A stretch of 64,000 bases of DNA from an uncultured Chthonomonadaceae bacterium (lineage in GTDB: Bacteria > Armatimonadota > Chthonomonadetes > Chthonomonadales > Chthonomonadaceae). Below are positions 1-64,000 of this stretch, piece by piece. The stretch lies in contig CAWIEK010000049.1 in the NCBI GenBank assembly GCA_963835065.1, forward strand, positions 1 to 64,000. The letters run 5' to 3'. A program made the translations under genes and the position numbers. How positions within the stretch are numbered: the first letter of the stretch is position 1; each line of letters starts with the position of its first letter. Under the pieces are notes generated by a model. That model was not told the DNA's origin, did no database searches, and was given only the letters and a program-made list of their open reading frames with translations.

Positions 1-134
1 GGTGAGGGAACCGCGCGCTTGAAACTTGCGCTGCACTGGCAAAAAGTGGCAGGCAAGGCGATTGCGGCAGGCAAACCGTGAGGAAGAAATTAGGCATCAG
101 GCATTAGATATTAGTACGCCTGGTTGGAGGCTGG

Positions 135-1407
135 ATGGATTGGGAAGAAGAAGCGCGGGAATTAGATGCGCGGGATCAACTTGCCGCGTTTCGGCAGCAA
201 TTTTATATACGGCCTGATGTGATTTATCTGGATGGCAATTCTTTGGGGCTGCTGTCGCGGCAGGCCGAGTCTGCCCTTCTAAATGTGCTGGAAATGTGGA
301 AAACGCTTGCCATTGACGGCTGGACAAGCGGGAGTTCGCCCTGGTTCACGCTTGCGGAAGAACTGGCGAAGCAGACCGCGCCCCTGATTGGCGCCGAAGC
401 GGATGAAGTGATTGTCACCAACTCCACAACCGTCAATCTGCATCAACTGGTGGCGACGCTGTACGCTCCCGATCCAAGCCGTTCTCACATCCTTGCCGAC
501 GCGCTCAATTTTCCTTCCGACCTGTACGCCCTGCAAAGCCAATTGCGCCTGCATAATCTTGACCCCGCCACGCACCTGATTCTTGTGCCGGGACGCAACG
601 GCCTGCTGCTGGATGAAGACGATATTGTGGCGCGCATGACCGCACAGATACAAATGGCGGTTCTGCCCTCCGTTGTGTATACAAGCGGGCAACTGTTGGA
701 CATTGCCTATCTCACCGCGCAGGCGCATAATCGGGATATTCATCATCGGGTTTGATTGTTCCCATTCCATCGGGGCCGTGCCGCACTATTTTGACGCGCA
801 GGGCGTGGATTTTGCCTTCTGGTGCAGTTACAAGTATTTGAATGGGGGGCCGGGAGCCAGCGGGGGATTGTACCTGAACCGCAGACACTTCGGACGCGCG
901 CCGGGACTGGCGGGCTGGTTCGGCAGCGCAAAAGAGCGACAGTTCGATATGGGCGGGGAACTTCATGCGCCGCGTCTCACGCGGGTGCGCTGCAAATCGG
1001 CACGCCCAACATTTTGAGCATGGCTCCGCTGTTGGGCGCGCTGGAATTGTTCGCGCAGGCGGGACGGGACGCGCTGCGGCATAAATCCCTTCGCCTGACC
1101 GAATTTCATAATGCAAATGGCGGATGCCACCCTGCGCGACATCGGCGCAAGCGTCGTCAATCCCCGCGAACCAACCCGGCGCGGCGGGCACGTCGCGCTT
1201 CAGCACCCGGAAGCCATGCGCGTATGCCGCGCTCTGCGCGCGCAGGGCGTCGTTCCCGATTTCCGCCCTCCCAACATCATTCGCCTCGCGCCCGCGCCCC
1301 TGTACAACTCGTTCGCAGACTGCTGCCGCGCCCTGCAAATCCTGTCCGACATTCTCACGAGCCGTACATACGAACAATTCGCAACAACGCGCGAACTCGT
1401 CTCGTGA
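135..1407 (+). CDS. kynU: Kynureninase, split by three apparent frameshifts (~745, ~970, ~1108)
   Basis: Consecutive frames give [40 protein letters not shown] (PLP Lys), GWFG and [20 protein letters not shown]; adjacent to kynB. Confidence 0.9.
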
Positions 1408-1501
1408 AAGAAGATATTAGGCATTAGATATTAGATATTAGGGTAGAAGACAGAAGACAGAAGACAGAAGCCCAATACCGAATACGGAACACCGAATACC
1501 C

Positions 1502-2122
1502 ATGCCTATTTACGACATAACCCTGCCCCTGTCGGAAGCGATTGCGCCCTGGCCGGGAGATACGCCGTATACGCGGACGCGCAATGCCACGTTGAGCGCG
1601 GGCGACAGCGTAAACCTGAGTTCGGTGTGCATGAGCGTTCACAACGGCACGCATACGGACGCGCCGTACCATTTCTCGGATGCGGGCGCAACGACGGAAC
1701 AACTCGACCTTGCCGCGTATATCGGACCGGCGGTTGTTGTGGATGTGTCGGGCTTGTCTGAGATAGGGATAGACGCGCTGGCTGGCATAGACTTTCGAGC
1801 CACGCCCCGCGTTCTGTTCAAAACCGGGGCATGGACGGACCACAGCCGTTTTCCCGATTCAATTCCCACGCTGGCTGCCGATGTGCCCGTGTATCTGCAA
1901 GCGCAGGGCGTGGTTCTGGCCGGTTTTGACGTTCCCTCTGTGGACGCCTTGGACAGCAAGACCCTGCCCATTCATCACGCCCTCGGCGCGGCCCGCATCG
2001 CCATCTTAGAATCGCTGCTTCTCGCGGACGTGCCTTCCGATGTGTACGAACTACTGGCGCTGCCCCTTAAACTTGTCGGCGCGGACGGCGCACCCGTTCG
2101 CGCCGTTCTGCGAACGCTATAA
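1502..2122 (+). CDS. kynB: Kynurenine formamidase (cyclase family)
   Basis: HNGTHTDAPYHF metal motif, DVPSVD, DGAPVRAVL; downstream of kynU. Confidence 0.88.
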   Translation: MPIYDITLPLSEAIAPWPGDTPYTRTRNATLSAGDSVNLSSVCMSVHNGTHTDAPYHFSDAGATTEQLDLAAYIGPAVVVDVSGLSEIGIDALAGIDFRATPRVLFKTGAWTDHSRFPDSIPTLAADVPVYLQAQGVVLAGFDVPSVDALDSKTLPIHHALGAARIAILESLLLADVPSDVYELLALPLKLVGADGAPVRAVLRTL

Positions 2123-2235
2123 GGGACTTTAAACAAAATAAATGTACCACCTGACCGAGTTCGTGAACGACCCGTCTAAAGGGCGTTCCGCCAACCGGTC
2201 TGAGACCGGAACACTTACTTTGTTGAAAATCCCTA
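2121..2235. mobile_element. Putative ~115 bp MITE / IS-end remnant
   Basis: Imperfect ~25 bp terminal inverted repeats aagggactttaaacaaaataaatgt / tagggattttcaacaaagtaagtgt (rev. comp.); no transposase. Confidence 0.5.
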
Positions 2236-2245
2236 ACCTCCCGCT

Positions 2246-2995
2246 TTATTCCGAACGCTTGGTTGGGCGAAAAACAAGATAGAACTGACTGGCGGAGCGC
2301 AAAAAGTCGCGCTGTTCGGCTAGTTCCCAACCGGCGGCTTTGGCTTCCGCAATCACGTCCTGCTGCCGTACCCAGTGCCCTTCGGGAGCGGGTGGATTGC
2401 CAATAATAGCGGCGTCGAAATCAATGATTGCCAGCCGCGCGTTTGGCCTCGCGTACCGATGCAACGCGCGCAAAAACGCAGTAGGATGCTCCACTTCATG
2501 ATACACAGTGAGCAGGACAAAGCAGTCTATGCTGTTGCGCGGCAGGCCCGGATCGTCGGCGCGGCCTAAAACAACATGTACATTAGGGCATGATCGCGCT
2601 TTTTGGTTCAGGGCGGGCAGAAACGCCGCCTGTATCTCTTCTTCATACACGCTGCCACGAGCGCCAACGCCCCGGCTGAGATAAGGCATCAGATACCCCG
2701 AACCCGCGCCAATGTCGGCTGCGCTTTCTCCCGGCTGCAGGCGCAGGGCTTCCACCACTTTTTGCGGCTGCTGCCATTTGTCGCGCGCCGCGCCTTCCAG
2801 CAATTCCGCCGCGTGGTCAGGATTGAACAGGGGCGAAACCGGACGCGCCGGGGCAACATCTGAACGCAACGCTTGATTTTGCAAAGGCGCAAGCGGATAT
2901 TGGCTGCGCTGAAACTGCGCCACGCGAACCAATGTACACGCGCCCAACACGAAGCAGGCGGTGAGGAAAAGGCGGCGGGGAAGGGCAGCGTTCAC
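2246..2995 (-). CDS. Class I SAM-dependent methyltransferase with N-terminal signal/anchor
   Basis: ADIGAGSGY motif, RDKWQQP, YHEVEHP; GTG start overlaps the upstream stop (GTGA). Confidence 0.8.
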   Translation of the reverse strand: MNAALPRRLFLTACFVLGACTLVRVAQFQRSQYPLAPLQNQALRSDVAPARPVSPLFNPDHAAELLEGAARDKWQQPQKVVEALRLQPGESAADIGAGSGYLMPYLSRGVGARGSVYEEEIQAAFLPALNQKARSCPNVHVVLGRADDPGLPRNSIDCFVLLTVYHEVEHPTAFLRALHRYARPNARLAIIDFDAAIIGNPPAPEGHWVRQQDVIAEAKAAGWELAEQRDFLRSASQFYLVFRPTKRSE

Positions 2996-4191
2996 GGCGT
3001 CACCCCCACCGTATACAGCGCGTGATGCAGGCAAAAACTCAGATGTTGGCCGTCCGGGAGCCAGCGAATGTCCTGAATTTCGTCCTCGTCCCTGCCTGCC
3101 GCGCCGGAAGCGGTTTCCACAACCATGCTGCCGATTTCGCGCATAGCCGTTCCCTGCAAATCGGAAACATACAGCCCCGTGCATTGGCAGGCAGGAGCAT
3201 GGATGGCAGGAAAAAGCCGATGAAGCCAGCCTTGCAGGGGCGGCGTGTAAACCTGCGAATGGCACAGCCAGAAAACCTGCGTTCCCTGCGGCGATACATT
3301 GCCCGGCGCTTCCCAGGAATTGTGAAAGACGGCAAATGTCAGGCCGGGCGGCGCGTGAAAAACATGCTTTGCGGGCGTGGAACCGGGACGCAAGGACAGG
3401 GTAAGCAATGTTCTCGTGTCGTTGTCTTCATAGGCTGAGGCGTAAGCGTACAGCAGTCCCGTTGGCGTGAGCAGGGGCGGGCTGTAGTAGGAAGTGGCGG
3501 CGAATTCCGGCGGAAGGGAGGCGGGGAGGAAGTTGATAGTTGATAGTTGATAGTTTAGGGGAGTCAGGAGTAACAGGCGTTGATTGGAGGAAGATGGGGT
3601 TGTGAGATTTGGCAGCAGACACAGGCGCGGCTTGTCTTCCAGCCAGTACAGGGCGCAGTCCGCCGCGTACCCGGCTTTGCGCAAATGGCTCCAATTCCAC
3701 GAATATTGCAAGCCGTTTTCGAGGGTGATAACGTGAATTCCCGTTGTGTCCTGCGTGGCGGCCTGTTTGCCGTTCGGGGAAACTTTCAGGAAGAAGGGCA
3801 GGTCTGTGGTATCGGTAAGACAATGCTGCAAAGCGGTCAGGGGTGTTTTTACGTTCGTTGTAATGTCGAAACGGGCAGGCGTCCAGGACACAACGGAGGT
3901 GTGGTCGAACACCAGCAGTTCGTGATTGGAAAGCCATTGATACGGCGTGTCTCCCGAAAACCCGGTGCGGCTCGCTTTTTGCAGCAGGTCAGGATGCGGC
4001 GATAAGCGCAGCAACAGCAGCAGCCACCCGCCGAGAAAAAGCGCGGCGCACAGTACGCGAAGCGCCGTTTTGTTGGTACGGGTGAGTGGAACATCGTTCA
4101 GATAAGTGTTTGTAGGGGCGCAATTTATTGCGCCCTCTGCGTGGCAATTTATTGCGCCCTCTGTCGTGTTTTTAGATGTGGGCTGGGGCAT
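2992..4191 (-). CDS. Hypothetical membrane-anchored protein (TolB/beta-propeller-like repeats)
   Basis: Hydrophobic segment, VSPNGK, VSPQG and WLPDGQHLSF motifs; start coupled to upstream stop (TAATG). Confidence 0.6.
   Translation of the reverse strand: MPQPTSKNTTEGAINCHAEGAINCAPTNTYLNDVPLTRTNKTALRVLCAALFLGGWLLLLLRLSPHPDLLQKASRTGFSGDTPYQWLSNHELLVFDHTSVVSWTPARFDITTNVKTPLTALQHCLTDTTDLPFFLKVSPNGKQAATQDTTGIHVITLENGLQYSWNWSHLRKAGYAADCALYWLEDKPRLCLLPNLTTPSSSNQRLLLLTPLNYQLSTINFLPASLPPEFAATSYYSPPLLTPTGLLYAYASAYEDNDTRTLLTLSLRPGSTPAKHVFHAPPGLTFAVFHNSWEAPGNVSPQGTQVFWLCHSQVYTPPLQGWLHRLFPAIHAPACQCTGLYVSDLQGTAMREIGSMVVETASGAAGRDEDEIQDIRWLPDGQHLSFCLHHALYTVGVTP
4112..4163 (+). repeat. GTAG-type REP-like palindrome with partial tandem copy
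   Basis: gtaggggcgcaatttattgcgccc followed by a second gcaatttattgcgccctctg. Confidence 0.65.
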
Positions 4192-5748
4192 TACTTTGCA
4201 GATTTTGTATGCAGTCGCTCATCGGCTAAATCTAAGCGGTACAGGATTTGATTGTAGTCGTAGCGGGGCGTGGGCGGCGTATCCGGGTTGCCGGTGAACT
4301 GATTGGTGTACGTGCCCTCGAAATAAATGATGCGCCCGCCCTGCTGATCGAAAAACGGATGCTGCGCGGGATTATAAAAAGTGTAGCGGTCATGCGTGAC
4401 GATCTTTTTGGCGTCGCGCCACGGTCCTTCGGGTGTTGCGGCTTCGGCGTACCACACTTCGCCCAGATACGACGCTCCGCCCGCCTGCACAACAATCATA
4501 ATCCAGCATTTGCGGTAAGCGTTCCAATACACGGAGCCGCCGTGCGCTTCCACAGCGCTGCCCGTGTCTAAATCGCGCAGGGAAAAGGGCGATTCTGCCG
4601 CTCTCATTTTGCCTGCTTTGACAAGGGCGTTTTGCTGCGGGGGCGAAACGGGCGCGGTATCGCGCTTCCATGCCCATACGAGTTTTCCTGTTGCGTCCCG
4701 TTCCAATTTGCTGTCCGTGCCCGCGTAACGGCTGCCGGCGACAAGCGGCGTATACGCTTCATAATGCGAAGGCGTTTCAATGTCCGCGAGTGTGGCTTTT
4801 ACGCGCAGGTTGGGGTACGGCGTGGGAAAGTACAGGTAGTCCGCGCCGTCTGCAAGATGGTGAAACGGATGCCCCTGCGGATAAATCGCCTCGTCTAAAT
4901 CAAACTTCGTCAGCCGCTCGAACGTTTGCGTCGCGTCATTGAAGCGCATCAGGCCGCGTTCTAAGGGCGCGCTTAATCCTTTCAAACGCTCGTAGCGGCA
5001 GAGCAATGTTTCCTGCCCGCCTGCGTCAGGAACCGTCATCAGGGCGTCAATCCACACGACGCCAGGTTCGGGAAGCGGAGCCATTGCCCGGCAAAAGCCT
5101 TCCGGGTTGACAAAGTACATCAGGTCAATGCCGACAGCAGGATCAAGCCCGCCCTTGCCCGGCAGCAGGGATGTCGCGCCCGACGTGGCGAAATTGCCGA
5201 GCGGGTAGGCGGGACGGCTCGTATCGCCCCAAAACCAGTATAGTTTTCCCTTGTACGGCACAACCTCAACCGTATCCTGCCCCGTCACCTGCCCGTTCAT
5301 CACGGGCTTCTTAATCGGAGCGGGTTCGCCAAGCAGAACCGTGTCCCGGTAAACGCCTTCGCCCGTGATCCGGTACAAGCGTTCCGCAATGTTGACGCGC
5401 TCCATTTCCAATGTTGCGCTTCCGTCCGCTTTGACGCGCAGCTTCGTGCCGCGATACCCGAAAGCGTCAGCCGGGAACGTATAGCCGTGACTTTGAACAA
5501 AGAAGAACACGTCCTGATCCATCAGGCCGGGTTCATAAAACGCAATCACGCCCCGGCTGTCCGTGACGTACCGCGCCTGATTTACCGTCCGCAGTTCCAC
5601 CAGCAGGGACGCCGCGCTTTGTCTGCTTGTCCACCACCGTTATTTTGAAATACTTGCCCGCCTCGTCAGCGTTCACGGATTGCTGAACACACATTAGACA
5701 CCACAGGCCGATGACAAAAGCAATCCACAAGCGCGTCCGTAGAAACAT
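4191..5748 (-). CDS. Exported hypothetical protein (frameshift ~5600)
   Basis: Signal-peptide ORF 5533-5748 (..VVDKQTKRGVP) continues in the 4191-5600 frame (VELRTVN..). Confidence 0.7.
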
Positions 5749-5871
5749 CTCTTTTCCTTGTATCTAAATAGACGCTTGCGCTGTAACAGGTATATAAAAT
5801 ACCGGTTGTCAGGCCTGCGGCCAACTGTCCTGCGGACATTGGATGAGTGCCGTGTTTAAGTGGCTTGTCCA

Positions 5872-6769
5872 CTATTTTACGCGGTGCGCCTGCAAGCCTT
5901 TGGAATTTGCCAGGGCTTCCTGCCAGCGCCGTTTCCATTCAGGATAGTCCGTCAGTACGGTTTCGGGATGTTGGCGGCTGCGAACGACGAAGTCGGGATG
6001 AAACGGCCTGCCGGTCGGCTGTCCCGTCGGCTGAAAGCGCAGGTCTACGCTCCAGCGAACGTGGTCGCTGTAATTGGGCGTGGAGCGGTGCGGCGTATAG
6101 CGGTGCATGAACACAAGGCCGCCCTTGCGAACGGGAACGGCGCGCGGTTCACATTCGGGCAGCAAATCGGGGCGTATAGTCGTGCCGCCTTCGGCCTGAT
6201 GCGTCAAATACCCCTGCTTCCACACGCCCGGCATCACTTCCATGCAGCCGTTTTCCACCGTCGCGTCTACAAGCGGCAGCCAGCACGTCACAATATCGGA
6301 AGCATCCGCTTCTTCCCACGTTACGCCCGCGTCCTGATGCCAGGGCACGTTGTAAAATCCCGCGCCTTCGCCGGCATAGCGGGACGGCGGCTTGGCGCGG
6401 ATGTGCTGAATGGGATTGCAGGTAATTTCCGGCCCGATAAGCGACTCAACGGCGTCCAGCAAATGCGGGTTGTGCAGGAATTCAAAGGTGGCGGGGCCAA
6501 GCACCGTCATAATGTCCATGCCGCTCAGAATGTCGGGCGACTGCGCGTACAGCAGGGCGACGCGCTGCGCGAAACGGCGCGTCGGCGTGAAGTTCGGTAA
6601 TTTTGCCTTTCTCAATCAGCAAATTTGCCCGGTCGTCAATCCACGCGGCATATTCCGCAATCACCGGAGCCAAATCCGCGTCGGTTAAGATGATTTCCGC
6701 AACCAATACGCCTTCTTCTCGAAACCGGCGTACCTGTTCCGCGCTCAATCCTGATGCTGTTGCTGTCAT
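5872..6769 (-). CDS. Phytanoyl-CoA dioxygenase family Fe(II)/2OG oxygenase (frameshift ~6600)
   Basis: LSAEQVRRFREEG N-terminus, PWHQD, ENGCM, TPHRSTPN, RWSVDLRF. Confidence 0.85.
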
Positions 6770-6878
6770 AGTTTGCCTCCCGCCATTGATTGAAGGATGA
6801 AATAGGCCGCAAATTCACGCAAATTCAGCGCATGTATAGTATAGAATAATTACCGCAAATGAATACATTGTGGCCGTA

Positions 6879-8100
6879 TCAGGGCTTGATGGGAATGTCG
6901 GGCGTGACGGGACGCTGGCCGCGCAGCATCTTTGCGCCTTCGCCGACGAGACGCAGATACCAGTCGGACGGCAAGCCTTCGTAGCCGACAAAATGCGCCT
7001 GTGTCGGCGGCTCGCTCGTTACCTTGAAAATCGCCGTTCCCTCGTCCACTTCGTCGAACATCGCCACATACGCCCCGGTTACGCCCATTGTCGCCAGTTC
7101 GTGAAACTGCTCCCACAGGAATTGCCCGCCGCGCCGCGCAATCAGGCTTGTGCCTGCCGGCTTGCGCTGCAGGTTGTCCCAACTAAAACCGGGATACACG
7201 ACCGGCAGCCACATTTTACCCCGCTGTTCGCAATCGCGCTTGTCTTCCGCCCAATAGCCCATGCTGGCATGTTTCACTCCCGCCGCGTCTACGGAATAGT
7301 TGCCGATGTTCCAGGGCGCGTAGGCGTCGAAACGGCGGTAAAACTTCTGCCACTCCGGTTCAGGATTGTTCCGCCAGTTCCAGTCGCCGCCGCCGACCAG
7401 GAACGCCCCGTACCGTCCCGGCGTTTGGAAGTAGTCTATCAGTCGGTTCGCCAGTTCCGGCGTCATGGCATTGCCGGCATTGTGCCAGTAAAAGCCCCAG
7501 ATATTCACGACGGGTTTGCGGTTCTGATGCAGGTAGCGCTTGTCACTCGTCACGCCCGCGTCTACCATTGCTTTCCAGTCGTTCGTCAGCACATCGAAAA
7601 TACGGTCGGTCGGCATCCCGGCAATGTCATAGGAAAGCGCCCAGGCGCGTCCTGTTTGTGTGGCCGCCGCCTGCACATGCTTTAGGACGCGCAGGCGGGA
7701 TGGGTAGCGAACCGCATCGCGCCCACCCGGTAAATCCACGAGAAAATGCTGCAGCCATGCGCCGTCAATGCCATACTCGCGCATCCACTCGAAATGCCGC
7801 AGGACGGTACGGGCATTGTCCGCGCTGTACAGTTCCGCCGGCTTGCCGTCGGGATAGGTAAAGCCGGGAACCGTAAACCGCTCGCTTGCCTCGTATTCCC
7901 GCATGTCAGGCCACATTTCAAACGTCAGGGATTCGGGCGCAATGCGCTGCGAATCGCGGCTCCAATGTATCCAGCCCATGCCCGCCGCGTCGCCCGGACA
8001 GCGAAACCAACCCTGATAGCCGCACATCACCTTGCCGCGCAGCGTATTTGCGTCAACAGGATTTCAGGGAAGCCACTGCGAGAGTATAGAGAAAAATCAA
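6879..8100 (-). CDS. Glycoside hydrolase family 71/99-like protein (N-terminus probably frameshifted ~8060)
   Basis: GKVMCGYQGWF, HFEWMREYGIDG, PGFSWDNL, YVAMFDEVDEGTAIFK. Confidence 0.75.
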
Positions 8101-8145
8101 TGCGGAATACAACAAGGCGAGGCTCCGTTTCCAGACACGAGGGTT

Positions 8146-9108
8146 TCAAACGCAAAGCGTCAGCGTGTCTCCCGGCGACAAAGCCAATACCGCAGCAGCG
8201 TTTCCATCCCGAACGGCAATTTCCAAACGCCCGCCACTGCCCCAATAGGCCAGCGGCTGTCCGGGCGCGGCGTCGGCAAACGTTCGCGCTACTCCCTGCC
8301 ATGCCTGCCTGCCCGCTCGAAATTTAAGATTGGCTTCAAACGCTTTCACCGCGCCATCTTCCGCGCCGTCGCACCTAACGCCCGACCCCCAACACCCTAT
8401 ACCCTCTCCGTCAAATACTTCCAACGCTCCCGCTTCCGCGCTGAAGCCGGTTCCCGCCGCCCATAACCACAATCGCCATAGCTCCCATTCCCTGCATTCC
8501 AGATCGGTAATCAGGTTGCCGAAGCGGTCGGCGTACAAAATGTGCAGGCGCAGGCAGGCGCGTCCCTCGGCGTCTCGTTCCCGCTGTGGCTGCGGCAGCG
8601 CCAGTTGTACCAGGGCGTCCGGCGCAACAATCTCGCCCAACGCTTCCAACTCCAACCCCATTGCCAGATGCGCGGCAACGGGCGCGAATACATCCCTGCC
8701 GTGAAAGGTCGCGCTGATACTGGGAAGACAATAACGCCGCGCTTGGTCGGTCAGGCGGACGGCGCGAACGGCGGGCTGGCGGCGCAGGGGCAGGGTCAGG
8801 ACGCCGTTATCGGGCGCGACGAACAAGGCTCTTTCCGTTTCCACCACGCAAGCCGCTCGATGACTGCCGACGCCGGGGTCTACCACCACCACATGCGCGG
8901 TTCCGGGTGGAAAGTAATCAATCGCCGCTTCCAGTCGCGCGCTCGCTTCCAGAACGTTCTGCGGCGAAACCTCGTGCGTCAAATCTACAAGGCGGGCGTC
9001 TGGCGCAAGAGCGTAAATCACGCCCTTCATCACGCCAACGTAGGTATCCACAAGCCCGAAATCGGTTGTCAGCGTAATCAAGGGCGGCTGTAAACACAAG
9101 AACGACAT
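8146..9108 (-). CDS. SAM hydroxide adenosyltransferase / chlorinase-fluorinase family (DUF62)
   Basis: ITLTTDFG, VVDPGVGS, APDNG, SATFHGRDVFAP, DRFGNLIT, LEIAV. Confidence 0.9.
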   Translation of the reverse strand: MSFLCLQPPLITLTTDFGLVDTYVGVMKGVIYALAPDARLVDLTHEVSPQNVLEASARLEAAIDYFPPGTAHVVVVDPGVGSHRAACVVETERALFVAPDNGVLTLPLRRQPAVRAVRLTDQARRYCLPSISATFHGRDVFAPVAAHLAMGLELEALGEIVAPDALVQLALPQPQRERDAEGRACLRLHILYADRFGNLITDLECREWELWRLWLWAAGTGFSAEAGALEVFDGEGIGCWGSGVRCDGAEDGAVKAFEANLKFRAGRQAWQGVARTFADAAPGQPLAYWGSGGRLEIAVRDGNAAAVLALSPGDTLTLCV

Positions 9109-9401
9109 GGCAACACTTCCTGACGCGCAATCGTATCTAATGGATAAGAATTCACTCTGGCAGGCACAGTATATCTGACAGCTACAGTATACCAGAAGAC
9201 ACTCTTGCCTGACTCAGTAACAAGTCTATTTCGATCTTGCCCGATCCTGCTAATCCGTCCCTCACGGCGCATCTTTCCGTTATCCCGTTCCGGGTGGCGC
9301 TGAATGTAATAAGCCGAAGCGCCGGGGTTGCCTGCTCCCTGCCTTCGGACCTTGCCGACAAACTCGACCTGACCAGTAAAGCGGCAGCGCTATGACGCGA
9401 C

Positions 9402-9445
9402 AAAAAGCAAAGCGGCGTTCCTGATACTCATCAAGAACGCCGCTT
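9402..9445 (-). terminator. Intrinsic terminator
   Basis: aagcggcgttc..gaacgccgctt stem followed by a T-run on the minus strand. Confidence 0.65.
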
Positions 9446-9534
9446 CATTCAAGTCTGCCCACGGGGCAACCGCTAATCTACAATCCAGAATTGAAAATGG
9501 AAGATCGGCAATCTACAATCGGCAGTCGAAAATT

Positions 9535-9777
9535 CTAATTCCCTAACTCCTTGCGCTTGCCCGCGCCGGTGCTTGGGTTGGCAACCACGCGCCCCGACCC
9601 ATCGGTTCTGGCGCCCGTAATGAACGGGTCTTTTGTGCCCTGATTACCGACAACGGCATCCGGCGTGTGGGGCGGATTGCAGCCCGAAAGCAGCGCGCAA
9701 ACAGTTATCAGCCCAATTGCCATCACGCCCATTGCGGGGCGGCGTTTACGGGAAGCAGAATCAGCGCGAAAAATCAT
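9535..9777 (-). CDS. Small putative lipoprotein
   Basis: Basic-hydrophobic signal with lipobox LSGC; aggag RBS. Confidence 0.6.
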   Translation of the reverse strand: MIFRADSASRKRRPAMGVMAIGLITVCALLSGCNPPHTPDAVVGNQGTKDPFITGARTDGSGRVVANPSTGAGKRKELGN

Positions 9778-9892
9778 TATTGTCTCCTGAACAAAAACAT
9801 ATTCGGCTACAGCATACCCGACCGGCAGGATTTAAGCAAGCGTTGTCGAACAAGGAAGGAGAAATTCAGTAAAGGAAATTGAAGGAATTTAT

Positions 9893-11065
9893 ATGCGCAA
9901 ACTGTTTGCCTGCTTGCTCGCTTGTGTGGCGATTGCCGCGCCCTCCTTATTCGTTCGCGCCGATGTACCCGTTCCTCGCGCTGCCAACAGTTCTCAGGTC
10001 AAGACCATTATGCAAACAGACAAACCCGCTCTGCCGCAAACCGCGCCGGACGCGGATGTTCTGGTGTTGTCGCCGCGCAATTACCAGGTATTTCAGCGGC
10101 AAACCAAACAAGCGGGGCGTATCTTCATCAGCGGACGCATTCGCCCGGCCTGCGACAAAGTGGAAGCGCGGGTATCGGGCAAATCCGTTGTGGGCATCCT
10201 GCCGGGCGCATGGCAGCCTGTCACGCTGTTGCCCACCGCGCAGGCGTTCAGCGCCAATCTGCCGACAAGCGCGGGCGGCTGGTACAAAGTGGAAGTGCGG
10301 GCATTGAAGGCGGGGCAGGTTGTCGGGCAGTCCATGATTGAGAATGTGGGCATCGGGGAGGTTTTCGTTGGCGCGGGACAGTCCAACTCGACCAATTCGG
10401 GCGAGGAGCCTATTCAGCAGACAAGCGGCATGGTGTCCGCGTTTTCCGGCGCGAGTTGGCAGCTTGCCAATGACCCGCAGCCGGGAACGCATGACCACAG
10501 CGGCGGCGGCAGCTTCTGGCCCACGTTCGGCGATGCAATGTACCAGAAATATCATGTTCCTATCGGCGTGGCCGTCACCGGGCATGGCGGCACGAGCGTC
10601 AATCAATGGCAGCCGAACGGGGAATTGTTTCAATGGATGCTGACGCGCATTTACCAGCTTGGACCGAACGGGTTTCGGGCGCTCCTGTGGCATCAGGGCG
10701 AATCGGATGTCAATTTGAGTACGGACGATTACGCCAGCCGATTAACAACCGTCATCCAAGCCTCGAAACAGCTTGCCGGGTGGGAGTTTCCCTGGATTGT
10801 GGCGCAGGTGTCGTACCACAACCCGAAAGAAGCGTCGTTTGCGAGTACCCGTGACGCGCAAAAGAAATTGTGGGACACAAACATCGCGCTGGAAGGCCCC
10901 GACACAGACACGCTGACGGGCGACAACCGCGACACGAACGGTCAGGGCATCCATTTCAGCGCCAAAGGCTTGCGGGCGCACGGGCAGCTCTGGGCGGATA
11001 AAGTGAGCGCATGGCTGGACCGCGCCCTCAACGCCCAACCCGGCAAGCAAACGGCAGCGCGGTAA
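9893..11065 (+). CDS. Sialate O-acetylesterase / SGNH carbohydrate esterase, exported
   Basis: GAGQSNS, WHQGES, GIHF; signal peptide. Confidence 0.8.
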   Translation: MRKLFACLLACVAIAAPSLFVRADVPVPRAANSSQVKTIMQTDKPALPQTAPDADVLVLSPRNYQVFQRQTKQAGRIFISGRIRPACDKVEARVSGKSVVGILPGAWQPVTLLPTAQAFSANLPTSAGGWYKVEVRALKAGQVVGQSMIENVGIGEVFVGAGQSNSTNSGEEPIQQTSGMVSAFSGASWQLANDPQPGTHDHSGGGSFWPTFGDAMYQKYHVPIGVAVTGHGGTSVNQWQPNGELFQWMLTRIYQLGPNGFRALLWHQGESDVNLSTDDYASRLTTVIQASKQLAGWEFPWIVAQVSYHNPKEASFASTRDAQKKLWDTNIALEGPDTDTLTGDNRDTNGQGIHFSAKGLRAHGQLWADKVSAWLDRALNAQPGKQTAAR

Positions 11066-11197
11066 TGTGGAGGATTTCACCGCAACCTTCTCCTCTCCTG
11101 CAAACTCGAATCGCCGCCGACAATCACTTACATTGCCGATAGGCAGTCGGCAAGCATAGCTAAACTTAGAAACTAAACTTAGAAACGGAGAAACAGT

Positions 11198-11377
11198 ATG
11201 AGCGGAGTGGGAGCATTGACGGGAGCGGTATCGGCGGGCGTATTGCGGGGCGCGGAACAGGATACAGGCACGGCGGTAATCCTGCTGAAAAAGGCGACGC
11301 AGGCAGACAAAGACCTGGTGGCAACGCTTTTGCCGCCACCCGCGCCCACAAACGGAAGCGTGGACATTCGCGCCTGA
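11198..11377 (+). CDS. 59-aa YjfB-like putative motility protein (absent from ORF track)
   Basis: Own translation MSGVGALTG..TAVILLKKATQADKDLVATLLP..GSVDIRA; ggag RBS; resembles the YjfB pattern VLKK..LL..VDI. Confidence 0.6.
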   Translation: MSGVGALTGAVSAGVLRGAEQDTGTAVILLKKATQADKDLVATLLPPPAPTNGSVDIRA

Positions 11378-11387
11378 ATTTAGCTTT

Positions 11388-12242
11388 TCAGGAAAATGTC
11401 GTGAGGGATTTGATCTGCGCGTTGCGGCGCAATTTGTGCAGCGCTTTTACTTCGATCTGGCGCAGGCGTTCGCGGCTGGTTTTACGTTCGCGGCTCAGTT
11501 CTTCGAGCGTACAGGGTTCCTCGCCGTTCAAGCCGTAACGGGCGATGAGAATTTCCTGCTCCTGTGGGGTCAGTATCTGCAAGGCTTCGCGCACAGATTG
11601 GCCGATGCTTTGCTGGGTTGCCATTTGCAGTGGGTCGGACGTGTCGGGCGCGGGGATGGTATCGCCCAGGCGTCCTTCCTGCTCCTCGCCCATGGGCGCG
11701 TCGAACGAAAGGGGCAGGGCGGCGGCGGCCAGAAGCTGTGTTATTTTGATTTCCGGGATTTGCAGTTCCTGGGCCAGTTCCAGCAGGCTTGGGGTTCGGC
11801 CCAACCGGTTGCCCAGTTTTTGCCGCGCCTGCTGCAATTGGCGCAGGCTGTCGTGGACATGCGCGGGCATTCGGATCAAGCGGCCCGAATTGGTCAGCGC
11901 GCGCAGCATGGCCTGACGTATCCACCATACGGCATACGTGCTGAAACGCAGCCCCAGGCGGTAATCGAAATGGTCTACGGCTTGAATCAGGCCGAACATT
12001 CCCTCCTGGGTCACGTCTTCAGAGGAAAGGGGCGTGTTCTGAAACTGGCGCGCGATTTTATGAACCAGGCGCTGATTGGCAAGGATCAACTTTTGCCGCG
12101 CGGCTTCGCGCTCCTGCGGCGTCCGGCCTTCGACGGCCTGCCGGGCAAGCGCTTGTTCCTGCGCGAAATTGAGCAGTTCGCGGGAAGCGGGCATAGGTTG
12201 GGCAAAACGATCATCCGATGGGGGCGTCAGAAAAGTGGACAT
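11388..12242 (-). CDS. RpoD/RpoS-like sigma-70 family factor lacking region 1.1
   Basis: ANQRLV, DVTQEGMFGL, RFSTYAVWWIRQA, RLIRMPAHV, SRERLRQIE. Confidence 0.9.
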   Translation of the reverse strand: MSTFLTPPSDDRFAQPMPASRELLNFAQEQALARQAVEGRTPQEREAARQKLILANQRLVHKIARQFQNTPLSSEDVTQEGMFGLIQAVDHFDYRLGLRFSTYAVWWIRQAMLRALTNSGRLIRMPAHVHDSLRQLQQARQKLGNRLGRTPSLLELAQELQIPEIKITQLLAAAALPLSFDAPMGEEQEGRLGDTIPAPDTSDPLQMATQQSIGQSVREALQILTPQEQEILIARYGLNGEEPCTLEELSRERKTSRERLRQIEVKALHKLRRNAQIKSLTTFS

Positions 12243-12385
12243 GGCGCGTCTTTCTCCTTGATTGGGTGGTACTATTAAACCCTTTCGGAAAGCCATTTGG
12301 ATGTGAAGTCAGTCACAGGCTGACAGTGAAATACAGTATAGTTGTTTGTATAGACGATGTTTGCCGGCATATTTCTCCGGGAGGC

Positions 12386-13396
12386 ATGATGAATCCTTCT
12401 TGTTTGCCGTTTATTTTCAGGCGGCCGCCTGCGTTACACACTACTTGGGTTTGTAAATCAAGGTTTCAGCTGAAATTCAAACTCTCTGTGCCGGTAGGCT
12501 TGCCGCTCCTGCTGATGGCTGTCGGCAGTGGAATCGCGCAGGAACCCAAAACCGCCCAAGCCAACCCCGAACCCAAGCAAGCGCAGACTGTTCCCTCAAC
12601 ACAAACCGGACGGGCAACCGCCCCTGCCGATCTCATTACCATTCAGGAAGGGCAACTGCCGATTATTTTGTCGGCTCCGCACGGCGGGCAACTGGCGATT
12701 TCCGGCGCGGAACCGCGCAAGGGCGCGGGACTGGAAGAAGGGCCAAGCGGGTTCCGCACGGTGCGCGACGTGAACACGGATCGGCTGGCATTCGCCCTGT
12801 CTGCGGCTATCGAAGCGAAAACGGGCAAAAAGCCGTATCTCGTCGTGGCGAAATTCGCGCGCAGTTACGCCGATGTCAACCGTCCTCCCACTATCGGCTA
12901 CGAGGCTCCGGGCGCTAAACCCGTGTACGAGTTGTATCATCAAACGCTGGCGCGTTTCAGCCGGGAGGCGCGGCAGAAATGGGGACGGGGGCTATTGCTC
13001 GACATTCACGGGCAGGGCGCAAAGCGGGATACGATTTTCCGGGGCACGGGGGATGGCAAGTCTGTCGGCCTTCTCGTGGAGCGTTACGGCGTCAAAGCGC
13101 GGAGTGGCCCGGAGAGTTTCGCGGGCCTGCTGGCTGCCAAAGGCTGCAAAATCTTCCCCACCGACGACAGCCGGGAGCAATCGGGCTTTACGGGCGGCTA
13201 TATCACCCTCACCTACGGCAGTCGCGAACACGGCATGGACGCCATCCAACTGGAATTCGGCGGCGATTACACCAACAAAGACAAGCGGAAGGACACGGCG
13301 GAAAAACTGGCCGATGCTCTCGCCGACTTTTCCCGCCTCTACCTGCCCGCAAAGCCGTTGAAAGCAGAAACTCAACCGACAAAACAGGGTTTGTGA
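12386..13396 (+). CDS. N-formylglutamate amidohydrolase-like protein
   Basis: ILSAPHGG, DVNR, LLLDIHG, GGYIT, AIQLE. Confidence 0.7.
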   Translation: MMNPSCLPFIFRRPPALHTTWVCKSRFQLKFKLSVPVGLPLLLMAVGSGIAQEPKTAQANPEPKQAQTVPSTQTGRATAPADLITIQEGQLPIILSAPHGGQLAISGAEPRKGAGLEEGPSGFRTVRDVNTDRLAFALSAAIEAKTGKKPYLVVAKFARSYADVNRPPTIGYEAPGAKPVYELYHQTLARFSREARQKWGRGLLLDIHGQGAKRDTIFRGTGDGKSVGLLVERYGVKARSGPESFAGLLAAKGCKIFPTDDSREQSGFTGGYITLTYGSREHGMDAIQLEFGGDYTNKDKRKDTAEKLADALADFSRLYLPAKPLKAETQPTKQGL

Positions 13397-13476
13397 GCGT
13401 ACAACATAGTATGTGCCGGTTGTGCCTCGGCGTTATGCCTGGGGAGTTGTCACGGCAAGCCGAAGGGGAACATGCT

Positions 13477-14490
13477 ATGAAAACCAATTTGCAGACGATG
13501 AACTTGCCGACGATGAACTTTCGCGGGATGAACCGGCGCGAACTAATCTGCGCCGGCGTTGGACTGACTGCCGCGTTCGTATTGGAAACCGGGGCGGTTG
13601 GCGCGTCGCGCGCCCTGCCTGTCGTGCCCGCGCCGCCCGACTCGAACCCTGATTCTATTCAGACCCTCAAATTGTCTGATTCGCTTTCCGTCCTTATGGG
13701 CGCGGGCGGCAACATCGCCGTTTTGACCGGCGAGGATGGCGCGGTACAGATTGATTCGGGCCTCCATCCCCGCGCCGCCGATATTGCGCAGGCCGTTGCC
13801 GCTATTTCGCCCAAACCCGTCACGACCCTGATCAACACGCACTGGCACGCGGACCATACGGGCGGCAACGAGGCGGTCGGAACAGCGGGCGCGCGGATTG
13901 TCGCGCAGGACAATACGCGCCGCCGCCTGGCAACCCTGCAACGGGTTGACTTTATGAAAATGGACGTTCCCGCTCTGGCGCGCATCGGCCTGCCGACCCT
14001 GACCTTTATGGACAGCGCCGCAGAATACGCCAACGGCGAGGAACTGGTTCTCACGCATGTCGCGCCCGCCCACACCGATACGGACATTTTCATTCAATTT
14101 CGGCAGGCCAATGTAATCCATGCGGGCGACTTGCTGTTCAATGGCTTTTACCCGTTCATTGATTATTCGAGCGGCGGCTGGATTGGCGGCATGGTTGCGG
14201 CTTCTGACCGTCTCCTTTCGGCGGGCAATGACAAAACGCGCTACATTCCGGGGCATGGGCCGATGGCGACCCGCGCCGACGTGCAGAACTTCCGCGCGAT
14301 GCTGGCAACTGTACAAAACCGTATCGCGCCAATGGTCAAAGCGGCCCGCACCGAAGCGCAGGCTGTCGCCGCAAAACCGACAAAAGACCTGGACGCGAAA
14401 TGGGGCAAAGGCTTCTTAAGCGGCGACCAGTTTACAAGCCTGGTGTATCGCGGCATAGCGCAGCACGGCTCCACGAAAACCCGTGCCTGA
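13477..14490 (+). CDS. Tat-exported metallo-beta-lactamase-fold hydrolase (cyclase-like)
   Basis: NRRELI Tat motif, THWHADHTGGN, AHTDTD, IPGHG. Confidence 0.85.
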   Translation: MKTNLQTMNLPTMNFRGMNRRELICAGVGLTAAFVLETGAVGASRALPVVPAPPDSNPDSIQTLKLSDSLSVLMGAGGNIAVLTGEDGAVQIDSGLHPRAADIAQAVAAISPKPVTTLINTHWHADHTGGNEAVGTAGARIVAQDNTRRRLATLQRVDFMKMDVPALARIGLPTLTFMDSAAEYANGEELVLTHVAPAHTDTDIFIQFRQANVIHAGDLLFNGFYPFIDYSSGGWIGGMVAASDRLLSAGNDKTRYIPGHGPMATRADVQNFRAMLATVQNRIAPMVKAARTEAQAVAAKPTKDLDAKWGKGFLSGDQFTSLVYRGIAQHGSTKTRA

Positions 14491-14541
14491 AACGTCGCAA
14501 TGCGTCGCAATGAGTCGAAAAAGACGCTTGGAGAAGAAACG

Positions 14542-15564
14542 ATGAAAGCCTTTGCGATACAAGACCAATTCGGGCCGGACGCGCTCAAGCCGATTACACT
14601 CCCCGATCCCGAAGTCGGGCCGGGACAGGTGTTGATGCGGGTTCGCGCCGCGTCGCTCAACTACCGCGACTGGATGATGGTATCCGGGCAGTACAATCCG
14701 AAGCAGCCGTTGCCCCTGGTTCCGCTTTCGGACGGCGCGGGCGACATTATGGCAATCGGGGAGGGCGTTACGCGGGTCAAGGTGGGAGATAGGGTCGCGG
14801 GCGCGTTTACGCAGGCATGGGTAGACGGCGCGTATCGCCCGGAATACTGGCGAACATCTACATTGGGCGGGCCGCTGCCGGGGATGCTGGCGGAATACGC
14901 GCTGTTATCGGAGCAGGGCGTGGTGGTACTGCCCGATTATCTCTCGTATGAAGAAGGCGCGACACTGCCCTGCGCAGCGGTCACGGCGTGGAACGGCTTG
15001 TTTGTGGCGGGCAATTTGCAGCCCGGTGATACCGTTGTGGTGCAGGGTACGGGCGGCGTGTCCCTGTTCGCGCTGCAATTGGCGAAAATGGCGGGCGCGC
15101 AGGTGTTCGTCACATCGAGCAGCGACGCCAAACTGGAAAAGGCGCGGGAATTGGGCGCAGCCGCAGGCGTGAACTACAAAACAACGCCGGAATGGGGCGA
15201 CGCCATACGGGAGTTGACGGGCGGCGTGGGCGTGGATCATGTCGTGGAAGTGGGCGGCGCGGGGACCCTGCCGCAATCGTTCCGGGCGGCGCGTGACGGC
15301 GGGCATATCGCCATCATCGGCCTGCTGGCGGCGGGCGCGGGCGACATCAACCCGATGCCCATCTTGCTCAAAGCTTTGCGTCTGACCGGAATTCTGGTCG
15401 GCAGTCGCAAGATGTTCGAGGACATGAACCGCGCCCTCACCGTGAGCGGCCTCAAACCCGTGATTGACCGCGCGTTCGCCCTCAACGAAGCCCCGGAAGC
15501 GCTGGCCTATCTGAAAAGCGGTTCCCACTTCGGCAAAATCGTTATTCGGATAGATGCTTCTTGA
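14542..15564 (+). CDS. Zinc-type alcohol dehydrogenase-like / NADPH:quinone reductase (MDR)
   Basis: SLNYRD, PLSDGAG, GTGGVS, HFGKIVI. Confidence 0.88.
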   Translation: MKAFAIQDQFGPDALKPITLPDPEVGPGQVLMRVRAASLNYRDWMMVSGQYNPKQPLPLVPLSDGAGDIMAIGEGVTRVKVGDRVAGAFTQAWVDGAYRPEYWRTSTLGGPLPGMLAEYALLSEQGVVVLPDYLSYEEGATLPCAAVTAWNGLFVAGNLQPGDTVVVQGTGGVSLFALQLAKMAGAQVFVTSSSDAKLEKARELGAAAGVNYKTTPEWGDAIRELTGGVGVDHVVEVGGAGTLPQSFRAARDGGHIAIIGLLAAGAGDINPMPILLKALRLTGILVGSRKMFEDMNRALTVSGLKPVIDRAFALNEAPEALAYLKSGSHFGKIVIRIDAS

Positions 15565-15616
15565 GGATGCGTCTTGATCCTATAAAGGCGAATAGGGATG
15601 AGCAAATGACACAAAC

Positions 15617-15646
15617 GAGGGCTGAAGAAGTTATTCTTCAGCCCTC
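15617..15646. terminator. Hairpin terminator between convergent genes
   Basis: gagggctgaagaa-gtta-ttcttcagccctc, 13-bp stem. Confidence 0.65.
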
Positions 15647-15712
15647 AACGCTTTCCAATGCGGGGTATCGGCGATGAGCGAACGCTTGCGCTTTCCCTCA
15701 ACTCTCAACCCC

Positions 15713-16018
15713 TCAAGCAACCGGCTGCGCCAACTCCAGCGCCGCTTCAATGGGGGTTTCAAGGACGACGGGCGTATACACGCTGACGCGCCGCCGGGTT
15801 GTCGGTCCCTCGAACTTCACCACGCCGTCAATCAGCGCGAACAGGGTGTAGTCCTTGCCCAATCCGACGTTGTTGCCCGGATGCAGCTTGGTTCCGCACT
15901 GGCGCACCAGAATGTGCCCCGCCCGGACAACTTCGCCGCCGTATTTCTTGACGCCCCGATACTGAGGATTGCTGTCGCGCCCGTTGCGCGAACTTCCCAC
16001 GCCTTTTTTATGTGCCAT
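15713..16018 (-). CDS. rpmA: 50S ribosomal protein L27
   Basis: [26 protein letters not shown]. Confidence 0.97.
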
Positions 16019-16030
16019 TGTAAGTCTCCA

Positions 16031-16142
16031 GTTGATAGTTGATAGTTGATAGTTGAGAGCGCCTCGCAGTCACTTGCTCGCTTTGAAACGAGAGCAAGCC
16101 TCCACATGCGAACTATCAACTATCAACTATCAACTATCAACT
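16031..16142. repeat. Inverted pair of heptamer tandem arrays (gttgata)n / (tatcaac)n
   Basis: Directly visible between rplU and rpmA. Confidence 0.9.
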
Positions 16143-16144
16143 TC

Positions 16145-16456
16145 CTAAGCCTGTATACTTTCGATGCGCAGCCGGGTCAACTGCTGGCGATGCCCGTAGC
16201 GCTTGCGAATGTTCTTTTTGGGCTTGAAAGTGATCGCGTTGATCTTCTTGCCCAATTCGTGATCTACGATTTTGGCGACCACTTTCGCGCCGGAGACCAT
16301 CGGAGCGCCGACCTGCAGGCCGCTGTCGCCCTGCACCATCAGCACACTGGTCAGTTCCACCATCGCGTTGATTTCGCCCTCGATTTTTTCCACTTGAATG
16401 GTGCTGCCTTCGCGCACCGTATACTGCTTGCCGCCCGTTTTGACAATCGCGTACAT
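16145..16456 (-). CDS. rplU: 50S ribosomal protein L21
   Basis: MYAIVKTGGKQY..GHRQQLT; aggag RBS. Confidence 0.97.
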   Translation of the reverse strand: MYAIVKTGGKQYTVREGSTIQVEKIEGEINAMVELTSVLMVQGDSGLQVGAPMVSGAKVVAKIVDHELGKKINAITFKPKKNIRKRYGHRQQLTRLRIESIQA

Positions 16457-16700
16457 TGTTTGCTCCTGCGCAATGGAAAGGTAGAGAGTAAGAGTGAAGA
16501 GTGAGAGAAAACGCCGCTTCACTCTGAGCATTCACTGTGGCTAACTCTTACTTATCCCTTATCACTTCTGTTTGCATTGCTTGCCTGGCAGCGACACTCC
16601 ATTAGCCTGTTTCAAATCCAAGCGGGTTCAATGAAAAGTTGGCCTGTTAGAATGTCCCTGGCAGGCGTGACAAATGCCCTGATTTTTAAGTCAGCGTTGC

Positions 16701-16730
16701 AATATACCCTATATGCCGCGCCAAAGTCAA
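16701..16730 (-). promoter_or_regulatory. Putative sigma-70 promoter of rplU-rpmA
   Basis: TTGACT-18 nt-TATATT on the minus strand. Confidence 0.5.
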
Positions 16731-16918
16731 TTGTCAATCTGCCCTTTTTGCCTGCCTTCCCCAAGTCGCGCATATTTGCCGCGCTTTGATTTTTTGCTGC
16801 GCTTTGATGGAGCCGGTCTGTGAAAATATCCCCCTTCCCAAAATTTGGGAAAGGGGCCGGTAAAAAAGTTTACCCTTCTCCCATAATTTAGGAGAAGGAC
16901 CGGGGATAAGGGCTATTT

Positions 16919-17524
16919 TCAGGATGACTGCGCGCTGTTGGGAATGGGCGCGTACTCGTATTCCGGCTCCCACCCGTTCGCGCCTCCCTGCAACAAATCG
17001 AACAACGGCCACACCGCGCAGAAATCGTCGCCCGGCCCGAAGAATGTCGAGGCGGTACGATAGATACGCCCGTCTTCTTCCCGGCGAAATGCCGTCACGC
17101 CCGGCATCGTGCCGTACTCCGCGCTTGCAAAACCCATATCACCTGTGAACGACATGCCCTCACCCGAAACCATTGGGAAGTTCCAGCCTCGTGCGGCGGC
17201 AAATTCCGCCTGCGTTTGCGGGTCATTGGGTGACACGAGGACGAAGGCGGCGCGGTCCTGCAGGTGGGGAAGCAGGCTGTTAAAGCCATCCGCCCACAAC
17301 GTGCAGTAGGGACAGCCTTTTCCCATGTTATGAATGACCAGCAAATCCGGCTTGTCGCCGAACAGATCGGCCAGCCGAACTTGCTTTCCGTTCAGCCCGC
17401 CAAACGTGTAGTCGGATACAACCTCTTGACGCGGCTGGCCGCGCCGGGCTTCAGACAATTGTTTCTTCAGCCGATAAATCTGGATTTCCAACTGCTGCAC
17501 TTCAGCTGCGTTTTCATAGTTCAT
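16919..17524 (-). CDS. DUF899 family thioredoxin-like protein
   Basis: LADLFG, GCPYCTLWADGFN, ARGWNF, WPLFDLL. Confidence 0.85.
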   Translation of the reverse strand: MNYENAAEVQQLEIQIYRLKKQLSEARRGQPRQEVVSDYTFGGLNGKQVRLADLFGDKPDLLVIHNMGKGCPYCTLWADGFNSLLPHLQDRAAFVLVSPNDPQTQAEFAAARGWNFPMVSGEGMSFTGDMGFASAEYGTMPGVTAFRREEDGRIYRTASTFFGPGDDFCAVWPLFDLLQGGANGWEPEYEYAPIPNSAQSS

Positions 17525-17668
17525 AAGTATGCGCCTCCAAAAATGGGAACGAGATAGGCAAGAGACACGCCTTTGCAAAGGCTGTTCTCTGCTTTTGAAC
17601 ACTCCCGGCACACAGGCACAACCGGAAATACGTCAGCCAAATGTCGGCAGAACCGCTCTTGTGTCCTG

Positions 17669-17677
17669 TGCTATAAT
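17669..17677 (+). promoter_or_regulatory. Extended -10 element upstream of hisG
   Basis: TGCTATAAT. Confidence 0.5.
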
Positions 17678-17810
17678 GAGGGCAGAGAAAAAGGGGTCAG
17701 GATTCAGGGGTCAGGGGTCAGTAAATACACTATACATCCCTTGTGCGCTCTGATTGCAACATCAAACACGAGGCAGGCATTTCCCTGACTCCTGAATCCT
17801 GACCCCTTCT

Positions 17811-18710
17811 ATGGAGACCAACATGGAACCATCAAATCTTAAATTGAAAATAGGCATTCCCAAAGGCAGCTTGCAGGAAGCCACATTTGCGCTGTTCAAG
17901 AAGGCAGGGTTTGAATTTCATACCAGCAGCAGCCGTTCGTACCATCCTACGGTAGACGACCCGGAACTGGAACCCATTTTGCTGCGCCCGCAGGAGATTC
18001 CGCGCTATGTGGAGCATGGCATTTTGGATGCGGGACTGACGGGCAAGGACTGGATCGAGGACAACGGTTCGCAGGTCGAGGAAGTGGCGGAACTGACGTA
18101 TTCCAAAATCACGCGCAATCCCATTCGCATCGTGCTTGCCGTGCCTAACGAGGCGCCCGTTTATTCGGCCCACGACTTGCAGGGCAAGCGAATCGCAACC
18201 GAGTACGTGCGCCTGACCGAGCGTTATTTGCGGCAGCATGACGTGCAGGCGGATGTGGAGTTTTCGTGGGGCGCGGACGAGGTGAAAGTGCCCGATCTGG
18301 TAGACGCGATTGTCGTCAACACGGAAACCGGCAGCAGCCTGCGCGCTCACAACCTTCGCATTGTGGACACCCTGCTCACGTCTACCACGCGCCTGATCGC
18401 CAACAAAGCCTCATGGCAAAACGATTGGAAACGCGCTAAGCTGGAAAACATGGCGATGCTGCTTACCGGCGCGCTTCATGCCGAACAGCTTGTCGGCCTG
18501 AAAATGAACGTGCCCGCGCGGGAACTGGAAGCCGTCACGTCCCTTCTGCCCGCCCTGAAAAACCCGACTATATCTCCGCTGTCCACGCCGGATTGGGTAG
18601 CGCTGGAAATCATCGTCGCCATCAATACGGTGCGCGACCTGCTGCCCAAACTGAAACGCGCCGGAGCCGAAGGCATCGTCGAATACCCGCTCAACAAAGT
18701 CGTCTACTAA
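17811..18710 (+). CDS. hisG: ATP phosphoribosyltransferase, long form
   Basis: IGIPKGSL, RPQEIP, GLTGKDW, TETGSSL, C-terminal regulatory domain PTISPL..GAEGI. Confidence 0.95.
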   Translation: METNMEPSNLKLKIGIPKGSLQEATFALFKKAGFEFHTSSSRSYHPTVDDPELEPILLRPQEIPRYVEHGILDAGLTGKDWIEDNGSQVEEVAELTYSKITRNPIRIVLAVPNEAPVYSAHDLQGKRIATEYVRLTERYLRQHDVQADVEFSWGADEVKVPDLVDAIVVNTETGSSLRAHNLRIVDTLLTSTTRLIANKASWQNDWKRAKLENMAMLLTGALHAEQLVGLKMNVPARELEAVTSLLPALKNPTISPLSTPDWVALEIIVAINTVRDLLPKLKRAGAEGIVEYPLNKVVY

Positions 18711-18739
18711 ACGCTGTTTGCTGCAGGGAGTAACTTGCC

Positions 18740-19066
18740 ATGTCTGAACCTACAGAACCGACAGGAAAAGCGCCCTACGCGCTCGTCACGCAGGAATATC
18801 TGGAAGAAGTCGGCAAATTGGGAGACGCAATATACGAGAAGCTGAAGCCGCTGCTGGAACCGGAACATGACCGCAAGTTCGTCACGATACATGTGGATAC
18901 CGAAGATTACGCCATTGGTAAGAACTCCTCTGCCGCGAACCGGGCTATTCTTGAGCGTCATCCCATAGATGGCCGCTTGTACACGCGCAAGATCGGCAAT
19001 GAACCGGAGTATGGTCTGGCATCTCGTATTCTCGCCTCGCAAATGAAGGAAGCACAGAACAAATGA
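18740..19066 (+). CDS. Small hypothetical protein coupled to aspartic protease gene
   Basis: 108-aa ORF, FVTIHVDTEDY; ATGA overlap with next gene. Confidence 0.65.
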   Translation: MSEPTEPTGKAPYALVTQEYLEEVGKLGDAIYEKLKPLLEPEHDRKFVTIHVDTEDYAIGKNSSAANRAILERHPIDGRLYTRKIGNEPEYGLASRILASQMKEAQNK

Positions 19067-19425
19067 CGCTTGGACATGTTCGTGATGGCTTTCCACGCAT
19101 GATGCTGACGCTGCTTGGGCCAAATGGACCGGTCAACGTAGAATTCATTGTAGACACTGCCTTTGATGGAGAGTTGTCTCTTCCCGGCAACATTCTGATA
19201 CAGCTACATGCCACCTATTTTACAGATAGAATGTCCCGTATGGCGGATGGGAGTCTGTCTAGCTGCTCGGTCTACACTATTGAATTGGTATGGGATGGGC
19301 AGCCACGCCTGACCGAAGTGGTACATCTGGACAATGCGCCACTGCTCGGCGTACAATTGATGGATAGCAAATTTCTGCAAGCGGAAATGACCGACGGCGG
19401 CGAAGTCTCGCTTGATGATCTGTAA
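19063..19425 (+). CDS. Clan AA (retropepsin-like) aspartic protease
   Basis: FIVDTAFDGELSLP and PLLGVQLM motifs. Confidence 0.7.
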   Translation: MTLGHVRDGFPRMMLTLLGPNGPVNVEFIVDTAFDGELSLPGNILIQLHATYFTDRMSRMADGSLSSCSVYTIELVWDGQPRLTEVVHLDNAPLLGVQLMDSKFLQAEMTDGGEVSLDDL

Positions 19426-19547
19426 GAAGTTTCACTTGACGGCCTGTAAAATGAGGAATAACACAGAAGGCGCGGCTGTGTTCCCCTTGTAATCTCTCCG
19501 TGTTCTCCGTGTTCTCCGTGGTTTATCCTGTTTTTGGAGGCGAAAAC

Positions 19548-20168
19548 GTGATTGCGCAATTAACGGGACTGATTGCCCGCATCGAAGGCAACAGCGTGAT
19601 TGTGGATGTGAACGGCGTCGGGTATCAGGTGTTCGTGCCCGCAACCGTCTTGTCGGCGCTGCCGGAACTCAACGGCAAAGCAACCCTCGTCACGCACATG
19701 ATTGTGCGCGAGGACGAACTGACGCTGTACGGCTTCGGCAATCAAACCGAATTACAGGCGTTTCGGATTCTGCTCGGCGTGTCGGGGGTCGGTCCGAAAG
19801 TGGCGCTGGCCCTGCTGTCTACCTTAGATGTGAGCGAACTCTCGCGCGCCCTGTCCACGTCCGATACCCGCGTGATTACCAAAGTGCCGGGGGTGGGGCC
19901 GAAACTGGCGCAGCGCATGTGTCTGGAATTGGGCGATAAAATGAGCGCGTTCGTGTTCGAGGACAAAATCAAGCGCGCGGACGGCAATCAGCAGACGGCG
20001 GAAGAAAACGCCGCCTATGAGGATGCCATCGAGGGGCTGGTCGCGCTGGGCTGGAGCCGTCCCGACGCCAAAAAAGCCGTGCAGCGCGTATTCGACAAGT
20101 CTACGGATCGCGCCAATGTCGGCGCATTGGTCAGCGCGGCCCTGCGCTTGTTGACAGGGGGAGGATAG
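19548..20168 (+). CDS. ruvA: Holliday junction branch migration protein RuvA
   Basis: DVNGVGY, VREDELTLYGF, VSGVGPK, VPGVGPKLAQR. Confidence 0.95.
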   Translation: MIAQLTGLIARIEGNSVIVDVNGVGYQVFVPATVLSALPELNGKATLVTHMIVREDELTLYGFGNQTELQAFRILLGVSGVGPKVALALLSTLDVSELSRALSTSDTRVITKVPGVGPKLAQRMCLELGDKMSAFVFEDKIKRADGNQQTAEENAAYEDAIEGLVALGWSRPDAKKAVQRVFDKSTDRANVGALVSAALRLLTGGG

Positions 20169-20169
20169 T

Positions 20170-20308
20170 TTACCACCCGCTGCGCTAGAGACACAGAGAC
20201 ACAGAGGACAAACCAATACGAGAAGGAGAAGAGAGATGAAAACCTCTTCTTTTCTTCCTCTGTGTTCCCCCTCTGTGTCTCTGTGTCTCTAGCGCAGCGG
20301 GTGGTGAA
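20170..20308. repeat. Long inverted repeat containing 9-mer (acacagaga) units
   Basis: accacccgctgcgctagagacacagagacacagagg ... cctctgtgtctctgtgtctctagcgcagcgggtggt between convergent genes. Confidence 0.85.
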
Positions 20309-20311
20309 TTC

Positions 20312-20812
20312 CTAAACCGTGCAGATGCAGCCGCACAGGAGAGTTATTTCTACGGGCGAGTCGTGTTCCGTTCGATGCGCGCCGCGCACATGCGTTACGC
20401 GGTTCGTATAAGGATCCAAGACGATTATGTCCCTGACGTTCTGAGACACGTAAAACGGGATGCTGATGAGCATGTCTTTGGCTTCGTAGCCCTTGCTGAC
20501 GATTTCAATGACGGCTTCCGGCAACAGGGTTACGGCAGTATCTGTTTCATCCGGTTCACGACAGAAAATACTGATGTCGGGCCGTTTCAGGGAACCATCG
20601 GGAAAACGCACCTCGATGTCAATATTGAAGTGACAGGCGCAGCCACCTTCGGCTTCCGGTTGTGTCAGGGGACGAATAGTACGTAAAATTCGCAAAATGG
20701 CCGTTTGATGCCGGGGTACAGGCTGTGCTTCCCATGTGGACACGCCGCCAATCATTTCCAGCCGAATACCGAGTTCATCCGCCGCGCGCTGCAATTGCTC
20801 GCTGATTTCCAT
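20312..20812 (-). CDS. Uma2 (DUF820) family endonuclease-fold protein
   Basis: LEMIGG, KRPDISI, PEAVIEIVS. Confidence 0.8.
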   Translation of the reverse strand: MEISEQLQRAADELGIRLEMIGGVSTWEAQPVPRHQTAILRILRTIRPLTQPEAEGGCACHFNIDIEVRFPDGSLKRPDISIFCREPDETDTAVTLLPEAVIEIVSKGYEAKDMLISIPFYVSQNVRDIIVLDPYTNRVTHVRGAHRTEHDSPVEITLLCGCICTV

Positions 20813-20864
20813 AGGAAAGCCCTTTCTTTCGACTTTTACAGGAATGTAAGGAATTATACACGAA

Positions 20865-23255
20865 ATGACCCTGTTACGCTCTCTTACCGCGCTGCTGTTG
20901 CTTACTGCCTGCATACACCTCCCTGCGCAAACCGCTTTCGCCTCTCAAACAACGGCAGGTACGCCTCCGATTGCGGCTAATGCGCAGACGGTGCATCCTG
21001 ATCTGCCCAAAACCGATATTCCCTTTGAGCGGCTGCTGTCGCAGCCCTACCTTGCCGGTTCGCCCCCTTCCGATGTGCGCTGGGCCAAAGATAACCACCA
21101 CATCGCGTTTCGCTGGAACCCGGCGGGCAACCGCCTGCGCGATATTTATATTCTGGACGTGCCCAACGGCAAGCCGGTTCGCCTGACGGATGGGGCGAAA
21201 ATCCCCCGCATGTCGCGGCAGGACGATGAGCGGACGGCGGAGCAGAAAAAGGAAGAAGTTCAGTACGACGCGGGGCCGGGAGCGCCCGTCTGGTCGCCGG
21301 GCAGCAAAACCATTTTGTTCGGCTACCGGGGCGATATTTTCGAGGTGGGAGTGGACGGCAAAACTGAACCGCGCAGGCGCACCATGCTGACGGAGGGCGT
21401 CGGGCAGTTGGACTATTCGCCGGACGGCAAGTTTATTTCGTATGCGCGGGGCGGCAATGTGTACCTGATGGAGCGTCAGACGGGCGATATTCGGCAACTG
21501 ACAACGGTGAGCAAAGCCGGAACCGCCGTCAGCGGCTACGACTGGTCGCCGGACGGCAAAAACCTGCTCGTGTCGTGGTCGGACAGCAGCACGGCCAAGA
21601 CCGTTATCATTCCCGATTACACCAAAGACATGGTGACGACGACGCCCCGGCAGCGCGCCATTGTGGGCCAATCACAGAACGTGCAAAAGGTCGGCATTGT
21701 GTCGGTATCGGGAGATGGCCTTATCAAGTGGGTGGATTTGCTTGCGCCCAACTTCTGGAACAACGGCACGGACTGGTCGCCGGACGGCAAGCGCGTTGCC
21801 CTGAGCGAAATGAGCGGCGATTTCAAAACGTGGCGGCTGCGCGTGTTTGATATTGACACACTCAAGCCGATCCAAATCACGCAGGAAAAATCCGCGCGCT
21901 ACATCAACGACTGGCATCCCGTAAAATTCAGCCTCGATGGCAAAACAATCTACTACGGCTCGGATCAGGACGGCTGGCGGCACATCTGGCAGGTCGGCTC
22001 GCACGGAGGCAACGCGCAGGTTGTCACGCCCGGCAGTTACGATGTGGGCGGCTTCGACCGTCCCGACAAAAGCGCGAACCTGTTTGTGGAAACAACGGAG
22101 CGAAGCCCGCTGCAACTGCGCTCCTACTGCCTGACGCCGGATGGCAAAAAGGTGGAACTGACCGGCAGCCTGCCCGTCAGCGCGCCCACTTTCGCCACCG
22201 GAGCGGGACTGCGCGGCACACACCCTTCGGAAGACGGCGTTCGGGTGATTTTGGACGCGCAGGATCGCACCCATCCGCCCGATTTGTATTTTGCCGACGT
22301 GAGCGCTCTGGCTAATGCTTCGCCGCGCCTTGTAAACACGGCTAATGCTTCTTCTCAGCATACCGGCAATGCCGCCATCAATGGTCAACACACTGATAAT
22401 TCCGCCAATGACTCACAATCCGGCATACGGCATGAACCCAAACGCCTGACGGTTTCCCAACTTCCCGACTTTGCCCGCGTGTCGCTCGTGAAGCCGCAGG
22501 AAATCACGTTTATGGCTCCCGATGGCAAAACCATTCACGGCCTGCTGTGGCTGCCGCGGAGCGTGAAAGATAATCCGAACAACGGCGGTCAAAAGCACGG
22601 CGCGATTGTCAGCAATATGTACGCCGACAGTGCCAAAGATCGTTGGGGTGGGCTGCTGCAATCCTACATGGCGGCGCAGTTGAATATGGTTGTGCTGGAA
22701 GTGGATTTCCGTTCAAGTTGGGGGTACGGCGCGGATTTTGCGACAGGGTACTACAAATCGCTTGGGCAGGTGGATGCCGACGAAGCCGTTGCCGCCGCCA
22801 ATTACCTGAAATCGCAGCCGTATGTGGATGGGGCGCGCGTCGGCTTGTGGGGCTGGAGTTACGGCGGCTTTCTGACGGAAATGGTGATGTTCACGCGCCC
22901 CGGCGTGTTCGCGGCGGGCGTGGCGGTTGCGCCCGTCACCGATTGGAAGCACTACAATTCGTGGTACACGCGCCACCGCCTGGACGAACCAAAAGAAGCC
23001 GAAGACGCTTACAAAAAATCCTCGCCCATCAATTTCGCAAGCGGCTTGCAGGGACATTTGCTGATGATTCACGGGATGCAGGACGACAACGTTCTGTTTC
23101 AAGACACGGTGCAGATGTCGCAAAAACTGATCGAAGCCGGCAAAGATTTCGAGGTCGCCTTTTATCCCAAAGACGACCACAGCATCGGGCGCGACGACAG
23201 CCGCGTCCACGTGTACCGCCGGATTATGAAGTATTTGTATATGTGGCTGGGGTAG
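20865..23255 (+). CDS. S9 family (dipeptidyl peptidase IV-like) peptidase
   Basis: Signal peptide, WSPDGK propeller repeats, GWSYGG nucleophile, DDNV, DDHSI. Confidence 0.9.
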   Translation: MTLLRSLTALLLLTACIHLPAQTAFASQTTAGTPPIAANAQTVHPDLPKTDIPFERLLSQPYLAGSPPSDVRWAKDNHHIAFRWNPAGNRLRDIYILDVPNGKPVRLTDGAKIPRMSRQDDERTAEQKKEEVQYDAGPGAPVWSPGSKTILFGYRGDIFEVGVDGKTEPRRRTMLTEGVGQLDYSPDGKFISYARGGNVYLMERQTGDIRQLTTVSKAGTAVSGYDWSPDGKNLLVSWSDSSTAKTVIIPDYTKDMVTTTPRQRAIVGQSQNVQKVGIVSVSGDGLIKWVDLLAPNFWNNGTDWSPDGKRVALSEMSGDFKTWRLRVFDIDTLKPIQITQEKSARYINDWHPVKFSLDGKTIYYGSDQDGWRHIWQVGSHGGNAQVVTPGSYDVGGFDRPDKSANLFVETTERSPLQLRSYCLTPDGKKVELTGSLPVSAPTFATGAGLRGTHPSEDGVRVILDAQDRTHPPDLYFADVSALANASPRLVNTANASSQHTGNAAINGQHTDNSANDSQSGIRHEPKRLTVSQLPDFARVSLVKPQEITFMAPDGKTIHGLLWLPRSVKDNPNNGGQKHGAIVSNMYADSAKDRWGGLLQSYMAAQLNMVVLEVDFRSSWGYGADFATGYYKSLGQVDADEAVAAANYLKSQPYVDGARVGLWGWSYGGFLTEMVMFTRPGVFAAGVAVAPVTDWKHYNSWYTRHRLDEPKEAEDAYKKSSPINFASGLQGHLLMIHGMQDDNVLFQDTVQMSQKLIEAGKDFEVAFYPKDDHSIGRDDSRVHVYRRIMKYLYMWLG

Positions 23256-23368
23256 AAGAGGTTTCAGGTGTCAGGTTTCAGGTGTCAGGAAGAGCAGTCT
23301 CTTATCGTGTTGAGATGCGCCTACAAGAGAGCGGCATTTCCTGACACCTGACACCTGACACCTGAAAC

Positions 23369-25427
23369 CTACTTGAGCCGTTGCGCCTGCGTCCGCTGAT
23401 TGTCGTCTTTGGTCAGTTCGATGACTTTGTTCAGGGCGGCGGTGGTGGCGTCGCCTTTGACGGCGGCGAGGTCGCGGTTGTTCTTGCGGCGCGGGCCTGC
23501 CAGATCAATGACCGTGTTGGCCGCGTCGGAAAACACGTCCGGGTCATCCAGATATTTCGCGCTGAGTTGCACAGCCTGCGGGATGCGGGCGTCGCGCAGG
23601 ACATTGAGCGCCTGCCGCTTTTCTTCGGGACGCTGCGCGGCTTGCAGCGCCTGGCTGACCCGGTTGACTTTTTCCTCACTGCCCATGCGCTCGTCCTGCT
23701 GCACAAGGCGCAGGTAGCCGCGCAGGGCTTCGATGCGCAGGGACTTGTCGTTGTCGTTGGACGCGATGTTGAGCAGGGCAGGCAGGGGGCGGGTGTCCGA
23801 CCATGTTTCCGCAAGCGCGGTCACGGCGGCCTGCTTGACGGCGGTATCGCCGGATTGTGTTGCGCGGGTCAGTTCGGTAAGGGCGCGATCCGTGCCAAGA
23901 TTGGCAAGCACGGGCATCAGCGCGGATTTGGCCTGCGAAGACGCGCCCGCATACGCGGCCAGAACCGGCTCGGCGGCTTGGTTGGCATTGCCCACGCGCG
24001 GGCCGACGGACACGACGGCATCACGGGCGGCATCGCGCACTTCATCATTGGACGTTGTGACGGTCAGATTTATCAGTTCCGGGTATTCGTTGGCGCTTCC
24101 AATGCGGGCAAGCGCGCGTAGGGATTGGACGGCGGCGCGAGAATCGCTGCCTTTTGCGGTTGCCAGCAGGGCCGCGCGGGTGGCGGGCGTCGGGCGGTCC
24201 GCCAGAATCGCCAGCAGCGCGCCCCGCGTATCGGCAGGCCCGGTCTGCGCCATCTGCAAAATCGCCGTATCCACGTCCGCGCCCGGCATGCTTGCCAGGG
24301 CGTCCCGCGCGCTGTTGCGATCCCCGCCCTGTCCATGCGCGGCAATGTCGGCGAGACGCGGCACGGCTTTCACGCCGCCGATACGCCCGCTTGCGTAAAT
24401 GCCCGTTTGACGTACCGAATCATCCGCGCTGCCCGTCGCCTGCAACGCCACGTCAACGGCTGTTTTTTCCTGCCTATCCGCCCAGGCCGTCAGCAGGATA
24501 CTTTGAACTGGTGGCGGGAGAGTCGGCCACGCGGCAATCGCCTGTGAGGTTGCGTTTGCATCCGTAGATGTGCCCAATACCTGCGCCCCGACCTGTTGCA
24601 AATAGGTATCGGAAGATTTCAGCGCAGACAGGGCAACGGTTCCGGCGCGGGGCGACTGCATAGCGGCCAGGCCGCGCACGGCCCCGGCGCGAATCACATT
24701 GGGACGGCTTTCTCCCGCCAATGCCTCATACAGTTTTTGCGCATCCGCTTTTTTACCGCCAACCGCCAGGCGTTCCGCCGCGCGAATCATCGCTCTCCCG
24801 GCCTGCGTGTTGGTGGGCGGCAGGGCGCGCAGGGCGGAAACGGCAGCGGGCGTCCCGATTTTGCCCAACGCCATAATCGCCGCTTCGGAAACCGGCGCTT
24901 CCGTAGACGTGACAAGAGGCTTGAGGACACTAACCGCTTCGGCATCGCCCCGGTTGCCCAGAGAATTGATGACGCCCAGGCGCGTTTTATCATGCGTGGT
25001 TGTCACCGCTTCGCGCAAGGCTTTCGGCCGCGCCCGGATCGGAATTGCGTTCCAGCGCATACCGGGCGACATCCGCCATTTTATCGTCCGCCAGCATCTT
25101 CGCCAGGGACGGCACACTGCGCCCCGACCCGATCACCCACAGAAAACGCGCAGCCTCCTGCTTGCCGGCAAAGGACGCGGCGGGATCGTCCAAAACCGCG
25201 TCCAGCTTCTGCTCGATTTGCGCGGTGGCGGCTTTGTCCGTGACGGACTGGTCAATCAGGCTGCGGATGGCCTCGACCGGCCCCCGGCTTTGAAAGTCGT
25301 ATGTTTTGAGTTTCTCGAACGGGTCATCCTGCGGCGCGTTCTGCGCCCCGGCATACCCGGAAACGGCGGCTCCCGCGCCCAGCGCGAGCAGCGTCAGCGC
25401 CGTCGCGATTCTACGAGTCGGCTTCAT
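23369..25427 (-). CDS. Exported HEAT-repeat protein (frameshift ~25030)
   Basis: Signal peptide in the 24990 frame, continuing as HEAT repeats in the 23369 frame. Confidence 0.75.
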
Positions 25428-25576
25428 GTTTGTCCTTTGAGGAGTTGATAGTTGATAGTTGATAGTTGATAGTATCTTGTCGCCGTTGTTCGCCTGCCTG
25501 CTCCTGTCTCCATCAGGTAAAAACAACGTTGCATTAGGAATTTACTATCAACTATCAACCATCAACTATCAACTAA

Positions 25577-26911
25577 TTAAGCTTCTAAATGCCACGGGGA
25601 GCGCATGGGGGTGGACAGCATGCGCGTGGCGGCGGGGTCGTCGGCAATGGTTTCGGTTTCCGGGTTCCAGCGGATTTTGCGGCCCAGCAGCATGGCGATT
25701 TGTCCCAAATGCCCGATGGACGCGGCCCGGTGCGCGGTTTCCGCCGGGGCAAGTGGCTGGTGACGGGTTTTCACGCAGTCTACGAATTCGCGCTGATGGC
25801 CGGGGCTGCGGTACAGTTGCACTTCGTTGGGGCCGACGCGCTCCTGCAGCCAACCCTTCTGGCTGGCGTCGAAACCGTTCCGGTCTACCCATATCCAACT
25901 GCCGTTTTCGCCGATCCACTTGGTTCCACTGCGTATGCCGCCGTTGCCGTAGTTGGCGACGTGCATTTCCACGCCGTTGGGGTGCGCGACGGGGCCATGC
26001 GCCTTGTATTTGGCGACAACATGGTAGGTGGTGGCCGCGTTCCAGATGCCTTCGGTGGGATACTCGCCCTTACCTTCCACTTCGGACGGGCCGTAGCTGT
26101 CCCATCCCATACCCCAGTTGGCGATGTCGGCATGGTGGCCGATCCAGTCCATCATCTGGCCCCCGCCGTAATCGAGCTGCCAGCGCCAGTTCCAGTGCGT
26201 CCGCTCGTCGCAGTACGGCTGCCAGCGCGACGGCCCGACCCAAAACTCATAATCCAGTTCGGGAGGAGCGTCTTTGAATGTGACGGGACCATGCGGGCTG
26301 CCGGTGGGCAAGCCGACTTCGATGCGAACCACTTTGCCGATGCGTCCGTTACGGACGAGTTCGCAGCCTTTACGGAAGTTGTCTATTGAGCGCTGCCAGC
26401 TTCCCGTCTGCCAGATACGCGCGTTTTTCTTTTGCGCGTCGGCCATATAGCGGCCTTCCATCAGGCAGTGGGAAATGGGCTTTTCGCCGTACACGTCCAT
26501 GCCCGCGTTCAAGGCCATGATGGCCGGAACGGCATGCCAGTGGTCGGGGGTGGCAAGGGAAATGGCGTCAATGTCCTTGCGGGACAGCAGTTCGCGGAAA
26601 TCATGGTACGGCGTACAGTCGGCGGTTTTGTAGTGGGCGTTAACGGTGCGTTGCGCATCGTTAAGATGGTTCTGATCCACGTCGCACACGGCAATGATCT
26701 GCGTGTCCGGCTGGTTGAGGAACGCGCCCATGTTGCCCGATCCCTGCCCGCCAAGCCCGATGCAGCCCATGACCACGCGGTTGGAAGGCGCGGTCTTGCC
26801 GTTCCGCCCCAGCGCGGAAGCGGGAACGACGTGGAACAGGCCGATGCCGGCTCCCACGCCCGCCGCGCTCTTTAAAAACCCGCGCCGATCCATTCGTTTA
26901 CTTTCCGGCAT
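25577..26911 (-). CDS. Tat-exported Gfo/Idh/MocA oxidoreductase
   Basis: DRRGFLK, IGLGGQG, ATPDHWH, YGEKP, DWIGHHAD. Confidence 0.9.
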   Translation of the reverse strand: MPESKRMDRRGFLKSAAGVGAGIGLFHVVPASALGRNGKTAPSNRVVMGCIGLGGQGSGNMGAFLNQPDTQIIAVCDVDQNHLNDAQRTVNAHYKTADCTPYHDFRELLSRKDIDAISLATPDHWHAVPAIMALNAGMDVYGEKPISHCLMEGRYMADAQKKNARIWQTGSWQRSIDNFRKGCELVRNGRIGKVVRIEVGLPTGSPHGPVTFKDAPPELDYEFWVGPSRWQPYCDERTHWNWRWQLDYGGGQMMDWIGHHADIANWGMGWDSYGPSEVEGKGEYPTEGIWNAATTYHVVAKYKAHGPVAHPNGVEMHVANYGNGGIRSGTKWIGENGSWIWVDRNGFDASQKGWLQERVGPNEVQLYRSPGHQREFVDCVKTRHQPLAPAETAHRAASIGHLGQIAMLLGRKIRWNPETETIADDPAATRMLSTPMRSPWHLEA

Positions 26912-27138
26912 TGTTGTATCTCCTCATCGTGCCGAGCGCTGCGCTTACAACGCAGCAGATAAGTGCAGCATTTCGTTGAAATTGATAACAAAACGTTTGG
27001 TTGGGACATGCCTGCGCATACAATGTTGCACCTTATGCGCTTGTTCCCTATACAATTCGCATATTCCTGCCTATAGGCACAATCCTGTAGGCGCGGTTTA
27101 CTCACAGTGTCTGCCTGCCGGGGAACTTGTTCTTACAC

Positions 27139-27468
27139 CTACCAGCGCAATTTGTCCAGTGAGCGGTCTTCATCGGTCAGGTCGCTGTCGAGCAGGATGC
27201 CCCACTCCTTGCCGCCCTTGTAGTACAAAATCGTGCCGCAGCCGCCACACTTGGCGCGGCTTGAAAAACCCTTGCCAACGGGAGGAGTGCGCGGCTGGCC
27301 CGTAATCGGGTCGTGCGGTTTCAAAAACTTGCCGCAGACGGGGCATTTGCCGAAATCGCTTCCCGTATCGCCCGGCGTATGCTCCAGCCCGCCATCTGTC
27401 GGCGGTTCCGCCGTTTCCGGCAAATCAATCACCCCAATGCGGCGCTCTTCGATGGTTTCTACAGGCAT
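27139..27468 (-). CDS. Small zinc-ribbon protein
   Basis: CPVC and CGGC pairs; aggag RBS. Confidence 0.65.
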   Translation of the reverse strand: MPVETIEERRIGVIDLPETAEPPTDGGLEHTPGDTGSDFGKCPVCGKFLKPHDPITGQPRTPPVGKGFSSRAKCGGCGTILYYKGGKEWGILLDSDLTDEDRSLDKLRW

Positions 27469-27531
27469 GTTTTGGCTCCTTGTGCAATAGCGAAAGTAAG
27501 TAGAGTTATTGTACCATAGCCGTAGGACTGC

Positions 27532-28461
27532 TCAATGGGAGTGAAAGCGGTTTTGTAGCCTTGCAAGCATGTTGCGCCATGCGTGGGCGATTCTGCCATA
27601 AAGCGAGAGGGGTTGAAGACGCGCTTCGCCGCTGGATACAGAGCCGCGCAGCAAGGTTTCGCCATCGTCCGGGAGGGTGTCAGGGGAGGCCATGCGGAGA
27701 AGGTTTGCGCTTGCGGTTGGGTCGGTAAACTGGCTTGCGCGTCCGAGGGACAGATACTCCAAAATGCGTTTCGCCCCCTGCCGCACTTCCGGGGCTTCGT
27801 TGGGGTTTGCGGCGGCTAATTCGCAATAGCGGCGGGCGGCGGGATAACGGCGGGCCGCGAAAAATCCGGCAGGCCGCCCGGTTTCCAGCATTTCCAGCAC
27901 ATCCCACACCTGAGACGGCGCAAGGAACGAATCGGACAGCAGGCAGCGCGGAACATCCAGGCCGTTCTGGTAGACCATGCGGGTGAGCGCAATCTGAGCG
28001 CATTGCTGCGTGGCGTTGCTGCGGCGCGAGTTGAGTTCCACGCACAGCGAGGGCGCGGCAGACAGTTCCATCGCCAGCAGCGCGTCCACATAGCGGGAAA
28101 TCTCGCGGGGCTTGTCCTTGTGCGCGGCTTCGATAATCAGGTCAACGGCGCGTGTGGCCGTTTCGGCATGGTGTTTGCCGATTTGACCGATAGCCCACGC
28201 CGCCGCGCCACGAAGACCGTTTCGGCGGTCTTTCAGCGCCTGCTGCAAAGGCTGCATCGCGTCCGGGTGATGCAGCATCCCCAGCGCGGACGCGGCGGCT
28301 CGGCGGACATGCGCGTCCTCATCCTGCAGCGCCTGACACAGCGGCTGCACGGCGCGAACATCTCCCTTCTCCCCTAATTTGCGCGCGGCCCTGCGCCGGA
28401 TTTCCACGTCGGGATGCGCCAGTTCTTCGATGCGTTTGGAAATGGTATTAAACTTAGCCAT
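27532..28461 (-). CDS. HEAT-repeat protein
   Basis: PBS-lyase-type HEAT repeats (VRRAAASALG). Confidence 0.75.
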   Translation of the reverse strand: MAKFNTISKRIEELAHPDVEIRRRAARKLGEKGDVRAVQPLCQALQDEDAHVRRAAASALGMLHHPDAMQPLQQALKDRRNGLRGAAAWAIGQIGKHHAETATRAVDLIIEAAHKDKPREISRYVDALLAMELSAAPSLCVELNSRRSNATQQCAQIALTRMVYQNGLDVPRCLLSDSFLAPSQVWDVLEMLETGRPAGFFAARRYPAARRYCELAAANPNEAPEVRQGAKRILEYLSLGRASQFTDPTASANLLRMASPDTLPDDGETLLRGSVSSGEARLQPLSLYGRIAHAWRNMLARLQNRFHSH

Positions 28462-29899
28462 GATGTTTGGGTTTGGGCAGAACCTCACGGATTCCAGCGG
28501 CCGTCAAAATCAGCAGAATAGGGTACAGGGGCATGGAATACCGCGCAAATGCAAGGAAAACGGCGTAGACTATGTTGAAGTATAGAATGGTGAAGACGAT
28601 GACCCAAACGCCGGGATGCGCCGCGCGGGCGCGATGCCAGCCGAAAACGGCAAAGCCAAGCGCAAGCAGGGCAAAGCCGCCGACAAAGCAAGATTTCCCC
28701 CGTGTTTCCACGATATACCAGAAGGTCGCCAACTGCGCCACGAACTTGGCAACAAATCCTGACGGTTCATGCAGCAGGCGGCGCTTCATTTCCGCGCTTT
28801 CCACCGCCTCCTTGCGCAGTTCGTATTCCACGTTCGGAAGCCTGAGCAAGTCGGGATCGGGCGGCGCGCTGCGCTCCATCGCGGCCATATCCAAACCGTA
28901 AGGCCGAATCAATTCCTGCTCATAGCGGCTGGCTTCCTGCTCCCAGGACAGGCGCGTGGGATCCGCCCCGCCGAAATCCTGATGCAGCAGAATAAATTTA
29001 GGCTGCGCGTTAATATAGCCGCGCAGGAATTCGGCGGGGCCGTTGCTGCTGACGTTGATGAATCTTCCCGACGATACCCTGTAGTTGCGGATCGTCCAGG
29101 GCAGCAGGCACAGGCCAAAAACAATCAGCGTCCATGCGGAAGATGCTCCCATAGTGAGAAGGCGCGAAGGCGCTGGGGCGGCAACGGTTGTTTCGGGCGG
29201 TGATGGTTGCGAATTCACCTGCTTGCGACGCAGGAACCACAGCATTGCCAGAAACGCGAAGGGATACAGCAGAACAATAGATTTTGTCAGGGCAGCCAGG
29301 CCGCAGACAAAGCCGAACAGGACGCTGTTGCGAATCGTCGGGCGCTCATACAGATGGAAGCCCGTAAGCGCCATCAGCGTAATCAGCAGCGCCATCAGCG
29401 TTTCCACTTCTACGGAGCCGACATAGCGCATGACCATTGGCGTGACAAGGCACAGCGCAGCCGCTAAAAGCGCGGTACGCGGATGGAACAGCTTGCGGGC
29501 CAGCGTCCAGACGGCAAGGCAAGTGAAGCCCACCATCAGGCATTGCGCAAAAAGAATGGGGCGGTACAAAATGCGCTGCGGCAACAGGGAATCAAGGTTG
29601 TGGGGAGATAGGCGCAGCAGCCCGGCCACAAAATAGGGATAAAGCGGGGCGCGGCGCAGGGTGGGACCGGCGCTTTGTGAGAAGCCTTCTCCTCTGGCGA
29701 TATATTGACTCAACGCGCCATACCCGTTGACATCTATATTGGCTTCAATCACGCTCTGGCGCGGATAAATGACAAACGCGAACAAAGCCGCGACTAGAAA
29801 GCCCGCAACGAAAATCAACACGCCAATGCGCCGTGACGACAGATTAGAAGTGTCTTTATGAGTGAAAGGTAGGCCAAGGTTGGGAGACGGAATAGCCAC
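28454..29899 (-). CDS. ArnT/PMT-like (GT-C) membrane glycosyltransferase
   Basis: Multiple TM helices, RAPLYP, PWTIRNY, ARYSMP. Confidence 0.75.
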   Translation of the reverse strand: MAIPSPNLGLPFTHKDTSNLSSRRIGVLIFVAGFLVAALFAFVIYPRQSVIEANIDVNGYGALSQYIARGEGFSQSAGPTLRRAPLYPYFVAGLLRLSPHNLDSLLPQRILYRPILFAQCLMVGFTCLAVWTLARKLFHPRTALLAAALCLVTPMVMRYVGSVEVETLMALLITLMALTGFHLYERPTIRNSVLFGFVCGLAALTKSIVLLYPFAFLAMLWFLRRKQVNSQPSPPETTVAAPAPSRLLTMGASSAWTLIVFGLCLLPWTIRNYRVSSGRFINVSSNGPAEFLRGYINAQPKFILLHQDFGGADPTRLSWEQEASRYEQELIRPYGLDMAAMERSAPPDPDLLRLPNVEYELRKEAVESAEMKRRLLHEPSGFVAKFVAQLATFWYIVETRGKSCFVGGFALLALGFAVFGWHRARAAHPGVWVIVFTILYFNIVYAVFLAFARYSMPLYPILLILTAAGIREVLPKPKHHG

Positions 29900-30214
29900 A
29901 TTGATCTTTCTAAAACCTGAAGTTAGGATTGCATAACCGTATCTTACCCGAACTCTGTGAAGAGTTCAAGCCAAAGACGCTCCTGTCGTAAGTACGCGCA
30001 GCGACATTCCGGTATTCTACCCTGCTCCAAAGGATAGCCGGGCAGGTGGACAAACGTAGTGGCGTGAGAGAAACTTCTCCGTCGCGCAATCCGTAGAAAA
30101 CCATAATCCTCCGATACGACGAATTGCTTCCGGCGGCCTGTCAAACGGACGCCACACACCAGACAATTACCAGACGTTTTAATCTACGTTTTACCCAGTT
30201 GCAAGGAGATGTGA

Positions 30215-32035
30215 ATGCGACGAGACCGAAACTCTGATCGCCGCCCGGGTGATGATTTTGGGGGCGACAGCGCGGATTCCAATAACAGTCGGTTTGAACA
30301 GGGCGGCGAGCCGAATGACGCGCCCGAAATGCAGCTGCGCGCGTTGTGGCTGCTTGATGAAGTGATTCGCATGACTCCGCGCAGCGATGTTCGACTGGGC
30401 TATCTGACAACCCTGCGCGACCAGTTGGAAACCGACGAAGCGATGATGGAAGAGGCCAAAAAGGTCATCGCCGAGTTTGAAGAAGCGTATACCAAGCTGA
30501 CCGCGCCCGCCAACCGCATCGGCGTCTTTTTGGGCGATGTCGCGCCGGAAGACAAGCCGCGCCCACGCCGCCGTTTCGGGCGACAAGAAGCGGAACCCGA
30601 AGCCGGCAATGAGAAACATGTGCGGCTTGCGCTTGGCGATCAGGAATATATCGCCAACGTAGACCCCAAATTGGAAAACCCCTGCTTCAAAATCGGAACG
30701 CAGGTCAAAGTCAATGAAGCGTTCGCGGTTATCGGCGACCTGGGCTACGCGCAGGGCGGGCCGATTGTAAAAATCAGCGAAGTGCTGGAAGACGGGCGTT
30801 TGCGCGTTTCGATGGATTCGCAGGGGATGCAGTCGCGCGTCGTGTATCGCGGCGAGGCGCTGCTGAACGAGAACCTGAAGACCGGCTCGGAAGTGCGGAT
30901 GGAGCCGAATTTCAAGGTGGCGCTGGAACACTTCGCGGCCAAAGAAGCGCAGGATTACTTTTTGGAAGAAGTGCCGGTTCTGCCCTGGAGCAAAATCGGC
31001 GGGCAGGAAGAAGCGATTGGCGTGATCAAAGACGCCATCGAATTGCCCCTGCTGCACCCCGAATTGTTCGCGCGCTTCGGCAAGCGCCCGCTGAAAGGCA
31101 TTCTGCTGTTCGGCCCTCCCGGCTGCGGCAAAACGCTGATCGGCAAGGCGACGGCCTACAATCTGACGCAGGAATACCGCGAGCGCACGGGGCAGGATGT
31201 CAAAGAATACTTTATGTATATCAATGGCCCCAAAATCCTGAACATGTGGCTGGGCGAGTCGGAGCGGCAGGTGCGCGAGATTTTCGCGCAGGCGCGCGAA
31301 AAGTCCAAAGAGGGCCATCTGGTCTTTATCTTCATTGACGAAGCCGAGTCCCTGCTGCGAACGCGTTCGTCAGGCCGCTTCCTGAACATTTCCAATACCA
31401 TTGTGCCGCAGTTCTGCGCCGAAATGGACGGCCTTGTCAGCCTGGAAAACGTCGTCGTCATGCTGACTTCCAACCGCCCGGACTACATTGACCCGGCCAT
31501 TCTGCGCCCTGAGCGCATTGACCGCAAGGTGAAAATCGTGCGCCCGGATCGCCGCTCGTCCCGCGACATTTACAAAATCTATCTCTCAGACGTGCCGCTC
31601 GACCCGGACTTGATCCGCGAACACAAGGGCGATTGCACGGGCGCATTGGACGAACTGCTCGACCTGGTGACGGAGTACACGTTCCGCCGTGACCCCGAAA
31701 CCGAGTTTCTGGAAGTGTTTCTGCGCAACGGCAGCAGCGAAATCCTGTACTGGCGCGATCTCGTCAGCGGGGCATTGCTCAAGTCCGTCGTGGAGCGTTC
31801 CAAAGACTTCGCCATCAAGCGCAGCATCCAGAAGCGTTCCGAGGAGGAAGGCGTCAGCCTGCACGATCTGCAGCAGGCGGTGCGCGTCGAATTCAAGGAA
31901 AACGAAATCTTCCCCAAGGGCGACAGCATCGAAGACTGGCTGAAACTGCTGGATTACGAGCCGGAAAACGTGGCGACCATCAAGCCCATCCGCGCCAAAA
32001 AGCAGCCTAACGGAACCCGGACGAAGATTATTTGA
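30215..32035 (+). CDS. arc: Proteasome-associated AAA ATPase (ARC/Mpa)
   Basis: N-terminal coiled coil, LEEVP..IGG, GPPGCGKTLIGKA, FIDEAES, SNRPDYIDPAILRP; upstream of dop/ubact/prc. Confidence 0.92.
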   Translation: MRRDRNSDRRPGDDFGGDSADSNNSRFEQGGEPNDAPEMQLRALWLLDEVIRMTPRSDVRLGYLTTLRDQLETDEAMMEEAKKVIAEFEEAYTKLTAPANRIGVFLGDVAPEDKPRPRRRFGRQEAEPEAGNEKHVRLALGDQEYIANVDPKLENPCFKIGTQVKVNEAFAVIGDLGYAQGGPIVKISEVLEDGRLRVSMDSQGMQSRVVYRGEALLNENLKTGSEVRMEPNFKVALEHFAAKEAQDYFLEEVPVLPWSKIGGQEEAIGVIKDAIELPLLHPELFARFGKRPLKGILLFGPPGCGKTLIGKATAYNLTQEYRERTGQDVKEYFMYINGPKILNMWLGESERQVREIFAQAREKSKEGHLVFIFIDEAESLLRTRSSGRFLNISNTIVPQFCAEMDGLVSLENVVVMLTSNRPDYIDPAILRPERIDRKVKIVRPDRRSSRDIYKIYLSDVPLDPDLIREHKGDCTGALDELLDLVTEYTFRRDPETEFLEVFLRNGSSEILYWRDLVSGALLKSVVERSKDFAIKRSIQKRSEEEGVSLHDLQQAVRVEFKENEIFPKGDSIEDWLKLLDYEPENVATIKPIRAKKQPNGTRTKII

Positions 32036-32171
32036 GGAGGAAGACGGAAGACGGTAGACAGTAGATATTCCCATCTACTGAAATCTGTGTAGAACAGTCA
32101 TAGCGTACAGGAGCAGGTTTTCTACCGTCTACCGTCTACCGTCTACCGTCTTCCTCCCTCTGGATACTCAC

Positions 32172-32975
32172 ATGGACACACTGACAGGCAAAGCGGCAAT
32201 TGTTACGGGATCGGGGGATGGCATAGGCCGGCGGATTGCGCTGGCGTTTGCGCAGGCGGGCGCGTCGGTTGTGGTGGTGGACATCAAGGGCGAAGGCATT
32301 GCGGAAACTCTGCGGCAGATCGAGGGGGCGGTGGGCGCGGGCAAGGCTGTTGGGCTGAACCGCGACATTGCCGATGTGAACAATATCGCCGGGATTGTCA
32401 GCGAGTGCGTGGAACACTTTGGCAGGCTGGATTGTATTGTCAATAACGCGGCGGATCAAACGCATAAACCACTTGCGGAAATGACGACGGAGATATTCGA
32501 CCACGTACAGGCCGTCAATGTCCGCGCGCCCCTCTTGTTTGCGCGGGAGGGATTGCCGTATCTCTTGAAGCAGGCTGGCAGCAGTATCGTCAACATTGCC
32601 AGTGTGCGCGGGCACGTTTCTATGCCGGGCGGACTGGCTTATGACACGTCCAAAGCCGCCCTGCTTGGCCTGACCCGAACCCTTGCAGTGGAGTTGGGAC
32701 TGCAAAACATCCGCGTCAACGCCATTTGTCCCGGCCATATCATGAGTTTTGGCGAAGAAGTATGGAAGCAGCAGACGCCGCCCAACGTACAGAAAGTGAT
32801 GCCGTTCCCCTACGCGCTCGGCAGGGTCGGCAAGCCGGAAGAAGTAGCGAATGTAGCGGTATTTCTCGCCTCTGACGCCGCTTCCTTCATCACCGGGCAG
32901 GCCATCAACGTAGACGGTGGCCTGACCATTATGAACGCAGAAACCGCTATGTTCCGCGCCGAGAAGATAATGTAA
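32172..32975 (+). CDS. Short-chain dehydrogenase/reductase
   Basis: TGSGDGIG, NNA, YDTSK. Confidence 0.9.
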   Translation: MDTLTGKAAIVTGSGDGIGRRIALAFAQAGASVVVVDIKGEGIAETLRQIEGAVGAGKAVGLNRDIADVNNIAGIVSECVEHFGRLDCIVNNAADQTHKPLAEMTTEIFDHVQAVNVRAPLLFAREGLPYLLKQAGSSIVNIASVRGHVSMPGGLAYDTSKAALLGLTRTLAVELGLQNIRVNAICPGHIMSFGEEVWKQQTPPNVQKVMPFPYALGRVGKPEEVANVAVFLASDAASFITGQAINVDGGLTIMNAETAMFRAEKIM

Positions 32976-33003
32976 GTTGATTTGATATTATAAGAACTAG
33001 CTC

Positions 33004-33483
33004 ATGGCAGAATACGATGGAATACTCCAGTTTCGCAGTGTGGGGATCAGAAGGCTTCGAGATGCGGAAGAACTTCTCCAGCCGCCTACCATTGATCCAT
33101 ACTCTAGTGATGCGAACACACGTCATTTACGTACCGCAGTTTATCTAGCTGGGTACAGCATTGAGTGTGTACTGAAAGAATACATCATTTCGCGTACACC
33201 TCCCGCAATGACGCTTGATGAAGCCTTGCGAATACGAGCGGAAAAGGGATTATCTGTAATCAGTGTGAACAGTGCAGAAGGCCATAATTTATCTGCTTTG
33301 TTAAAACTGACCGATTTGGAGGCAAGTATTTTCTCTGAGAAAAAAGTTACAACGAATTGGCATATCTGCTTGGGTTGGAGGTCAACTTGGAGGTACGATC
33401 CTGATCCGCCGACACGACAAAATGCTGAAGCGTTCGTTGAAGCAACTCGCAATGTTTATCAGTGGATTAAGAACCGCGTATAA
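33004..33483 (+). CDS. HEPN-like domain protein (AT-richer than flanks)
   Basis: AVYLAGYSIECVLK, GHNL, WRY and C-terminal AEAFVE..W helix pattern. Confidence 0.6.
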   Translation: MAEYDGILQFRSVGIRRLRDAEELLQPPTIDPYSSDANTRHLRTAVYLAGYSIECVLKEYIISRTPPAMTLDEALRIRAEKGLSVISVNSAEGHNLSALLKLTDLEASIFSEKKVTTNWHICLGWRSTWRYDPDPPTRQNAEAFVEATRNVYQWIKNRV

Positions 33484-33504
33484 GCCAACTTTCGGAGGCA
33501 AGCA

Positions 33505-33768
33505 ATGACAACAACGAATGTTGTAGATTTCGACGCAGTTGCGCTGCGCATTGAAAAAAAATTACGCGCCTTGTTTGGAGATAATACCGTTATTGATCTC
33601 ACCCCCGGATTTGAGGGCCGAGTGCGTGTGAAAGTAATTTCCCCGCGTTTGAACGGAATGCCAAAAGGCGAACAGGGTAATGTAATTTGGGAGGCAATCA
33701 ACGACGAGTTGGGTTCCTTCAAAGGAACTGTGTCCTATGTAGTAGCCTATGGCACAGACGAACTGTAG
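33505..33768 (+). CDS. Small BolA/KH-like or degenerate nucleotidyltransferase-like partner protein
   Basis: RVRVKVISPRLNGM..IWEAI; ggagg RBS. Confidence 0.5.
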   Translation: MTTTNVVDFDAVALRIEKKLRALFGDNTVIDLTPGFEGRVRVKVISPRLNGMPKGEQGNVIWEAINDELGSFKGTVSYVVAYGTDEL

Positions 33769-33771
33769 CCC

Positions 33772-33882
33772 ATGACAGAGACGGAAAAATGTTACACCGT
33801 TTGGGATGTGTTGAAGCGTGAGTTGAAAGAAGACGAAGAATTTGTTTCTTACGTCATTCCATATAGCACGGATGAACTATAG
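33772..33882 (+). pseudogene. 36-codon diverged duplicate of the C-terminal half of 33505-33768
   Basis: MTETEKCYTVWDVLKRELKEDEEFVSYVIPYSTDEL aligns without gaps to MPKGEQGNVIWEAINDELGSFKGTVSYVVAYGTDEL. Confidence 0.7.
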
Positions 33883-33898
33883 CAGCAGGGATGTTTTT

Positions 33899-35416
33899 AT
33901 GAGCAGGCTAGTTGGAATTGAAACGGAATATGGCATCGTGGTGGAGGGGCTGGGAGCCAACGACTGGATTGCGGAAAGCATTGCCGTCGTGCGCAGCCAC
34001 CCCGGCGCGGCAGTCGGCGGCTGGAACTATCGGGGCGAAGACCCGCGCCGGGATATGCGCGGCTTTACCGTGCAGCACCTGTCCACCAATCCCGATGACG
34101 CGCAGTTCGACGCGCCCAATGCCCGCCCGATGAGCCGCGAGGAAGAGCGCAGTGACCGCGTATTGGCGAATGGCGCGCGCTTTTACAACGATCACGGCCA
34201 CCCGGAATACGCCACGCCGGAATGTCGCCGCCTGCGCGATCTGGTGGCGCATGACAAAGCGGGCGAGCGCATCGTGTGGGCGGCGGCGCAAAAACGCGCG
34301 CATGAAAGTTCCCGCGCCGTCACCATGTACAAAAACAACACGGATTTTCACGGCGCGAGTTACGGAACGCACGAAGCCTACTTGATGCGCCGCGATGTGC
34401 CGACGGAAACGCTGATTGAATCGCTGCTGCCGTTTTTCGCCACGCGGCAAATTTATGCGGGAGCCGGCAAGTCGGGCGTGGAAAATGACAGCGCCAGTGA
34501 CGGCAAAATCTTTCAGCTTTCGCAGCGCGCGGATTATTTCAGCGTGGAAGCCAGCGTGGATACGCTGCACAACCGCCCTTTGGTGAACACGCGGGATGAG
34601 CCACACGCCACGCCGCGCATGTACCGGCGTTTGCATGTGATTTGCGGCGACGCCAACATGAGCGAGTACGCCACTGCCCTGAAAATCGGCGCGACAAGCC
34701 TTGTCTTGAAACTGTTGGAGGAGGGGCTGAACGCGCCCGTCAAATTGGTAGACCCCATCAAGGCTGTGAAGCAAATTTCGCGCGACATTACGCTGAAGCA
34801 GACGGTGGAAAGGGTAGGAGCGCCACCCCTGACGGCAGTGGAAGTACAGAGGATTTATCTGGAAGAAGCGAAAAAGCGTTTTGCGGGACAGGATGAAGAC
34901 ATGGACTGGACTCTGGCGGAATGGACGGCGACACTGGACGCGCTGGAAACCGACCCGCTCAGTTGCGCCGACCGTCTGGATTGGGCCGCCAAGTACAAGC
35001 TGCTGAACGCTTTTCGGGAGGAAGAAGGGCTGGCGTGGAACGATCCGTACATGCAGAGCCTCGACCTCGCGTACCATGACGTTGACCCCGAAGCCGGTTT
35101 GTACTACGGGTTGGAGCAGGCCGGTGAAATGCGGCGGCTGGTGACGGATGCGCGGATTGACGCGGCTATGTCGTGCGCCCCCGGCGATACGCGCGCTTTT
35201 ATTCGCGGCCTGTTCGCGGAGCGGTTCAGTCAAAGCGTCCGCAGCATCGGCTGGAACGGCGTCGCTTTCAAATATCAGGGCGAAGATATGCTCTTTGATA
35301 TGAACTCGCTCGTAGAACCGAATGTACAATTGCTTAACGACGAGTTCGCCAACGTGCAAACGCTGGACGAAGCCGTCGCCGTCATCCGCCGCAATCCGAA
35401 AGCCGAATGGGTGTGA
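33899..35416 (+). CDS. dop: Pup/UBact deamidase-depupylase Dop
   Basis: GIETEYG, Dop loop WNYRGEDPRRDMRGF, NGARFYNDHGHPEY, KNNTD, NTRDEPHA, RRLHVICGDAN. Confidence 0.92.
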   Translation: MSRLVGIETEYGIVVEGLGANDWIAESIAVVRSHPGAAVGGWNYRGEDPRRDMRGFTVQHLSTNPDDAQFDAPNARPMSREEERSDRVLANGARFYNDHGHPEYATPECRRLRDLVAHDKAGERIVWAAAQKRAHESSRAVTMYKNNTDFHGASYGTHEAYLMRRDVPTETLIESLLPFFATRQIYAGAGKSGVENDSASDGKIFQLSQRADYFSVEASVDTLHNRPLVNTRDEPHATPRMYRRLHVICGDANMSEYATALKIGATSLVLKLLEEGLNAPVKLVDPIKAVKQISRDITLKQTVERVGAPPLTAVEVQRIYLEEAKKRFAGQDEDMDWTLAEWTATLDALETDPLSCADRLDWAAKYKLLNAFREEEGLAWNDPYMQSLDLAYHDVDPEAGLYYGLEQAGEMRRLVTDARIDAAMSCAPGDTRAFIRGLFAERFSQSVRSIGWNGVAFKYQGEDMLFDMNSLVEPNVQLLNDEFANVQTLDEAVAVIRRNPKAEWV

Positions 35417-35589
35417 GGCTATACCGTTTTCTTCCCCTGCTCACAAGGGCAGGTTGACGCTGTAGGAAAAACGGAATACACTGTTGAACAGTAGATACCA
35501 TTTACCATGTACGCTGACCCTCCTCGCCCCTCTTGTCCCTCTGCTGATGGACAGACAGATGCAAGGAAATTCATTAAGGAGCTACGACC

Positions 35590-35778
35590 ATGATATTCAC
35601 CGGAGAAGAGCGACGCCAGATGCCCACCGCGCCCGTTGACCCCCTGCGCAAAGAGGGAGACGGCGGCGGGCCGGGCAAACCCGATGTGAAGCGGCCCGAT
35701 ACGAGCGACCTGCTGAAGCGCATGAAGCGCGTAGACCCCGACGCCGCCCGCCGCTATCGTCAGCGCAGCGGACAGTGA
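35590..35778 (+). CDS. ubact: UBact prokaryotic ubiquitin-like protein
   Basis: 62 aa, DLLKRMKRVDPDAARRYRQRSGQ (R[S/T]G[E/Q] end); lies between dop and prcB; taaggag RBS. Confidence 0.9.
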   Translation: MIFTGEERRQMPTAPVDPLRKEGDGGGPGKPDVKRPDTSDLLKRMKRVDPDAARRYRQRSGQ

Positions 35779-35922
35779 AGGCAAGGTTTCAGGTTTCAGG
35801 TTTCAGGTATTCAGGAAATGCAGTGTCTATTCCTACATTTGATCAGAAACACAAGGGTGTGAACAGCGTATTCCCTTACCCCTGAAACCTGAAACCTGAA
35901 ACCTTCCTCTATGGAGTGAGCA

Positions 35923-36774
35923 ATGCAATTGACAGGAGATTTGTGGCGCGTTCTGGAGCAGAGCGGCCATCCGATTACGCGCCCGATGCAGGGGCAGGTT
36001 CCCCTCGGAACGATCTTCCCGGCGCGGCCTTATGACAGCCCGGCAGGGCAGGGCATAGGGCAGGGTACGGGCGTGGTGGATACGCACGGCACAACGGTGA
36101 TTGCCGTGAAGTTCGACAAGGGCGTGATTAATGTGGGCGACAGGCGGGCAACCGCCAATTTCGCCATCATGTACGATCAGGCCGAAAAAGTGCTGCCGAT
36201 TGACGATTATACCCTGCTGGCGATTTCCGGCTCGTTTGCGCGGGCAATGGAAGTGGTACGTTATTTGCGCACGAGCTTCAAGCTGTTCGAGCGCACGTAT
36301 TTGCAGCAGATGAGTCTGGATGGCAAATTGGCGGAACTGGCGAAAGTGGTGCGGGCGGGTATTCCCGACGCGCTGCAAGGCATCGGCGGCTTTATCCCGA
36401 TCTTAACCACGTTCGATCAGGAAAGCAGTCAGGGGCGTATTTTCTTTTACGACGGCATGGGCGCGCGATTTGAAAGCACGGAGTTCGGCGCGGCGGGCAG
36501 TGGCTCCACGCAGATACGCGGCGTGTTCGATTACATCGTGAAAACCAAAAAGCCGTTTCACGACATGAACCGCGAAGAAGCCCTGAAGGAAGCGCTGTAC
36601 CTGCTCGACATTGCCGCCGATCTGGACGCCGCAACGGGCGGCTGGTCGAAAGTGCTGCCGCTTGCCAAAACCATTACGGCGGAAGGCATCGAAGACGTGA
36701 GCGAAGAGGAGTTGCGGGCAGTCGTGGCCGAGATAGACCGCGCGGGCGGCGAACGGATTGCGCCGAGGCCGTAA
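35923..36774 (+). CDS. prcB: 20S proteasome beta subunit with propeptide
   Basis: HG/TTVIAV catalytic Thr, GDRRAT, AGSGS, DAATGG. Confidence 0.92.
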   Translation: MQLTGDLWRVLEQSGHPITRPMQGQVPLGTIFPARPYDSPAGQGIGQGTGVVDTHGTTVIAVKFDKGVINVGDRRATANFAIMYDQAEKVLPIDDYTLLAISGSFARAMEVVRYLRTSFKLFERTYLQQMSLDGKLAELAKVVRAGIPDALQGIGGFIPILTTFDQESSQGRIFFYDGMGARFESTEFGAAGSGSTQIRGVFDYIVKTKKPFHDMNREEALKEALYLLDIAADLDAATGGWSKVLPLAKTITAEGIEDVSEEELRAVVAEIDRAGGERIAPRP

Positions 36775-36953
36775 GTAAATCAGTGTTCAGGTGTTCGGTA
36801 TTCAGGTATTCGGACACTCTCAGCTATAAACGAAAAATATGAGAGTGAAGTGAACTTTCCGGTTTGCGTAAGTAACTAAACGGATAACACCGCGCTTGTT
36901 TCGCATACAGCGCATGATATTTACTTGGAACTTGTGTGAACAGGAGAAAACCG

Positions 36954-37671
36954 ATGCAAACCCAGATACCGCTGCTGCAAAATGTTCGCGTCGCCAGCCC
37001 GTGTGACGCCTCGTGGGAAGGCATGGAGGCCGTTGATGGCGAGCGCGTGAAGTTTTGCCTGCACTGCGCCAAAAACGTGTACAACCTGTCGGAAATGACG
37101 CAGGGGGAAGCGGAAGGTCTGCTGCGCAAGCATGAGGGCAAGCTGTGCGTTCGCTACTATCAACGCCGGGATGGAACCGTACTGACTCGGGATTGTCCCA
37201 TAGGCGCGCAGGCGGTTCGCATGGCCCTTATTCGCCGCAGTACGGTAGCGGCAAGTTTGTTCGCTATGCTGTTCGGCGCAATGGCGGCAGTGACGTTGAG
37301 TGAAGTCCCGTTTGCAGGGCAGGGTAGTGTCAGCACCAACGCCCGTTCCGGTTGTCGGTGACGTATCGGTCACGCCGCTAGTGCCGACGCCAGAAGTTGT
37401 GCCGGAACCACATATAATGATGCAGGGAGTCTTCGCGCCAATACACACAATGGGTAAACCGGTTTTGTCTCCGCCGCCTCCGGCGCATGTCGAAATGGGC
37501 AAGATGAAAAAGCCCGCGTCACCGAAGCATTGGGCCACAGGCCAGATTTCGAGGCCGGAACAGAATGTAGAGCCTGCTCCGCCTTTCCCGGACAAACCAT
37601 ACGATCTTAACGATGCGTCGGCAAAGGATAATACCGATGAGGCTATCCTGAAGCCACGCACGGAAGAGTAA
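36954..37671 (+). CDS. Cys-rich membrane-anchored hypothetical protein (frameshift ~37320)
   Basis: ASPCDASWEGM..FCLHCAKNVYNLSEMT..LCVRYYQRRDG..DC, TM helix, Pro-rich tail. Confidence 0.65.
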
Positions 37672-37780
37672 GCATCAAGCATTGAGCATTGAGTATTAAG
37701 TACAAAGCGTTGAGCATTGAGCGTTAAGACTATTTCTTGACGCTCAAAGCTCAACGCTCAACACTTCCAGGAACTTACGA

Positions 37781-38578
37781 ATGTACACACCATTTGACAT
37801 CAATGAAGCCATCGGGCATCGCAAGGATTACGTAGAAGAGCGGCTGCGGGCGGGCAGTCCCATTGTCGGGATGCGCTACGATAACGGATTGCTGCTGCTG
37901 ACCGTGCGGCGGACGCAGCGCAAAGTGTTCGAGATTTACGACCGCCAGATGTTTTCAGGCATCGGCAAGCAGTCGGACATTGAAAATGTGCGGCTGGCGT
38001 CCATTCAGAACACGCACCAAGAGGGTTTTGAGCGCAGCCCGGACGATGTTTCCATACAGCGGCTTGTCGGCTTCGCTCTCAGCCCCTCGCTGAAAAAAGC
38101 GTTCGGCGATCCGATGTACGAGCCGGTTGTCATTCGCGCTCTGTTTGCGGAAATCGGACGGACGCCGGAAAAAGACACGTTCTTCGCGCTGAATTATGAT
38201 GGCGAGTTCCAGTCGTATCATGAAGCGGCGGTTGTGGCGGGAACGCAGACGGCTGAAGACGCGATGCTGGAACGGATTGGCGAGAATACAGGCAGTTTAT
38301 CGCGGGACGAGGCGCTGCGCCGCGCATTATCGGCATGGGCGATTGGAGCGCGGGAGTCGCTGCGTCGTCAAATCGGCAGCGGCAAAGAGGACGAGGAAGA
38401 CAGTTACAATCCCCTGCGCGAACTGGACGAAGCCGAAGTGGAAAGCGTGTTCCTGCGCGACGAGCTGAAAAACGGAACCGTGGAAGTCGGCCTGCTGGAG
38501 CGCCGAACCAACCGCGAAGGCCGTTTCCGCCTGCTGTCCGGCAGCGATGTGGATTTGCTGACGCGGGAATATAGGTAG
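37781..38578 (+). CDS. prcA: 20S proteasome alpha subunit
   Basis: RKVFEIYDR, GKQSDIENVR, YDGE, VEVGLLER. Confidence 0.9.
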   Translation: MYTPFDINEAIGHRKDYVEERLRAGSPIVGMRYDNGLLLLTVRRTQRKVFEIYDRQMFSGIGKQSDIENVRLASIQNTHQEGFERSPDDVSIQRLVGFALSPSLKKAFGDPMYEPVVIRALFAEIGRTPEKDTFFALNYDGEFQSYHEAAVVAGTQTAEDAMLERIGENTGSLSRDEALRRALSAWAIGARESLRRQIGSGKEDEEDSYNPLRELDEAEVESVFLRDELKNGTVEVGLLERRTNREGRFRLLSGSDVDLLTREYR

Positions 38579-38691
38579 GAGGGAAGAGATATAAGATATA
38601 AGTAAAAGCCCCGGTTTGCTCAACCTTCTCGCCAGTAGTAAGAGACTGAGGGCAGCAGACACTAATATCTTATATCTTATATCTTATATCC

Positions 38692-39708
38692 TTACTTCCG
38701 CCTGCGACCAGACAACCAGCCGGCTCCGAGGAGCAGGGTCATGGCGAAGGCCAGGGTTCCGGGTTCCGGCGTGAGGGCAATTCCGGGCGGAGGCGACTGA
38801 GGAGTGATGGGAACCCCGGGAGTGCCTGGGGTTCCCGGCGTTTGGGGGGTTAAGGGAGTTACCGTGTTGATAGGCGCGGCAGCATTCAGGACGGGAACCG
38901 GGCCGGAACCGCCGCCGAAATGCACAAACGGCAGCAGCGCCAGAGGAGACAAGCCTGCCAGCCCGCTCAAACCCGAAGCGCCATGAACCCACTGATAGGG
39001 CGGCACCAGGGACTCGGTTTTGGCTTGGGCTGGTGTCAGAGAGGGCGGAACCAGAGGCAGTTCCGTGGGCGCCAGCACATTTTCCGCCAGTACAACGGAA
39101 ATGACCGGGAGGGGAACGGACGGCGGCACAAAACCGCGATCCGGCGGCACGTTCCCGGTGAAGGAACTGCCTGGAAGCGGCTGCAGCAGCGATTCTCCGG
39201 GCGTGAAGTCAGGAACCGGAATGGCGGTGTACAATTCAGGCGAGACGCGCGAACGAATGGGATTGCCGCACACGCGGATAAGCAGGGGCGTACCGTCGGG
39301 CAGGCAGTAAACATACGTTCCCCGTTTCACGCGGCGGGGCTTGTAGACCAGTTTTTCGCCGGTGTTTTCTTTTGTGGAGACGTAGTGAACCTGCAGGACA
39401 TGATCTTCGGTCAAGGGTTTCAGGCGCAATTGCGAAAAAGCCACAGGAACCATCTTGACAGGAAGGTGAAAGAGGCGCGCGTAGCGAACTGCTACTGTTG
39501 GGTCGGACTTCACCTGCTGCACAAGCGACGTGACACCCGGCGAGGGCTGGCGCAAAAACGCTCCCTGCGGCATGTGAGCGGAAGCCTGGGTGTGAGAGCT
39601 GGACTGCGCGACGGCCGGATGGCCGCAAATGCCGAGACACGCCACGACAAGGCTCAAAGTGGAGCCATAGCGAAGCAGGCGTATGAGAAGGGTAGTTTCG
39701 CCTATCAA
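38692..39708 (-). CDS. PEP-CTERM surface protein
   Basis: Signal peptide, RVCGNP domain, Pro/Thr linker, TPEPGT + TM + RRRK; start uncertain (TTG chosen). Confidence 0.8.
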   Translation of the reverse strand: MIGETTLLIRLLRYGSTLSLVVACLGICGHPAVAQSSSHTQASAHMPQGAFLRQPSPGVTSLVQQVKSDPTVAVRYARLFHLPVKMVPVAFSQLRLKPLTEDHVLQVHYVSTKENTGEKLVYKPRRVKRGTYVYCLPDGTPLLIRVCGNPIRSRVSPELYTAIPVPDFTPGESLLQPLPGSSFTGNVPPDRGFVPPSVPLPVISVVLAENVLAPTELPLVPPSLTPAQAKTESLVPPYQWVHGASGLSGLAGLSPLALLPFVHFGGGSGPVPVLNAAAPINTVTPLTPQTPGTPGTPGVPITPQSPPPGIALTPEPGTLAFAMTLLLGAGWLSGRRRK

Positions 39709-40043
39709 TGGATCATTCCTTATAAACTTCGTACTGCAAAGTGATGTGTTCAGGCTGACAGCCATCCAGGCATACTGCAAAGAAAAGATGGGCAGCCTGT
39801 ACAAACAGAGGAGCGCAGGCATTTCGTCTGTACAGTTAAAGAGTATACAGGCAAAATGTTCGATTCAAACATGCAAATAATGCGCAAACCGGGATTGCAG
39901 AGAAAAACCAGTAGTTATTCGTAAGGAACAGTGTCACTGTCGTCCCAAACGATAGTGGAGCCAACAACAAACCAAAGCAATGATATAACATTAAACCCTA
40001 TTTGCGGCGAGATTCGAACATCGCCAGTCCTGCAACGGATATT

Positions 40044-40063
40044 TTTTCAAAATATTTTGAAAA
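40044..40063. promoter_or_regulatory. Perfect 20-bp palindrome upstream of pafA
   Basis: ttttcaaaat|attttgaaaa. Confidence 0.5.
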
Positions 40064-40103
40064 TACCCTAAAGATTTTGAATTTTTGGACGAAGGAAGCA
40101 GAA

Positions 40104-41576
40104 ATGGACAGACGTATCTTCGGGATAGAAACGGAATTCGGGTGCATGGTGCGCGACCCCTCTGTGGGCACGGCGGAAGAAGTCGTCGAGCAGGTGAAGG
40201 ATCACGCCTTTTATGAGCGGAAGTTGGGCGTGATTGATCTCCATGCGCGCGATTATGCTTTTGAGCCGGCGCGGGCGGGCGGGTTTTTGAAAAACGGCGG
40301 CAGGCTGTACATAGATGCGGTCGGCAGCCATGAAGAGTACGCCACTGCGGAGTGTTGTGACTTGCTCGATCTGGTACGCCATGACCGGGCGGGGCGCGCG
40401 TTGCTGGCGCAACTGGTTGCCGAACTGGGGTTGGAAGAGGCCGTCAGTTTTCACAACAACAGCATTGACCACTTCGGCGGGCATACGTTCGGCTGCCATG
40501 AGAACTACCTCGTCCAAATTGAGGATCGGTTTTTCACGGACGCGCTTTCCTATCTGCTGCCGTTTTTGGTGACGCGGCAGATATTCGCGGGCATCGGGCG
40601 CGTGGGCGGGCATCGCCTGACCCGGCCTTCCAGCAAAAACAACATTATGACGCTGGGCGAACATGAGGTGGATTATGTATGGGTGTCGAACTTCTACGGC
40701 GTGGAAATTGATCCAAGCGTAGATTTTCAACTCAGCCAGCGCGCCGACCATATCGTAAAAACAATCAGTTCGCGGGTACGCTTCAACCGGGCGATTATCA
40801 ACCCCAAGTGGGACAGCTATTACTCGTACAGCAACCTGCACCGCCTGCATATCCTGTTCGGTGAAAGCAACATGAGCGAGTTTGCCTGCCTGCTGAAAGT
40901 GGGCACGACAAGCCTGGTGCTGGACTTGATCGAAGAGGGCGCGGTTCCCCCTGATGTGGAAGTGGCCGACCCCTTGGAAACGCTGCGCTCGGTTTCGCGC
41001 GACCAGACAATGAAGTGGCCGGTGAAGATGCGCAACGGCAAAACGATTTCGGCCATAGATTTGCAGCGCCGCTATCTGGATGCGGCCAAACGGTATCTGC
41101 ACCGCCGCGACCCGCAAACCGATATGGTATTGACCGAGTGGGAAACCATTCTCAATGATCTGGAGCGCGACCCGCTTTCCACGGCAGACCGCCTGGACTG
41201 GTCCGCCAAGAAAACGCTGTACCAACAATATATTGACGAGACCGGCGGCAGGTGGCAGGACGATGTGATGCAGTCGCTGGATTTGGAGTACCATAACATC
41301 AATCCGAACGAGGGGCTGTTTTATGGCCTGGAGCAGTCGGGAGCCATGCGCCGCGTCGTGACAGACGAGCAGGTGGAAGAAGCGATCACCACGCCACCCG
41401 AAAACACGCGCGCGTTAGGACGCGGCCAAATCGTAGCGCAATTAATCAACAAGCCCGGTACGCGCTACGTCATAGATTGGGATGCGGTATACATCGAGCG
41501 CAACCGCCAGCTTGACCTGAAAAATCCGTTCCACACCTACGAGAAAGAGGCCGTCCGCTTCCTTCGCGGCGTGTAA
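40104..41576 (+). CDS. pafA: Pup/UBact-protein ligase PafA
   Basis: RRIFGIETEFG, NGGRLYIDAVGSHEEYATAEC, GCHENYL, SQRADHI, RLHILFGESNM; no Dop loop. Confidence 0.9.
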   Translation: MDRRIFGIETEFGCMVRDPSVGTAEEVVEQVKDHAFYERKLGVIDLHARDYAFEPARAGGFLKNGGRLYIDAVGSHEEYATAECCDLLDLVRHDRAGRALLAQLVAELGLEEAVSFHNNSIDHFGGHTFGCHENYLVQIEDRFFTDALSYLLPFLVTRQIFAGIGRVGGHRLTRPSSKNNIMTLGEHEVDYVWVSNFYGVEIDPSVDFQLSQRADHIVKTISSRVRFNRAIINPKWDSYYSYSNLHRLHILFGESNMSEFACLLKVGTTSLVLDLIEEGAVPPDVEVADPLETLRSVSRDQTMKWPVKMRNGKTISAIDLQRRYLDAAKRYLHRRDPQTDMVLTEWETILNDLERDPLSTADRLDWSAKKTLYQQYIDETGGRWQDDVMQSLDLEYHNINPNEGLFYGLEQSGAMRRVVTDEQVEEAITTPPENTRALGRGQIVAQLINKPGTRYVIDWDAVYIERNRQLDLKNPFHTYEKEAVRFLRGV

Positions 41577-41652
41577 AATTTCTTTACCTAGAATAAGGTT
41601 AGAATGAAATTCATGGATGAGAAGTCCGAAACCTGAAACTTGCGCGGGACGT

Positions 41653-42234
41653 ATGGAAAAGGATAAAGAAGCCTCTCATGGCGATTCGATAAATGCGAAT
41701 AGCACGGCGCGTTGCCATCGGGCTTACCTGGGGTTGGGTTCCAGTTTGGGCAATCGGCGCGAGCATTTGCAGGTTGCCCTTGATGGATTGACGGATCGGG
41801 AAGGAACCGTTCGCGCTGTGGTAGTGTCGCCGGTTTACGAGTCGCCGCATTTGGGATTACAGCCGGGAGATGAACAGCGCTACCCGGCGCATTTGAACTG
41901 CGTTGTGGCTGTGGAAACCACGTTGACGCCCGCCGCGCTGCTGCAATGGGTGCAGGAAATCGAAGCGCGGGGGCATCGGCAGCGAACGGAGCGCTGGGGG
42001 CCGCGCACCATTGACATTGATTTGCTGCTGTATGACGACCTGGTAATGCAAACGGATGAACTGACGATCCCGCATCCCGGCGTGAAGCAACGGGCGTTCG
42101 CGCTGAAGCCGTTGTTTGATCTGGTTCCCGATTTTGTATTCCCGGACGGACAACCGTTGCGGGAACTGCTTGCCTCTGAAACCATCTGTGCGCAGCCCAT
42201 AGAGCGAGTGCCCATCCATGAACTTTTTATATGA
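41653..42234 (+). CDS. folK: 2-amino-4-hydroxy-6-hydroxymethyldihydropteridine diphosphokinase
   Basis: YLGLGSSLG, WGPRTIDIDLL, LTIPHP. Confidence 0.92.
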   Translation: MEKDKEASHGDSINANSTARCHRAYLGLGSSLGNRREHLQVALDGLTDREGTVRAVVVSPVYESPHLGLQPGDEQRYPAHLNCVVAVETTLTPAALLQWVQEIEARGHRQRTERWGPRTIDIDLLLYDDLVMQTDELTIPHPGVKQRAFALKPLFDLVPDFVFPDGQPLRELLASETICAQPIERVPIHELFI

Positions 42235-43777
42235 AGCGGTAGACGAGCAGGGCTTGCCCGTGTTCGGCAAAATCGAAGCCCGAACGGAAGCGGACGCGCA
42301 GCGCGAATTGGCGCAGCGCGGTTTGAAACCGCAGTCGCTTGCGCCCTCGTCCGGGAACAGGGAACAGGGAACAGGGAACAGAAGGGAAGAAGACAGAAGC
42401 CAGAAGACAGGAGAGGAAACAGGGAACAGGGAACAGGGAACAGCAGCGCAATCCACAATCGGCAATCGAAAATCGGCAATCGACAATCCTAACACCCTCC
42501 CGTTTTCCGTTGCGGATCGGCTGAATACCAATCCGGCGATGCAGGAAGTGACGAGTATTGGGACGGTGGCTTCGGCTCCGCGTTCGGTGCGGATGTCGGT
42601 GGCGACGGCGAGCGCGCCAATTGCGCAGCAGCAGCCGAAAGTCGGGAACATCACGCTGGCGGGCAACGCGGCCAAAATGCAGGCGCGGGTGACGCAAAGC
42701 AAGGCCACGCCGCAGACCCGTCCGGGCGTAATGGCGCAGGCGTCGGAAACATCGGATTTGGGCGGCGTGAAGACGCGGGACATGATGTTCTTCTTTCGGC
42801 AGTTTGCCAGTTTGACCCATAGCGGCATCACGCTGTTCGGCGCATTGGAAAACCTGGCGGCGCGAACGCCCAATCCCAATCTGGCGCATACAGCGCGGGA
42901 AATGAGCGATGTGGCGCGCAGGGGCGGCATGATTTCCGACGTGATGAAGAAGTACCCGCGCATTTATCCCGAACACGTGACGGGCATGGTGCTGGCGGGC
43001 GAAACGGGCGGGTTTGTCGAGATTGCGCTGTCGGAGATCGCGGACGGGTACGACGCCAATATCAAGCTGTATCGGGGCGCGTGGATTCCCAAAACGATGG
43101 CGTTGCAGGCGTTCTTGATTTTGCCGTTCGTAATCCCGCTGTTTCCGATTTTATTTCGCAGTTTCGATTTTCAGGCCAATCTTGCCGCCTACTTGAAGGT
43201 GGTCACGTTTATCAGCCTGCCGATTAGTTTGGCACTGATTGGCTTGTTGATTTTCGCCGGCAGAAGGCTGCAGTTACCGCAGCATCGGCAACTGCGCGAT
43301 AGCTGGTCTTTGAAAGTGCCCGCGCTGGGGAATTTACAGCGCGAAGTGGCGGTACGGAATTTCCTGCGAATGTTGCGCCGACTGTACCATGCAGGCGTCG
43401 CGCCGATTCATGCGTGGGAAGGCGCGATGAACACGGCAAGCAACGTGGTGATTCGGGATCAGCTTGCGCGTTCGTATGAACTGATGCAGTCGGGAGCCAG
43501 TCTGCCGGAAGCGTTTCAGGCGACGGGATTGTTTGCCGATCAGGTAGAGCAAATGGTGTTCACGGGGCAGCAATCGGGGCAGGTCGTGGAAATGCTGGAT
43601 CAGGCGCAGGCGTATTATGAGGAGCGGGTGGAAGTCGCAACCGGCAAAGCAAAGTTTATGATGCTGCGCATGGGGATACTTGCGATGGTGATCCTGGGCG
43701 GCGGAGCCATGCTGTGGATGGTGAAGAGTTATTTCGGCGCCGTGTTCCACGTCGTGGATACGGAGTTCGGTCAGTAG
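42218..43777 (+). CDS. pilC: Type IV pilus / T2SS inner-membrane platform protein (PilC/GspF family)
   Basis: FFRQFASLTHSG, AGETGG, GQQSGQVVEML. Confidence 0.8.
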   Translation: MNFLYEAVDEQGLPVFGKIEARTEADAQRELAQRGLKPQSLAPSSGNREQGTGNRREEDRSQKTGEETGNREQGTAAQSTIGNRKSAIDNPNTLPFSVADRLNTNPAMQEVTSIGTVASAPRSVRMSVATASAPIAQQQPKVGNITLAGNAAKMQARVTQSKATPQTRPGVMAQASETSDLGGVKTRDMMFFFRQFASLTHSGITLFGALENLAARTPNPNLAHTAREMSDVARRGGMISDVMKKYPRIYPEHVTGMVLAGETGGFVEIALSEIADGYDANIKLYRGAWIPKTMALQAFLILPFVIPLFPILFRSFDFQANLAAYLKVVTFISLPISLALIGLLIFAGRRLQLPQHRQLRDSWSLKVPALGNLQREVAVRNFLRMLRRLYHAGVAPIHAWEGAMNTASNVVIRDQLARSYELMQSGASLPEAFQATGLFADQVEQMVFTGQQSGQVVEMLDQAQAYYEERVEVATGKAKFMMLRMGILAMVILGGGAMLWMVKSYFGAVFHVVDTEFGQ

Positions 43778-43832
43778 AAGTAAAAACATTTGCTGGAGTT
43801 GGGAAGCAGGAGCCGGGACAAGGAAAAAGCGT

Positions 43833-45602
43833 ATGCAGCAGTTTACCTATAGCGCGACGGACACAACGGGCAATGTGGTGGAGGGTACGGTTGCCGCCAA
43901 CGACATGATGGTCGCCGCCGATCAGGTGCGCCGCATGGGGTATACTCCTGTTCGCGTGGAAGTCGCGGAAGGAGCGCTGTCCGGCGCGCGTCCGCTTACG
44001 GCTTTGGAGGGTAGGAGTCAGGGATCAGGGATCAGTGGTCAGGGTACGCAGTCAACCCTTGCTAATCCCAACACCGAATACCAACCACCAGCCACCAACC
44101 ACCAGCCACCAACCATCCAACGCCCTGCCGTTCTGGATTTATCGCAGGTGTATGCCACGCCGGAGAATACGGCGAACACGCTGAACGCGCTGAACGCGCT
44201 TGTGGCTCCCACACTGACGAGCGGCGCGGAGTTGACGGCTCCAACGGGGCGCGTACTGGAACCCTGGGAGCGCAGCGTCACTGCCGGTGAAGTCGTGACG
44301 GGGCAGGAATTGACTTCGCCGCAAAACATAGCGGAAACAGTTCAGGCAACGGGAACGACAAACGCGCTGACGGCGAACGGGACGAACGCAACCGTGACTA
44401 ACGCCAACGGCATGATGGCGACACCGCAACTGCAGGCGGGTGAGAGGGTACAGGGGCGCGCGGGCATTCAGATACCGTATGGCGCGGGCGTTGTGTATGA
44501 CAAGAGTACGTGGCAGCGCTTTCTGGAACTGATTATTTACCCCATTCGTTCGGGTGTGGTCATCAAGGAACTCGCGCCGTATTTGCGGCAGTTTGCCACG
44601 CTGATTAATGCCGGTTTGCCCCTCTATCAATCCCTGGTCGCGCTGGAAAGCAACACGCCTAATGCCAAACTGAAGGAGATCACGCGGGAAGCGCAGCGGC
44701 AGGTACAGGCGGGCGGCAAATTCTCCGATGTAATGGCAGCGTACCCCTGGATTTTCCAGCCGATGCAGGTGGCGATGGTGCGGGCGGCGGAACACGGCGG
44801 GATGCTGGATCAAGTGCTGCGGCAGATCGCGGATTACGTGGAACATGAGATGGAAGTCCGGCGGCTGATCAGCCGGGAAACCCTGTACCCGAAAATCACG
44901 CTGTTTTGCGCCTTAATGATTTTGGGACGGCAGGGATTTGTCGGCGGGCTGCCGGCCATTTCGGGCCTGGTCCTGGGCGAGATGGGGCACGGCACGTATA
45001 CCTTCTGGAACTATCTGGCGGATACCGCCGGGTTCGGGCTGACAATTGCCGTACCTATAATGGCGGCGGTGATTGCCTGCAAATTGTTCCTGTTCAATGT
45101 GCCGAGCATACGCGAAGGGTATGAAACCTTCAAAATGGCGATACCGGGATTGGGCAAGGTATCGCAGATGTTTGCCACCGCGCGGTTCGGGCGCACGTAT
45201 GCGGCGTTGTCGCGGGGCGGGTTTCCGGTCGGTTCCGCGCTGCAAATATCGGGCGACGCCTGCGGCAACGCGCTGATGCGGCGGGCGGCATTGAGCGCGA
45301 TACCGGACGCGGAGCGGGGCGGCCTGGTGTCCGATGCGCTGGCGCGAACCCGCGCGTTTCCGTCTATGGCGCTGGACATGCTGCGCACAGGCGAAACATC
45401 GGGCGCAACGGATCAGATGCTGGACCGCGTGGCCGACTTTTACGAGGCGGAAGGCAAGCAGAAAACGCATACGTATGCTATGATTTTAGGCACGGTGGTT
45501 TTCCTGATAGTCGCCTTCATGGTGGGCAACGCGATTATTCAGCAGTACGGCGCATTGGGCGCGCGCAGCACCACGCTGCCGGACGATGGACACGGCGAGT
45601 AG
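43833..45602 (+). CDS. pilC: Second PilC/GspF family protein with long N-terminal insertion
   Basis: RQFATLINAGLP, AAEHGG, TGETSGATDQML. Confidence 0.8.
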   Translation: MQQFTYSATDTTGNVVEGTVAANDMMVAADQVRRMGYTPVRVEVAEGALSGARPLTALEGRSQGSGISGQGTQSTLANPNTEYQPPATNHQPPTIQRPAVLDLSQVYATPENTANTLNALNALVAPTLTSGAELTAPTGRVLEPWERSVTAGEVVTGQELTSPQNIAETVQATGTTNALTANGTNATVTNANGMMATPQLQAGERVQGRAGIQIPYGAGVVYDKSTWQRFLELIIYPIRSGVVIKELAPYLRQFATLINAGLPLYQSLVALESNTPNAKLKEITREAQRQVQAGGKFSDVMAAYPWIFQPMQVAMVRAAEHGGMLDQVLRQIADYVEHEMEVRRLISRETLYPKITLFCALMILGRQGFVGGLPAISGLVLGEMGHGTYTFWNYLADTAGFGLTIAVPIMAAVIACKLFLFNVPSIREGYETFKMAIPGLGKVSQMFATARFGRTYAALSRGGFPVGSALQISGDACGNALMRRAALSAIPDAERGGLVSDALARTRAFPSMALDMLRTGETSGATDQMLDRVADFYEAEGKQKTHTYAMILGTVVFLIVAFMVGNAIIQQYGALGARSTTLPDDGHGE

Positions 45603-45772
45603 CTTGAACCCGATCTTCGGTATTCGGTATTCGGTATTCGGGCAGCCGGCGTTTTCATCAGCTGCTATGAGCGCAGTTCATCCTATCTTTTCCTGAAAAT
45701 TGATGAAGATTAGCAGCTTGTGAGAGGCTGACAATGATCGCATTGTAAAGATGGAATGGTTAATCAACATAG

Positions 45773-47203
45773 ATGAGCAGTTCTACCAAAGACTACTATG
45801 CCGTAATGGGCGTTAATGCGAAGGCGTCCGGGGACGAGATCAAGAAGCGTTACCGCGAACTCGCCCGGCGCTATCATCCCGACGTGAACCCGAAGCCGGA
45901 CGCCGCGCAGAAGATCAAGGAGATCAACGAAGCCTACGGCGTCATTGGGGATACGGAACGTCGGGCTTCCTACGACGCCGAACGCATGTTTGAAGCGAAA
46001 ACGGCTTCCGCTTCGGCTTCCACGCCCCGTCAAACGCCCCCTTCGCAGCCGCCGCGCCCCGCTCCCAACAATGGGAATGTAGGCGGTTCGCGCCCTTTTC
46101 GGCCAACCCCGCCGTCCAACCGCGCCGGCAATGCGTACAACCGTAACAACCCCAATGGCGCAAATTCCAACAGTAACAATGCGGATGCGGATTGGGACTC
46201 GCTGCTGTATGGGCGCAAGCACTCCGATACCAACGCGCGGACGGGTTCGGGCGCAGGAACCACGCGCCCCACCTCTGCCTACGCGGGGCAACAGGCGACA
46301 GCGGCCACTAACCGGGAACGGGTTGCCGCGCAGCGCAAAGCCACGGAGCGCGCGGCGGAAGTGGAGCGGCTTGTTGGAGAAGCGCAGCTTGCGTTCATCA
46401 ATCGCCGGTACGCTGAATCGGAAGATTTTGCGCGGCAGGTGATCCGTTTGGATGGACGGAACGCAGTGGCGTATGAATTGCTGGGAGATGCCGCCCGTAA
46501 GCAGGGAAACACCGAGGGCGCGATACAGGCGTACTCGCTGGCAATACAACTGAACCCGCGCAACCATAACGCGCAGGCAAATTTAGACCGACTCTTGGGG
46601 GTGGGCGGCAAATCCGCGCCTCATGGCCCGACGCTTGCCCGAACGCCGCATGTGCCGCTATCGCAGCGATTGGGCAGCGATCTGGTTGTGAATGGGGCCG
46701 GGGCGGTTTGCCTCGTAGGACTAGGCGGCTGTTTGGGCGCAGTGTATATGTTTCCGGGAACCGGAATTGTGTTGGGCCTGTCGTTTAATCTGCTGATTGC
46801 GCTGATGGTTTGCGGCATATTGGGCGGCGTACTGCTGGCTTTGTATGGCGGGATGCGGCCCCAATCACAGGAACTGGCCGCGCGCAAGGATGGGCGCAGT
46901 CCCGTGCCCTTGCATGGCGTGCTTGGCCTGCTGGCGCTGGTATGGTTTTTCCTGTCGCTGCTGGCGTATCTTGTCGTCGGCATGACGCAGAACCGGGTGT
47001 CGGCGTCCGTGCTGCGCGCGTATGGGCTGACCCTGCTGTTAAATGTAACCTTTGTCATGCTGTATCATCCGGCGGAGTTGGCGCGGGAGGGCAATTTCAG
47101 CGTTCCCACAGCGGCGTTTGCGGGCAATCTCCTGTTTCCGGCGATATTGTTGGGCTGGAAGATCGGGGATACGCTGCGGTTGGGGCGTTACGGAGGGAAC
47201 TGA
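45773..47203 (+). CDS. J-domain + TPR membrane protein
   Basis: DYYAVMGV..YHPD J-domain, TPR motifs, C-terminal TM helices. Confidence 0.85.
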   Translation: MSSSTKDYYAVMGVNAKASGDEIKKRYRELARRYHPDVNPKPDAAQKIKEINEAYGVIGDTERRASYDAERMFEAKTASASASTPRQTPPSQPPRPAPNNGNVGGSRPFRPTPPSNRAGNAYNRNNPNGANSNSNNADADWDSLLYGRKHSDTNARTGSGAGTTRPTSAYAGQQATAATNRERVAAQRKATERAAEVERLVGEAQLAFINRRYAESEDFARQVIRLDGRNAVAYELLGDAARKQGNTEGAIQAYSLAIQLNPRNHNAQANLDRLLGVGGKSAPHGPTLARTPHVPLSQRLGSDLVVNGAGAVCLVGLGGCLGAVYMFPGTGIVLGLSFNLLIALMVCGILGGVLLALYGGMRPQSQELAARKDGRSPVPLHGVLGLLALVWFFLSLLAYLVVGMTQNRVSASVLRAYGLTLLLNVTFVMLYHPAELAREGNFSVPTAAFAGNLLFPAILLGWKIGDTLRLGRYGGN

Positions 47204-48238
47204 ATGGCGAACAATTTGGGCAAAGCCATTGATGTCGTGCCGTTGTTCGATCCACGCGAGGGCATGATTGTGCGCGCTCCGCTCGGCGAAGGCGCGGGCT
47301 GGTGGGCGGGCGCTCCGGGAGCCAGTTTCGACGCGGCGACGAACACCTTTTATCTTGTCTATCGCCTGCGACAGCCGCGCGAATTGGGGCGCGGCGTGGA
47401 ATGTCGCATTGCGGCAAGCGATAACGGCGTGACATTCAAGGACATCTGGGCGCTGCCGAAAACGTCGCTTGCCGCCCTGTCGCTGGAGCGTTCGAGTTTA
47501 TTGCGCGGTCTGGACGACAAATGGCGATTGTATCTGAGTTATGTCAGCGAGGAAGACCAGAAGTGGCGTATCAGCGTACTGGAAGCTGATGAGCCGGACG
47601 GGTTTGATCTAAGTCGCCTGCAGGTGGTGATGACGCCGGAAGATGTAGGCGCGGAAGGCGTGAAAGACCCGGCGGTAATGCTGATCGGGCGAATGTACTA
47701 TATGCTGGCGAGTTACGCCACACGGGAAGGCGATCTGTCTGCTGAAGCGCAGCAGGGCAAACACGCGACGGGCGACATTTACAACACCGGCCTGACTCGT
47801 TCGCGGACAGGCGCGGCTATCAGCGGCGACGGACAGCATTTTCAATGGCTTGGAGATGTGTCACCCTTGTCCAATCCTCTTTCGGCTGTGTCCGGCGTTC
47901 GCAACGCCGAAATATCAACTGCGCCTGTATGGGATGCTTACTGCAAGCGGATTGGAAGCGTCGTGCCTTTAGATACGGGCGGTTATTTAGCCTTCTACGA
48001 TGGCAGCGCGTCGGTATCCGAAAACTATGAAGAGAAAACGGGACTTGCGCACTCGTTTGACCTGCGGACGTTTTACTCCCTGTCGCCGCATACTCCCGCG
48101 CTTGTTTCGCCCCACGCAAGCGGCAGCCTGCGCTATATAGACGTGCTGCCGGTCGGACGCGAACTCTTCTATTATTATGAGATAGCGACCGAAGATGGCT
48201 CCCACGAACTGCGCGTCAGCGTTGTGGAACGGGATTGA
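47204..48238 (+). CDS. Five-bladed beta-propeller glycosidase-like protein
   Basis: WAGAP, GVKDP, LRYID. Confidence 0.6.
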   Translation: MANNLGKAIDVVPLFDPREGMIVRAPLGEGAGWWAGAPGASFDAATNTFYLVYRLRQPRELGRGVECRIAASDNGVTFKDIWALPKTSLAALSLERSSLLRGLDDKWRLYLSYVSEEDQKWRISVLEADEPDGFDLSRLQVVMTPEDVGAEGVKDPAVMLIGRMYYMLASYATREGDLSAEAQQGKHATGDIYNTGLTRSRTGAAISGDGQHFQWLGDVSPLSNPLSAVSGVRNAEISTAPVWDAYCKRIGSVVPLDTGGYLAFYDGSASVSENYEEKTGLAHSFDLRTFYSLSPHTPALVSPHASGSLRYIDVLPVGRELFYYYEIATEDGSHELRVSVVERD

Positions 48239-48264
48239 GGCCAATCCCGTTCAAATAAAAATTC

Positions 48265-48314
48265 GTAGGGACACAACATGTTGTGTCCTCTCTGTGTAAT
48301 TTATTGCGCCCTCT
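48265..48314 (+). repeat. GTAG-type REP-like palindrome
   Basis: gtagggacacaacatgttgtgtcc followed by the aatttattgcgccctct half-site also seen at 4.1 kb. Confidence 0.6.
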
Positions 48315-48340
48315 CCGTTGAGTATTGAAGGAGTTTTTGT

Positions 48341-49196
48341 ATGTGGATGCGTTGCTTTGGGCTGTCGGCGTTGCTAACAAGTGTTTCGTTGGGCGTGGCT
48401 CGCGCCGATATGTCGGCGCAGGACATTCTCAAGAAAATGAAGGCTGTGTACGACGTAAAAACGTTTCAGGGCACGGTGACGGTGCGGCAGGCGGGAACAA
48501 CCGACGAGAACAAGCCTTTCAACCAGAGCAGTGTTGAGGAAGTGATGTTCAAGCAGCCCGGTATGGTGTACATGAAGAATTCGGGGCCGGCGGTGGGCGG
48601 GACGCAAATCACGGTGTTCACGGGCAAAGAACAAATCATGTACAGTTCCGGGCGCAATCAGTACGTGAAGCAGCCCATGCCTCCTCTACCGCCGAATGCG
48701 CGTATGTCCGTACTGTCGCTGCTGGATGTTAATTTCGACGCGCAAAGTGGCAAGTTGCTGAGTTCCACAACAGTTGGCGGAAAAGCGGCGTATGTGATTC
48801 AGACGTTGCCGGCGGTAATGCCGCTTCCACCCGGCGCGGGAGCGCAGGAAAGAAAGCAACTGGAACAGTTGCGAAAGATGCTGGTTCCCTCGGAACTCGT
48901 GATTGACAAAAAGGATTTTCATCTGCTGCGCGTTACCCAAAAGCAGTCGGGCATGAACCTGACAAAAACGTTGGAACTTGACGCAGCAAACGTTTAATCC
49001 TGATTTACCCGACAACGTTTTCGTCTTCACGCCGCCATCGGGCGCGAAAATGGCAATGCGCGGAGCGCCCAACATACCGGGAGGTATTGTAAAGGGCGGC
49101 AGCGGAAACACAGGCAATCCGGGCGCGCGGGTCAGCAAGGGGAGCGGCAATCCGCTTCCGCCGCCTCATGCCAGTCCGGGCGGGCAGAAGCCGTAA
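48341..49196 (+). CDS. LolA-like / DUF2092 periplasmic protein (frameshift ~48985)
   Basis: Signal peptide, AQDILKKM, IDKKDF, continuation FNPDLPDNVFVFTPPSGAK. Confidence 0.7.
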
Positions 49197-49241
49197 GATT
49201 TTACTTTTAATTTCGCGGCGTGGAAATGAACGGAATTCAAT

Positions 49242-49895
49242 TTGTCAGGTGCAGAAAATAAAGCGCGTATCTATATTGTTCGGCATGGCGTGACGGCGTG
49301 GAACCGCGAGATGCGGATGCAGGGGCATACGGATGTGGCCTTGCATGAGGACGGGAGGCAACAGGCGGCGCTGCTCGCGGTCCGGCTTGCAGGTTCGGCT
49401 TTTCCGCCCGAAGCGATTTATTCCAGTGACTTGAGCCGGGCGCGGGAAACGGCGGAAGCGATTGGCCGCGTGCTTGGCTTGGAAGTGCAGGCGAGCGAAC
49501 AATTACGAGAAACGGGTCTGGGCGAGTGGGAAGGCTTGACGCGGGAGGAAATCGAAACGCGCGGCGATGCCGAACTGCTGGCGAATTATCTGCGCGACTC
49601 GCATACCTACCGTCCTCCCGGCAGCGAAACGCTCGAATCCGTGTGGGAACGCATGAACAGCGTGATGGAAACCATTCGGCGCGATCATCCCGGTGGCAAC
49701 GTCGCGGTTGTCGGGCATGGCGGAAGTCTACGCGCCCTGCTGTGCGCCGCGCTGGACGCGCCGATTTCTTCCATGCGTCACTTATGGCTGGACAACGCTT
49801 CCTTGAGCATCATCGAGGAAACCGGCCCACTCGAACCCCGTCACCGCCGCGTGACGCTGGTGAATGATACGTCCCATCTAGGCATTAGGCATTAG
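49242..49895 (+). CDS. Histidine phosphatase family protein
   Basis: VRHG, SSDLSRA, GEWEG, VGHGG, NDTSHL. Confidence 0.88.
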   Translation: MSGAENKARIYIVRHGVTAWNREMRMQGHTDVALHEDGRQQAALLAVRLAGSAFPPEAIYSSDLSRARETAEAIGRVLGLEVQASEQLRETGLGEWEGLTREEIETRGDAELLANYLRDSHTYRPPGSETLESVWERMNSVMETIRRDHPGGNVAVVGHGGSLRALLCAALDAPISSMRHLWLDNASLSIIEETGPLEPRHRRVTLVNDTSHLGIRH

Positions 49896-49961
49896 GCATC
49901 TGGCATTAGGAACAACATCAAACCTGCCTGCTTATCTCTAATGCCTGATGCCTAATGCCTA

Positions 49962-51107
49962 ATGCCTATGATTTCCGCTCTCTCCCCTCTAACTTACTTC
50001 CGCCGCAATTTAGGCAAAACGCTGCCGATGGCGTTTGTAATCGTGCTTTCCGTGATGATGGTGGCGAGCGTTGTCACCATTATTCGCAGCATTGACCTGA
50101 CCGTGTTTACGCTGTATGGCTACAACCGCTTCTTGACCGGCCTGACGCCGCGCAACGCGCTGGTGATTGACGAGAAGCAGGTCGCCAGAGTGCGCAAACT
50201 GCCGGAATTGGGCGTGATGTACCCGACGCACTCGTATACGGTGCTGGTAAAAACCATCTTCGGCAAGATGCCGTTTCCCCTTTTTGGATTAGATGAGCCG
50301 GGACGCAATCTCATCTTGGAGCGGTGCAGCGTTCGCATTGCGAAGGGCCGGATGCCGATTGACGGACAGCCGGAAGCCGTGATTTCAGACGATGTAGCGC
50401 GCAACATGGGGCTGAAGATCGGCGACGTGATTTCCAAACCGGAATCGGAAGATGCGTATGCCCCGCAGCCGATCAAAGTGGTCGGCCTGCTGCACGGCCC
50501 GGTGTGGATCGGCCTGACCAACAAAGCGTTTGTGGACGCCAATTCGCCGTTTACGTTTGTCGGCTACCTCGCGTTCGCTCCCAGTGGGGATGAACAGGCG
50601 CAGCGGCGTCTCGATACTGCGATGGAAAAGATCGTAGACAAGAAACTGGCGCGGGTGTGGCGGTTCGCCGGGTTGGTGCGCGAAACGAGGAGTGCCCTGT
50701 CCAACCTGTACCTGATTTTGAACATCGTCACCACGCTGATTGTGTTCGCCATTGCGTTTGTGTGCGCTCTGCTGTCAAACATCTACTTCACGCAACGCCT
50801 GCCGGAAATCGCCACGCTGTCAGCCATCGGGTACGGGCGCGGGCAATTATTGCGGCGGGCGTTTGGAGAAACCGCGTTGCTGTGCGTGGTAGGATGGGTG
50901 CTTGGCGGCATCGTAACGGTCGGGCTGCTGTACGCGATCTATCTGGTGGCGCTGGAACCCAAAGGATTGCTTCTTAATCCGGTTGATCCAACCGCGTTTC
51001 TGTTCACCCTGCCGATGCCGTTTACCATTACCGCCTTTGCGATTGTCACCATCTGGCGTCGCCTGTCCCTGCTCGACCCCGTTTCGATTATTGAGCGGCG
51101 GGGGTAG
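49962..51107 (+). CDS. FtsX/MacB-like ABC transporter permease
   Basis: TM, periplasmic domain, QRLPEIATLSAIG, three TMs. Confidence 0.8.
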   Translation: MPMISALSPLTYFRRNLGKTLPMAFVIVLSVMMVASVVTIIRSIDLTVFTLYGYNRFLTGLTPRNALVIDEKQVARVRKLPELGVMYPTHSYTVLVKTIFGKMPFPLFGLDEPGRNLILERCSVRIAKGRMPIDGQPEAVISDDVARNMGLKIGDVISKPESEDAYAPQPIKVVGLLHGPVWIGLTNKAFVDANSPFTFVGYLAFAPSGDEQAQRRLDTAMEKIVDKKLARVWRFAGLVRETRSALSNLYLILNIVTTLIVFAIAFVCALLSNIYFTQRLPEIATLSAIGYGRGQLLRRAFGETALLCVVGWVLGGIVTVGLLYAIYLVALEPKGLLLNPVDPTAFLFTLPMPFTITAFAIVTIWRRLSLLDPVSIIERRG

Positions 51108-51158
51108 GGAATTGACTATTTTCGATTTACGATTGACGATTTGCAGGAAGGAAAGACG

Positions 51159-51743
51159 ATGGCTGAGTCCGTATCTGCGGCACTGGTGACTTTACAGGCG
51201 TATTTCGAGCAGGAAGATGCGGCGACAACAAAAAGCGAGTATTACGACGGAGTAGTTGTGGCAATGTCCGGCGCAACGCCTGCGCATGTCCGTATTACCA
51301 CTAATTTGACGCGGCTGATGGGAAATCAATTGGAAGGACAACCCTGTGAACCATTCGACAGTGATATGCGGGTGTACGTGGAAGCTTGTAATGTCACGTT
51401 TTACCCCGATCAAACGGTCGTCTGTGGAACTCCTGACTTTGCAAATACGACTCTGGCAACGCTGCTCAATCCTGCCCTGATTATCGAAGCGCTTTCCGCC
51501 TCTACGGAGCGGATAGATCGAGGTTACAAATTCGATTGCTACCGAACGTTGCCCTCGCTTTCCATGTATGTGCTGATTGCGCAATTGGAGCCGCGTGTCG
51601 AAGTATTTACCCGGCAGGAAGATGGTTCGTGGCGGTACGAAGTTGCAAAGGGATTGGCGGCTGAAATCGCGCTGCCTGCCATTAACTGTGTGTTGCGTCT
51701 CGCAGAAGTGTATGCGCGTGTCGTGTTTTCACAGGAGGTTTGA
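51159..51743 (+). CDS. Uma2 (DUF820) family protein
   Basis: KSEYYDG..MSG..H, FYPD, EALSASTE..DRGYKF. Confidence 0.85.
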   Translation: MAESVSAALVTLQAYFEQEDAATTKSEYYDGVVVAMSGATPAHVRITTNLTRLMGNQLEGQPCEPFDSDMRVYVEACNVTFYPDQTVVCGTPDFANTTLATLLNPALIIEALSASTERIDRGYKFDCYRTLPSLSMYVLIAQLEPRVEVFTRQEDGSWRYEVAKGLAAEIALPAINCVLRLAEVYARVVFSQEV

Positions 51744-51807
51744 GCAGGCAGGAAGCAACAAAGGAACTTATGAACAAACTACATGAACTCTGCACAATCT
51801 CACGTCA

Positions 51808-51943
51808 GTCAAGGGAATAAATTCACTCGCTACGCGGCGTACCGCCGAAGCGTCCTTCGGACGCAACTCTGTTTTGCCTGAAACTCCTGTCCGAAGGACA
51901 GTCCGCCGCAGGCGCGTAGCGAGGGAATTTATTCCACTTTGAC
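51808..51943. repeat. REPIN-like inverted pair of GTAG palindromes
   Basis: ggaataaattcactcgctacgc ... gcgtagcgagggaatttattcc with inner gtccttcggac/gtccgaaggac. Confidence 0.7.
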
Positions 51944-51956
51944 CGTTGCGCATTGA

Positions 51957-52721
51957 TTATGGCTTCTGGTGTGCTGCCTTCTTTTGGAAGTTCCAGATTA
52001 CCATGTTAGAGTCACGCGCGCTTCCGTCGCTCATAAATTTTACATGTCCATCGAAGAACGCATAGTTTCCACCTTCGTTATGTCGCCCCGGTTTCGGCAG
52101 AATTTCTTTGCCTCCTGCCATATTCCAGATCGCTGCGTCACTCTCAAACAGGGTGATGAGTCTTTTCCCGTTCGTTGATTTCAGACAGTGGAAACGCCTG
52201 CAAGCGCTCGGTTCATCGCGTAACTGTAAGGAGAAGTTGCAGTGGGGCAGTGCCACAAGGGCGCGTCGGCATTGTCTTTGGTGTAAGTGCCGGTTTGTGT
52301 TGCCCATTGAGGCGCGGGCGGCAACTTTTCATCCCAATCCTGCGCGTACATGAGGATGCCGAGGCTAATTTGCTTCAGGTTGCTCTGGCATGAGGCTGTC
52401 GGCACTCTGTTTTGCGCTTGATCGAACAATACGCAGGACAACCATGCCGGCCATTCCAGTAAAAAAGACAAGAGCCGCGACAACACCAATCACTCCTGAA
52501 GACAGATGCCGTTGTCGATACTTTCTGTACTCGATAATGACGGTCCACACGAGTAAACCATTCACTATAAATGCCGCGCATAAGGCATCAATGTCATTGT
52601 ACGACCCACTGGTATGACTCAGATAACTGGAGATAAGCATCCATTCCACGCCGAAAACAAATGCGAGGCCGAACAGTATTGCCAGAATGACGATTGGATT
52701 GGAAAGTCTTGGGCGTTTCAT
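51957..52721 (-). CDS. DUF1559 / H-X9-DG domain membrane protein (two frameshifts)
   Basis: TM ORF, then CQSNLKQISLGILMYAQDWDEKLP, then RHNEGGNYAFFDGHVK in successive frames. Confidence 0.75.
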
Positions 52722-52893
52722 TGAGTTCTCCGAGTGTGCCTGCCTGGGTTGTATTCCCTTGTTCGTGATTGAACTGGAAATTCCTGCAAGAAGATGGCGC
52801 GTTTTGGCTGCATCCGTCTGCCTGATGCTGTCGTAATTGCAGGATTGACGTAAATAGCGGCAGAGGAATCACATGAAACGAGGAGCAACGGTT

Positions 52894-53902
52894 GTGAAAA
52901 TCAAGCGGATGGGGCGAACGGGTCTGAAGGTATCGGAAGTTTGTCTGGGAACCATGACCTTCGGGATGCAGGCGGACGAGCCGACCGGGTTTGCCATCAT
53001 GGACAGGGCGGCGGAAGCGGGCGTTAATTTCATTGATACGGCGGACGTTTACCCCGTTCCCGTCGCGCCCGATACCGTTGGGCGCACGGAAGAAATCGTT
53101 GGCAACTGGCTGCGAGGCAAGCGCGACAACTTTATTCTGGCGACGAAATGCCGGGGAACGATGGGGCCAAAAGCATGGGACAGTGGATTGTCGCGCAAGC
53201 ACATCATGCAGGCGGTTGAAGATAGCCTGCGGCGCTTGCAGACGGACTATATTGACCTGTACCAGACCCATTCGCCGGATGCGGAAACGCCGATTGACGA
53301 GACATTGAGCGCATTGGATGATCTGGTGAAGCAAGGAAAGGTTCGCTACGTCGGCTGTTCCAATTACGGCGCGTGGGCGCTGGCAAAGGCGCTGTGGACG
53401 AGCGACAAATTGCATCTGGCGCGGTACGACTGCGTTCAGCCGCGCTACAATCTGCTGTTTCGGCAGATCGAGGACGAACTGCTGCCCCTGTGCCGTGACG
53501 AAGGCGTAGGAGTGATTGCGTACAACCCGCTTGCGGGCGGCTTTCTGACGGGCAAGTACCGCAAGAACGCGGACGCGCAGGAGGGAACGCGCTTCGACGT
53601 AATGCAGGGCCGCACCACGCTGTACCATGACCGCTACTGGCAGGAAGCGCAATTCGATGCGGTGGAACGCTTGAACACGTTCTTTGCAGAGCGCAACAAA
53701 CCGCTGGCGCAGGTGGCGGTGGCATGGGTTTTGCAGCAGCCGGGCATTACATCCGCGATTGTCGGCGCAGAGTCGGCCTGACCAATTGGACGGCACATTG
53801 CCCGCTGTGGATTTGACGCTGGAAGCGGAAGAGATAGCCGCCTGTGATGAGGCATGGTACGCCCTGCCGCGCCCGCGCGATCCGAACATTGCTTTGCGCT
53901 GA
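52894..53902 (+). CDS. Aldo/keto reductase (frameshift ~53775)
   Basis: GLKVSEVCLGTMTFG, FIDTADVY, SLRRLQTDYIDLYQTH, YNPLAGG. Confidence 0.9.
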
Positions 53903-54028
53903 TGCAATGACAATGATTGGTGAACATCCGGCGACATTGCAACGTCATGCAGGGGAACATAAGCCTTGTTTCGCAACTGACACCCGAAACACGGTTGACA
54001 CAAAATACTCTCATGAAGGGGAAGTGCC

Positions 54029-54675
54029 ATGAGTACCATTGACCGCCGCAAGAAAATGATGCAGGGGATGATTTTAGGGGCGCTGTTGGGCGTTGGCCTG
54101 AGTTTTGGCAGCGCGAGCCGAGCGCAGGACAAAGACAAAGACACGGTGGAAGTCGGCAAAAAGTCGGACAGTCCCTCCGTATCCGGCGCGGACGCCAACG
54201 CCGACCACAAGTTTTTGATGATGGCCGCGCAGGGCAATCTGGCCGAGATACAAATGGCGCAATTGGCGAAGCAGAAAAGCCAGAACAACCAGATTCAAAA
54301 CTACGCGCAGCGTCTTATTGAAGACCATACCACTGCCAACAATCAGGTGATGCAGATCGTGCACGAAGAAGGGGCTTGACGATGCCCAAAACGCCGCCTG
54401 CGGACGCGATGGCAATGATGAAGAAGATGAAAGGCATGTCGGGCGCGAAGTTTGAGCGCGCGTACATGCAGGATATGATCAAGGATCATACCAAAGACAT
54501 TGCCGATTATACCAACGAGGCCAAGCATGGCTATGACGACGACATCAAACAGTATGCCGCCACAACACTGCCGACCCTGAAATCGCATCTGGATTTGGTG
54601 CAGACGCTGAGTAACCCGACGAAGAAAACCAACATGAAGGGTAACAAGTACAAGACCGGCAACACGAAGATGTAA
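54029..54675 (+). CDS. DUF4142 ferritin-like exported protein (frameshift ~54370)
   Basis: AAQGNLAEIQMAQLA, IEDHT, FERAYMQDMIKDH, LPTLKSHL. Confidence 0.8.
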
Positions 54676-54704
54676 GGATGAAGTTATTCCTCTTCAAATC
54701 AAAA

Positions 54705-54740
54705 GCCCCTGCAATGCTTTCAGCGTTGCAGGGGCCTTCT
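54705..54740 (+). terminator. Intrinsic terminator
   Basis: gcccctgcaatgct/agcgttgcaggggc stem. Confidence 0.6.
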
Positions 54741-54776
54741 GCTTGTATACTAATGGCGCGTGAAAAGTTCGTGTTG

Positions 54777-54873
54777 TAGGGGCTTGATTCATCAAGCCCG
54801 CTTGTCTTGATTCATCAAGCCCGCTTGTCTTGATTCATCAAGCCCGCTTGTCTTAATTCATCAAGCCCGCTTG
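54777..54873 (+). repeat. Four tandem 23-bp units derived from a GTAG REP-like palindrome
   Basis: gtagggg then (cttgattcatcaagcccgcttgt)x4, no spacers. Confidence 0.85.
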
Positions 54874-55249
54874 CGGGAATATCAAACTTCTGATGCGCCG
54901 TTAGTATAAATGGAAGCGCGTAGACAAAGGAACAGAAAAAAATATCAAAATAACGCGGAAAAAGCGAACCTTTTGCCCTGATGCCATTGTCTAACAATGG
55001 TACAACCGTCTACTATACAGACGGGAAGACTGAACGTTGGTAGTTCCTATCAACTATCAACTATCAACTAAGACAAAAGGGAGGTGCCAGTCCTATGTTT
55101 CACCCCTCCCGTTCGCCCTGACGCTTCTGAGGCCACGACGCCTCTCTCCTACAATTTGACACAACGAGACATCGGGCTGGAAGCGCTGTATTGCCAAGAT
55201 TTCGACGATCTCTCTACATACCCTTTTTTCTACCTCCGCTTTTCATCCT

Positions 55250-56692
55250 TCATCCTTCATCCTTTGCTTGTAGTTCGCGGAGGGTGGAGAGTTCGGGTAC
55301 GTCGCGTCCGACCAGCACATCAAGGGTCCAGTCCATTAAGATGCGGAAACGCTGGCCTAATCCGGGCATTTTCGCCAGATAAATCGCGCGCCACATTGCC
55401 CACGCGGTGATGCCGGAAAAGGATACGCCGTACACTTGGGCAACCCCGCTGCGCTTGCCGACAATCGCCAGTTCTCCGATGGGCGTATACTCAAACGGCT
55501 GTGGCTCTTCGCCGCGCATTACCGCGACGATGTTACGGGCAGCCTGTGCGCCTTCGCGCTGCGCGTTTTGCGCGGTTGGCGCATACGTTTTGTCAGAGTT
55601 CGGCATGGGGATTTCCGCGCAATCCCCCACCGCCCACACGCCGGAAAGACCGGGAACCATGCAGCAGGCGTCCGCGACAAGCCCCTTGTGCTTGCCGACT
55701 TGCGCGCCGAGTGACTCCACAATCGGGCTGGGCGTAACGCCCCCCGCCCAAATCAGGGTTTGCGTTTCAATTCGCTCCCCATCCTTGAAGGTAATCCAGC
55801 CATCCCCGGCTTCGGCAAGCGTGGCGTTCAGGCGAACTTCCACGCCCCGCTCTTCTAGTTTGTGCTGCGCGTATGCGGCCAGATTGACGGCAGAGAGTTC
55901 CATCATCAGGCGGTCTTCCGCTTCAAACAGCAGCATCCGTACATCTTCCTGTTTGAGTTGTGGGTAATCGGGCAGATGGTCGCGTACCAGATCGTTGATG
56001 GCGGCAATGGTTTCCACGCCCGTATACCCGCCGCCACCCACAACAATAGTCAGCAGGGCGCGGCGCAGGCCAGGGTTGGTTTCCACATTGGCGCGTTCCA
56101 GAACGGACAGGACGCGCTTGCGAATGGCGGCGGCTTCTTCCAGCGTTTTGTTGGTCAGGCTGTGTTCTTTCAGGCCGGGAATGTCGTAATAGTGGGGCAC
56201 GGAGCCGACAGCGACAACCAGATGGTCGTAAGGCAGAACCGGATTGTTCTGCGGCAGATTGCTTTGCGCATCACCCACAGCAAGCCGGACAGTTTTGAAA
56301 GCGGTGTCAATGGCTTCTATGCGTCCCTGAATAAATTCGATACGCGGCGACATATCCCGTAAGGGGCGTACAATATGGTGCGTGTCTATCTGCCCGCCCG
56401 CCACTTCCGTCAGCATCGGCGTGAAGAGCGAATAATTGCTCTGGTCTACAAGCGTTATTCTGGCGTCTTCAGGGTTGGGAAGCAGAGCGGCAAGCTGATC
56501 CGCAACATTCGTGCCCGCAAAACCGCCGCCAAGAATAACGATGTTCTGGTTCCGCTTCAAATTTTGATTGCGTTGTTGAAGGTCGGCGCGTTTCCACAGA
56601 GTGTAGGCGGCATACGCGCCCGCCGCGCTCACTCCGGCAATGGCGAATTTAGCCGCTAAAGGCATTTTGCCACGCGCATTATTTTTACTCAT
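55250..56692 (-). CDS. Type II NADH dehydrogenase-like FAD oxidoreductase
   Basis: LGGGFAG, FTPML, GGGYTGVE, WAVGD, PTAQNA. Confidence 0.85.
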   Translation of the reverse strand: MSKNNARGKMPLAAKFAIAGVSAAGAYAAYTLWKRADLQQRNQNLKRNQNIVILGGGFAGTNVADQLAALLPNPEDARITLVDQSNYSLFTPMLTEVAGGQIDTHHIVRPLRDMSPRIEFIQGRIEAIDTAFKTVRLAVGDAQSNLPQNNPVLPYDHLVVAVGSVPHYYDIPGLKEHSLTNKTLEEAAAIRKRVLSVLERANVETNPGLRRALLTIVVGGGGYTGVETIAAINDLVRDHLPDYPQLKQEDVRMLLFEAEDRLMMELSAVNLAAYAQHKLEERGVEVRLNATLAEAGDGWITFKDGERIETQTLIWAGGVTPSPIVESLGAQVGKHKGLVADACCMVPGLSGVWAVGDCAEIPMPNSDKTYAPTAQNAQREGAQAARNIVAVMRGEEPQPFEYTPIGELAIVGKRSGVAQVYGVSFSGITAWAMWRAIYLAKMPGLGQRFRILMDWTLDVLVGRDVPELSTLRELQAKDEG

Positions 56693-56725
56693 GATGCTCT
56701 CCGGGAAAAGAAATCCGCCATAATA

Positions 56726-57970
56726 TTAAGAGGCTGCCTCTTCTTCGCTGCCGTGAATAAGCCAGGGTTCTGTGGGCATGCTCAGGCTGAAGCTTCCGGT
56801 GGGGAGGAGGCCGCGCCAATTTTGTATCATCTCGCGGTAGGCTGTACCGACAGGCCGGATTTTTCGATCCAGATCGTACAGGCCGACCGGGTTCACTCGG
56901 CCTGCATCTTCGCGCAGCGCGGTGTCCCAATCCATTTGATCGGTCAGGCTGTACCAGGTGAAGCCAATAATAGGTACGCCATCTTGACGCAGCCGAAACA
57001 GATTGGCCCACTGCTTGTACAGCCAGTCCGGGGCGGCGTCTGAATCGGCAAGATTGGTTTCCGTGTGCATGACGGGCAGGCGATAGCGGGAAAAATACTG
57101 GTGCGTAATGACGTAGTAGCCGAAAATCTCGCCTGCCGCCGACCAGGTTCCATCCTGATGCACCAGATGCTCATTCGTGACATAATAGTCGTTGCCCATC
57201 ACGCAGCTTGCTTTCACATGGTAGCGGCCAAACCAGGCGTACTCGTCGCGTGTCCAGCCGTGATCCAGCAGGTACTCGTACATGGTGACGTTGAGCGGAT
57301 AGCCATACGTGAGGTCAAGGGAAAGAAAGCGTTTCTCGTTCAGCACTTTGCACATATACAGGCAATCCGGGTGTTCGGGATGAAAATACTCGGAGGATTC
57401 GCTTTGTATGAAAATGGCGTCGCGCCGCACTTCCAGAATGGCGCGCATGGCAAGCACGTTTGCCATACACAGATGTTTGAGAGCGCGGCAGAAATCGCGG
57501 TCACTGGACAGGCGCTCATTCCACCAGCCATACTGCGCCGAAAACATCGCCGCAATAAAAATCTCATTAACGGGCGTATAGTACCGGATCCAGGGAAACC
57601 GCTGCGCGAAAGCGCGGGCGTACTCCGCGAACAATTCCGGCCAGTCGGGATTTTGAAAATTGCCGATCCAATCCGGGACACCGAAGTGGCACAAATCCAC
57701 AATAGGCGTGATGCGTCTTTGTTTCAGCGAGTTGAAGGTTTCGTCGGCAAAACTCCAATCGTAGCGGCCTTGCCCCAGGTGCGTGGTATGAATGGGCGGG
57801 CCATAGCGCAGGTAATGAATCTGCATGTCCGCCAGAAGCTGAAAATCATCCTTCCATCGCTTATAATGACCGCATTTTTCCATTTCATCCACGCGCCGGG
57901 TGGTTCCATCGGGAAGTTGAATGATTGGATTACTGTTCTCAATGCCCGTTGCAAACATAAACTGCGACAT
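56726..57970 (-). CDS. Glycoside hydrolase family 1-like protein
   Basis: FATGIE, DLCHFG, TPVNE acid/base, HTETN nucleophile, GFTWYSL. Confidence 0.8.
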   Translation of the reverse strand: MSQFMFATGIENSNPIIQLPDGTTRRVDEMEKCGHYKRWKDDFQLLADMQIHYLRYGPPIHTTHLGQGRYDWSFADETFNSLKQRRITPIVDLCHFGVPDWIGNFQNPDWPELFAEYARAFAQRFPWIRYYTPVNEIFIAAMFSAQYGWWNERLSSDRDFCRALKHLCMANVLAMRAILEVRRDAIFIQSESSEYFHPEHPDCLYMCKVLNEKRFLSLDLTYGYPLNVTMYEYLLDHGWTRDEYAWFGRYHVKASCVMGNDYYVTNEHLVHQDGTWSAAGEIFGYYVITHQYFSRYRLPVMHTETNLADSDAAPDWLYKQWANLFRLRQDGVPIIGFTWYSLTDQMDWDTALREDAGRVNPVGLYDLDRKIRPVGTAYREMIQNWRGLLPTGSFSLSMPTEPWLIHGSEEEAAS

Positions 57971-58389
57971 GCCGCGCTCCGAATACCGGTTAAGTGTGAA
58001 AAGCGCATTCAGAAAGTGAAAAGAGTGTTCCTCTCCTCTCTTAATGCTACGCTTGTCCTTTAACGCTTACGTGATTGGCGCGAGAATGTCAGCAGGGGAT
58101 GATGCAATAGGAGGTATTCAGGTGTTCGGGTATTCAGGTGTTCAGGTGTTCGGTATTCGGTATTGGGATACAGGTAATTGGTGGGTGGAGGTTGAGGGTG
58201 GATGTGAAAAGCGGCGCGGATGTGTTTCTGCAACGCATCCGTGCCGCTTAAAAGGGCAGCCCCTGCTTCCTACGTTCATGGCGGGAGAACCGGTGAGCAA
58301 CGCCTATCGAGGAGACGCGGGAGGACAGAGGTATGTTCCCAAAATATGACTAATTATGTAGGAAAGGAATATGGCATAGAGGAATTGGT

Positions 58390-60138
58390 TCAGGCGGCCT
58401 GCGCGTTTTGATAGGGCGGTTCGCTGTTTTGCTCCGAAAGCATGTCCAGAAAGGACGTGATAATACGAGGATCGAAATGCTGCCCGGCCTGCTCCTGTAG
58501 ATACGCCTGCACCTGATGTTCCGGCCAGCCGGCGCGGTAGGGACGATTGGAGCGCAGGGCGTCCCAAACATCCACGACAGCAAACAAGCGGGCGGCAAGC
58601 GGAATGTTTTCGCCGCTCAAGCCGTGCGGATAGCCCGTGCCGTTCCATTTTTCATGGTGGCAGTGGGGGATGTTAAGCGCCCGCTGTAAGAAGGCGATGG
58701 GGCAAAGCATCTCGTAAGCGAGAGAGGGATGCTTGCGCATGATCTCCCATTCCGCATCATCAAGCGGCCCCGGCTTGCGCAGGATGCTGTCGGGGATGCC
58801 CATTTTGCCAATGTCGTGAAGCAGCGCCCCCCACCGAATATAGGTCAGTTCGGTTTCATCCAGTCCCATGCGCCGCGCCAGTTTCAGGGTCATCTCAGTG
58901 ACGCGCTCACTGTGCCCTTCCGTTTCCTTATCCCGCAAGTCCAGAATTTGTGACCATCCCTGAATAGTGGCGTCGTACACTTTGCGTAGCGTGTCGTCCA
59001 GAGAGGAGGCGCTGGTGAGAGGAACCGTCAGGCGCAGGTCCGCTTCTTCCTGTTCAAGCGCTTCGTCCTCGGCGTGGCTGATGCAGTTTCGGCCTCGCAT
59101 TTTGGCGCGGTACAGGCATTTATCCGTCAAAGCAATCAGTTCTGAAGCGGATTGTATCTGGTCATTAATGGTTGCCACGCCAAAACTCGCGGTGACGGGG
59201 CGTTCGGGCCAATACGCGGTTTGGATAGCGACACGGAAGCGCTCGGCAGCTTCGCGCGCTCCCTTCGCGTCGGTTTCCGGCAGAATGGCAACAAATTCTT
59301 CGCCCCCGTAGCGGGCGAGAAAATCCGTAGTTCGCGCCGTGCTTTGAAAGATGGCGGCCACGCGCTTCAAGACAACATCCCCGGCGGGATGCCCGAACGT
59401 ATCATTGTACTGCTTGAATTTGTCCACATCCAGCAGGACGACGGAAAGCGGCGTATGGTAGCGCTTGCTGCGCTCGAACTCGCTGCTCAATTGCTCCTGA
59501 AACGCGCGGTGGTTTTTGAGTTCGGTCAGGCCATCCATGGTAACCTGCGTTTGCAGCAGCATGTTGGCCTGATACAATTTGGAATTAGCGGCGGCAAGTT
59601 CCACGCGCTGCGCTTCCATTTCCACATACGCCTCATTGACATGCGTGATTTGAAGCTCGATTTGCTCCTGAAACCACGTACGCTCCGTTATATCGGTATG
59701 TGAGCCGGCCAGATGATACGGCTTGCCATCGGCATCGCGCTGCACGGCTCCCCGCGCCAGAATCCAGCGATAGGTTTGATCTTTGTGACGCAGCCGATAT
59801 TCAACATAGAAGTTGGTTTCCTGAGTCTGCAAATACTGCTGAATGGTTTCAAACACGCGCTGCCGATCTTCGGGATGGATGTGTTCCGTCCAAGCCTCTA
59901 CCGCATTGGGAAATTCATCGTCTTCGTAGCCGAGGATGCTTTTCCAGCGCGCAGACAGGTAGCACGTATTAGTGCGCAGGTTCCAATCCCATAAGCCATC
60001 CTGCGATCCCTGCATTGCCAGGCGATAGCGCTCTTCCGTAGCGTGGAGTGCCGCTTCCGCCAGTCGGCGGCGCGTAAGTTCGGCCTGCCACCGATGCGCA
60101 GCGGGAGGTATTCGCTTTTGGAACACGGAAGGCGTCAT
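58390..60138 (-). CDS. PAS-GGDEF-HD-GYP c-di-GMP enzyme
   Basis: PAS (DGLWDW), RYGGEEF with RxxD I-site, LLHDIGK, HHEKWNGTGYP. Confidence 0.92.
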   Translation of the reverse strand: MTPSVFQKRIPPAAHRWQAELTRRRLAEAALHATEERYRLAMQGSQDGLWDWNLRTNTCYLSARWKSILGYEDDEFPNAVEAWTEHIHPEDRQRVFETIQQYLQTQETNFYVEYRLRHKDQTYRWILARGAVQRDADGKPYHLAGSHTDITERTWFQEQIELQITHVNEAYVEMEAQRVELAAANSKLYQANMLLQTQVTMDGLTELKNHRAFQEQLSSEFERSKRYHTPLSVVLLDVDKFKQYNDTFGHPAGDVVLKRVAAIFQSTARTTDFLARYGGEEFVAILPETDAKGAREAAERFRVAIQTAYWPERPVTASFGVATINDQIQSASELIALTDKCLYRAKMRGRNCISHAEDEALEQEEADLRLTVPLTSASSLDDTLRKVYDATIQGWSQILDLRDKETEGHSERVTEMTLKLARRMGLDETELTYIRWGALLHDIGKMGIPDSILRKPGPLDDAEWEIMRKHPSLAYEMLCPIAFLQRALNIPHCHHEKWNGTGYPHGLSGENIPLAARLFAVVDVWDALRSNRPYRAGWPEHQVQAYLQEQAGQHFDPRIITSFLDMLSEQNSEPPYQNAQAA

Positions 60139-60245
60139 GGAAATGGTGATCCTTTTTTATGCTTGTTCAAATTATTTGCAGGCGGGCGTACTTATATGTT
60201 CGGCGTGAAGGCTAAGGATTTGGAGAGAATGAAACGGGTGAACGT

Positions 60246-60283
60246 AAAAATGCGCCAATGGGAATAGATTTCCCATTGGCGCA
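60246..60283 (-). terminator. Intrinsic terminator closing the tRNA-RNA ligase unit
   Basis: tgcgccaatgggaa/ttcccattggcgca stem followed by TTTTT on the minus strand. Confidence 0.8.
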
Positions 60284-60303
60284 ATAGCATACAGAACATC
60301 CTC

Positions 60304-61359
60304 TTAAACGTCGTGGGTATCCCTGTCTGCGCTTTTGGAGAACAGGTAGGCGTCGCCGATGTACTTCATCGCTACGCGGCCTACCTTTGGGTTGACACGC
60401 TCCACAACCGGCTTCACCACCACGCCTTCGCGGATGTGATTATCATCCAGCGTGGTGCTGCCTTCCGACAGCGCCTTGATGGTGTTCAGGTCGAAAGGGC
60501 CGCGATACAGCAGGGGCACGGTTGCAACGCCGTGTCGGGCGCAAAGAGTGGCAAACTCGTCCGCGTCCAGGTACTTGCCGTCCACAAGCAGATCGAAGGC
60601 GCGAAAGCCCAGCGTTCCCCGGCAGCCGTAATGCAGGTCTTGAATTTTCGAGCCGAACACTTCGCCGAACAAAATCACCTGCCGATGTTCCGCTCCCAAT
60701 TCTTCCAGCAGGGCGCGAACCGGCGGCTGCGAAAGCGGGAACCAGTATGTGCTGTTTGCCCACTGCTCCGTTTCTTCGGGCGGCTTGCGCCGAACGCTCA
60801 TGGAACCGGCCATCCATTCCCCTTCAATCAAAGCAACCCGGCAATTCGTTCCATGGAGCTTCTCGGTAACTGCCACTTCTTCGCCCTCGGTCAACACGTC
60901 CGGGAAGTTGCGCAGATTTTCAATGTCGGTGTATTCCACGAGCAGGGGATGCGGCGGCAGGGCATCTCCGGCAGTTGGCTTGAGCGGCGGGATGTACTTG
61001 GTGATGCCATAATAGGCTTTCACATCCTCGCCTTCCGCCCATTTGGGATTTTCCACGTCAATCAGGACGCCAAAGGACGGTTCGCCACGCAATCGGGCGC
61101 AACGGACGCGGCCTGCGGGCGGAACGGGCGCATCCGGCCCGGTTCGCACCGAAAGGTATTTGGTAATGCCCCACCGGTCGGCGTGTTCCAGCGGAATCAT
61201 GCTGTCAATGGGAATATACGTGACGAGGCTGCCGGCATGGTACTTGCCTTTGGGAACCACGCACTGCCAGCCCTTGATCTGACTCAACTCCAGCGCGTCC
61301 GCGTTGGCATGTGGCAGGACGCGCTCGATTTTGCATACTTCGACAATGCACTCAGACAT
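60304..61359 (-). CDS. ATP-dependent RNA ligase, DRB0094 (Rnl5) family
   Basis: N-terminal OB-like PHANADALE..GWQCVV..YIPIDS, motif I TEKLHGTN, FGEVFG, FRAFD, REGVVVKP, MKYI. Confidence 0.9.
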   Translation of the reverse strand: MSECIVEVCKIERVLPHANADALELSQIKGWQCVVPKGKYHAGSLVTYIPIDSMIPLEHADRWGITKYLSVRTGPDAPVPPAGRVRCARLRGEPSFGVLIDVENPKWAEGEDVKAYYGITKYIPPLKPTAGDALPPHPLLVEYTDIENLRNFPDVLTEGEEVAVTEKLHGTNCRVALIEGEWMAGSMSVRRKPPEETEQWANSTYWFPLSQPPVRALLEELGAEHRQVILFGEVFGSKIQDLHYGCRGTLGFRAFDLLVDGKYLDADEFATLCARHGVATVPLLYRGPFDLNTIKALSEGSTTLDDNHIREGVVVKPVVERVNPKVGRVAMKYIGDAYLFSKSADRDTHDV

Positions 61360-61388
61360 GAATGTAGCCCTCTTCCCAGATCGTAATA

Positions 61389-61467
61389 TGAGAGTGGAGG
61401 GAATCGAACCCCCTTGCTTTCGCCACAAGGTTACAGCTTGCTGCCCGACCATTTAGGCTTCACTCTC
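61389..61467 (-). tRNA. Atypical tRNA-Tyr(GTA), no encoded CCA
   Basis: GAGAGTG/CACTCTC-A acceptor, GCCT/GGGC D stem, GCAAG-CTGTAAC-CTTGT, variable arm GC-GAAA-GC, GGGGG-TTCGATT-CCCTC. Confidence 0.85.
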
Positions 61468-61470
61468 AAA

Positions 61471-61593
61471 ATTCAGGTATTCGGGTGTTCAGGTGTTCAG
61501 AATAATATGACAGTAATACGTTTGCTGCTGCGCAACTAGACTTGCAGTTTAGCTCCTGAATACCCGAACACCTGAACACCCGAATACCTGAAT
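61471..61593. repeat. Inverted pair of 8-mer arrays (ggtattca/ggtgttca) between the two tRNAs
   Basis: attcaggtattcgggtgttcaggtgttcag ... ctgaatacccgaacacctgaacacccgaatacctgaat. Confidence 0.85.
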
Positions 61594-61596
61594 GTA

Positions 61597-61671
61597 TGGA
61601 AGCGGTCGGAATCGAACCGACAACACGTACTTTGCAAAAGTACATCGCTGACCCTTAGGACATGCGCTCCC
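61597..61671 (-). tRNA. Atypical tRNA-Ala(TGC), no encoded CCA
   Basis: GGGAGCG/CGCTTCC-A acceptor with G3:U70, GTACT-TTTGCAA-AGTAC, GTCGG-TTCGATT-CCGAC; weak D arm. Confidence 0.8.
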
Positions 61672-61706
61672 GTATAGTTTGTTGATTACGTGACACTTCC
61701 TGAATG

Positions 61707-61747
61707 CAAAAATACAGCCCGGCCTGAGTTTCCAGACCGGGATGTGC
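61707..61747 (-). terminator. Attenuator-type terminator between leader ORF and tRNAs
   Basis: gcacat-cccggtctg-gaaact-caggccggg-ctgtatttttg. Confidence 0.75.
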
Positions 61748-61776
61748 ATTGTCGTCATGGAAGAGACGATTCCGCG

Positions 61777-61899
61777 TTAAGACGGTGCTGGAAGGCACAA
61801 CGGTAATGTATATCCGGCGGCATACGCATAGCCGACGGCTTGCGCGTAAGCATAGCCGGTGCAGGCGAGATATGCGGTTGTGGCCGGTGTGGTGTTCAT
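61777..61899 (-). CDS. Putative Tyr/Ala-rich leader (attenuator) peptide, 40 aa
   Basis: Own translation MNTTPATTAYLACTGYAYAQAVGYAYAAGYTLPLCLPAPS; 6 Tyr and 10 Ala; ends ~30 nt before a terminator. Confidence 0.7.
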   Translation of the reverse strand: MNTTPATTAYLACTGYAYAQAVGYAYAAGYTLPLCLPAPS

Positions 61900-61953
61900 G
61901 CTGCTCTTGCTTTTCAAAAGTTTGTCAAAAGTGATGATTACGTTGAAGCCGCT

Positions 61954-61970
61954 TGTAAAATGCGTTTACA
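61954..61970. promoter_or_regulatory. Operator-like palindrome TGTAAA-N5-TTTACA
   Basis: tgtaaa-atgcg-tttaca, ~55 bp upstream of the leader ATG. Confidence 0.45.
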
Positions 61971-62120
61971 TCCTTTGCGCGCGTTCATATCCCTTGACAG
62001 CAGGTTGCCGCCCAAAGTTGCGTTGCCGCGAAAATTATTTCAGATGCGCTGACATTTTCCCATCCCGTCTTTGCTGCGTCAATGCTCTTCACGTTTTTCC
62101 TGCTTTCCGGGCGCGTACTC

Positions 62121-62129
62121 TGGTATAAT
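62121..62129 (+). promoter_or_regulatory. Extended -10 element upstream of the sensor kinase
   Basis: TGGTATAAT. Confidence 0.45.
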
Positions 62130-62281
62130 GAACGAAAATCTCCATTTGCCATCAACAATACATCCTGAATACATCCTGCCGTTCGCGTAATTTCCTGCCG
62201 ACCTCGCGCCATACTGCCGAAAATAACAATGTTCCTCAATGCAACGCCTCCGCAGCCGACGCGCAAGGCGAGAAAACCCTG

Positions 62282-63844
62282 ATGAAAGAAGTACCCATGA
62301 ACAGGAACACTGTTGCGCCACTGGAGGCGCTGTTCCAAAAACGAAGCGAGATGGGAGAGCGCGTGATGGCTTTGGATTGGTCTCATACGCCTTTGGGACC
62401 GATAGAAGGCTGGCCGCAGAGCCTGCGCATGGCTGTCGGAATCTGCCTCAACAGCCGCTTTCCCATGTTCGTCTGGTGGGGACCCGAACTCATTAACATC
62501 CACAACGATGCGTATGCTCCCATTTTGGGACTGCGGCACCCGGCTGCGCTTGGTATGCCTGCGCGGGAAATCTGGGCCGAACTCTGGCCCGTGATTGGAG
62601 CCGAGGTAGACGCGGTGATTCGGCGCGGCGAGGCGGTGTCCCATGAACGGGTGCGCCTGGTGCTGGAGCGTAACGGCTACCCGGAGGAGACGTACTTTAC
62701 GTACTCGCATAGCCCTATCCCCGACGAGCAGGGTGGGATTGGCGGATTGTTCCAGGTTTGTACGGACGAAACCGCGCAGGTACTCGCCGAACGGGAGCGA
62801 GACCGCATGGCCGCGCAACGGCAACTGGCGCTGGACGCGGCGGATATGGGCTGGTGGCACTATGACCCGAACACCAGAGTCGCAGCCTGGGATGACCGTT
62901 ACAAGGAAATTTTTGGCGTCACGGGCTATCAGCGTCCGAATGATGAAATTCTCGCTCGTATTCACCCGGACGACCTGCCGGGCGTCTGGGCGAAAGTGGA
63001 GGCGGCGCTGAACCCGCTTGACCCCCAGCCTTATGCGACCGAGTACCGCATCTTCCGTGATGCGGGGAATGTGCGTTGGATTGAGGCGCGGGGAGTCGCC
63101 ATGTTTGAAGGCGAGGGCGCGGCGCGGCAGGCGACGAGTTTTGTGGGCACGGTAGCCGACATCACGGAACGCAAGCGCGCCGCAGACGCCTTGCTCGCGC
63201 GTTCGCAGGAGATTGCGAACCTCAATGCGCGACTCACGCGGGCGATGAAAGAAACGCATCACCGCGTCAAAAATAACCTGCAAGTGATTGCGGCCATGAT
63301 CGAAATGCAGGTGCTGGAACACCAAAACGATCAAACCGTTCCTATCGCGGAGTTTGTTCGGCTGAAAGCGCATGTGCATACGCTGGCGATTGTGCATGAC
63401 CTGCTGACCAAGAGCGTGAAGGAAGAGGAAGACGCGCAGCGAGTTTCGGCCAGAGCCGTATTGGAGAAATTGTTACCCATGCTGCAGCGCACCGCCTGGC
63501 AGCAGAATGTGCGCTACACGGTAGATGAGGCGTATCTCACTTCCAAGCAGTGTATTGCCCTGTCGCTCGTACTCAATGAATTGGTTTCCAATGCCTTGAA
63601 GCATGGCAGGAAGGAGGCAGAAGTGTTCTTTAAGGTGGACGGCCAAAACGCAAGCCTGTCCGTATCCGACGATGGGCTTGGCTTTCCCGATGGCTTTGAT
63701 CCGAACAAGGCCGCGAATACCGGGCTGGAACTTGTTGGCAGCCTCGTCCGCACCGACCTACAGGGAACCCTCGTCTACGGCAACCAACCGCAGGGCGGCG
63801 GGCAGGTCAGCGTCGTGTTTCCTTTGCCGCCGGACGAAGCATGA
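62282..63844 (+). CDS. Cytoplasmic PAS-PAS sensor histidine kinase (HisKA_2 type)
   Basis: DWSHTPLGP..WP PAS, ETHHRVKNNLQ, NELVSNALKH, DDGLG. Confidence 0.9.
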   Translation: MKEVPMNRNTVAPLEALFQKRSEMGERVMALDWSHTPLGPIEGWPQSLRMAVGICLNSRFPMFVWWGPELINIHNDAYAPILGLRHPAALGMPAREIWAELWPVIGAEVDAVIRRGEAVSHERVRLVLERNGYPEETYFTYSHSPIPDEQGGIGGLFQVCTDETAQVLAERERDRMAAQRQLALDAADMGWWHYDPNTRVAAWDDRYKEIFGVTGYQRPNDEILARIHPDDLPGVWAKVEAALNPLDPQPYATEYRIFRDAGNVRWIEARGVAMFEGEGAARQATSFVGTVADITERKRAADALLARSQEIANLNARLTRAMKETHHRVKNNLQVIAAMIEMQVLEHQNDQTVPIAEFVRLKAHVHTLAIVHDLLTKSVKEEEDAQRVSARAVLEKLLPMLQRTAWQQNVRYTVDEAYLTSKQCIALSLVLNELVSNALKHGRKEAEVFFKVDGQNASLSVSDDGLGFPDGFDPNKAANTGLELVGSLVRTDLQGTLVYGNQPQGGGQVSVVFPLPPDEA

Positions 63845-63947
63845 GCGTCCAAGCCGTTGATGGTGGATAGTTCGCGCCGTCATGCCACAAGTTTCACCAA
63901 CCTACCATAAGTTTCACCGACATTAATCGCGCGCAAACCGATCCGAA

Positions 63948-63984
63948 AACCTCCCGCCGAAATTTCGGCGGGAGGTTGTTCTTT
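63948..63984 (+). terminator. Intrinsic terminator
   Basis: aacctcccgccgaaa/tttcggcgggaggtt stem followed by a T-rich tail. Confidence 0.7.
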
Positions 63985-64000
63985 ACCGTATCAGGCGAAC

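Follow-up and report, generated by a model that had tools for sequence, protein, structure and literature searches.

A small cassette on the minus strand of the window (a stretch of 64,000 nucleotides from an uncultured Chthonomonadaceae bacterium, whose genome is called G000; other G and L labels denote other genomes or loci in the comparison) probably places two tRNAs and a ligase, left over from a stress tRNA/RNA-repair array, under the control of a ribosome-sensing transcription attenuator. This reading is drawn from sequence comparison; what we observe is the anatomy of the locus, a leader and a terminator that are conserved, a leader end complementary to that terminator and, across loci, a match between leader amino acids and downstream tRNAs. 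The six parts listed in the initial annotation are all present and in the order given: a leader ORF of 40 amino acids (61777..61899), an intrinsic terminator (61708..61741, with a 10-bp stem at 61741-61718 and a U-tract at 61712-61708), an atypical supernumerary tRNA-Ala(TGC) detected by ARAGORN (61597..61671), a supernumerary tRNA-Tyr(GTA) scoring 48.2 bits with Rfam RF00005 (61389..61467), an ATP-dependent RNA ligase of 351 amino acids (60304..61359) and a closing terminator with a 14-bp stem and a U-tract (60246..60283). To these we add, on the same strand, a predicted antiterminator strand formed by leader codons 36-39 (61793-61784) and a promoter-like motif of conserved position (62021-61994). 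The long hairpin that separates the two tRNAs does not belong to the system: it is part of an interspersed repeat with a 28-bp inverted repeat (61471..61593) whose core has 180 matches throughout the genome, and the sequence at the corresponding site of G002 differs from it.

The leader has six Tyr codons (10, 16, 18, 24, 26 and 30) and ten Ala, and its Shine-Dalgarno sequence is weak. Among the 5,878 intergenic ATG ORFs of 25-60 amino acids found in the whole genome it is the only one with at least 15% Tyr, an equally strong enrichment in some residue or other being reached by 209 of them. Only one significant match came from the 67 other genomes of the order, an orthologue in G002 (E 2e-8); 12 weak matches from the same 68-genome search (E 0.06-0.49) were taken as chance. 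The leader ORF is conserved: the two leaders differ with a dN of 0.24 and a dS of 0.72 (dN/dS about 0.34), and the G002 leader retains five of the six Tyr, two of them via a synonymous change. With 15% and 13% Tyr, G000 and G002 top the 39 leaders compared (median 2.8%), and this Tyr-rich form is known from one lineage of two genomes. The initial annotation also held that the enriched residues correspond to both tRNA identities. This stands for Tyr and is weak for Ala: Ala enrichment does not persist in G002 (6 out of 39 residues), whose leader contains no GCG codon despite a tRNA-Ala(CGC), and Ala is common in all leaders (median 14.5%). The Ala match is not codon-specific, and Tyr carries the signal.

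The layout is that of an attenuator, i.e. a short conserved ORF, then an intrinsic terminator, then the genes that would be regulated, with Tyr codons 10-30 lying upstream of antiterminator codons 36-39. The relation of leader codons to operon function lies in the match across loci, which was not obtained for Ala or at the level of isoacceptors. That the leader end can pair with the terminator is indicated both by predicted folding and by covariation. The segment 61800-61727 folds at -22.8 kcal/mol (z -3.2), and when the terminator 3′ arm is absent the antiterminator helix, in which codons 36-39 pair with the terminator 5′ arm, is predicted with a probability of 0.8; it encloses a small hairpin that follows the leader stop codon and precedes the terminator (61752..61769, minus strand), also predicted in G002, G019 and G033. 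The CCAG core of the antiterminator lies in frame 0, four to six codons ahead of the stop, in nine out of nine family-A leaders. Both families of leader-terminator show paired changes between the two strands: CCAGAC with GTCTGG against CCAGAT with ATCTGG in family A, CGATTG/CAATCG against CGATCG/CGATCG in family B. The predicted antiterminator would exclude the terminator and could be covered by a ribosome, but at equilibrium the terminator is the stronger of the two; in full-length equilibrium folds with the stalled ribosome masked the terminator still wins (P 0.95), so any switching would need to be kinetic. The G000 duplex was no better than that of codon shuffles (p 0.36), and a gapped family-B pattern, written with too short a spacing, was found in none of five genomes. 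A plausible course of events is that a ribosome at the stop codon would cover codons 36-39 and let the terminator form, whereas one stalled at or before Tyr30 would leave them to pair with the terminator 5′ arm before the 3′ arm is made. Stalling at Tyr, and perhaps Ala, codons would thereby allow transcription of tRNA-Tyr, tRNA-Ala and the ligase, and other causes of stalling, such as antibiotics or ribosome damage, would probably do the same.

When loci are compared, leader composition covaries with tRNA identity, as the initial annotation had suggested might be looked for. In relatives, two leader-terminator families precede tRNA arrays with Rnl5, RtcB, RtcA, Rnl1 or TROVE genes, and 37 of the 39 leaders compared belong to loci with tRNAs. 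None of the 196 (locus, amino acid) pairs concerns a tRNA whose amino acid is missing from the leader, where permutation expects 21.6. After dereplication the expectation is 16.4 at 60% identity (n=23) and 13.4 at 45% (n=12), all with p <=0.0025; it is 9.0 with a size-preserving null on the dereplicated sets, and p is still <=0.0075 without G000, G002 and G423b. The match is also obtained with family A by itself (p <=0.01), and no significant match is seen in the +1, +2 and reverse frames of the leaders (p 0.23, 0.45 and 0.06). Start codons were hand-picked after some leader compositions had already been seen; with windows that take the last 38, 45 or 50 codons whatever the start, the values are 7.7, 4.3 and 3.3 against 28.7, 23.1 and 19.2 (p 0.001). 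Tyr is present in all 29 leaders with a downstream tRNA-Tyr and absent from 6 of the 10 without. The general rule across loci is presence of the amino acid, not enrichment: in family B, 14 out of 14 small Tyr cassettes have just 2-3 Tyr (z <=0.8). A codon-level match beyond that of amino acids was rejected as an added signal (14 versus 17.5 expected, p 0.17), and the codon cognate to Val(TAC) is absent from four leaders out of four. The long arrays of G000 and G002, L031 and L026 have other leader families and were scored apart as an out-of-sample set; two of these four leaders (G000 and L031) lack Val despite a tRNA-Val in the array.

These counts apply to a defined sample. One genus supplies most of the family-B loci, and tRNA sets are possibly incomplete at locus ends (e.g. 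G424, mL071, G053b). Left out of the 39 were G415 (frameshifted, with a stop), G056 (hairpin facing away from the tRNAs), G211, G420 and G364:C31 (contig end less than 200 nt away), L067, L073 and L089 (duplicates or near-duplicates) and G117 (variant terminator), as well as ligase loci where neither leader family was seen: G001, G013, G024, G400, L014, L032, L065, L066, L075-L077, L079-L088, L090 and L091, together with G015, for which just 270 nt upstream could be inspected. Pattern matches in G034, G048, G053:C87 and G347, without a U-tract or a downstream array, were judged to be chance and excluded.

Since leader amino acids match downstream tRNAs in relatives, spare tRNAs and RNA-repair enzymes are likely turned on when ribosomes stall because those very tRNAs are lacking. 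If each retained leader codon senses its charged tRNA, selection would keep the codon as long as the operon supplies that tRNA and drop it after gene loss. Leaders of long stress tRNA arrays hold 17-20 amino acids. In G053, the leader of the array with Trp, Tyr and Phe tRNAs lacks H, K and V, while that of the array with His, Lys and Val tRNAs lacks F, W and Y; in G423b, a second small cassette with tRNA-Pro, tRNA-Met and rtcA, the leader is 19% Pro and has six internal Met, against a median of 0. As for the window cassette, its terminator family also precedes tRNA arrays or rtcB in seven other genomes of the order. It duplicates housekeeping anticodons, as L-arrays do, and has two tRNAs instead of tens; we filed it as a remnant of an L-array, not a member, because loci with the same terminator family contain 7-28 tRNA genes. 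It appears to be a reduced form of the stress tRNA arrays of Armatimonadota, not a stand-alone two-tRNA system. In this genus the array may have broken up into one block of 16 tRNAs, with a leader devoid of Tyr, and an Ala, Tyr and ligase block, whose leader would have turned Tyr-rich.

One could argue that the attenuator is a generic sensor of translation stress and that Tyr and Ala richness comes from stalling contexts specific to certain drugs, or from internal duplication of a GYAYA motif, instead of tRNA identity. Chloramphenicol and linezolid stall ribosomes after Ala, abundant in every leader; the window leader contains two 15-nt direct repeats; and the same attenuator families are found before rtcB or ligase genes with tRNAs absent or distant (G054, G179a, G155). 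The cyanobacterial trn array and rtcB are, moreover, described as chloramphenicol-induced (PMC8421152). This explanation, which we consider rather unlikely, leaves unaccounted for the absence of any conflict among the 196 pairs, the complementary leaders of G053, the Pro/Met cassette and the synonymous conservation of Tyr; it is also compatible with the preferred one, as a composition sensor would respond to general stalling too. Another possibility is that the match stems from shared ancestry and leader length, and that the window leader is decaying, with a terminator constitutively on or bypassed. Leader length does correlate with array size (r 0.54), family B is dominated by one genus, the G002 ligase is interrupted by an inserted ORF of 299 amino acids, and no leader or attenuator was seen at the ligase loci of the close relatives G001, G013 and G024, of the same family, two of which have a tRNA-Tyr; defects also occur in family-B leaders, that of G415 and a slipped frame in G163a. 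The loci without a leader and the defective leaders speak against the preferred reading as well. This is improbable, given that the match persists when loci are dereplicated, when array size is preserved in the null and when windows of fixed length are used, is obtained in family A alone and is null in other frames, and that the leader has a dN/dS of about 0.34 and the terminator and tRNA stems have compensated changes.

Both tRNAs of the preferred attenuator reading duplicate housekeeping genes of the genome, Ala(TGC) at C51:118874 and Tyr at C63:224374. In tRNA-Tyr a compensated anticodon-stem change is seen in G002. The tRNA-Ala falls below the RF00005 threshold, has C8 instead of U8 and almost no D-stem, and is not a canonical tRNA; its G3:U70 pair is kept in four genomes out of four, as are, through compensated changes, the acceptor, anticodon and T stems, with anticodon TGC in the window and CGC in its three homologues. 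It may be a working tRNA. The ligase is assigned to the Rnl5/DRB0094 family on its score with TIGR02306 (192 bits, cut-off 151), its PF21189 and PF09414 domains with an N-terminal OB domain, and its full-length similarity to the Naegleria RNA ligase 5COT (E 2e-19). It has motif I (TEKLHG, with Lys167) and motifs III, IIIa, IV (EGVVV) and V (motif list in PMC1807946); in the area of motif Ia (Ser-Lys/Arg), Ser186-Met187 lies roughly in place, with basic residues at 190-192. The initial idea that it repairs nuclease-cut tRNA is unsupported: Rnl5 seals 3′-OH/5′-phosphate nicks in duplexes (PMC5397189) and by itself cannot seal nuclease-cut tRNA ends, the cassette contains no end-healing enzyme, and when an end-healing kinase was sought with AAA_33, the four matches all lay on other contigs. 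The initial proposal of attenuation by Tyr or Ala shortage is partly supported: its nuclease-repair part has no backing and its Ala part is weak, and the conserved leader, the predicted pairing and the covariation of composition with tRNAs speak for it. That the tRNAs serve tRNA nucleases as decoys, or are substrates for repair, rather than taking part in decoding, in a cassette that is mainly a ligase-induction module, is very improbable: the poor D-stem of tRNA-Ala, an anticodon loop that can be closed by extra pairs, the presence of tRNA-Tyr in 15 of the 17 small ligase cassettes versus one of the seven small ones without ligase, and the discussion of operonic tRNAs as possible toxin-RNase sponges (PMC8421152) have to be set against identity elements and anticodon arms conserved with compensation, a Tyr-ligase link that is partly synteny among kin, and the 23 of 26 Anabaena trn-operon tRNAs reported as functional (PMC8421152).

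In classical attenuators (trpL, hisL, pheL, thrL, ilvL, and pheM before pheST), a leader rich in cognate codons mediates stall-dependent antitermination; what they switch on is a synthetase or enzymes of biosynthesis, and the tRNA is not among the products. The Corynebacterium ilvB uORF is an example for an amino-acid operon (PMC11109978). Here, in contrast, the antiterminator strand lies within the last codons of the ORF, and a non-systematic look at the window leader revealed no conserved 1:2 protector hairpin. Another parallel, compared by its description, is the whiB7/wblC uORF of Actinobacteria, which shares with the leaders described here a terminator/antiterminator and a near-complete amino-acid inventory with one residue enriched; uORF composition decides which shortage is sensed, and loss of the start codon raises read-through (10.1101/2023.06.02.543512). 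Its target is a transcription factor and no tRNA gene, and the account given there describes no match between uORF inventory and tRNA set. The mechanism is already known; our literature search found no paper applying whiB7-type attenuation to tRNA genes, and the initial annotation likewise knew of no leader peptide controlling its cognate tRNA genes and a ligase. Cyanobacterial trn L-arrays with rtcB likewise consist of supernumerary tRNAs duplicating housekeeping anticodons (PMC8421152), with RNA-repair genes nearby or co-regulated, and are induced by translational stress, but they are controlled by the TrcR repressor at promoter repeats (PMC8421152, PMC10272220); the window cassette has two tRNAs and Rnl5, not RtcB. 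The main text of PMC8421152 mentions neither leader, attenuation nor termination, and Armatimonadota do not appear in it. DraRnl (DR_B0094) and NgrRnl have the same OB and adenylyltransferase layout and motifs I, III, IIIa, IV and V as the window ligase. DraRnl shares its operon with an exonuclease-like gene and protects against radiation, its physiological substrates being called uncharted (PMC1807946, PMC5397189), whereas Rnl5 sits here in tRNA arrays, usually directly after tRNA-Tyr.

More tentatively, the feedback loop might be widespread in Armatimonadota, each spare-tRNA/RNA-repair operon being gated by a leader that inventories the tRNAs it can supply. Fragmented arrays would have acquired re-specialised leaders (Tyr-rich for tRNA-Tyr and Rnl5, Pro/Met-rich for tRNA-Pro/Met and RtcA), Rnl5 would be dedicated to working with tRNA-Tyr, and the composition of a leader would read out which tRNAs are attacked in nature. 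Should the attenuator reading hold, tRNA genes would be under direct decoding feedback, a kind of loop generally attributed to genes for synthetases and for the biosynthesis of amino acids, and 'cryptic' tRNA arrays would have a second, repressor-free control, where the relevant passages of the cited literature give regulation for cyanobacteria only. A substrate class would also be suggested for Rnl5 ligases, and each natural leader would be deaf to a defined list of amino acids, G053 offering a reciprocal pair.

The stretch from terminator to tRNAs contains no sigma-70-type promoter, which is in favour of the initial interpretation. A promoter pattern tried in five genomes recovered solely general sigma-70-type sites. 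The G000 rtcB gene, on C7, is split into two parts with some 1 kb between them, and no leader-terminator precedes it. As to the promoter-like motif, GCAACT-N17-GTCAA, a genome-wide scan gave 15 occurrences versus 11 in the control, barely above, so its support is purely positional and no regulon is claimed. We infer that it may be an alternative-sigma-like promoter. Motif, spacing and place are identical in G002, G019, G033 and G001, it also lies upstream of the long tRNA array and TROVE-like operon of G000, and a one-base variant precedes the G000 rtcB.

All parts of the cassette proposed in the initial annotation were found on the minus strand in the order claimed: a 40-codon leader ORF with 6 Tyr and 10 Ala (61899-61777), a terminator (61741-61708), tRNA-Ala(TGC) and then tRNA-Tyr(GTA), both called by ARAGORN, a 351-aa RNA ligase (TIGR02306, 192 bits versus a cut-off of 151) and, as the last part, a closing terminator. 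No sigma-70-type promoter was found between the terminator and the tRNAs; the motif GCAACT-N17-GTCAA occurs 95 nt upstream of the leader and, in relatives, at the equivalent place. Of the genome's 5,878 intergenic ORFs that start with ATG and are 25-60 aa long, the leader alone contains at least 15% Tyr; for comparison, 209 of these ORFs have some residue as strongly enriched. Housekeeping counterparts of both tRNAs are present elsewhere in the genome. Rfam gives the tRNA-Tyr 48 bits, and the tRNA-Ala falls below the Rfam tRNA threshold; G3:U70 and compensated stems are kept in all four genomes having the latter tRNA. A hairpin between the two tRNAs was rejected as a cassette part, being a genome-wide repeat. 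This interspersed repeat, with an 8-nt period, forms long inverted repeats at 58108-58161 and 61471-61593 and has ~180 core matches across the genome, often adjacent to tRNA genes. The flanking genes encode a PAS histidine kinase (62282-63844, plus strand) and a PAS-GGDEF-HD protein (58390-60138, minus strand); comparable genes stand beside the cassette in the congener G002, so the locus is a stable chromosomal one there.

The composition of such leaders follows the identity of the tRNAs, as had been proposed, at the level of presence. The sample comprised 39 leader-terminator loci, collected through the ligase or the terminator pattern, without regard to composition: 9 of family A, the window's own, defined as terminator-pattern matches that come after a leader ORF, and 30 of a second attenuator family, B. 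For each locus, the amino acids absent from the leader were scored against the tRNA amino acids of the array, called by ARAGORN and chained under one fixed rule. The 39 leaders have 84 amino-acid absences in total, and none of the 196 tRNA amino acids (37 loci with tRNAs) was missing from its leader, versus 21.6 expected when arrays are permuted among leaders. After dereplication the expectation is 16.4 (60% identity) or 13.4 (45%), with p at its floor, 0.0025. The match holds without the window's genome (G000), G002 and G423b, and family A by itself shows it too; family B on its own, dereplicated at 45% identity, comprises just 5 clusters, with a median p of 0.015 and 0.07 at worst. Start codons had been chosen by hand, and leader length rises with array size (r 0.54); fixed windows and a size-preserving null were therefore run: with the last 38, 45 or 50 codons and this null the deficit remains (p 0.001), kin being not fully independent. 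No significant deficit of missing tRNA amino acids appeared when the other two frames or the reverse strand were scored.

Individual loci illustrate the match. Genome G053 has two arrays, one with a leader lacking H, K and V and the other with a leader lacking F, W and Y, each set being absent from its own array. Trp is the only amino acid missing from the leader of L063, a 17-type array without Trp, and Cys the only one missing in G314, an 18-type array without Cys. Long-array leaders of the window's genus lack Tyr and His, as do their arrays. In G423b, a leader with 6 internal Met and 10 Pro precedes tRNA-Pro, tRNA-Met and rtcA (L182, G423:C1:5042319-5043900, minus strand); this tRNA-Met may be initiator-like, because its first pair is U1:G72.

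Only G000, G002 and G423b show strong enrichment beyond mere presence, and all 14 leaders of small family-B Tyr cassettes have only 2-3 Tyr. No isoacceptor-level signal was detected (p 0.17): the G002 leader has zero GCG codons ahead of tRNA-Ala(CGC), and only 4 of the 10 Ala codons in the window's leader are GCA or GCG. The enrichment initially claimed for both tRNAs stands for Tyr, kept at five of six positions in G002 (two via synonymous swaps), and is weak for Ala, kept at only 5 of 10 and showing no isoacceptor match. Out of sample, two of four leaders lack Val despite a tRNA-Val in the array. Val is the sole amino-acid conflict there (L031 and L213). In the codon-level comparison, all four leaders with a tRNA-Val(TAC) behind them contain neither GTA nor GTG.

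A significant leader orthologue was found in one genome, G002, among 67 others of the order, with 17 codons identical, 8 synonymous and 15 changed or gapped (dN 0.24, dS 0.72). The expectation of a conserved leader at homologous ligase loci holds for this orthologue and fails in G001, G013 and G024, which have the ligase and the promoter motif with no attenuator. The terminator pattern occurs in 10 of the order's 68 genomes and in 7 of the 401 in the phylum sample. Family A lies upstream of tRNA arrays in G019, G033, G053 (twice) and G058, and of rtcB in G054. The array order in G033 and G019 is Trp, Ala, Ala(CGC), His, Tyr, Pro, Glu, and in G053, G058 and L063 the ligase is placed after Tyr, Pro, Glu. 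Going by these gene orders, the window's cassette reads as a probable Ala, Tyr and ligase remnant of such an array rather than a member of the long-array class. Its tRNA-Tyr is of another sequence type than the ones in G019 and G053, and a 16-gene tRNA array without Ala, Tyr and His lies on the same contig. Family B, matched in 19 of 39 genomes of another family, precedes arrays with Rnl5, Rnl1-like ligase, RtcB, RtcA, TROVE and PcfJ-like genes. These switches also stand ahead of cassettes without any tRNA and so are not tRNA-exclusive.

A CCAG core, in frame 0 and 4-6 codons before the stop in 9/9 family-A leaders, is complementary to the 5' arm of the terminator, CCAGAC accompanying GTCTGG and CCAGAT accompanying ATCTGG; in family B an analogous strand lies within PPIA codons. 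In the window, the predicted antiterminator helix is the best fold before the terminator 3' arm is made (-22.8 kcal/mol, z -3.2), with a pairing probability of 0.8 in the absence of that arm; its duplex is no better than in codon shuffles (p 0.36). When the full terminator is present it wins over the antiterminator (0.95), and therefore control would have to be kinetic, the antiterminator acting ahead of synthesis of the terminator 3' arm. All six leader Tyr codons lie at least 6 codons upstream of the antiterminator strand.

Anticodon nucleases of the colicin E5 type leave cyclic-phosphate and 5'-OH ends, so that direct repair would need a healing enzyme, and the cassette encodes none. The ligase is a member of Rnl5, with motifs I, III, IIIa, IV and V as for DraRnl and motif Ia uncertain (motif list of PMC1807946); its closest relatives come from records of Chthonomonadaceae and Capsulimonadaceae, Armatimonadota. 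PMC5397189 has Rnl5 sealing duplex nicks with 3'-OH/5'-phosphate ends and describes its physiology as uncharted. The suggested repair of nuclease-cut tRNA by the ligase is unsupported, given this end requirement and the missing healing enzyme. Of 17 small ligase cassettes, 15 keep tRNA-Tyr, versus 1 of 7 small cassettes without the ligase, and at least four different tRNA-Tyr sequence types occur upstream of the ligase, which suggests that the two are linked, a relation confounded by synteny. In G002 (L145) an inserted 299-aa ORF, transposase-like by eye, splits the ligase gene, and the ligase gene of G001 (L146) has an in-frame insertion of ~350 aa beside motif I, intein-like by position; several rtcB genes of family-B operons also encode ~835-850 aa.

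The window's cassette has the sequence-testable features of a whiB7- or his-type attenuator and would work like one. For the whiB7 uORF, experiments reported in 10.1101/2023.06.02.543512 show that the leader amino-acid inventory sets what is sensed. The Anabaena trn array with rtcB is, according to PMC8421152 and PMC10272220, induced by translational stress via promoter repeats and TrcR, and the uORF candidates in passages of PMC11109978 stand only ahead of enzymes. Full-text searches of a literature with few subscription journals, judged by titles and the opening of abstracts, found no account of attenuation by a leader peptide acting on tRNA genes or on Rnl5; supplementary motif tables may list such leaders. 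As the best explanation, the cassette is probably a ribosome-sensing attenuator gating a two-tRNA remnant of a stress tRNA/RNA-repair array; what is new relative to known attenuators is the regulated output and the leader inventory match.

Other loci deserve mention. A third attenuator family, made up of a 59-codon leader, a terminator and a complementary strand, belongs to a 16-gene supernumerary tRNA array (L213, G000:C49:429807-432286; L231, G002:C4); the tRNA-Phe of this array is the insertion site of an island with an integrase, and Ser lies beyond the island. In L213, an overlapping 27-codon upstream ORF, whose ATG is not kept in G002, supplies the three amino acids missing from the main leader. 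L031, a Tepidisphaerales record, has a 34-codon leader with 19 amino-acid types ahead of a ligase-containing 28-tRNA array. The GCAACT-N17-GTCAA promoter motif also lies ahead of a TROVE/Ro60-like gene (L214, G000:C45:51850-52760), as do a 66-aa ORF and tRNA-like segments whose T and D arms look permuted, possibly Y-RNA-like elements. The rtcB of G000 (C7:25776-28023) is in two pieces ~1 kb apart, with an upstream promoter-motif variant and no attenuator. Odd tRNA-like genes (Glu, Cys, Cys(ACA), Ser) lie outside arrays, after unrelated genes, at G000:C19:164-333, C49:587868-587941 and C22:76608-76691, and HNH-like ORFs (by eye) stand directly 5' of housekeeping-type tRNA genes for Thr, Ser and Pro (G000:C27 and C11; L177, L180).

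Follow-up and report, generated by a model that had tools for sequence, protein, structure and literature searches.

A leader ORF and terminator resembling an attenuator, with codons matching two supernumerary tRNAs, ahead of a tRNA-Ala–tRNA-Tyr–RNA ligase locus of Chthonomonadales

The window (the whole stretch of 64,000 nt analysed here) contains, on its minus strand, a short leader ORF, an intrinsic terminator, a tRNA-Ala, a tRNA-Tyr and an Rnl5-type RNA ligase gene (Table 1). We propose, with a probability of about two in three, that this locus is a demand-sensing attenuated operon that releases spare tRNAs when ribosomes stall. The leader ORF and its terminator are the most telling part of the locus. 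Canonical copies of both tRNAs are encoded elsewhere in the same genome (hereafter G000, 92% complete), Tyr-GTA on contig C63 and Ala-TGC on contig C51, and both tRNAs of the locus are therefore supernumerary; neither encodes CCA, as is usual for the tRNAs of this genome. The other G numbers denote further genomes compared, including G002, a sister species of the same genus used as the nearest comparison, and a sample of 68 genomes, many of them incomplete, from the order Chthonomonadales; X1 and X3 are DNA contigs from other public sequencing runs, four of which were used for the comparison of the leader. The spacer between the two tRNAs is occupied by a MITE/REP-like repeat, the 28-mer of which has 99 matches in G000 at up to 3 mismatches, and the inter-tRNA spacer of G002 differs from this element. 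The repeat is abundant in the lineage, and was also found near positions 58044–58100 of the window and in array spacers.

Table 1. Features of the locus in the window, and mini-ORFs upstream of array tRNA-Tyr genes in related genomes.
Feature	Position	Strand	Basis
ECF-sigma-type promoter (predicted), GCAACT-N16-TGTCAA	61994..62021	-	positional conservation
Leader ORF of 40 codons (6 for Tyr, 10 for Ala) with YAYA repeats	61777..61899	-	ATG ORF
Antiterminator strand (predicted), last leader codons	61783..61793	-	pairs with 61730-61740
Intrinsic terminator between leader and tRNAs	61708..61741	-	predicted hairpin
tRNA-Ala(UGC), non-canonical array/phage scaffold	61597..61671	-	ARAGORN
MITE/REP-like repeat, spacer outside the mechanism	61471..61593	.	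perfect 28-nt terminal inverted repeats
tRNA-Tyr(GUA) with A8, C21, C38 and A48	61389..61467	-	ARAGORN
Rnl5/DRB0094-family ATP-dependent RNA ligase, 351 aa	60304..61359	-	TIGR02306
Terminator closing the predicted operon	60251..60283	-	14-bp stem and U tract
MESDY mini-ORFs	L046:9454-9480(-), L245:16383-16409(-), L409:906-931(+), L242:9460-9488(-)

Among the 29,053 ATG ORFs of 30 to 70 codons in G000, the leader ORF is the only one in which Tyr accounts for at least 15% and Ala for at least 20% of the residues. The binomial probability of six or more Tyr residues is 0.0006, and the leader uses only 12 amino acids, as opposed to the 17–20 found in the leaders of long arrays. The leader of G002 differs by a one-codon indel and eight synonymous changes and has five Tyr, the Tyr codons being kept through synonymous changes; 26 of the 40 aligned codons are identical or synonymous, and the number of Ala codons falls from 10 to 6. 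The interior of the leader is free of indels in the four runs compared, and several are present in its flanks. The Shine-Dalgarno sequence is weak, with an A-rich stretch upstream.

The terminator begins 35 nt past the stop codon of the leader at the focal locus, and the leader ends about 23–32 nt before a terminator in all eight loci examined. The best partner for the 5' arm of the terminator, ranked first of 236 upstream windows (−14.7 kcal/mol), is segment 61783–61793, at the end of the leader. In six of eight loci, including the 16-tRNA array of G000 itself, this best partner lies 15–22 nt before the stop codon; in G002 and G019 it was found elsewhere than in the leader-end segment. In an alignment of 10 homologues, 94.7% of the cells of the terminator helix were paired, with two-sided changes at five pairs (0 of 500 shuffles), and the antiterminator helix was paired in 87.8% of cells, with two-sided changes at two pairs (values reached by 3–4 of 500 shuffles). 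In a global test of the leader-end duplex, only two of eight loci fell within the lowest 5% relative to shuffles, the focal locus being beaten or equalled in 20 of 300. The last Tyr is codon 30 of the leader and the antiterminator corresponds to codons 36–39, downstream of it. As read from the sequence, the locus would possess the parts of an attenuator: a short ORF, a downstream terminator, a predicted antiterminator that covaries, and codons matching the products.

According to the mechanism proposed, transcription would start at the ECF-type promoter and the leader would be translated. A ribosome arriving at the leader stop codon would cover the antiterminator strand, such that the terminator would form and the tRNAs would remain silent. 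If charged tRNA-Tyr or tRNA-Ala became short, through cleavage, deacylation or starvation, the ribosome would pause on the YAYA codons, and stalling by an antibiotic would produce the same pause in the leader. The freed antiterminator would then capture the 5' arm of the terminator, and the polymerase would pass on into the two tRNA genes and the ligase gene. The spare tRNAs, once processed, would probably be charged and take part in decoding, their core being rewired rather than broken.

The classical attenuators trpL, hisL and pheL have leaders enriched in the residue that the operon supplies. The focal leader is similarly enriched in the residues whose supply its operon would serve, but this operon would provide tRNA rather than biosynthetic enzymes, its leader is longer, and the putative antiterminator lies within the last codons. 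The available texts on two other systems report that uORF composition sets amino-acid sensing for whiB7 of mycobacteria (10.1101/2023.06.02.543512) and that, in Pseudomonas aeruginosa, specified PA5471.1 codons mediate the induction of armZ by a tRNA defect (PMC13041342). In both, full translation favours the terminator and stalling favours read-through, with the codons setting the shortage sensed, and by analogy we infer the same switch for the focal leader. However, the output in these systems is a transcription factor or an anti-repressor, whereas here it would consist of tRNA genes matching the codons sensed.

The composition of the leaders was compared with the tRNAs downstream. Tyr accounts for 6 of 40 codons in the focal leader versus 15 of the 669 codons in the leaders of 11 further arrays (Fisher's test, p = 0.0006), and the corresponding value for Ala is p = 0.009. 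Permutation of leaders and arrays gave p = 0.00001 with 13 pairs, p = 0.0008 and 0.0006 with the 11 pairs remaining without the focal two, and p = 0.011 with the nine pairs remaining without G053; the G000 and G002 pairs represent one evolutionary event, the remaining pairs are kin and hence not independent, and both the start of each leader and the extent of each array were chosen manually, some arrays being cut by contig ends. Without the focal pair, the leader frame yielded p = 0.0006 versus 0.08–0.78 for the five other frames; when the focal pair was included, one reverse-strand frame also scored (p = 0.0045). Two paralogous leaders in G053, each over its own sub-array, have diverged towards their respective tRNA sets (28:27 versus 11:41, p = 0.002; 41 of 43,758 in a partition test). 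The leader–array pairs of G056, G019 and G062 showed no positive match. The 16-tRNA array of G000 lacks Ala and Tyr, and its 59-codon leader lacks Tyr. In a more ambitious reading, to which we assign even odds, leaders evolve to contain the amino acids carried by the spare tRNAs under their control, forming a closed feedback loop in which a ribosome stalled for lack of a given tRNA would switch on a rewired replacement of it and an RNA-repair ligase; the two-tRNA operon would be the minimal case, and its tRNA-Ala would have a so far undescribed architecture, with a long connector, a short D loop and an anticodon stem of 6 bp, missed by standard models in many phages and arrays.

In G019, G049, G056 and G058, a Tyr-containing mini-ORF of the MESDY type, with a conserved Shine-Dalgarno sequence and start, opens some 40 nt upstream of the tRNA-Tyr of the array (Table 1). 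These mini-ORFs read into the tRNA-Tyr, and in two of them the stop codon falls within the anticodon loop. This arrangement hints at further Tyr sensing, and ribosome traffic on the mini-ORF might control maturation of that tRNA-Tyr.

An RNA covariance model built from 10 leader loci identified four further loci of the same layout among 12 non-training positions inspected, three before tRNA arrays and one before rtcB; the other eight matches were ordinary terminators and were dropped. One of the training loci also precedes rtcB. True leader matches are present in 13 of the 68 genomes of the order. The 11 matches obtained in 150 genomes from outside the order were ordinary terminators only, and a terminator pattern scan of metagenomes (80 of at least 119 loci) likewise returned ordinary terminators and no new leader–array pair. 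No comparable leader was found at the lone odd tRNAs of G000 (C19, C22, C49:447479 and C49:587868), and G001 and G013 have the tRNA and the ligase but no leader of this type. The odd tRNA calls of G000 include a Cys/Glu pair in which both members have the same unusual D arm (C19:164-333), a Ser(TGA) (C22:76608-76691) and a Cys call whose anticodon is ACA (C49:587868-587941).

The presence of the same leader family ahead of rtcB bears on the possibility that the attenuator is real but senses general translation stress only, such as that caused by ribosome-targeting antibiotics, with the tRNAs a remnant of a long array and the richness in Tyr and Ala incidental. A ribosome halted anywhere before the antiterminator would permit read-through, the broad amino acid usage of the long-array leaders is consistent with such a general sensor, and the composition match at the focal locus is a single event. 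We nevertheless consider this explanation unlikely, given the match in 11 other pairs in the leader frame only, the retention of the Tyr codons through synonymous changes and the limited amino acid repertoire of the focal leader.

The motif GCAACT...TGTCAA occurs at the same place before the orthologous ligase or array loci of G001, G002, G015, G019, G024, G041, G049 and G067. Within G000, it is also found ahead of the long array, of rtcB, of genes for an ECF sigma factor and an HNH protein, and of a locus that has a weak YrlA match. A relaxed version of the pattern had 71 matches genome-wide, against 65 in a reversed control, and was not enriched, so the predicted promoter rests on positional conservation only; the motif is assigned to the ECF type from consensus shapes. 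The rtcB gene (G000:C7:25776-28155(-), L247/L248) is split by about 1 kb with a LAGLIDADG-like ORF, as judged by eye. At G000:C45:48035-52739(-) (L238), the motif precedes two tRNA-like elements (a weak YrlA match of 32.3 bits and a tRNA of 37.3 bits), and the locus also contains a 484-aa protein without Pfam match, a segment resembling positions 1093–1148 of the LSU rRNA, a ThiF protein and a DEDDh exonuclease.

The tRNA-Ala was called by ARAGORN and is unreported by the Rfam tRNA model (RF00005) at its gathering score. The C at linear position 8, G3·U70 and A73 given for it in the original prediction could all be read in the sequence. A poorly paired D arm had also been described, and pairing is indeed weak in the standard register, but covariation in the family suggests an alternative register in which two extra nucleotides follow base 7 and precede U8-G9, with the pairs C12-G23 and Y13-R22, so both the C8 and the poor pairing may be partly an effect of numbering. 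In 138 Ala and Trp sequences sharing the scaffold, the base opposite the fixed G23 is C without exception, and positions 13 and 22 pair in 137; the replacement of C-G by U-A at 13:22 accompanies G48 to U48 in 11 of 12 cases, with four changes needed on a tree of 75 columns. We infer that the core is rewired, with the putative 2-nt insert after base 7, U8 and A14 retained, a D loop that is short and an anticodon stem of 6 bp. In the 26:44 pair extending the anticodon stem (paired in 86 of 87 distinct Ala scaffold sequences) and in its altered connector and D loop, the scaffold resembles known tRNAs with such alterations; their connector, however, is shortened, whereas that of the Ala scaffold is probably lengthened.

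A search of genomes with a pattern fixing only the letters of the D and T arms recovered 55 loci with 56 matches (47 tRNA-Ala, 2 Trp and 7 of an Oerskovia type). These loci come from about nine phyla, and 44 of 46 Ala loci have at least four tRNA calls (relaxed threshold) within 3 kb. The scaffold was also found in at least 120 viral loci, the first 80 of which, with position 8 left free, contained 65 distinct matches (C in 40, A in 25, U in none; 33 Ala and 32 Trp). In plasmids and phages, blastn with the tRNA-Ala as query recovered partial T-arm matches only. In the accessible portion of the literature searched, including a review, no description of the Ala/Trp scaffold was found, and, as the Rfam tRNA model misses it here, phages and arrays may contain more copies than are annotated. 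The Trp version, known from 51 sequences, has a CCA anticodon and often stands alone in phages (32 viral matches, L106-L185) and in an Evansella genome (L069, L075); it may be related to the tRNAOther of Bacillus cereus. In the Oerskovia-type genomes (L051, L054, L057, L062, L085, L089 and L091), the D-arm scaffold is present as a single isolated copy, the anticodon loop of which has 8 nt (ACCA/ACCT) and which has G73.

The elements G3·U70, G2:C71 and A73 are present in 87, 87 and 86, respectively, of the 87 distinct Ala scaffold sequences, the anticodons of which are UGC (79), CGC (6) or GGC (2). The focal tRNA-Ala has this whole AlaRS identity set and would thus be a candidate for alanylation, G3:U70 being the rule for AlaRS (PMC7609411, available text). 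Three of the 75 positions differ in G002, with all the deviations kept and the anticodon changed from UGC to CGC. There are no differences in X1 (whole gene) or X3 (52 nt), and the adjoining 46-nt spacer has 15 (X1) and 9 (X3) substitutions, as well as indels.

For the tRNA-Tyr, each of the features listed in the original prediction (A8, C21, C38, G1:C72, A73 and the GTA anticodon) was found in the sequence, together with A48 opposite A15. The variable arm had been called very short, which is overstated, as it has 11 nt (a 2-bp stem and a GAAA loop) versus about 13 nt in the housekeeping tRNA-Tyr of G000. The gene passes the gathering score of RF00005 with 48.2 bits, the 16 long-array tRNAs of G000 scoring 50.3–72.7. 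Bacterial TyrRS recognizes G1:C72, A73, the GUA anticodon and a class II variable arm. This set is complete in the sequence of the tRNA-Tyr, a candidate substrate of the enzyme. The tRNA-Tyr of G002 differs at 3 of 79 positions and keeps all the deviations, and its stem carries a compensatory change (A30-U40 to G30-C40) that is also present in strain contigs. The deviations of both tRNAs are therefore conserved rather than sequencing errors. C38 is shared by 7 of 27 array tRNA-Tyr genes. The complete odd pattern was found in G000 alone among 401 genomes of the phylum (a sample without G002), and the viral contigs yielded one non-tRNA chance match; beyond G002 and close strains, neither of these collections contained a homologue. 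A second type of tRNA-Tyr, which is more deviant and has a D region that is unpaired over a long stretch (L010:7847-7925, L014:7800-7879 and L046:9351-9427), stands ahead of the ligase in G001 and G013 and within the array of G019.

In relatives, the homologous leader is followed by 4 to more than 25 tRNAs, compared with two at the focal locus. The same odd Ala is found in the long arrays of G019, G049, G038 and G056, where His/Tyr/Pro/Glu or Ser/Tyr come after it, from which we read the Ala(odd)-Tyr-ligase unit, as judged by sequence, as a reduced form of the tRNA arrays of Chthonomonadales. G000 itself also has a long array (G000:C49:429807-432286(+), L048), with 16 tRNAs, its own promoter motif, a 59-codon leader and a terminator, followed by an integrase-like ORF; its leader is unrelated in sequence to the focal leader.

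The gene downstream of the tRNA-Tyr is predicted to encode an intact Rnl5/DRB0094 RNA ligase: it scores 192 bits with TIGR02306 (cut-off 151), contains an N-terminal OB module (PF21189) and an adenylyltransferase domain (PF09414), and its motif I lysine aligns with that of Naegleria Rnl (5COT). These features are shared with DraRnl (DR_B0094), as described in the available text of PMC5397189, but the focal ligase belongs to a tRNA unit and not to an rnl-exonuclease operon. Of the 68 genomes sampled from the order, 8 encode the ligase. In G053 and G058 the gene is enclosed by a tRNA array, and it is directly preceded by a tRNA-Tyr-like gene in G000, G001, G002 and G013, the tRNA gene being a different odd tRNA-Tyr in G001 and G013; the upstream stretch examined in G015 has no tRNA call, and that of G024 has weak calls only. 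A DDE transposase (IS) interrupts the ligase of G002 (L011:6072-6971(-)), in which the tRNAs and leader are intact, and the ligase of G058 is frameshifted. The Rnl5 ligase of G001 (L010:5554-7680(-)) contains an intein, with a LAGLIDADG domain near motif I.

These broken ligases, the loss of most array tRNAs at the focal locus and the decaying array seen in G067 would fit the view that the locus is what is left of a horizontally acquired array, is in decay and no longer has a function. This explanation is nonetheless largely refuted, and we regard it as extremely improbable: the tRNA-Ala has accumulated no change against 9–15 in the adjoining spacer, the tRNA-Tyr stem shows a compensatory change, the frame of the leader is preserved and the ligase of G000 is intact. 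The suggestion that these are selected backup tRNAs, not decayed pseudogenes, thus stands, on the basis of conservation, compensatory changes and array ancestry.

It had also been suggested that the two RNAs act as decoys or ligase guides comparable to YrlA. More broadly, they could be tRNA-like decoys, regulators or ligase partners acting outside translation, in the manner of YrlA or of B. cereus tRNAOther, an odd tRNA that can be poorly charged (PMC3399842, available text). The tRNA-Tyr-like gene next to the ligase in four genomes would suit such a role, as would the failure of the Ala scaffold with the Rfam model and the existence of its Trp version, since tRNAOther has a Trp anticodon. The locus also resembles the rsr-rtcB operons with YrlA/Y RNA (RF02553) in having a tRNA-like RNA beside an RNA ligase. 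However, RF02553 gave no match at the locus up to an E value of 1, no match to the TROVE/Ro60 family (PF05731) was obtained in the 92%-complete genome, and both tRNAs have intact anticodon arms and synthetase identity elements. The identity elements and the 7-nt loops are invariant and the anticodon shifts among Ala codons only, the ligase occurs without an upstream tRNA call in the G015 stretch and with weak calls in G024, and the tRNAs persist in G002, where the ligase is broken. We therefore consider a role outside translation to be improbable.

Resistance to nucleases had been a further suggestion. The anticodon loop of the tRNA-Ala is identical in sequence to that of the housekeeping Ala-UGC, and that of the tRNA-Tyr differs at position 38 only, so the suggestion finds no support at the level of sequence. 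It is highly improbable that the deviations were selected specifically for evasion of anticodon nucleases or other tRNA-targeting toxins, although this could coexist with the attenuator reading; the scaffold is common in phages and is co-located with RNA ligases, and the core and stem sequences do differ from those of the housekeeping copies. Independence from modification, also put forward, fared better in one respect. MiaA prefers A36-A37-A38, and, as miaA is present in G000, a tRNA with C38 would probably skip i6A37. By contrast, escape from s4U8 is probably moot, as no ThiI was found over the cut-off in this 92%-complete genome, and for the same reason we dropped the idea that the non-U8 base avoids s4U photo-crosslinking.

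The role of the ligase is the weakest step of the mechanism proposed. Anticodon nucleases leave ends other than 3'-OH/5'-PO4, and repair would need end healing. According to the available text of PMC5397189, Rnl5 seals 3'-OH/5'-PO4 nicks in duplexes, and its physiological roles are called uncharted. The ends that would be its substrate thus differ from those left by anticodon nucleases, making tRNA repair by the ligase alone doubtful.

The available texts describe L-array tRNAs as induced by translational stress and charged (PMC8421152), and place the L-array of the trn operon of Anabaena sp. PCC 7120 under the TrcR repressor (PMC8421152; PMC10272220). The focal locus resembles these arrays in its supernumerary tRNAs duplicating housekeeping anticodons, patchy distribution and link to an RNA ligase, and its relatives are long arrays. 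However, it has only two tRNAs and is therefore not filed as an L-array but as a reduced descendant; its ligase is an Rnl5 within the unit, its control is a predicted leader-peptide attenuator rather than the TrcR repressor, and the Anabaena array lacks the Ala scaffold. Attenuation is absent from the main texts of PMC8421152 and PMC10272220, and no leader attenuator over tRNA genes was found in the literature searched, the coverage of which extends to few subscription journals. L-arrays and leader attenuators are each known; the proposed codon-matched attenuator ahead of spare tRNAs would be the new part.

According to the available text of PMC8421152, little is known of how tRNA genes are differentially regulated, and TrcR is the sole control that we found described for such arrays. 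If the reading of the locus as a demand-sensing attenuated operon is correct, a codon-matched leader attenuator would be a second, codon-specific solution to the control of spare tRNA genes, and the Rnl5 ligase would become connected with translation stress. As it combines two tRNAs with a leader enriched in two residues, the focal locus would be the minimal and most testable case of such an attenuator.
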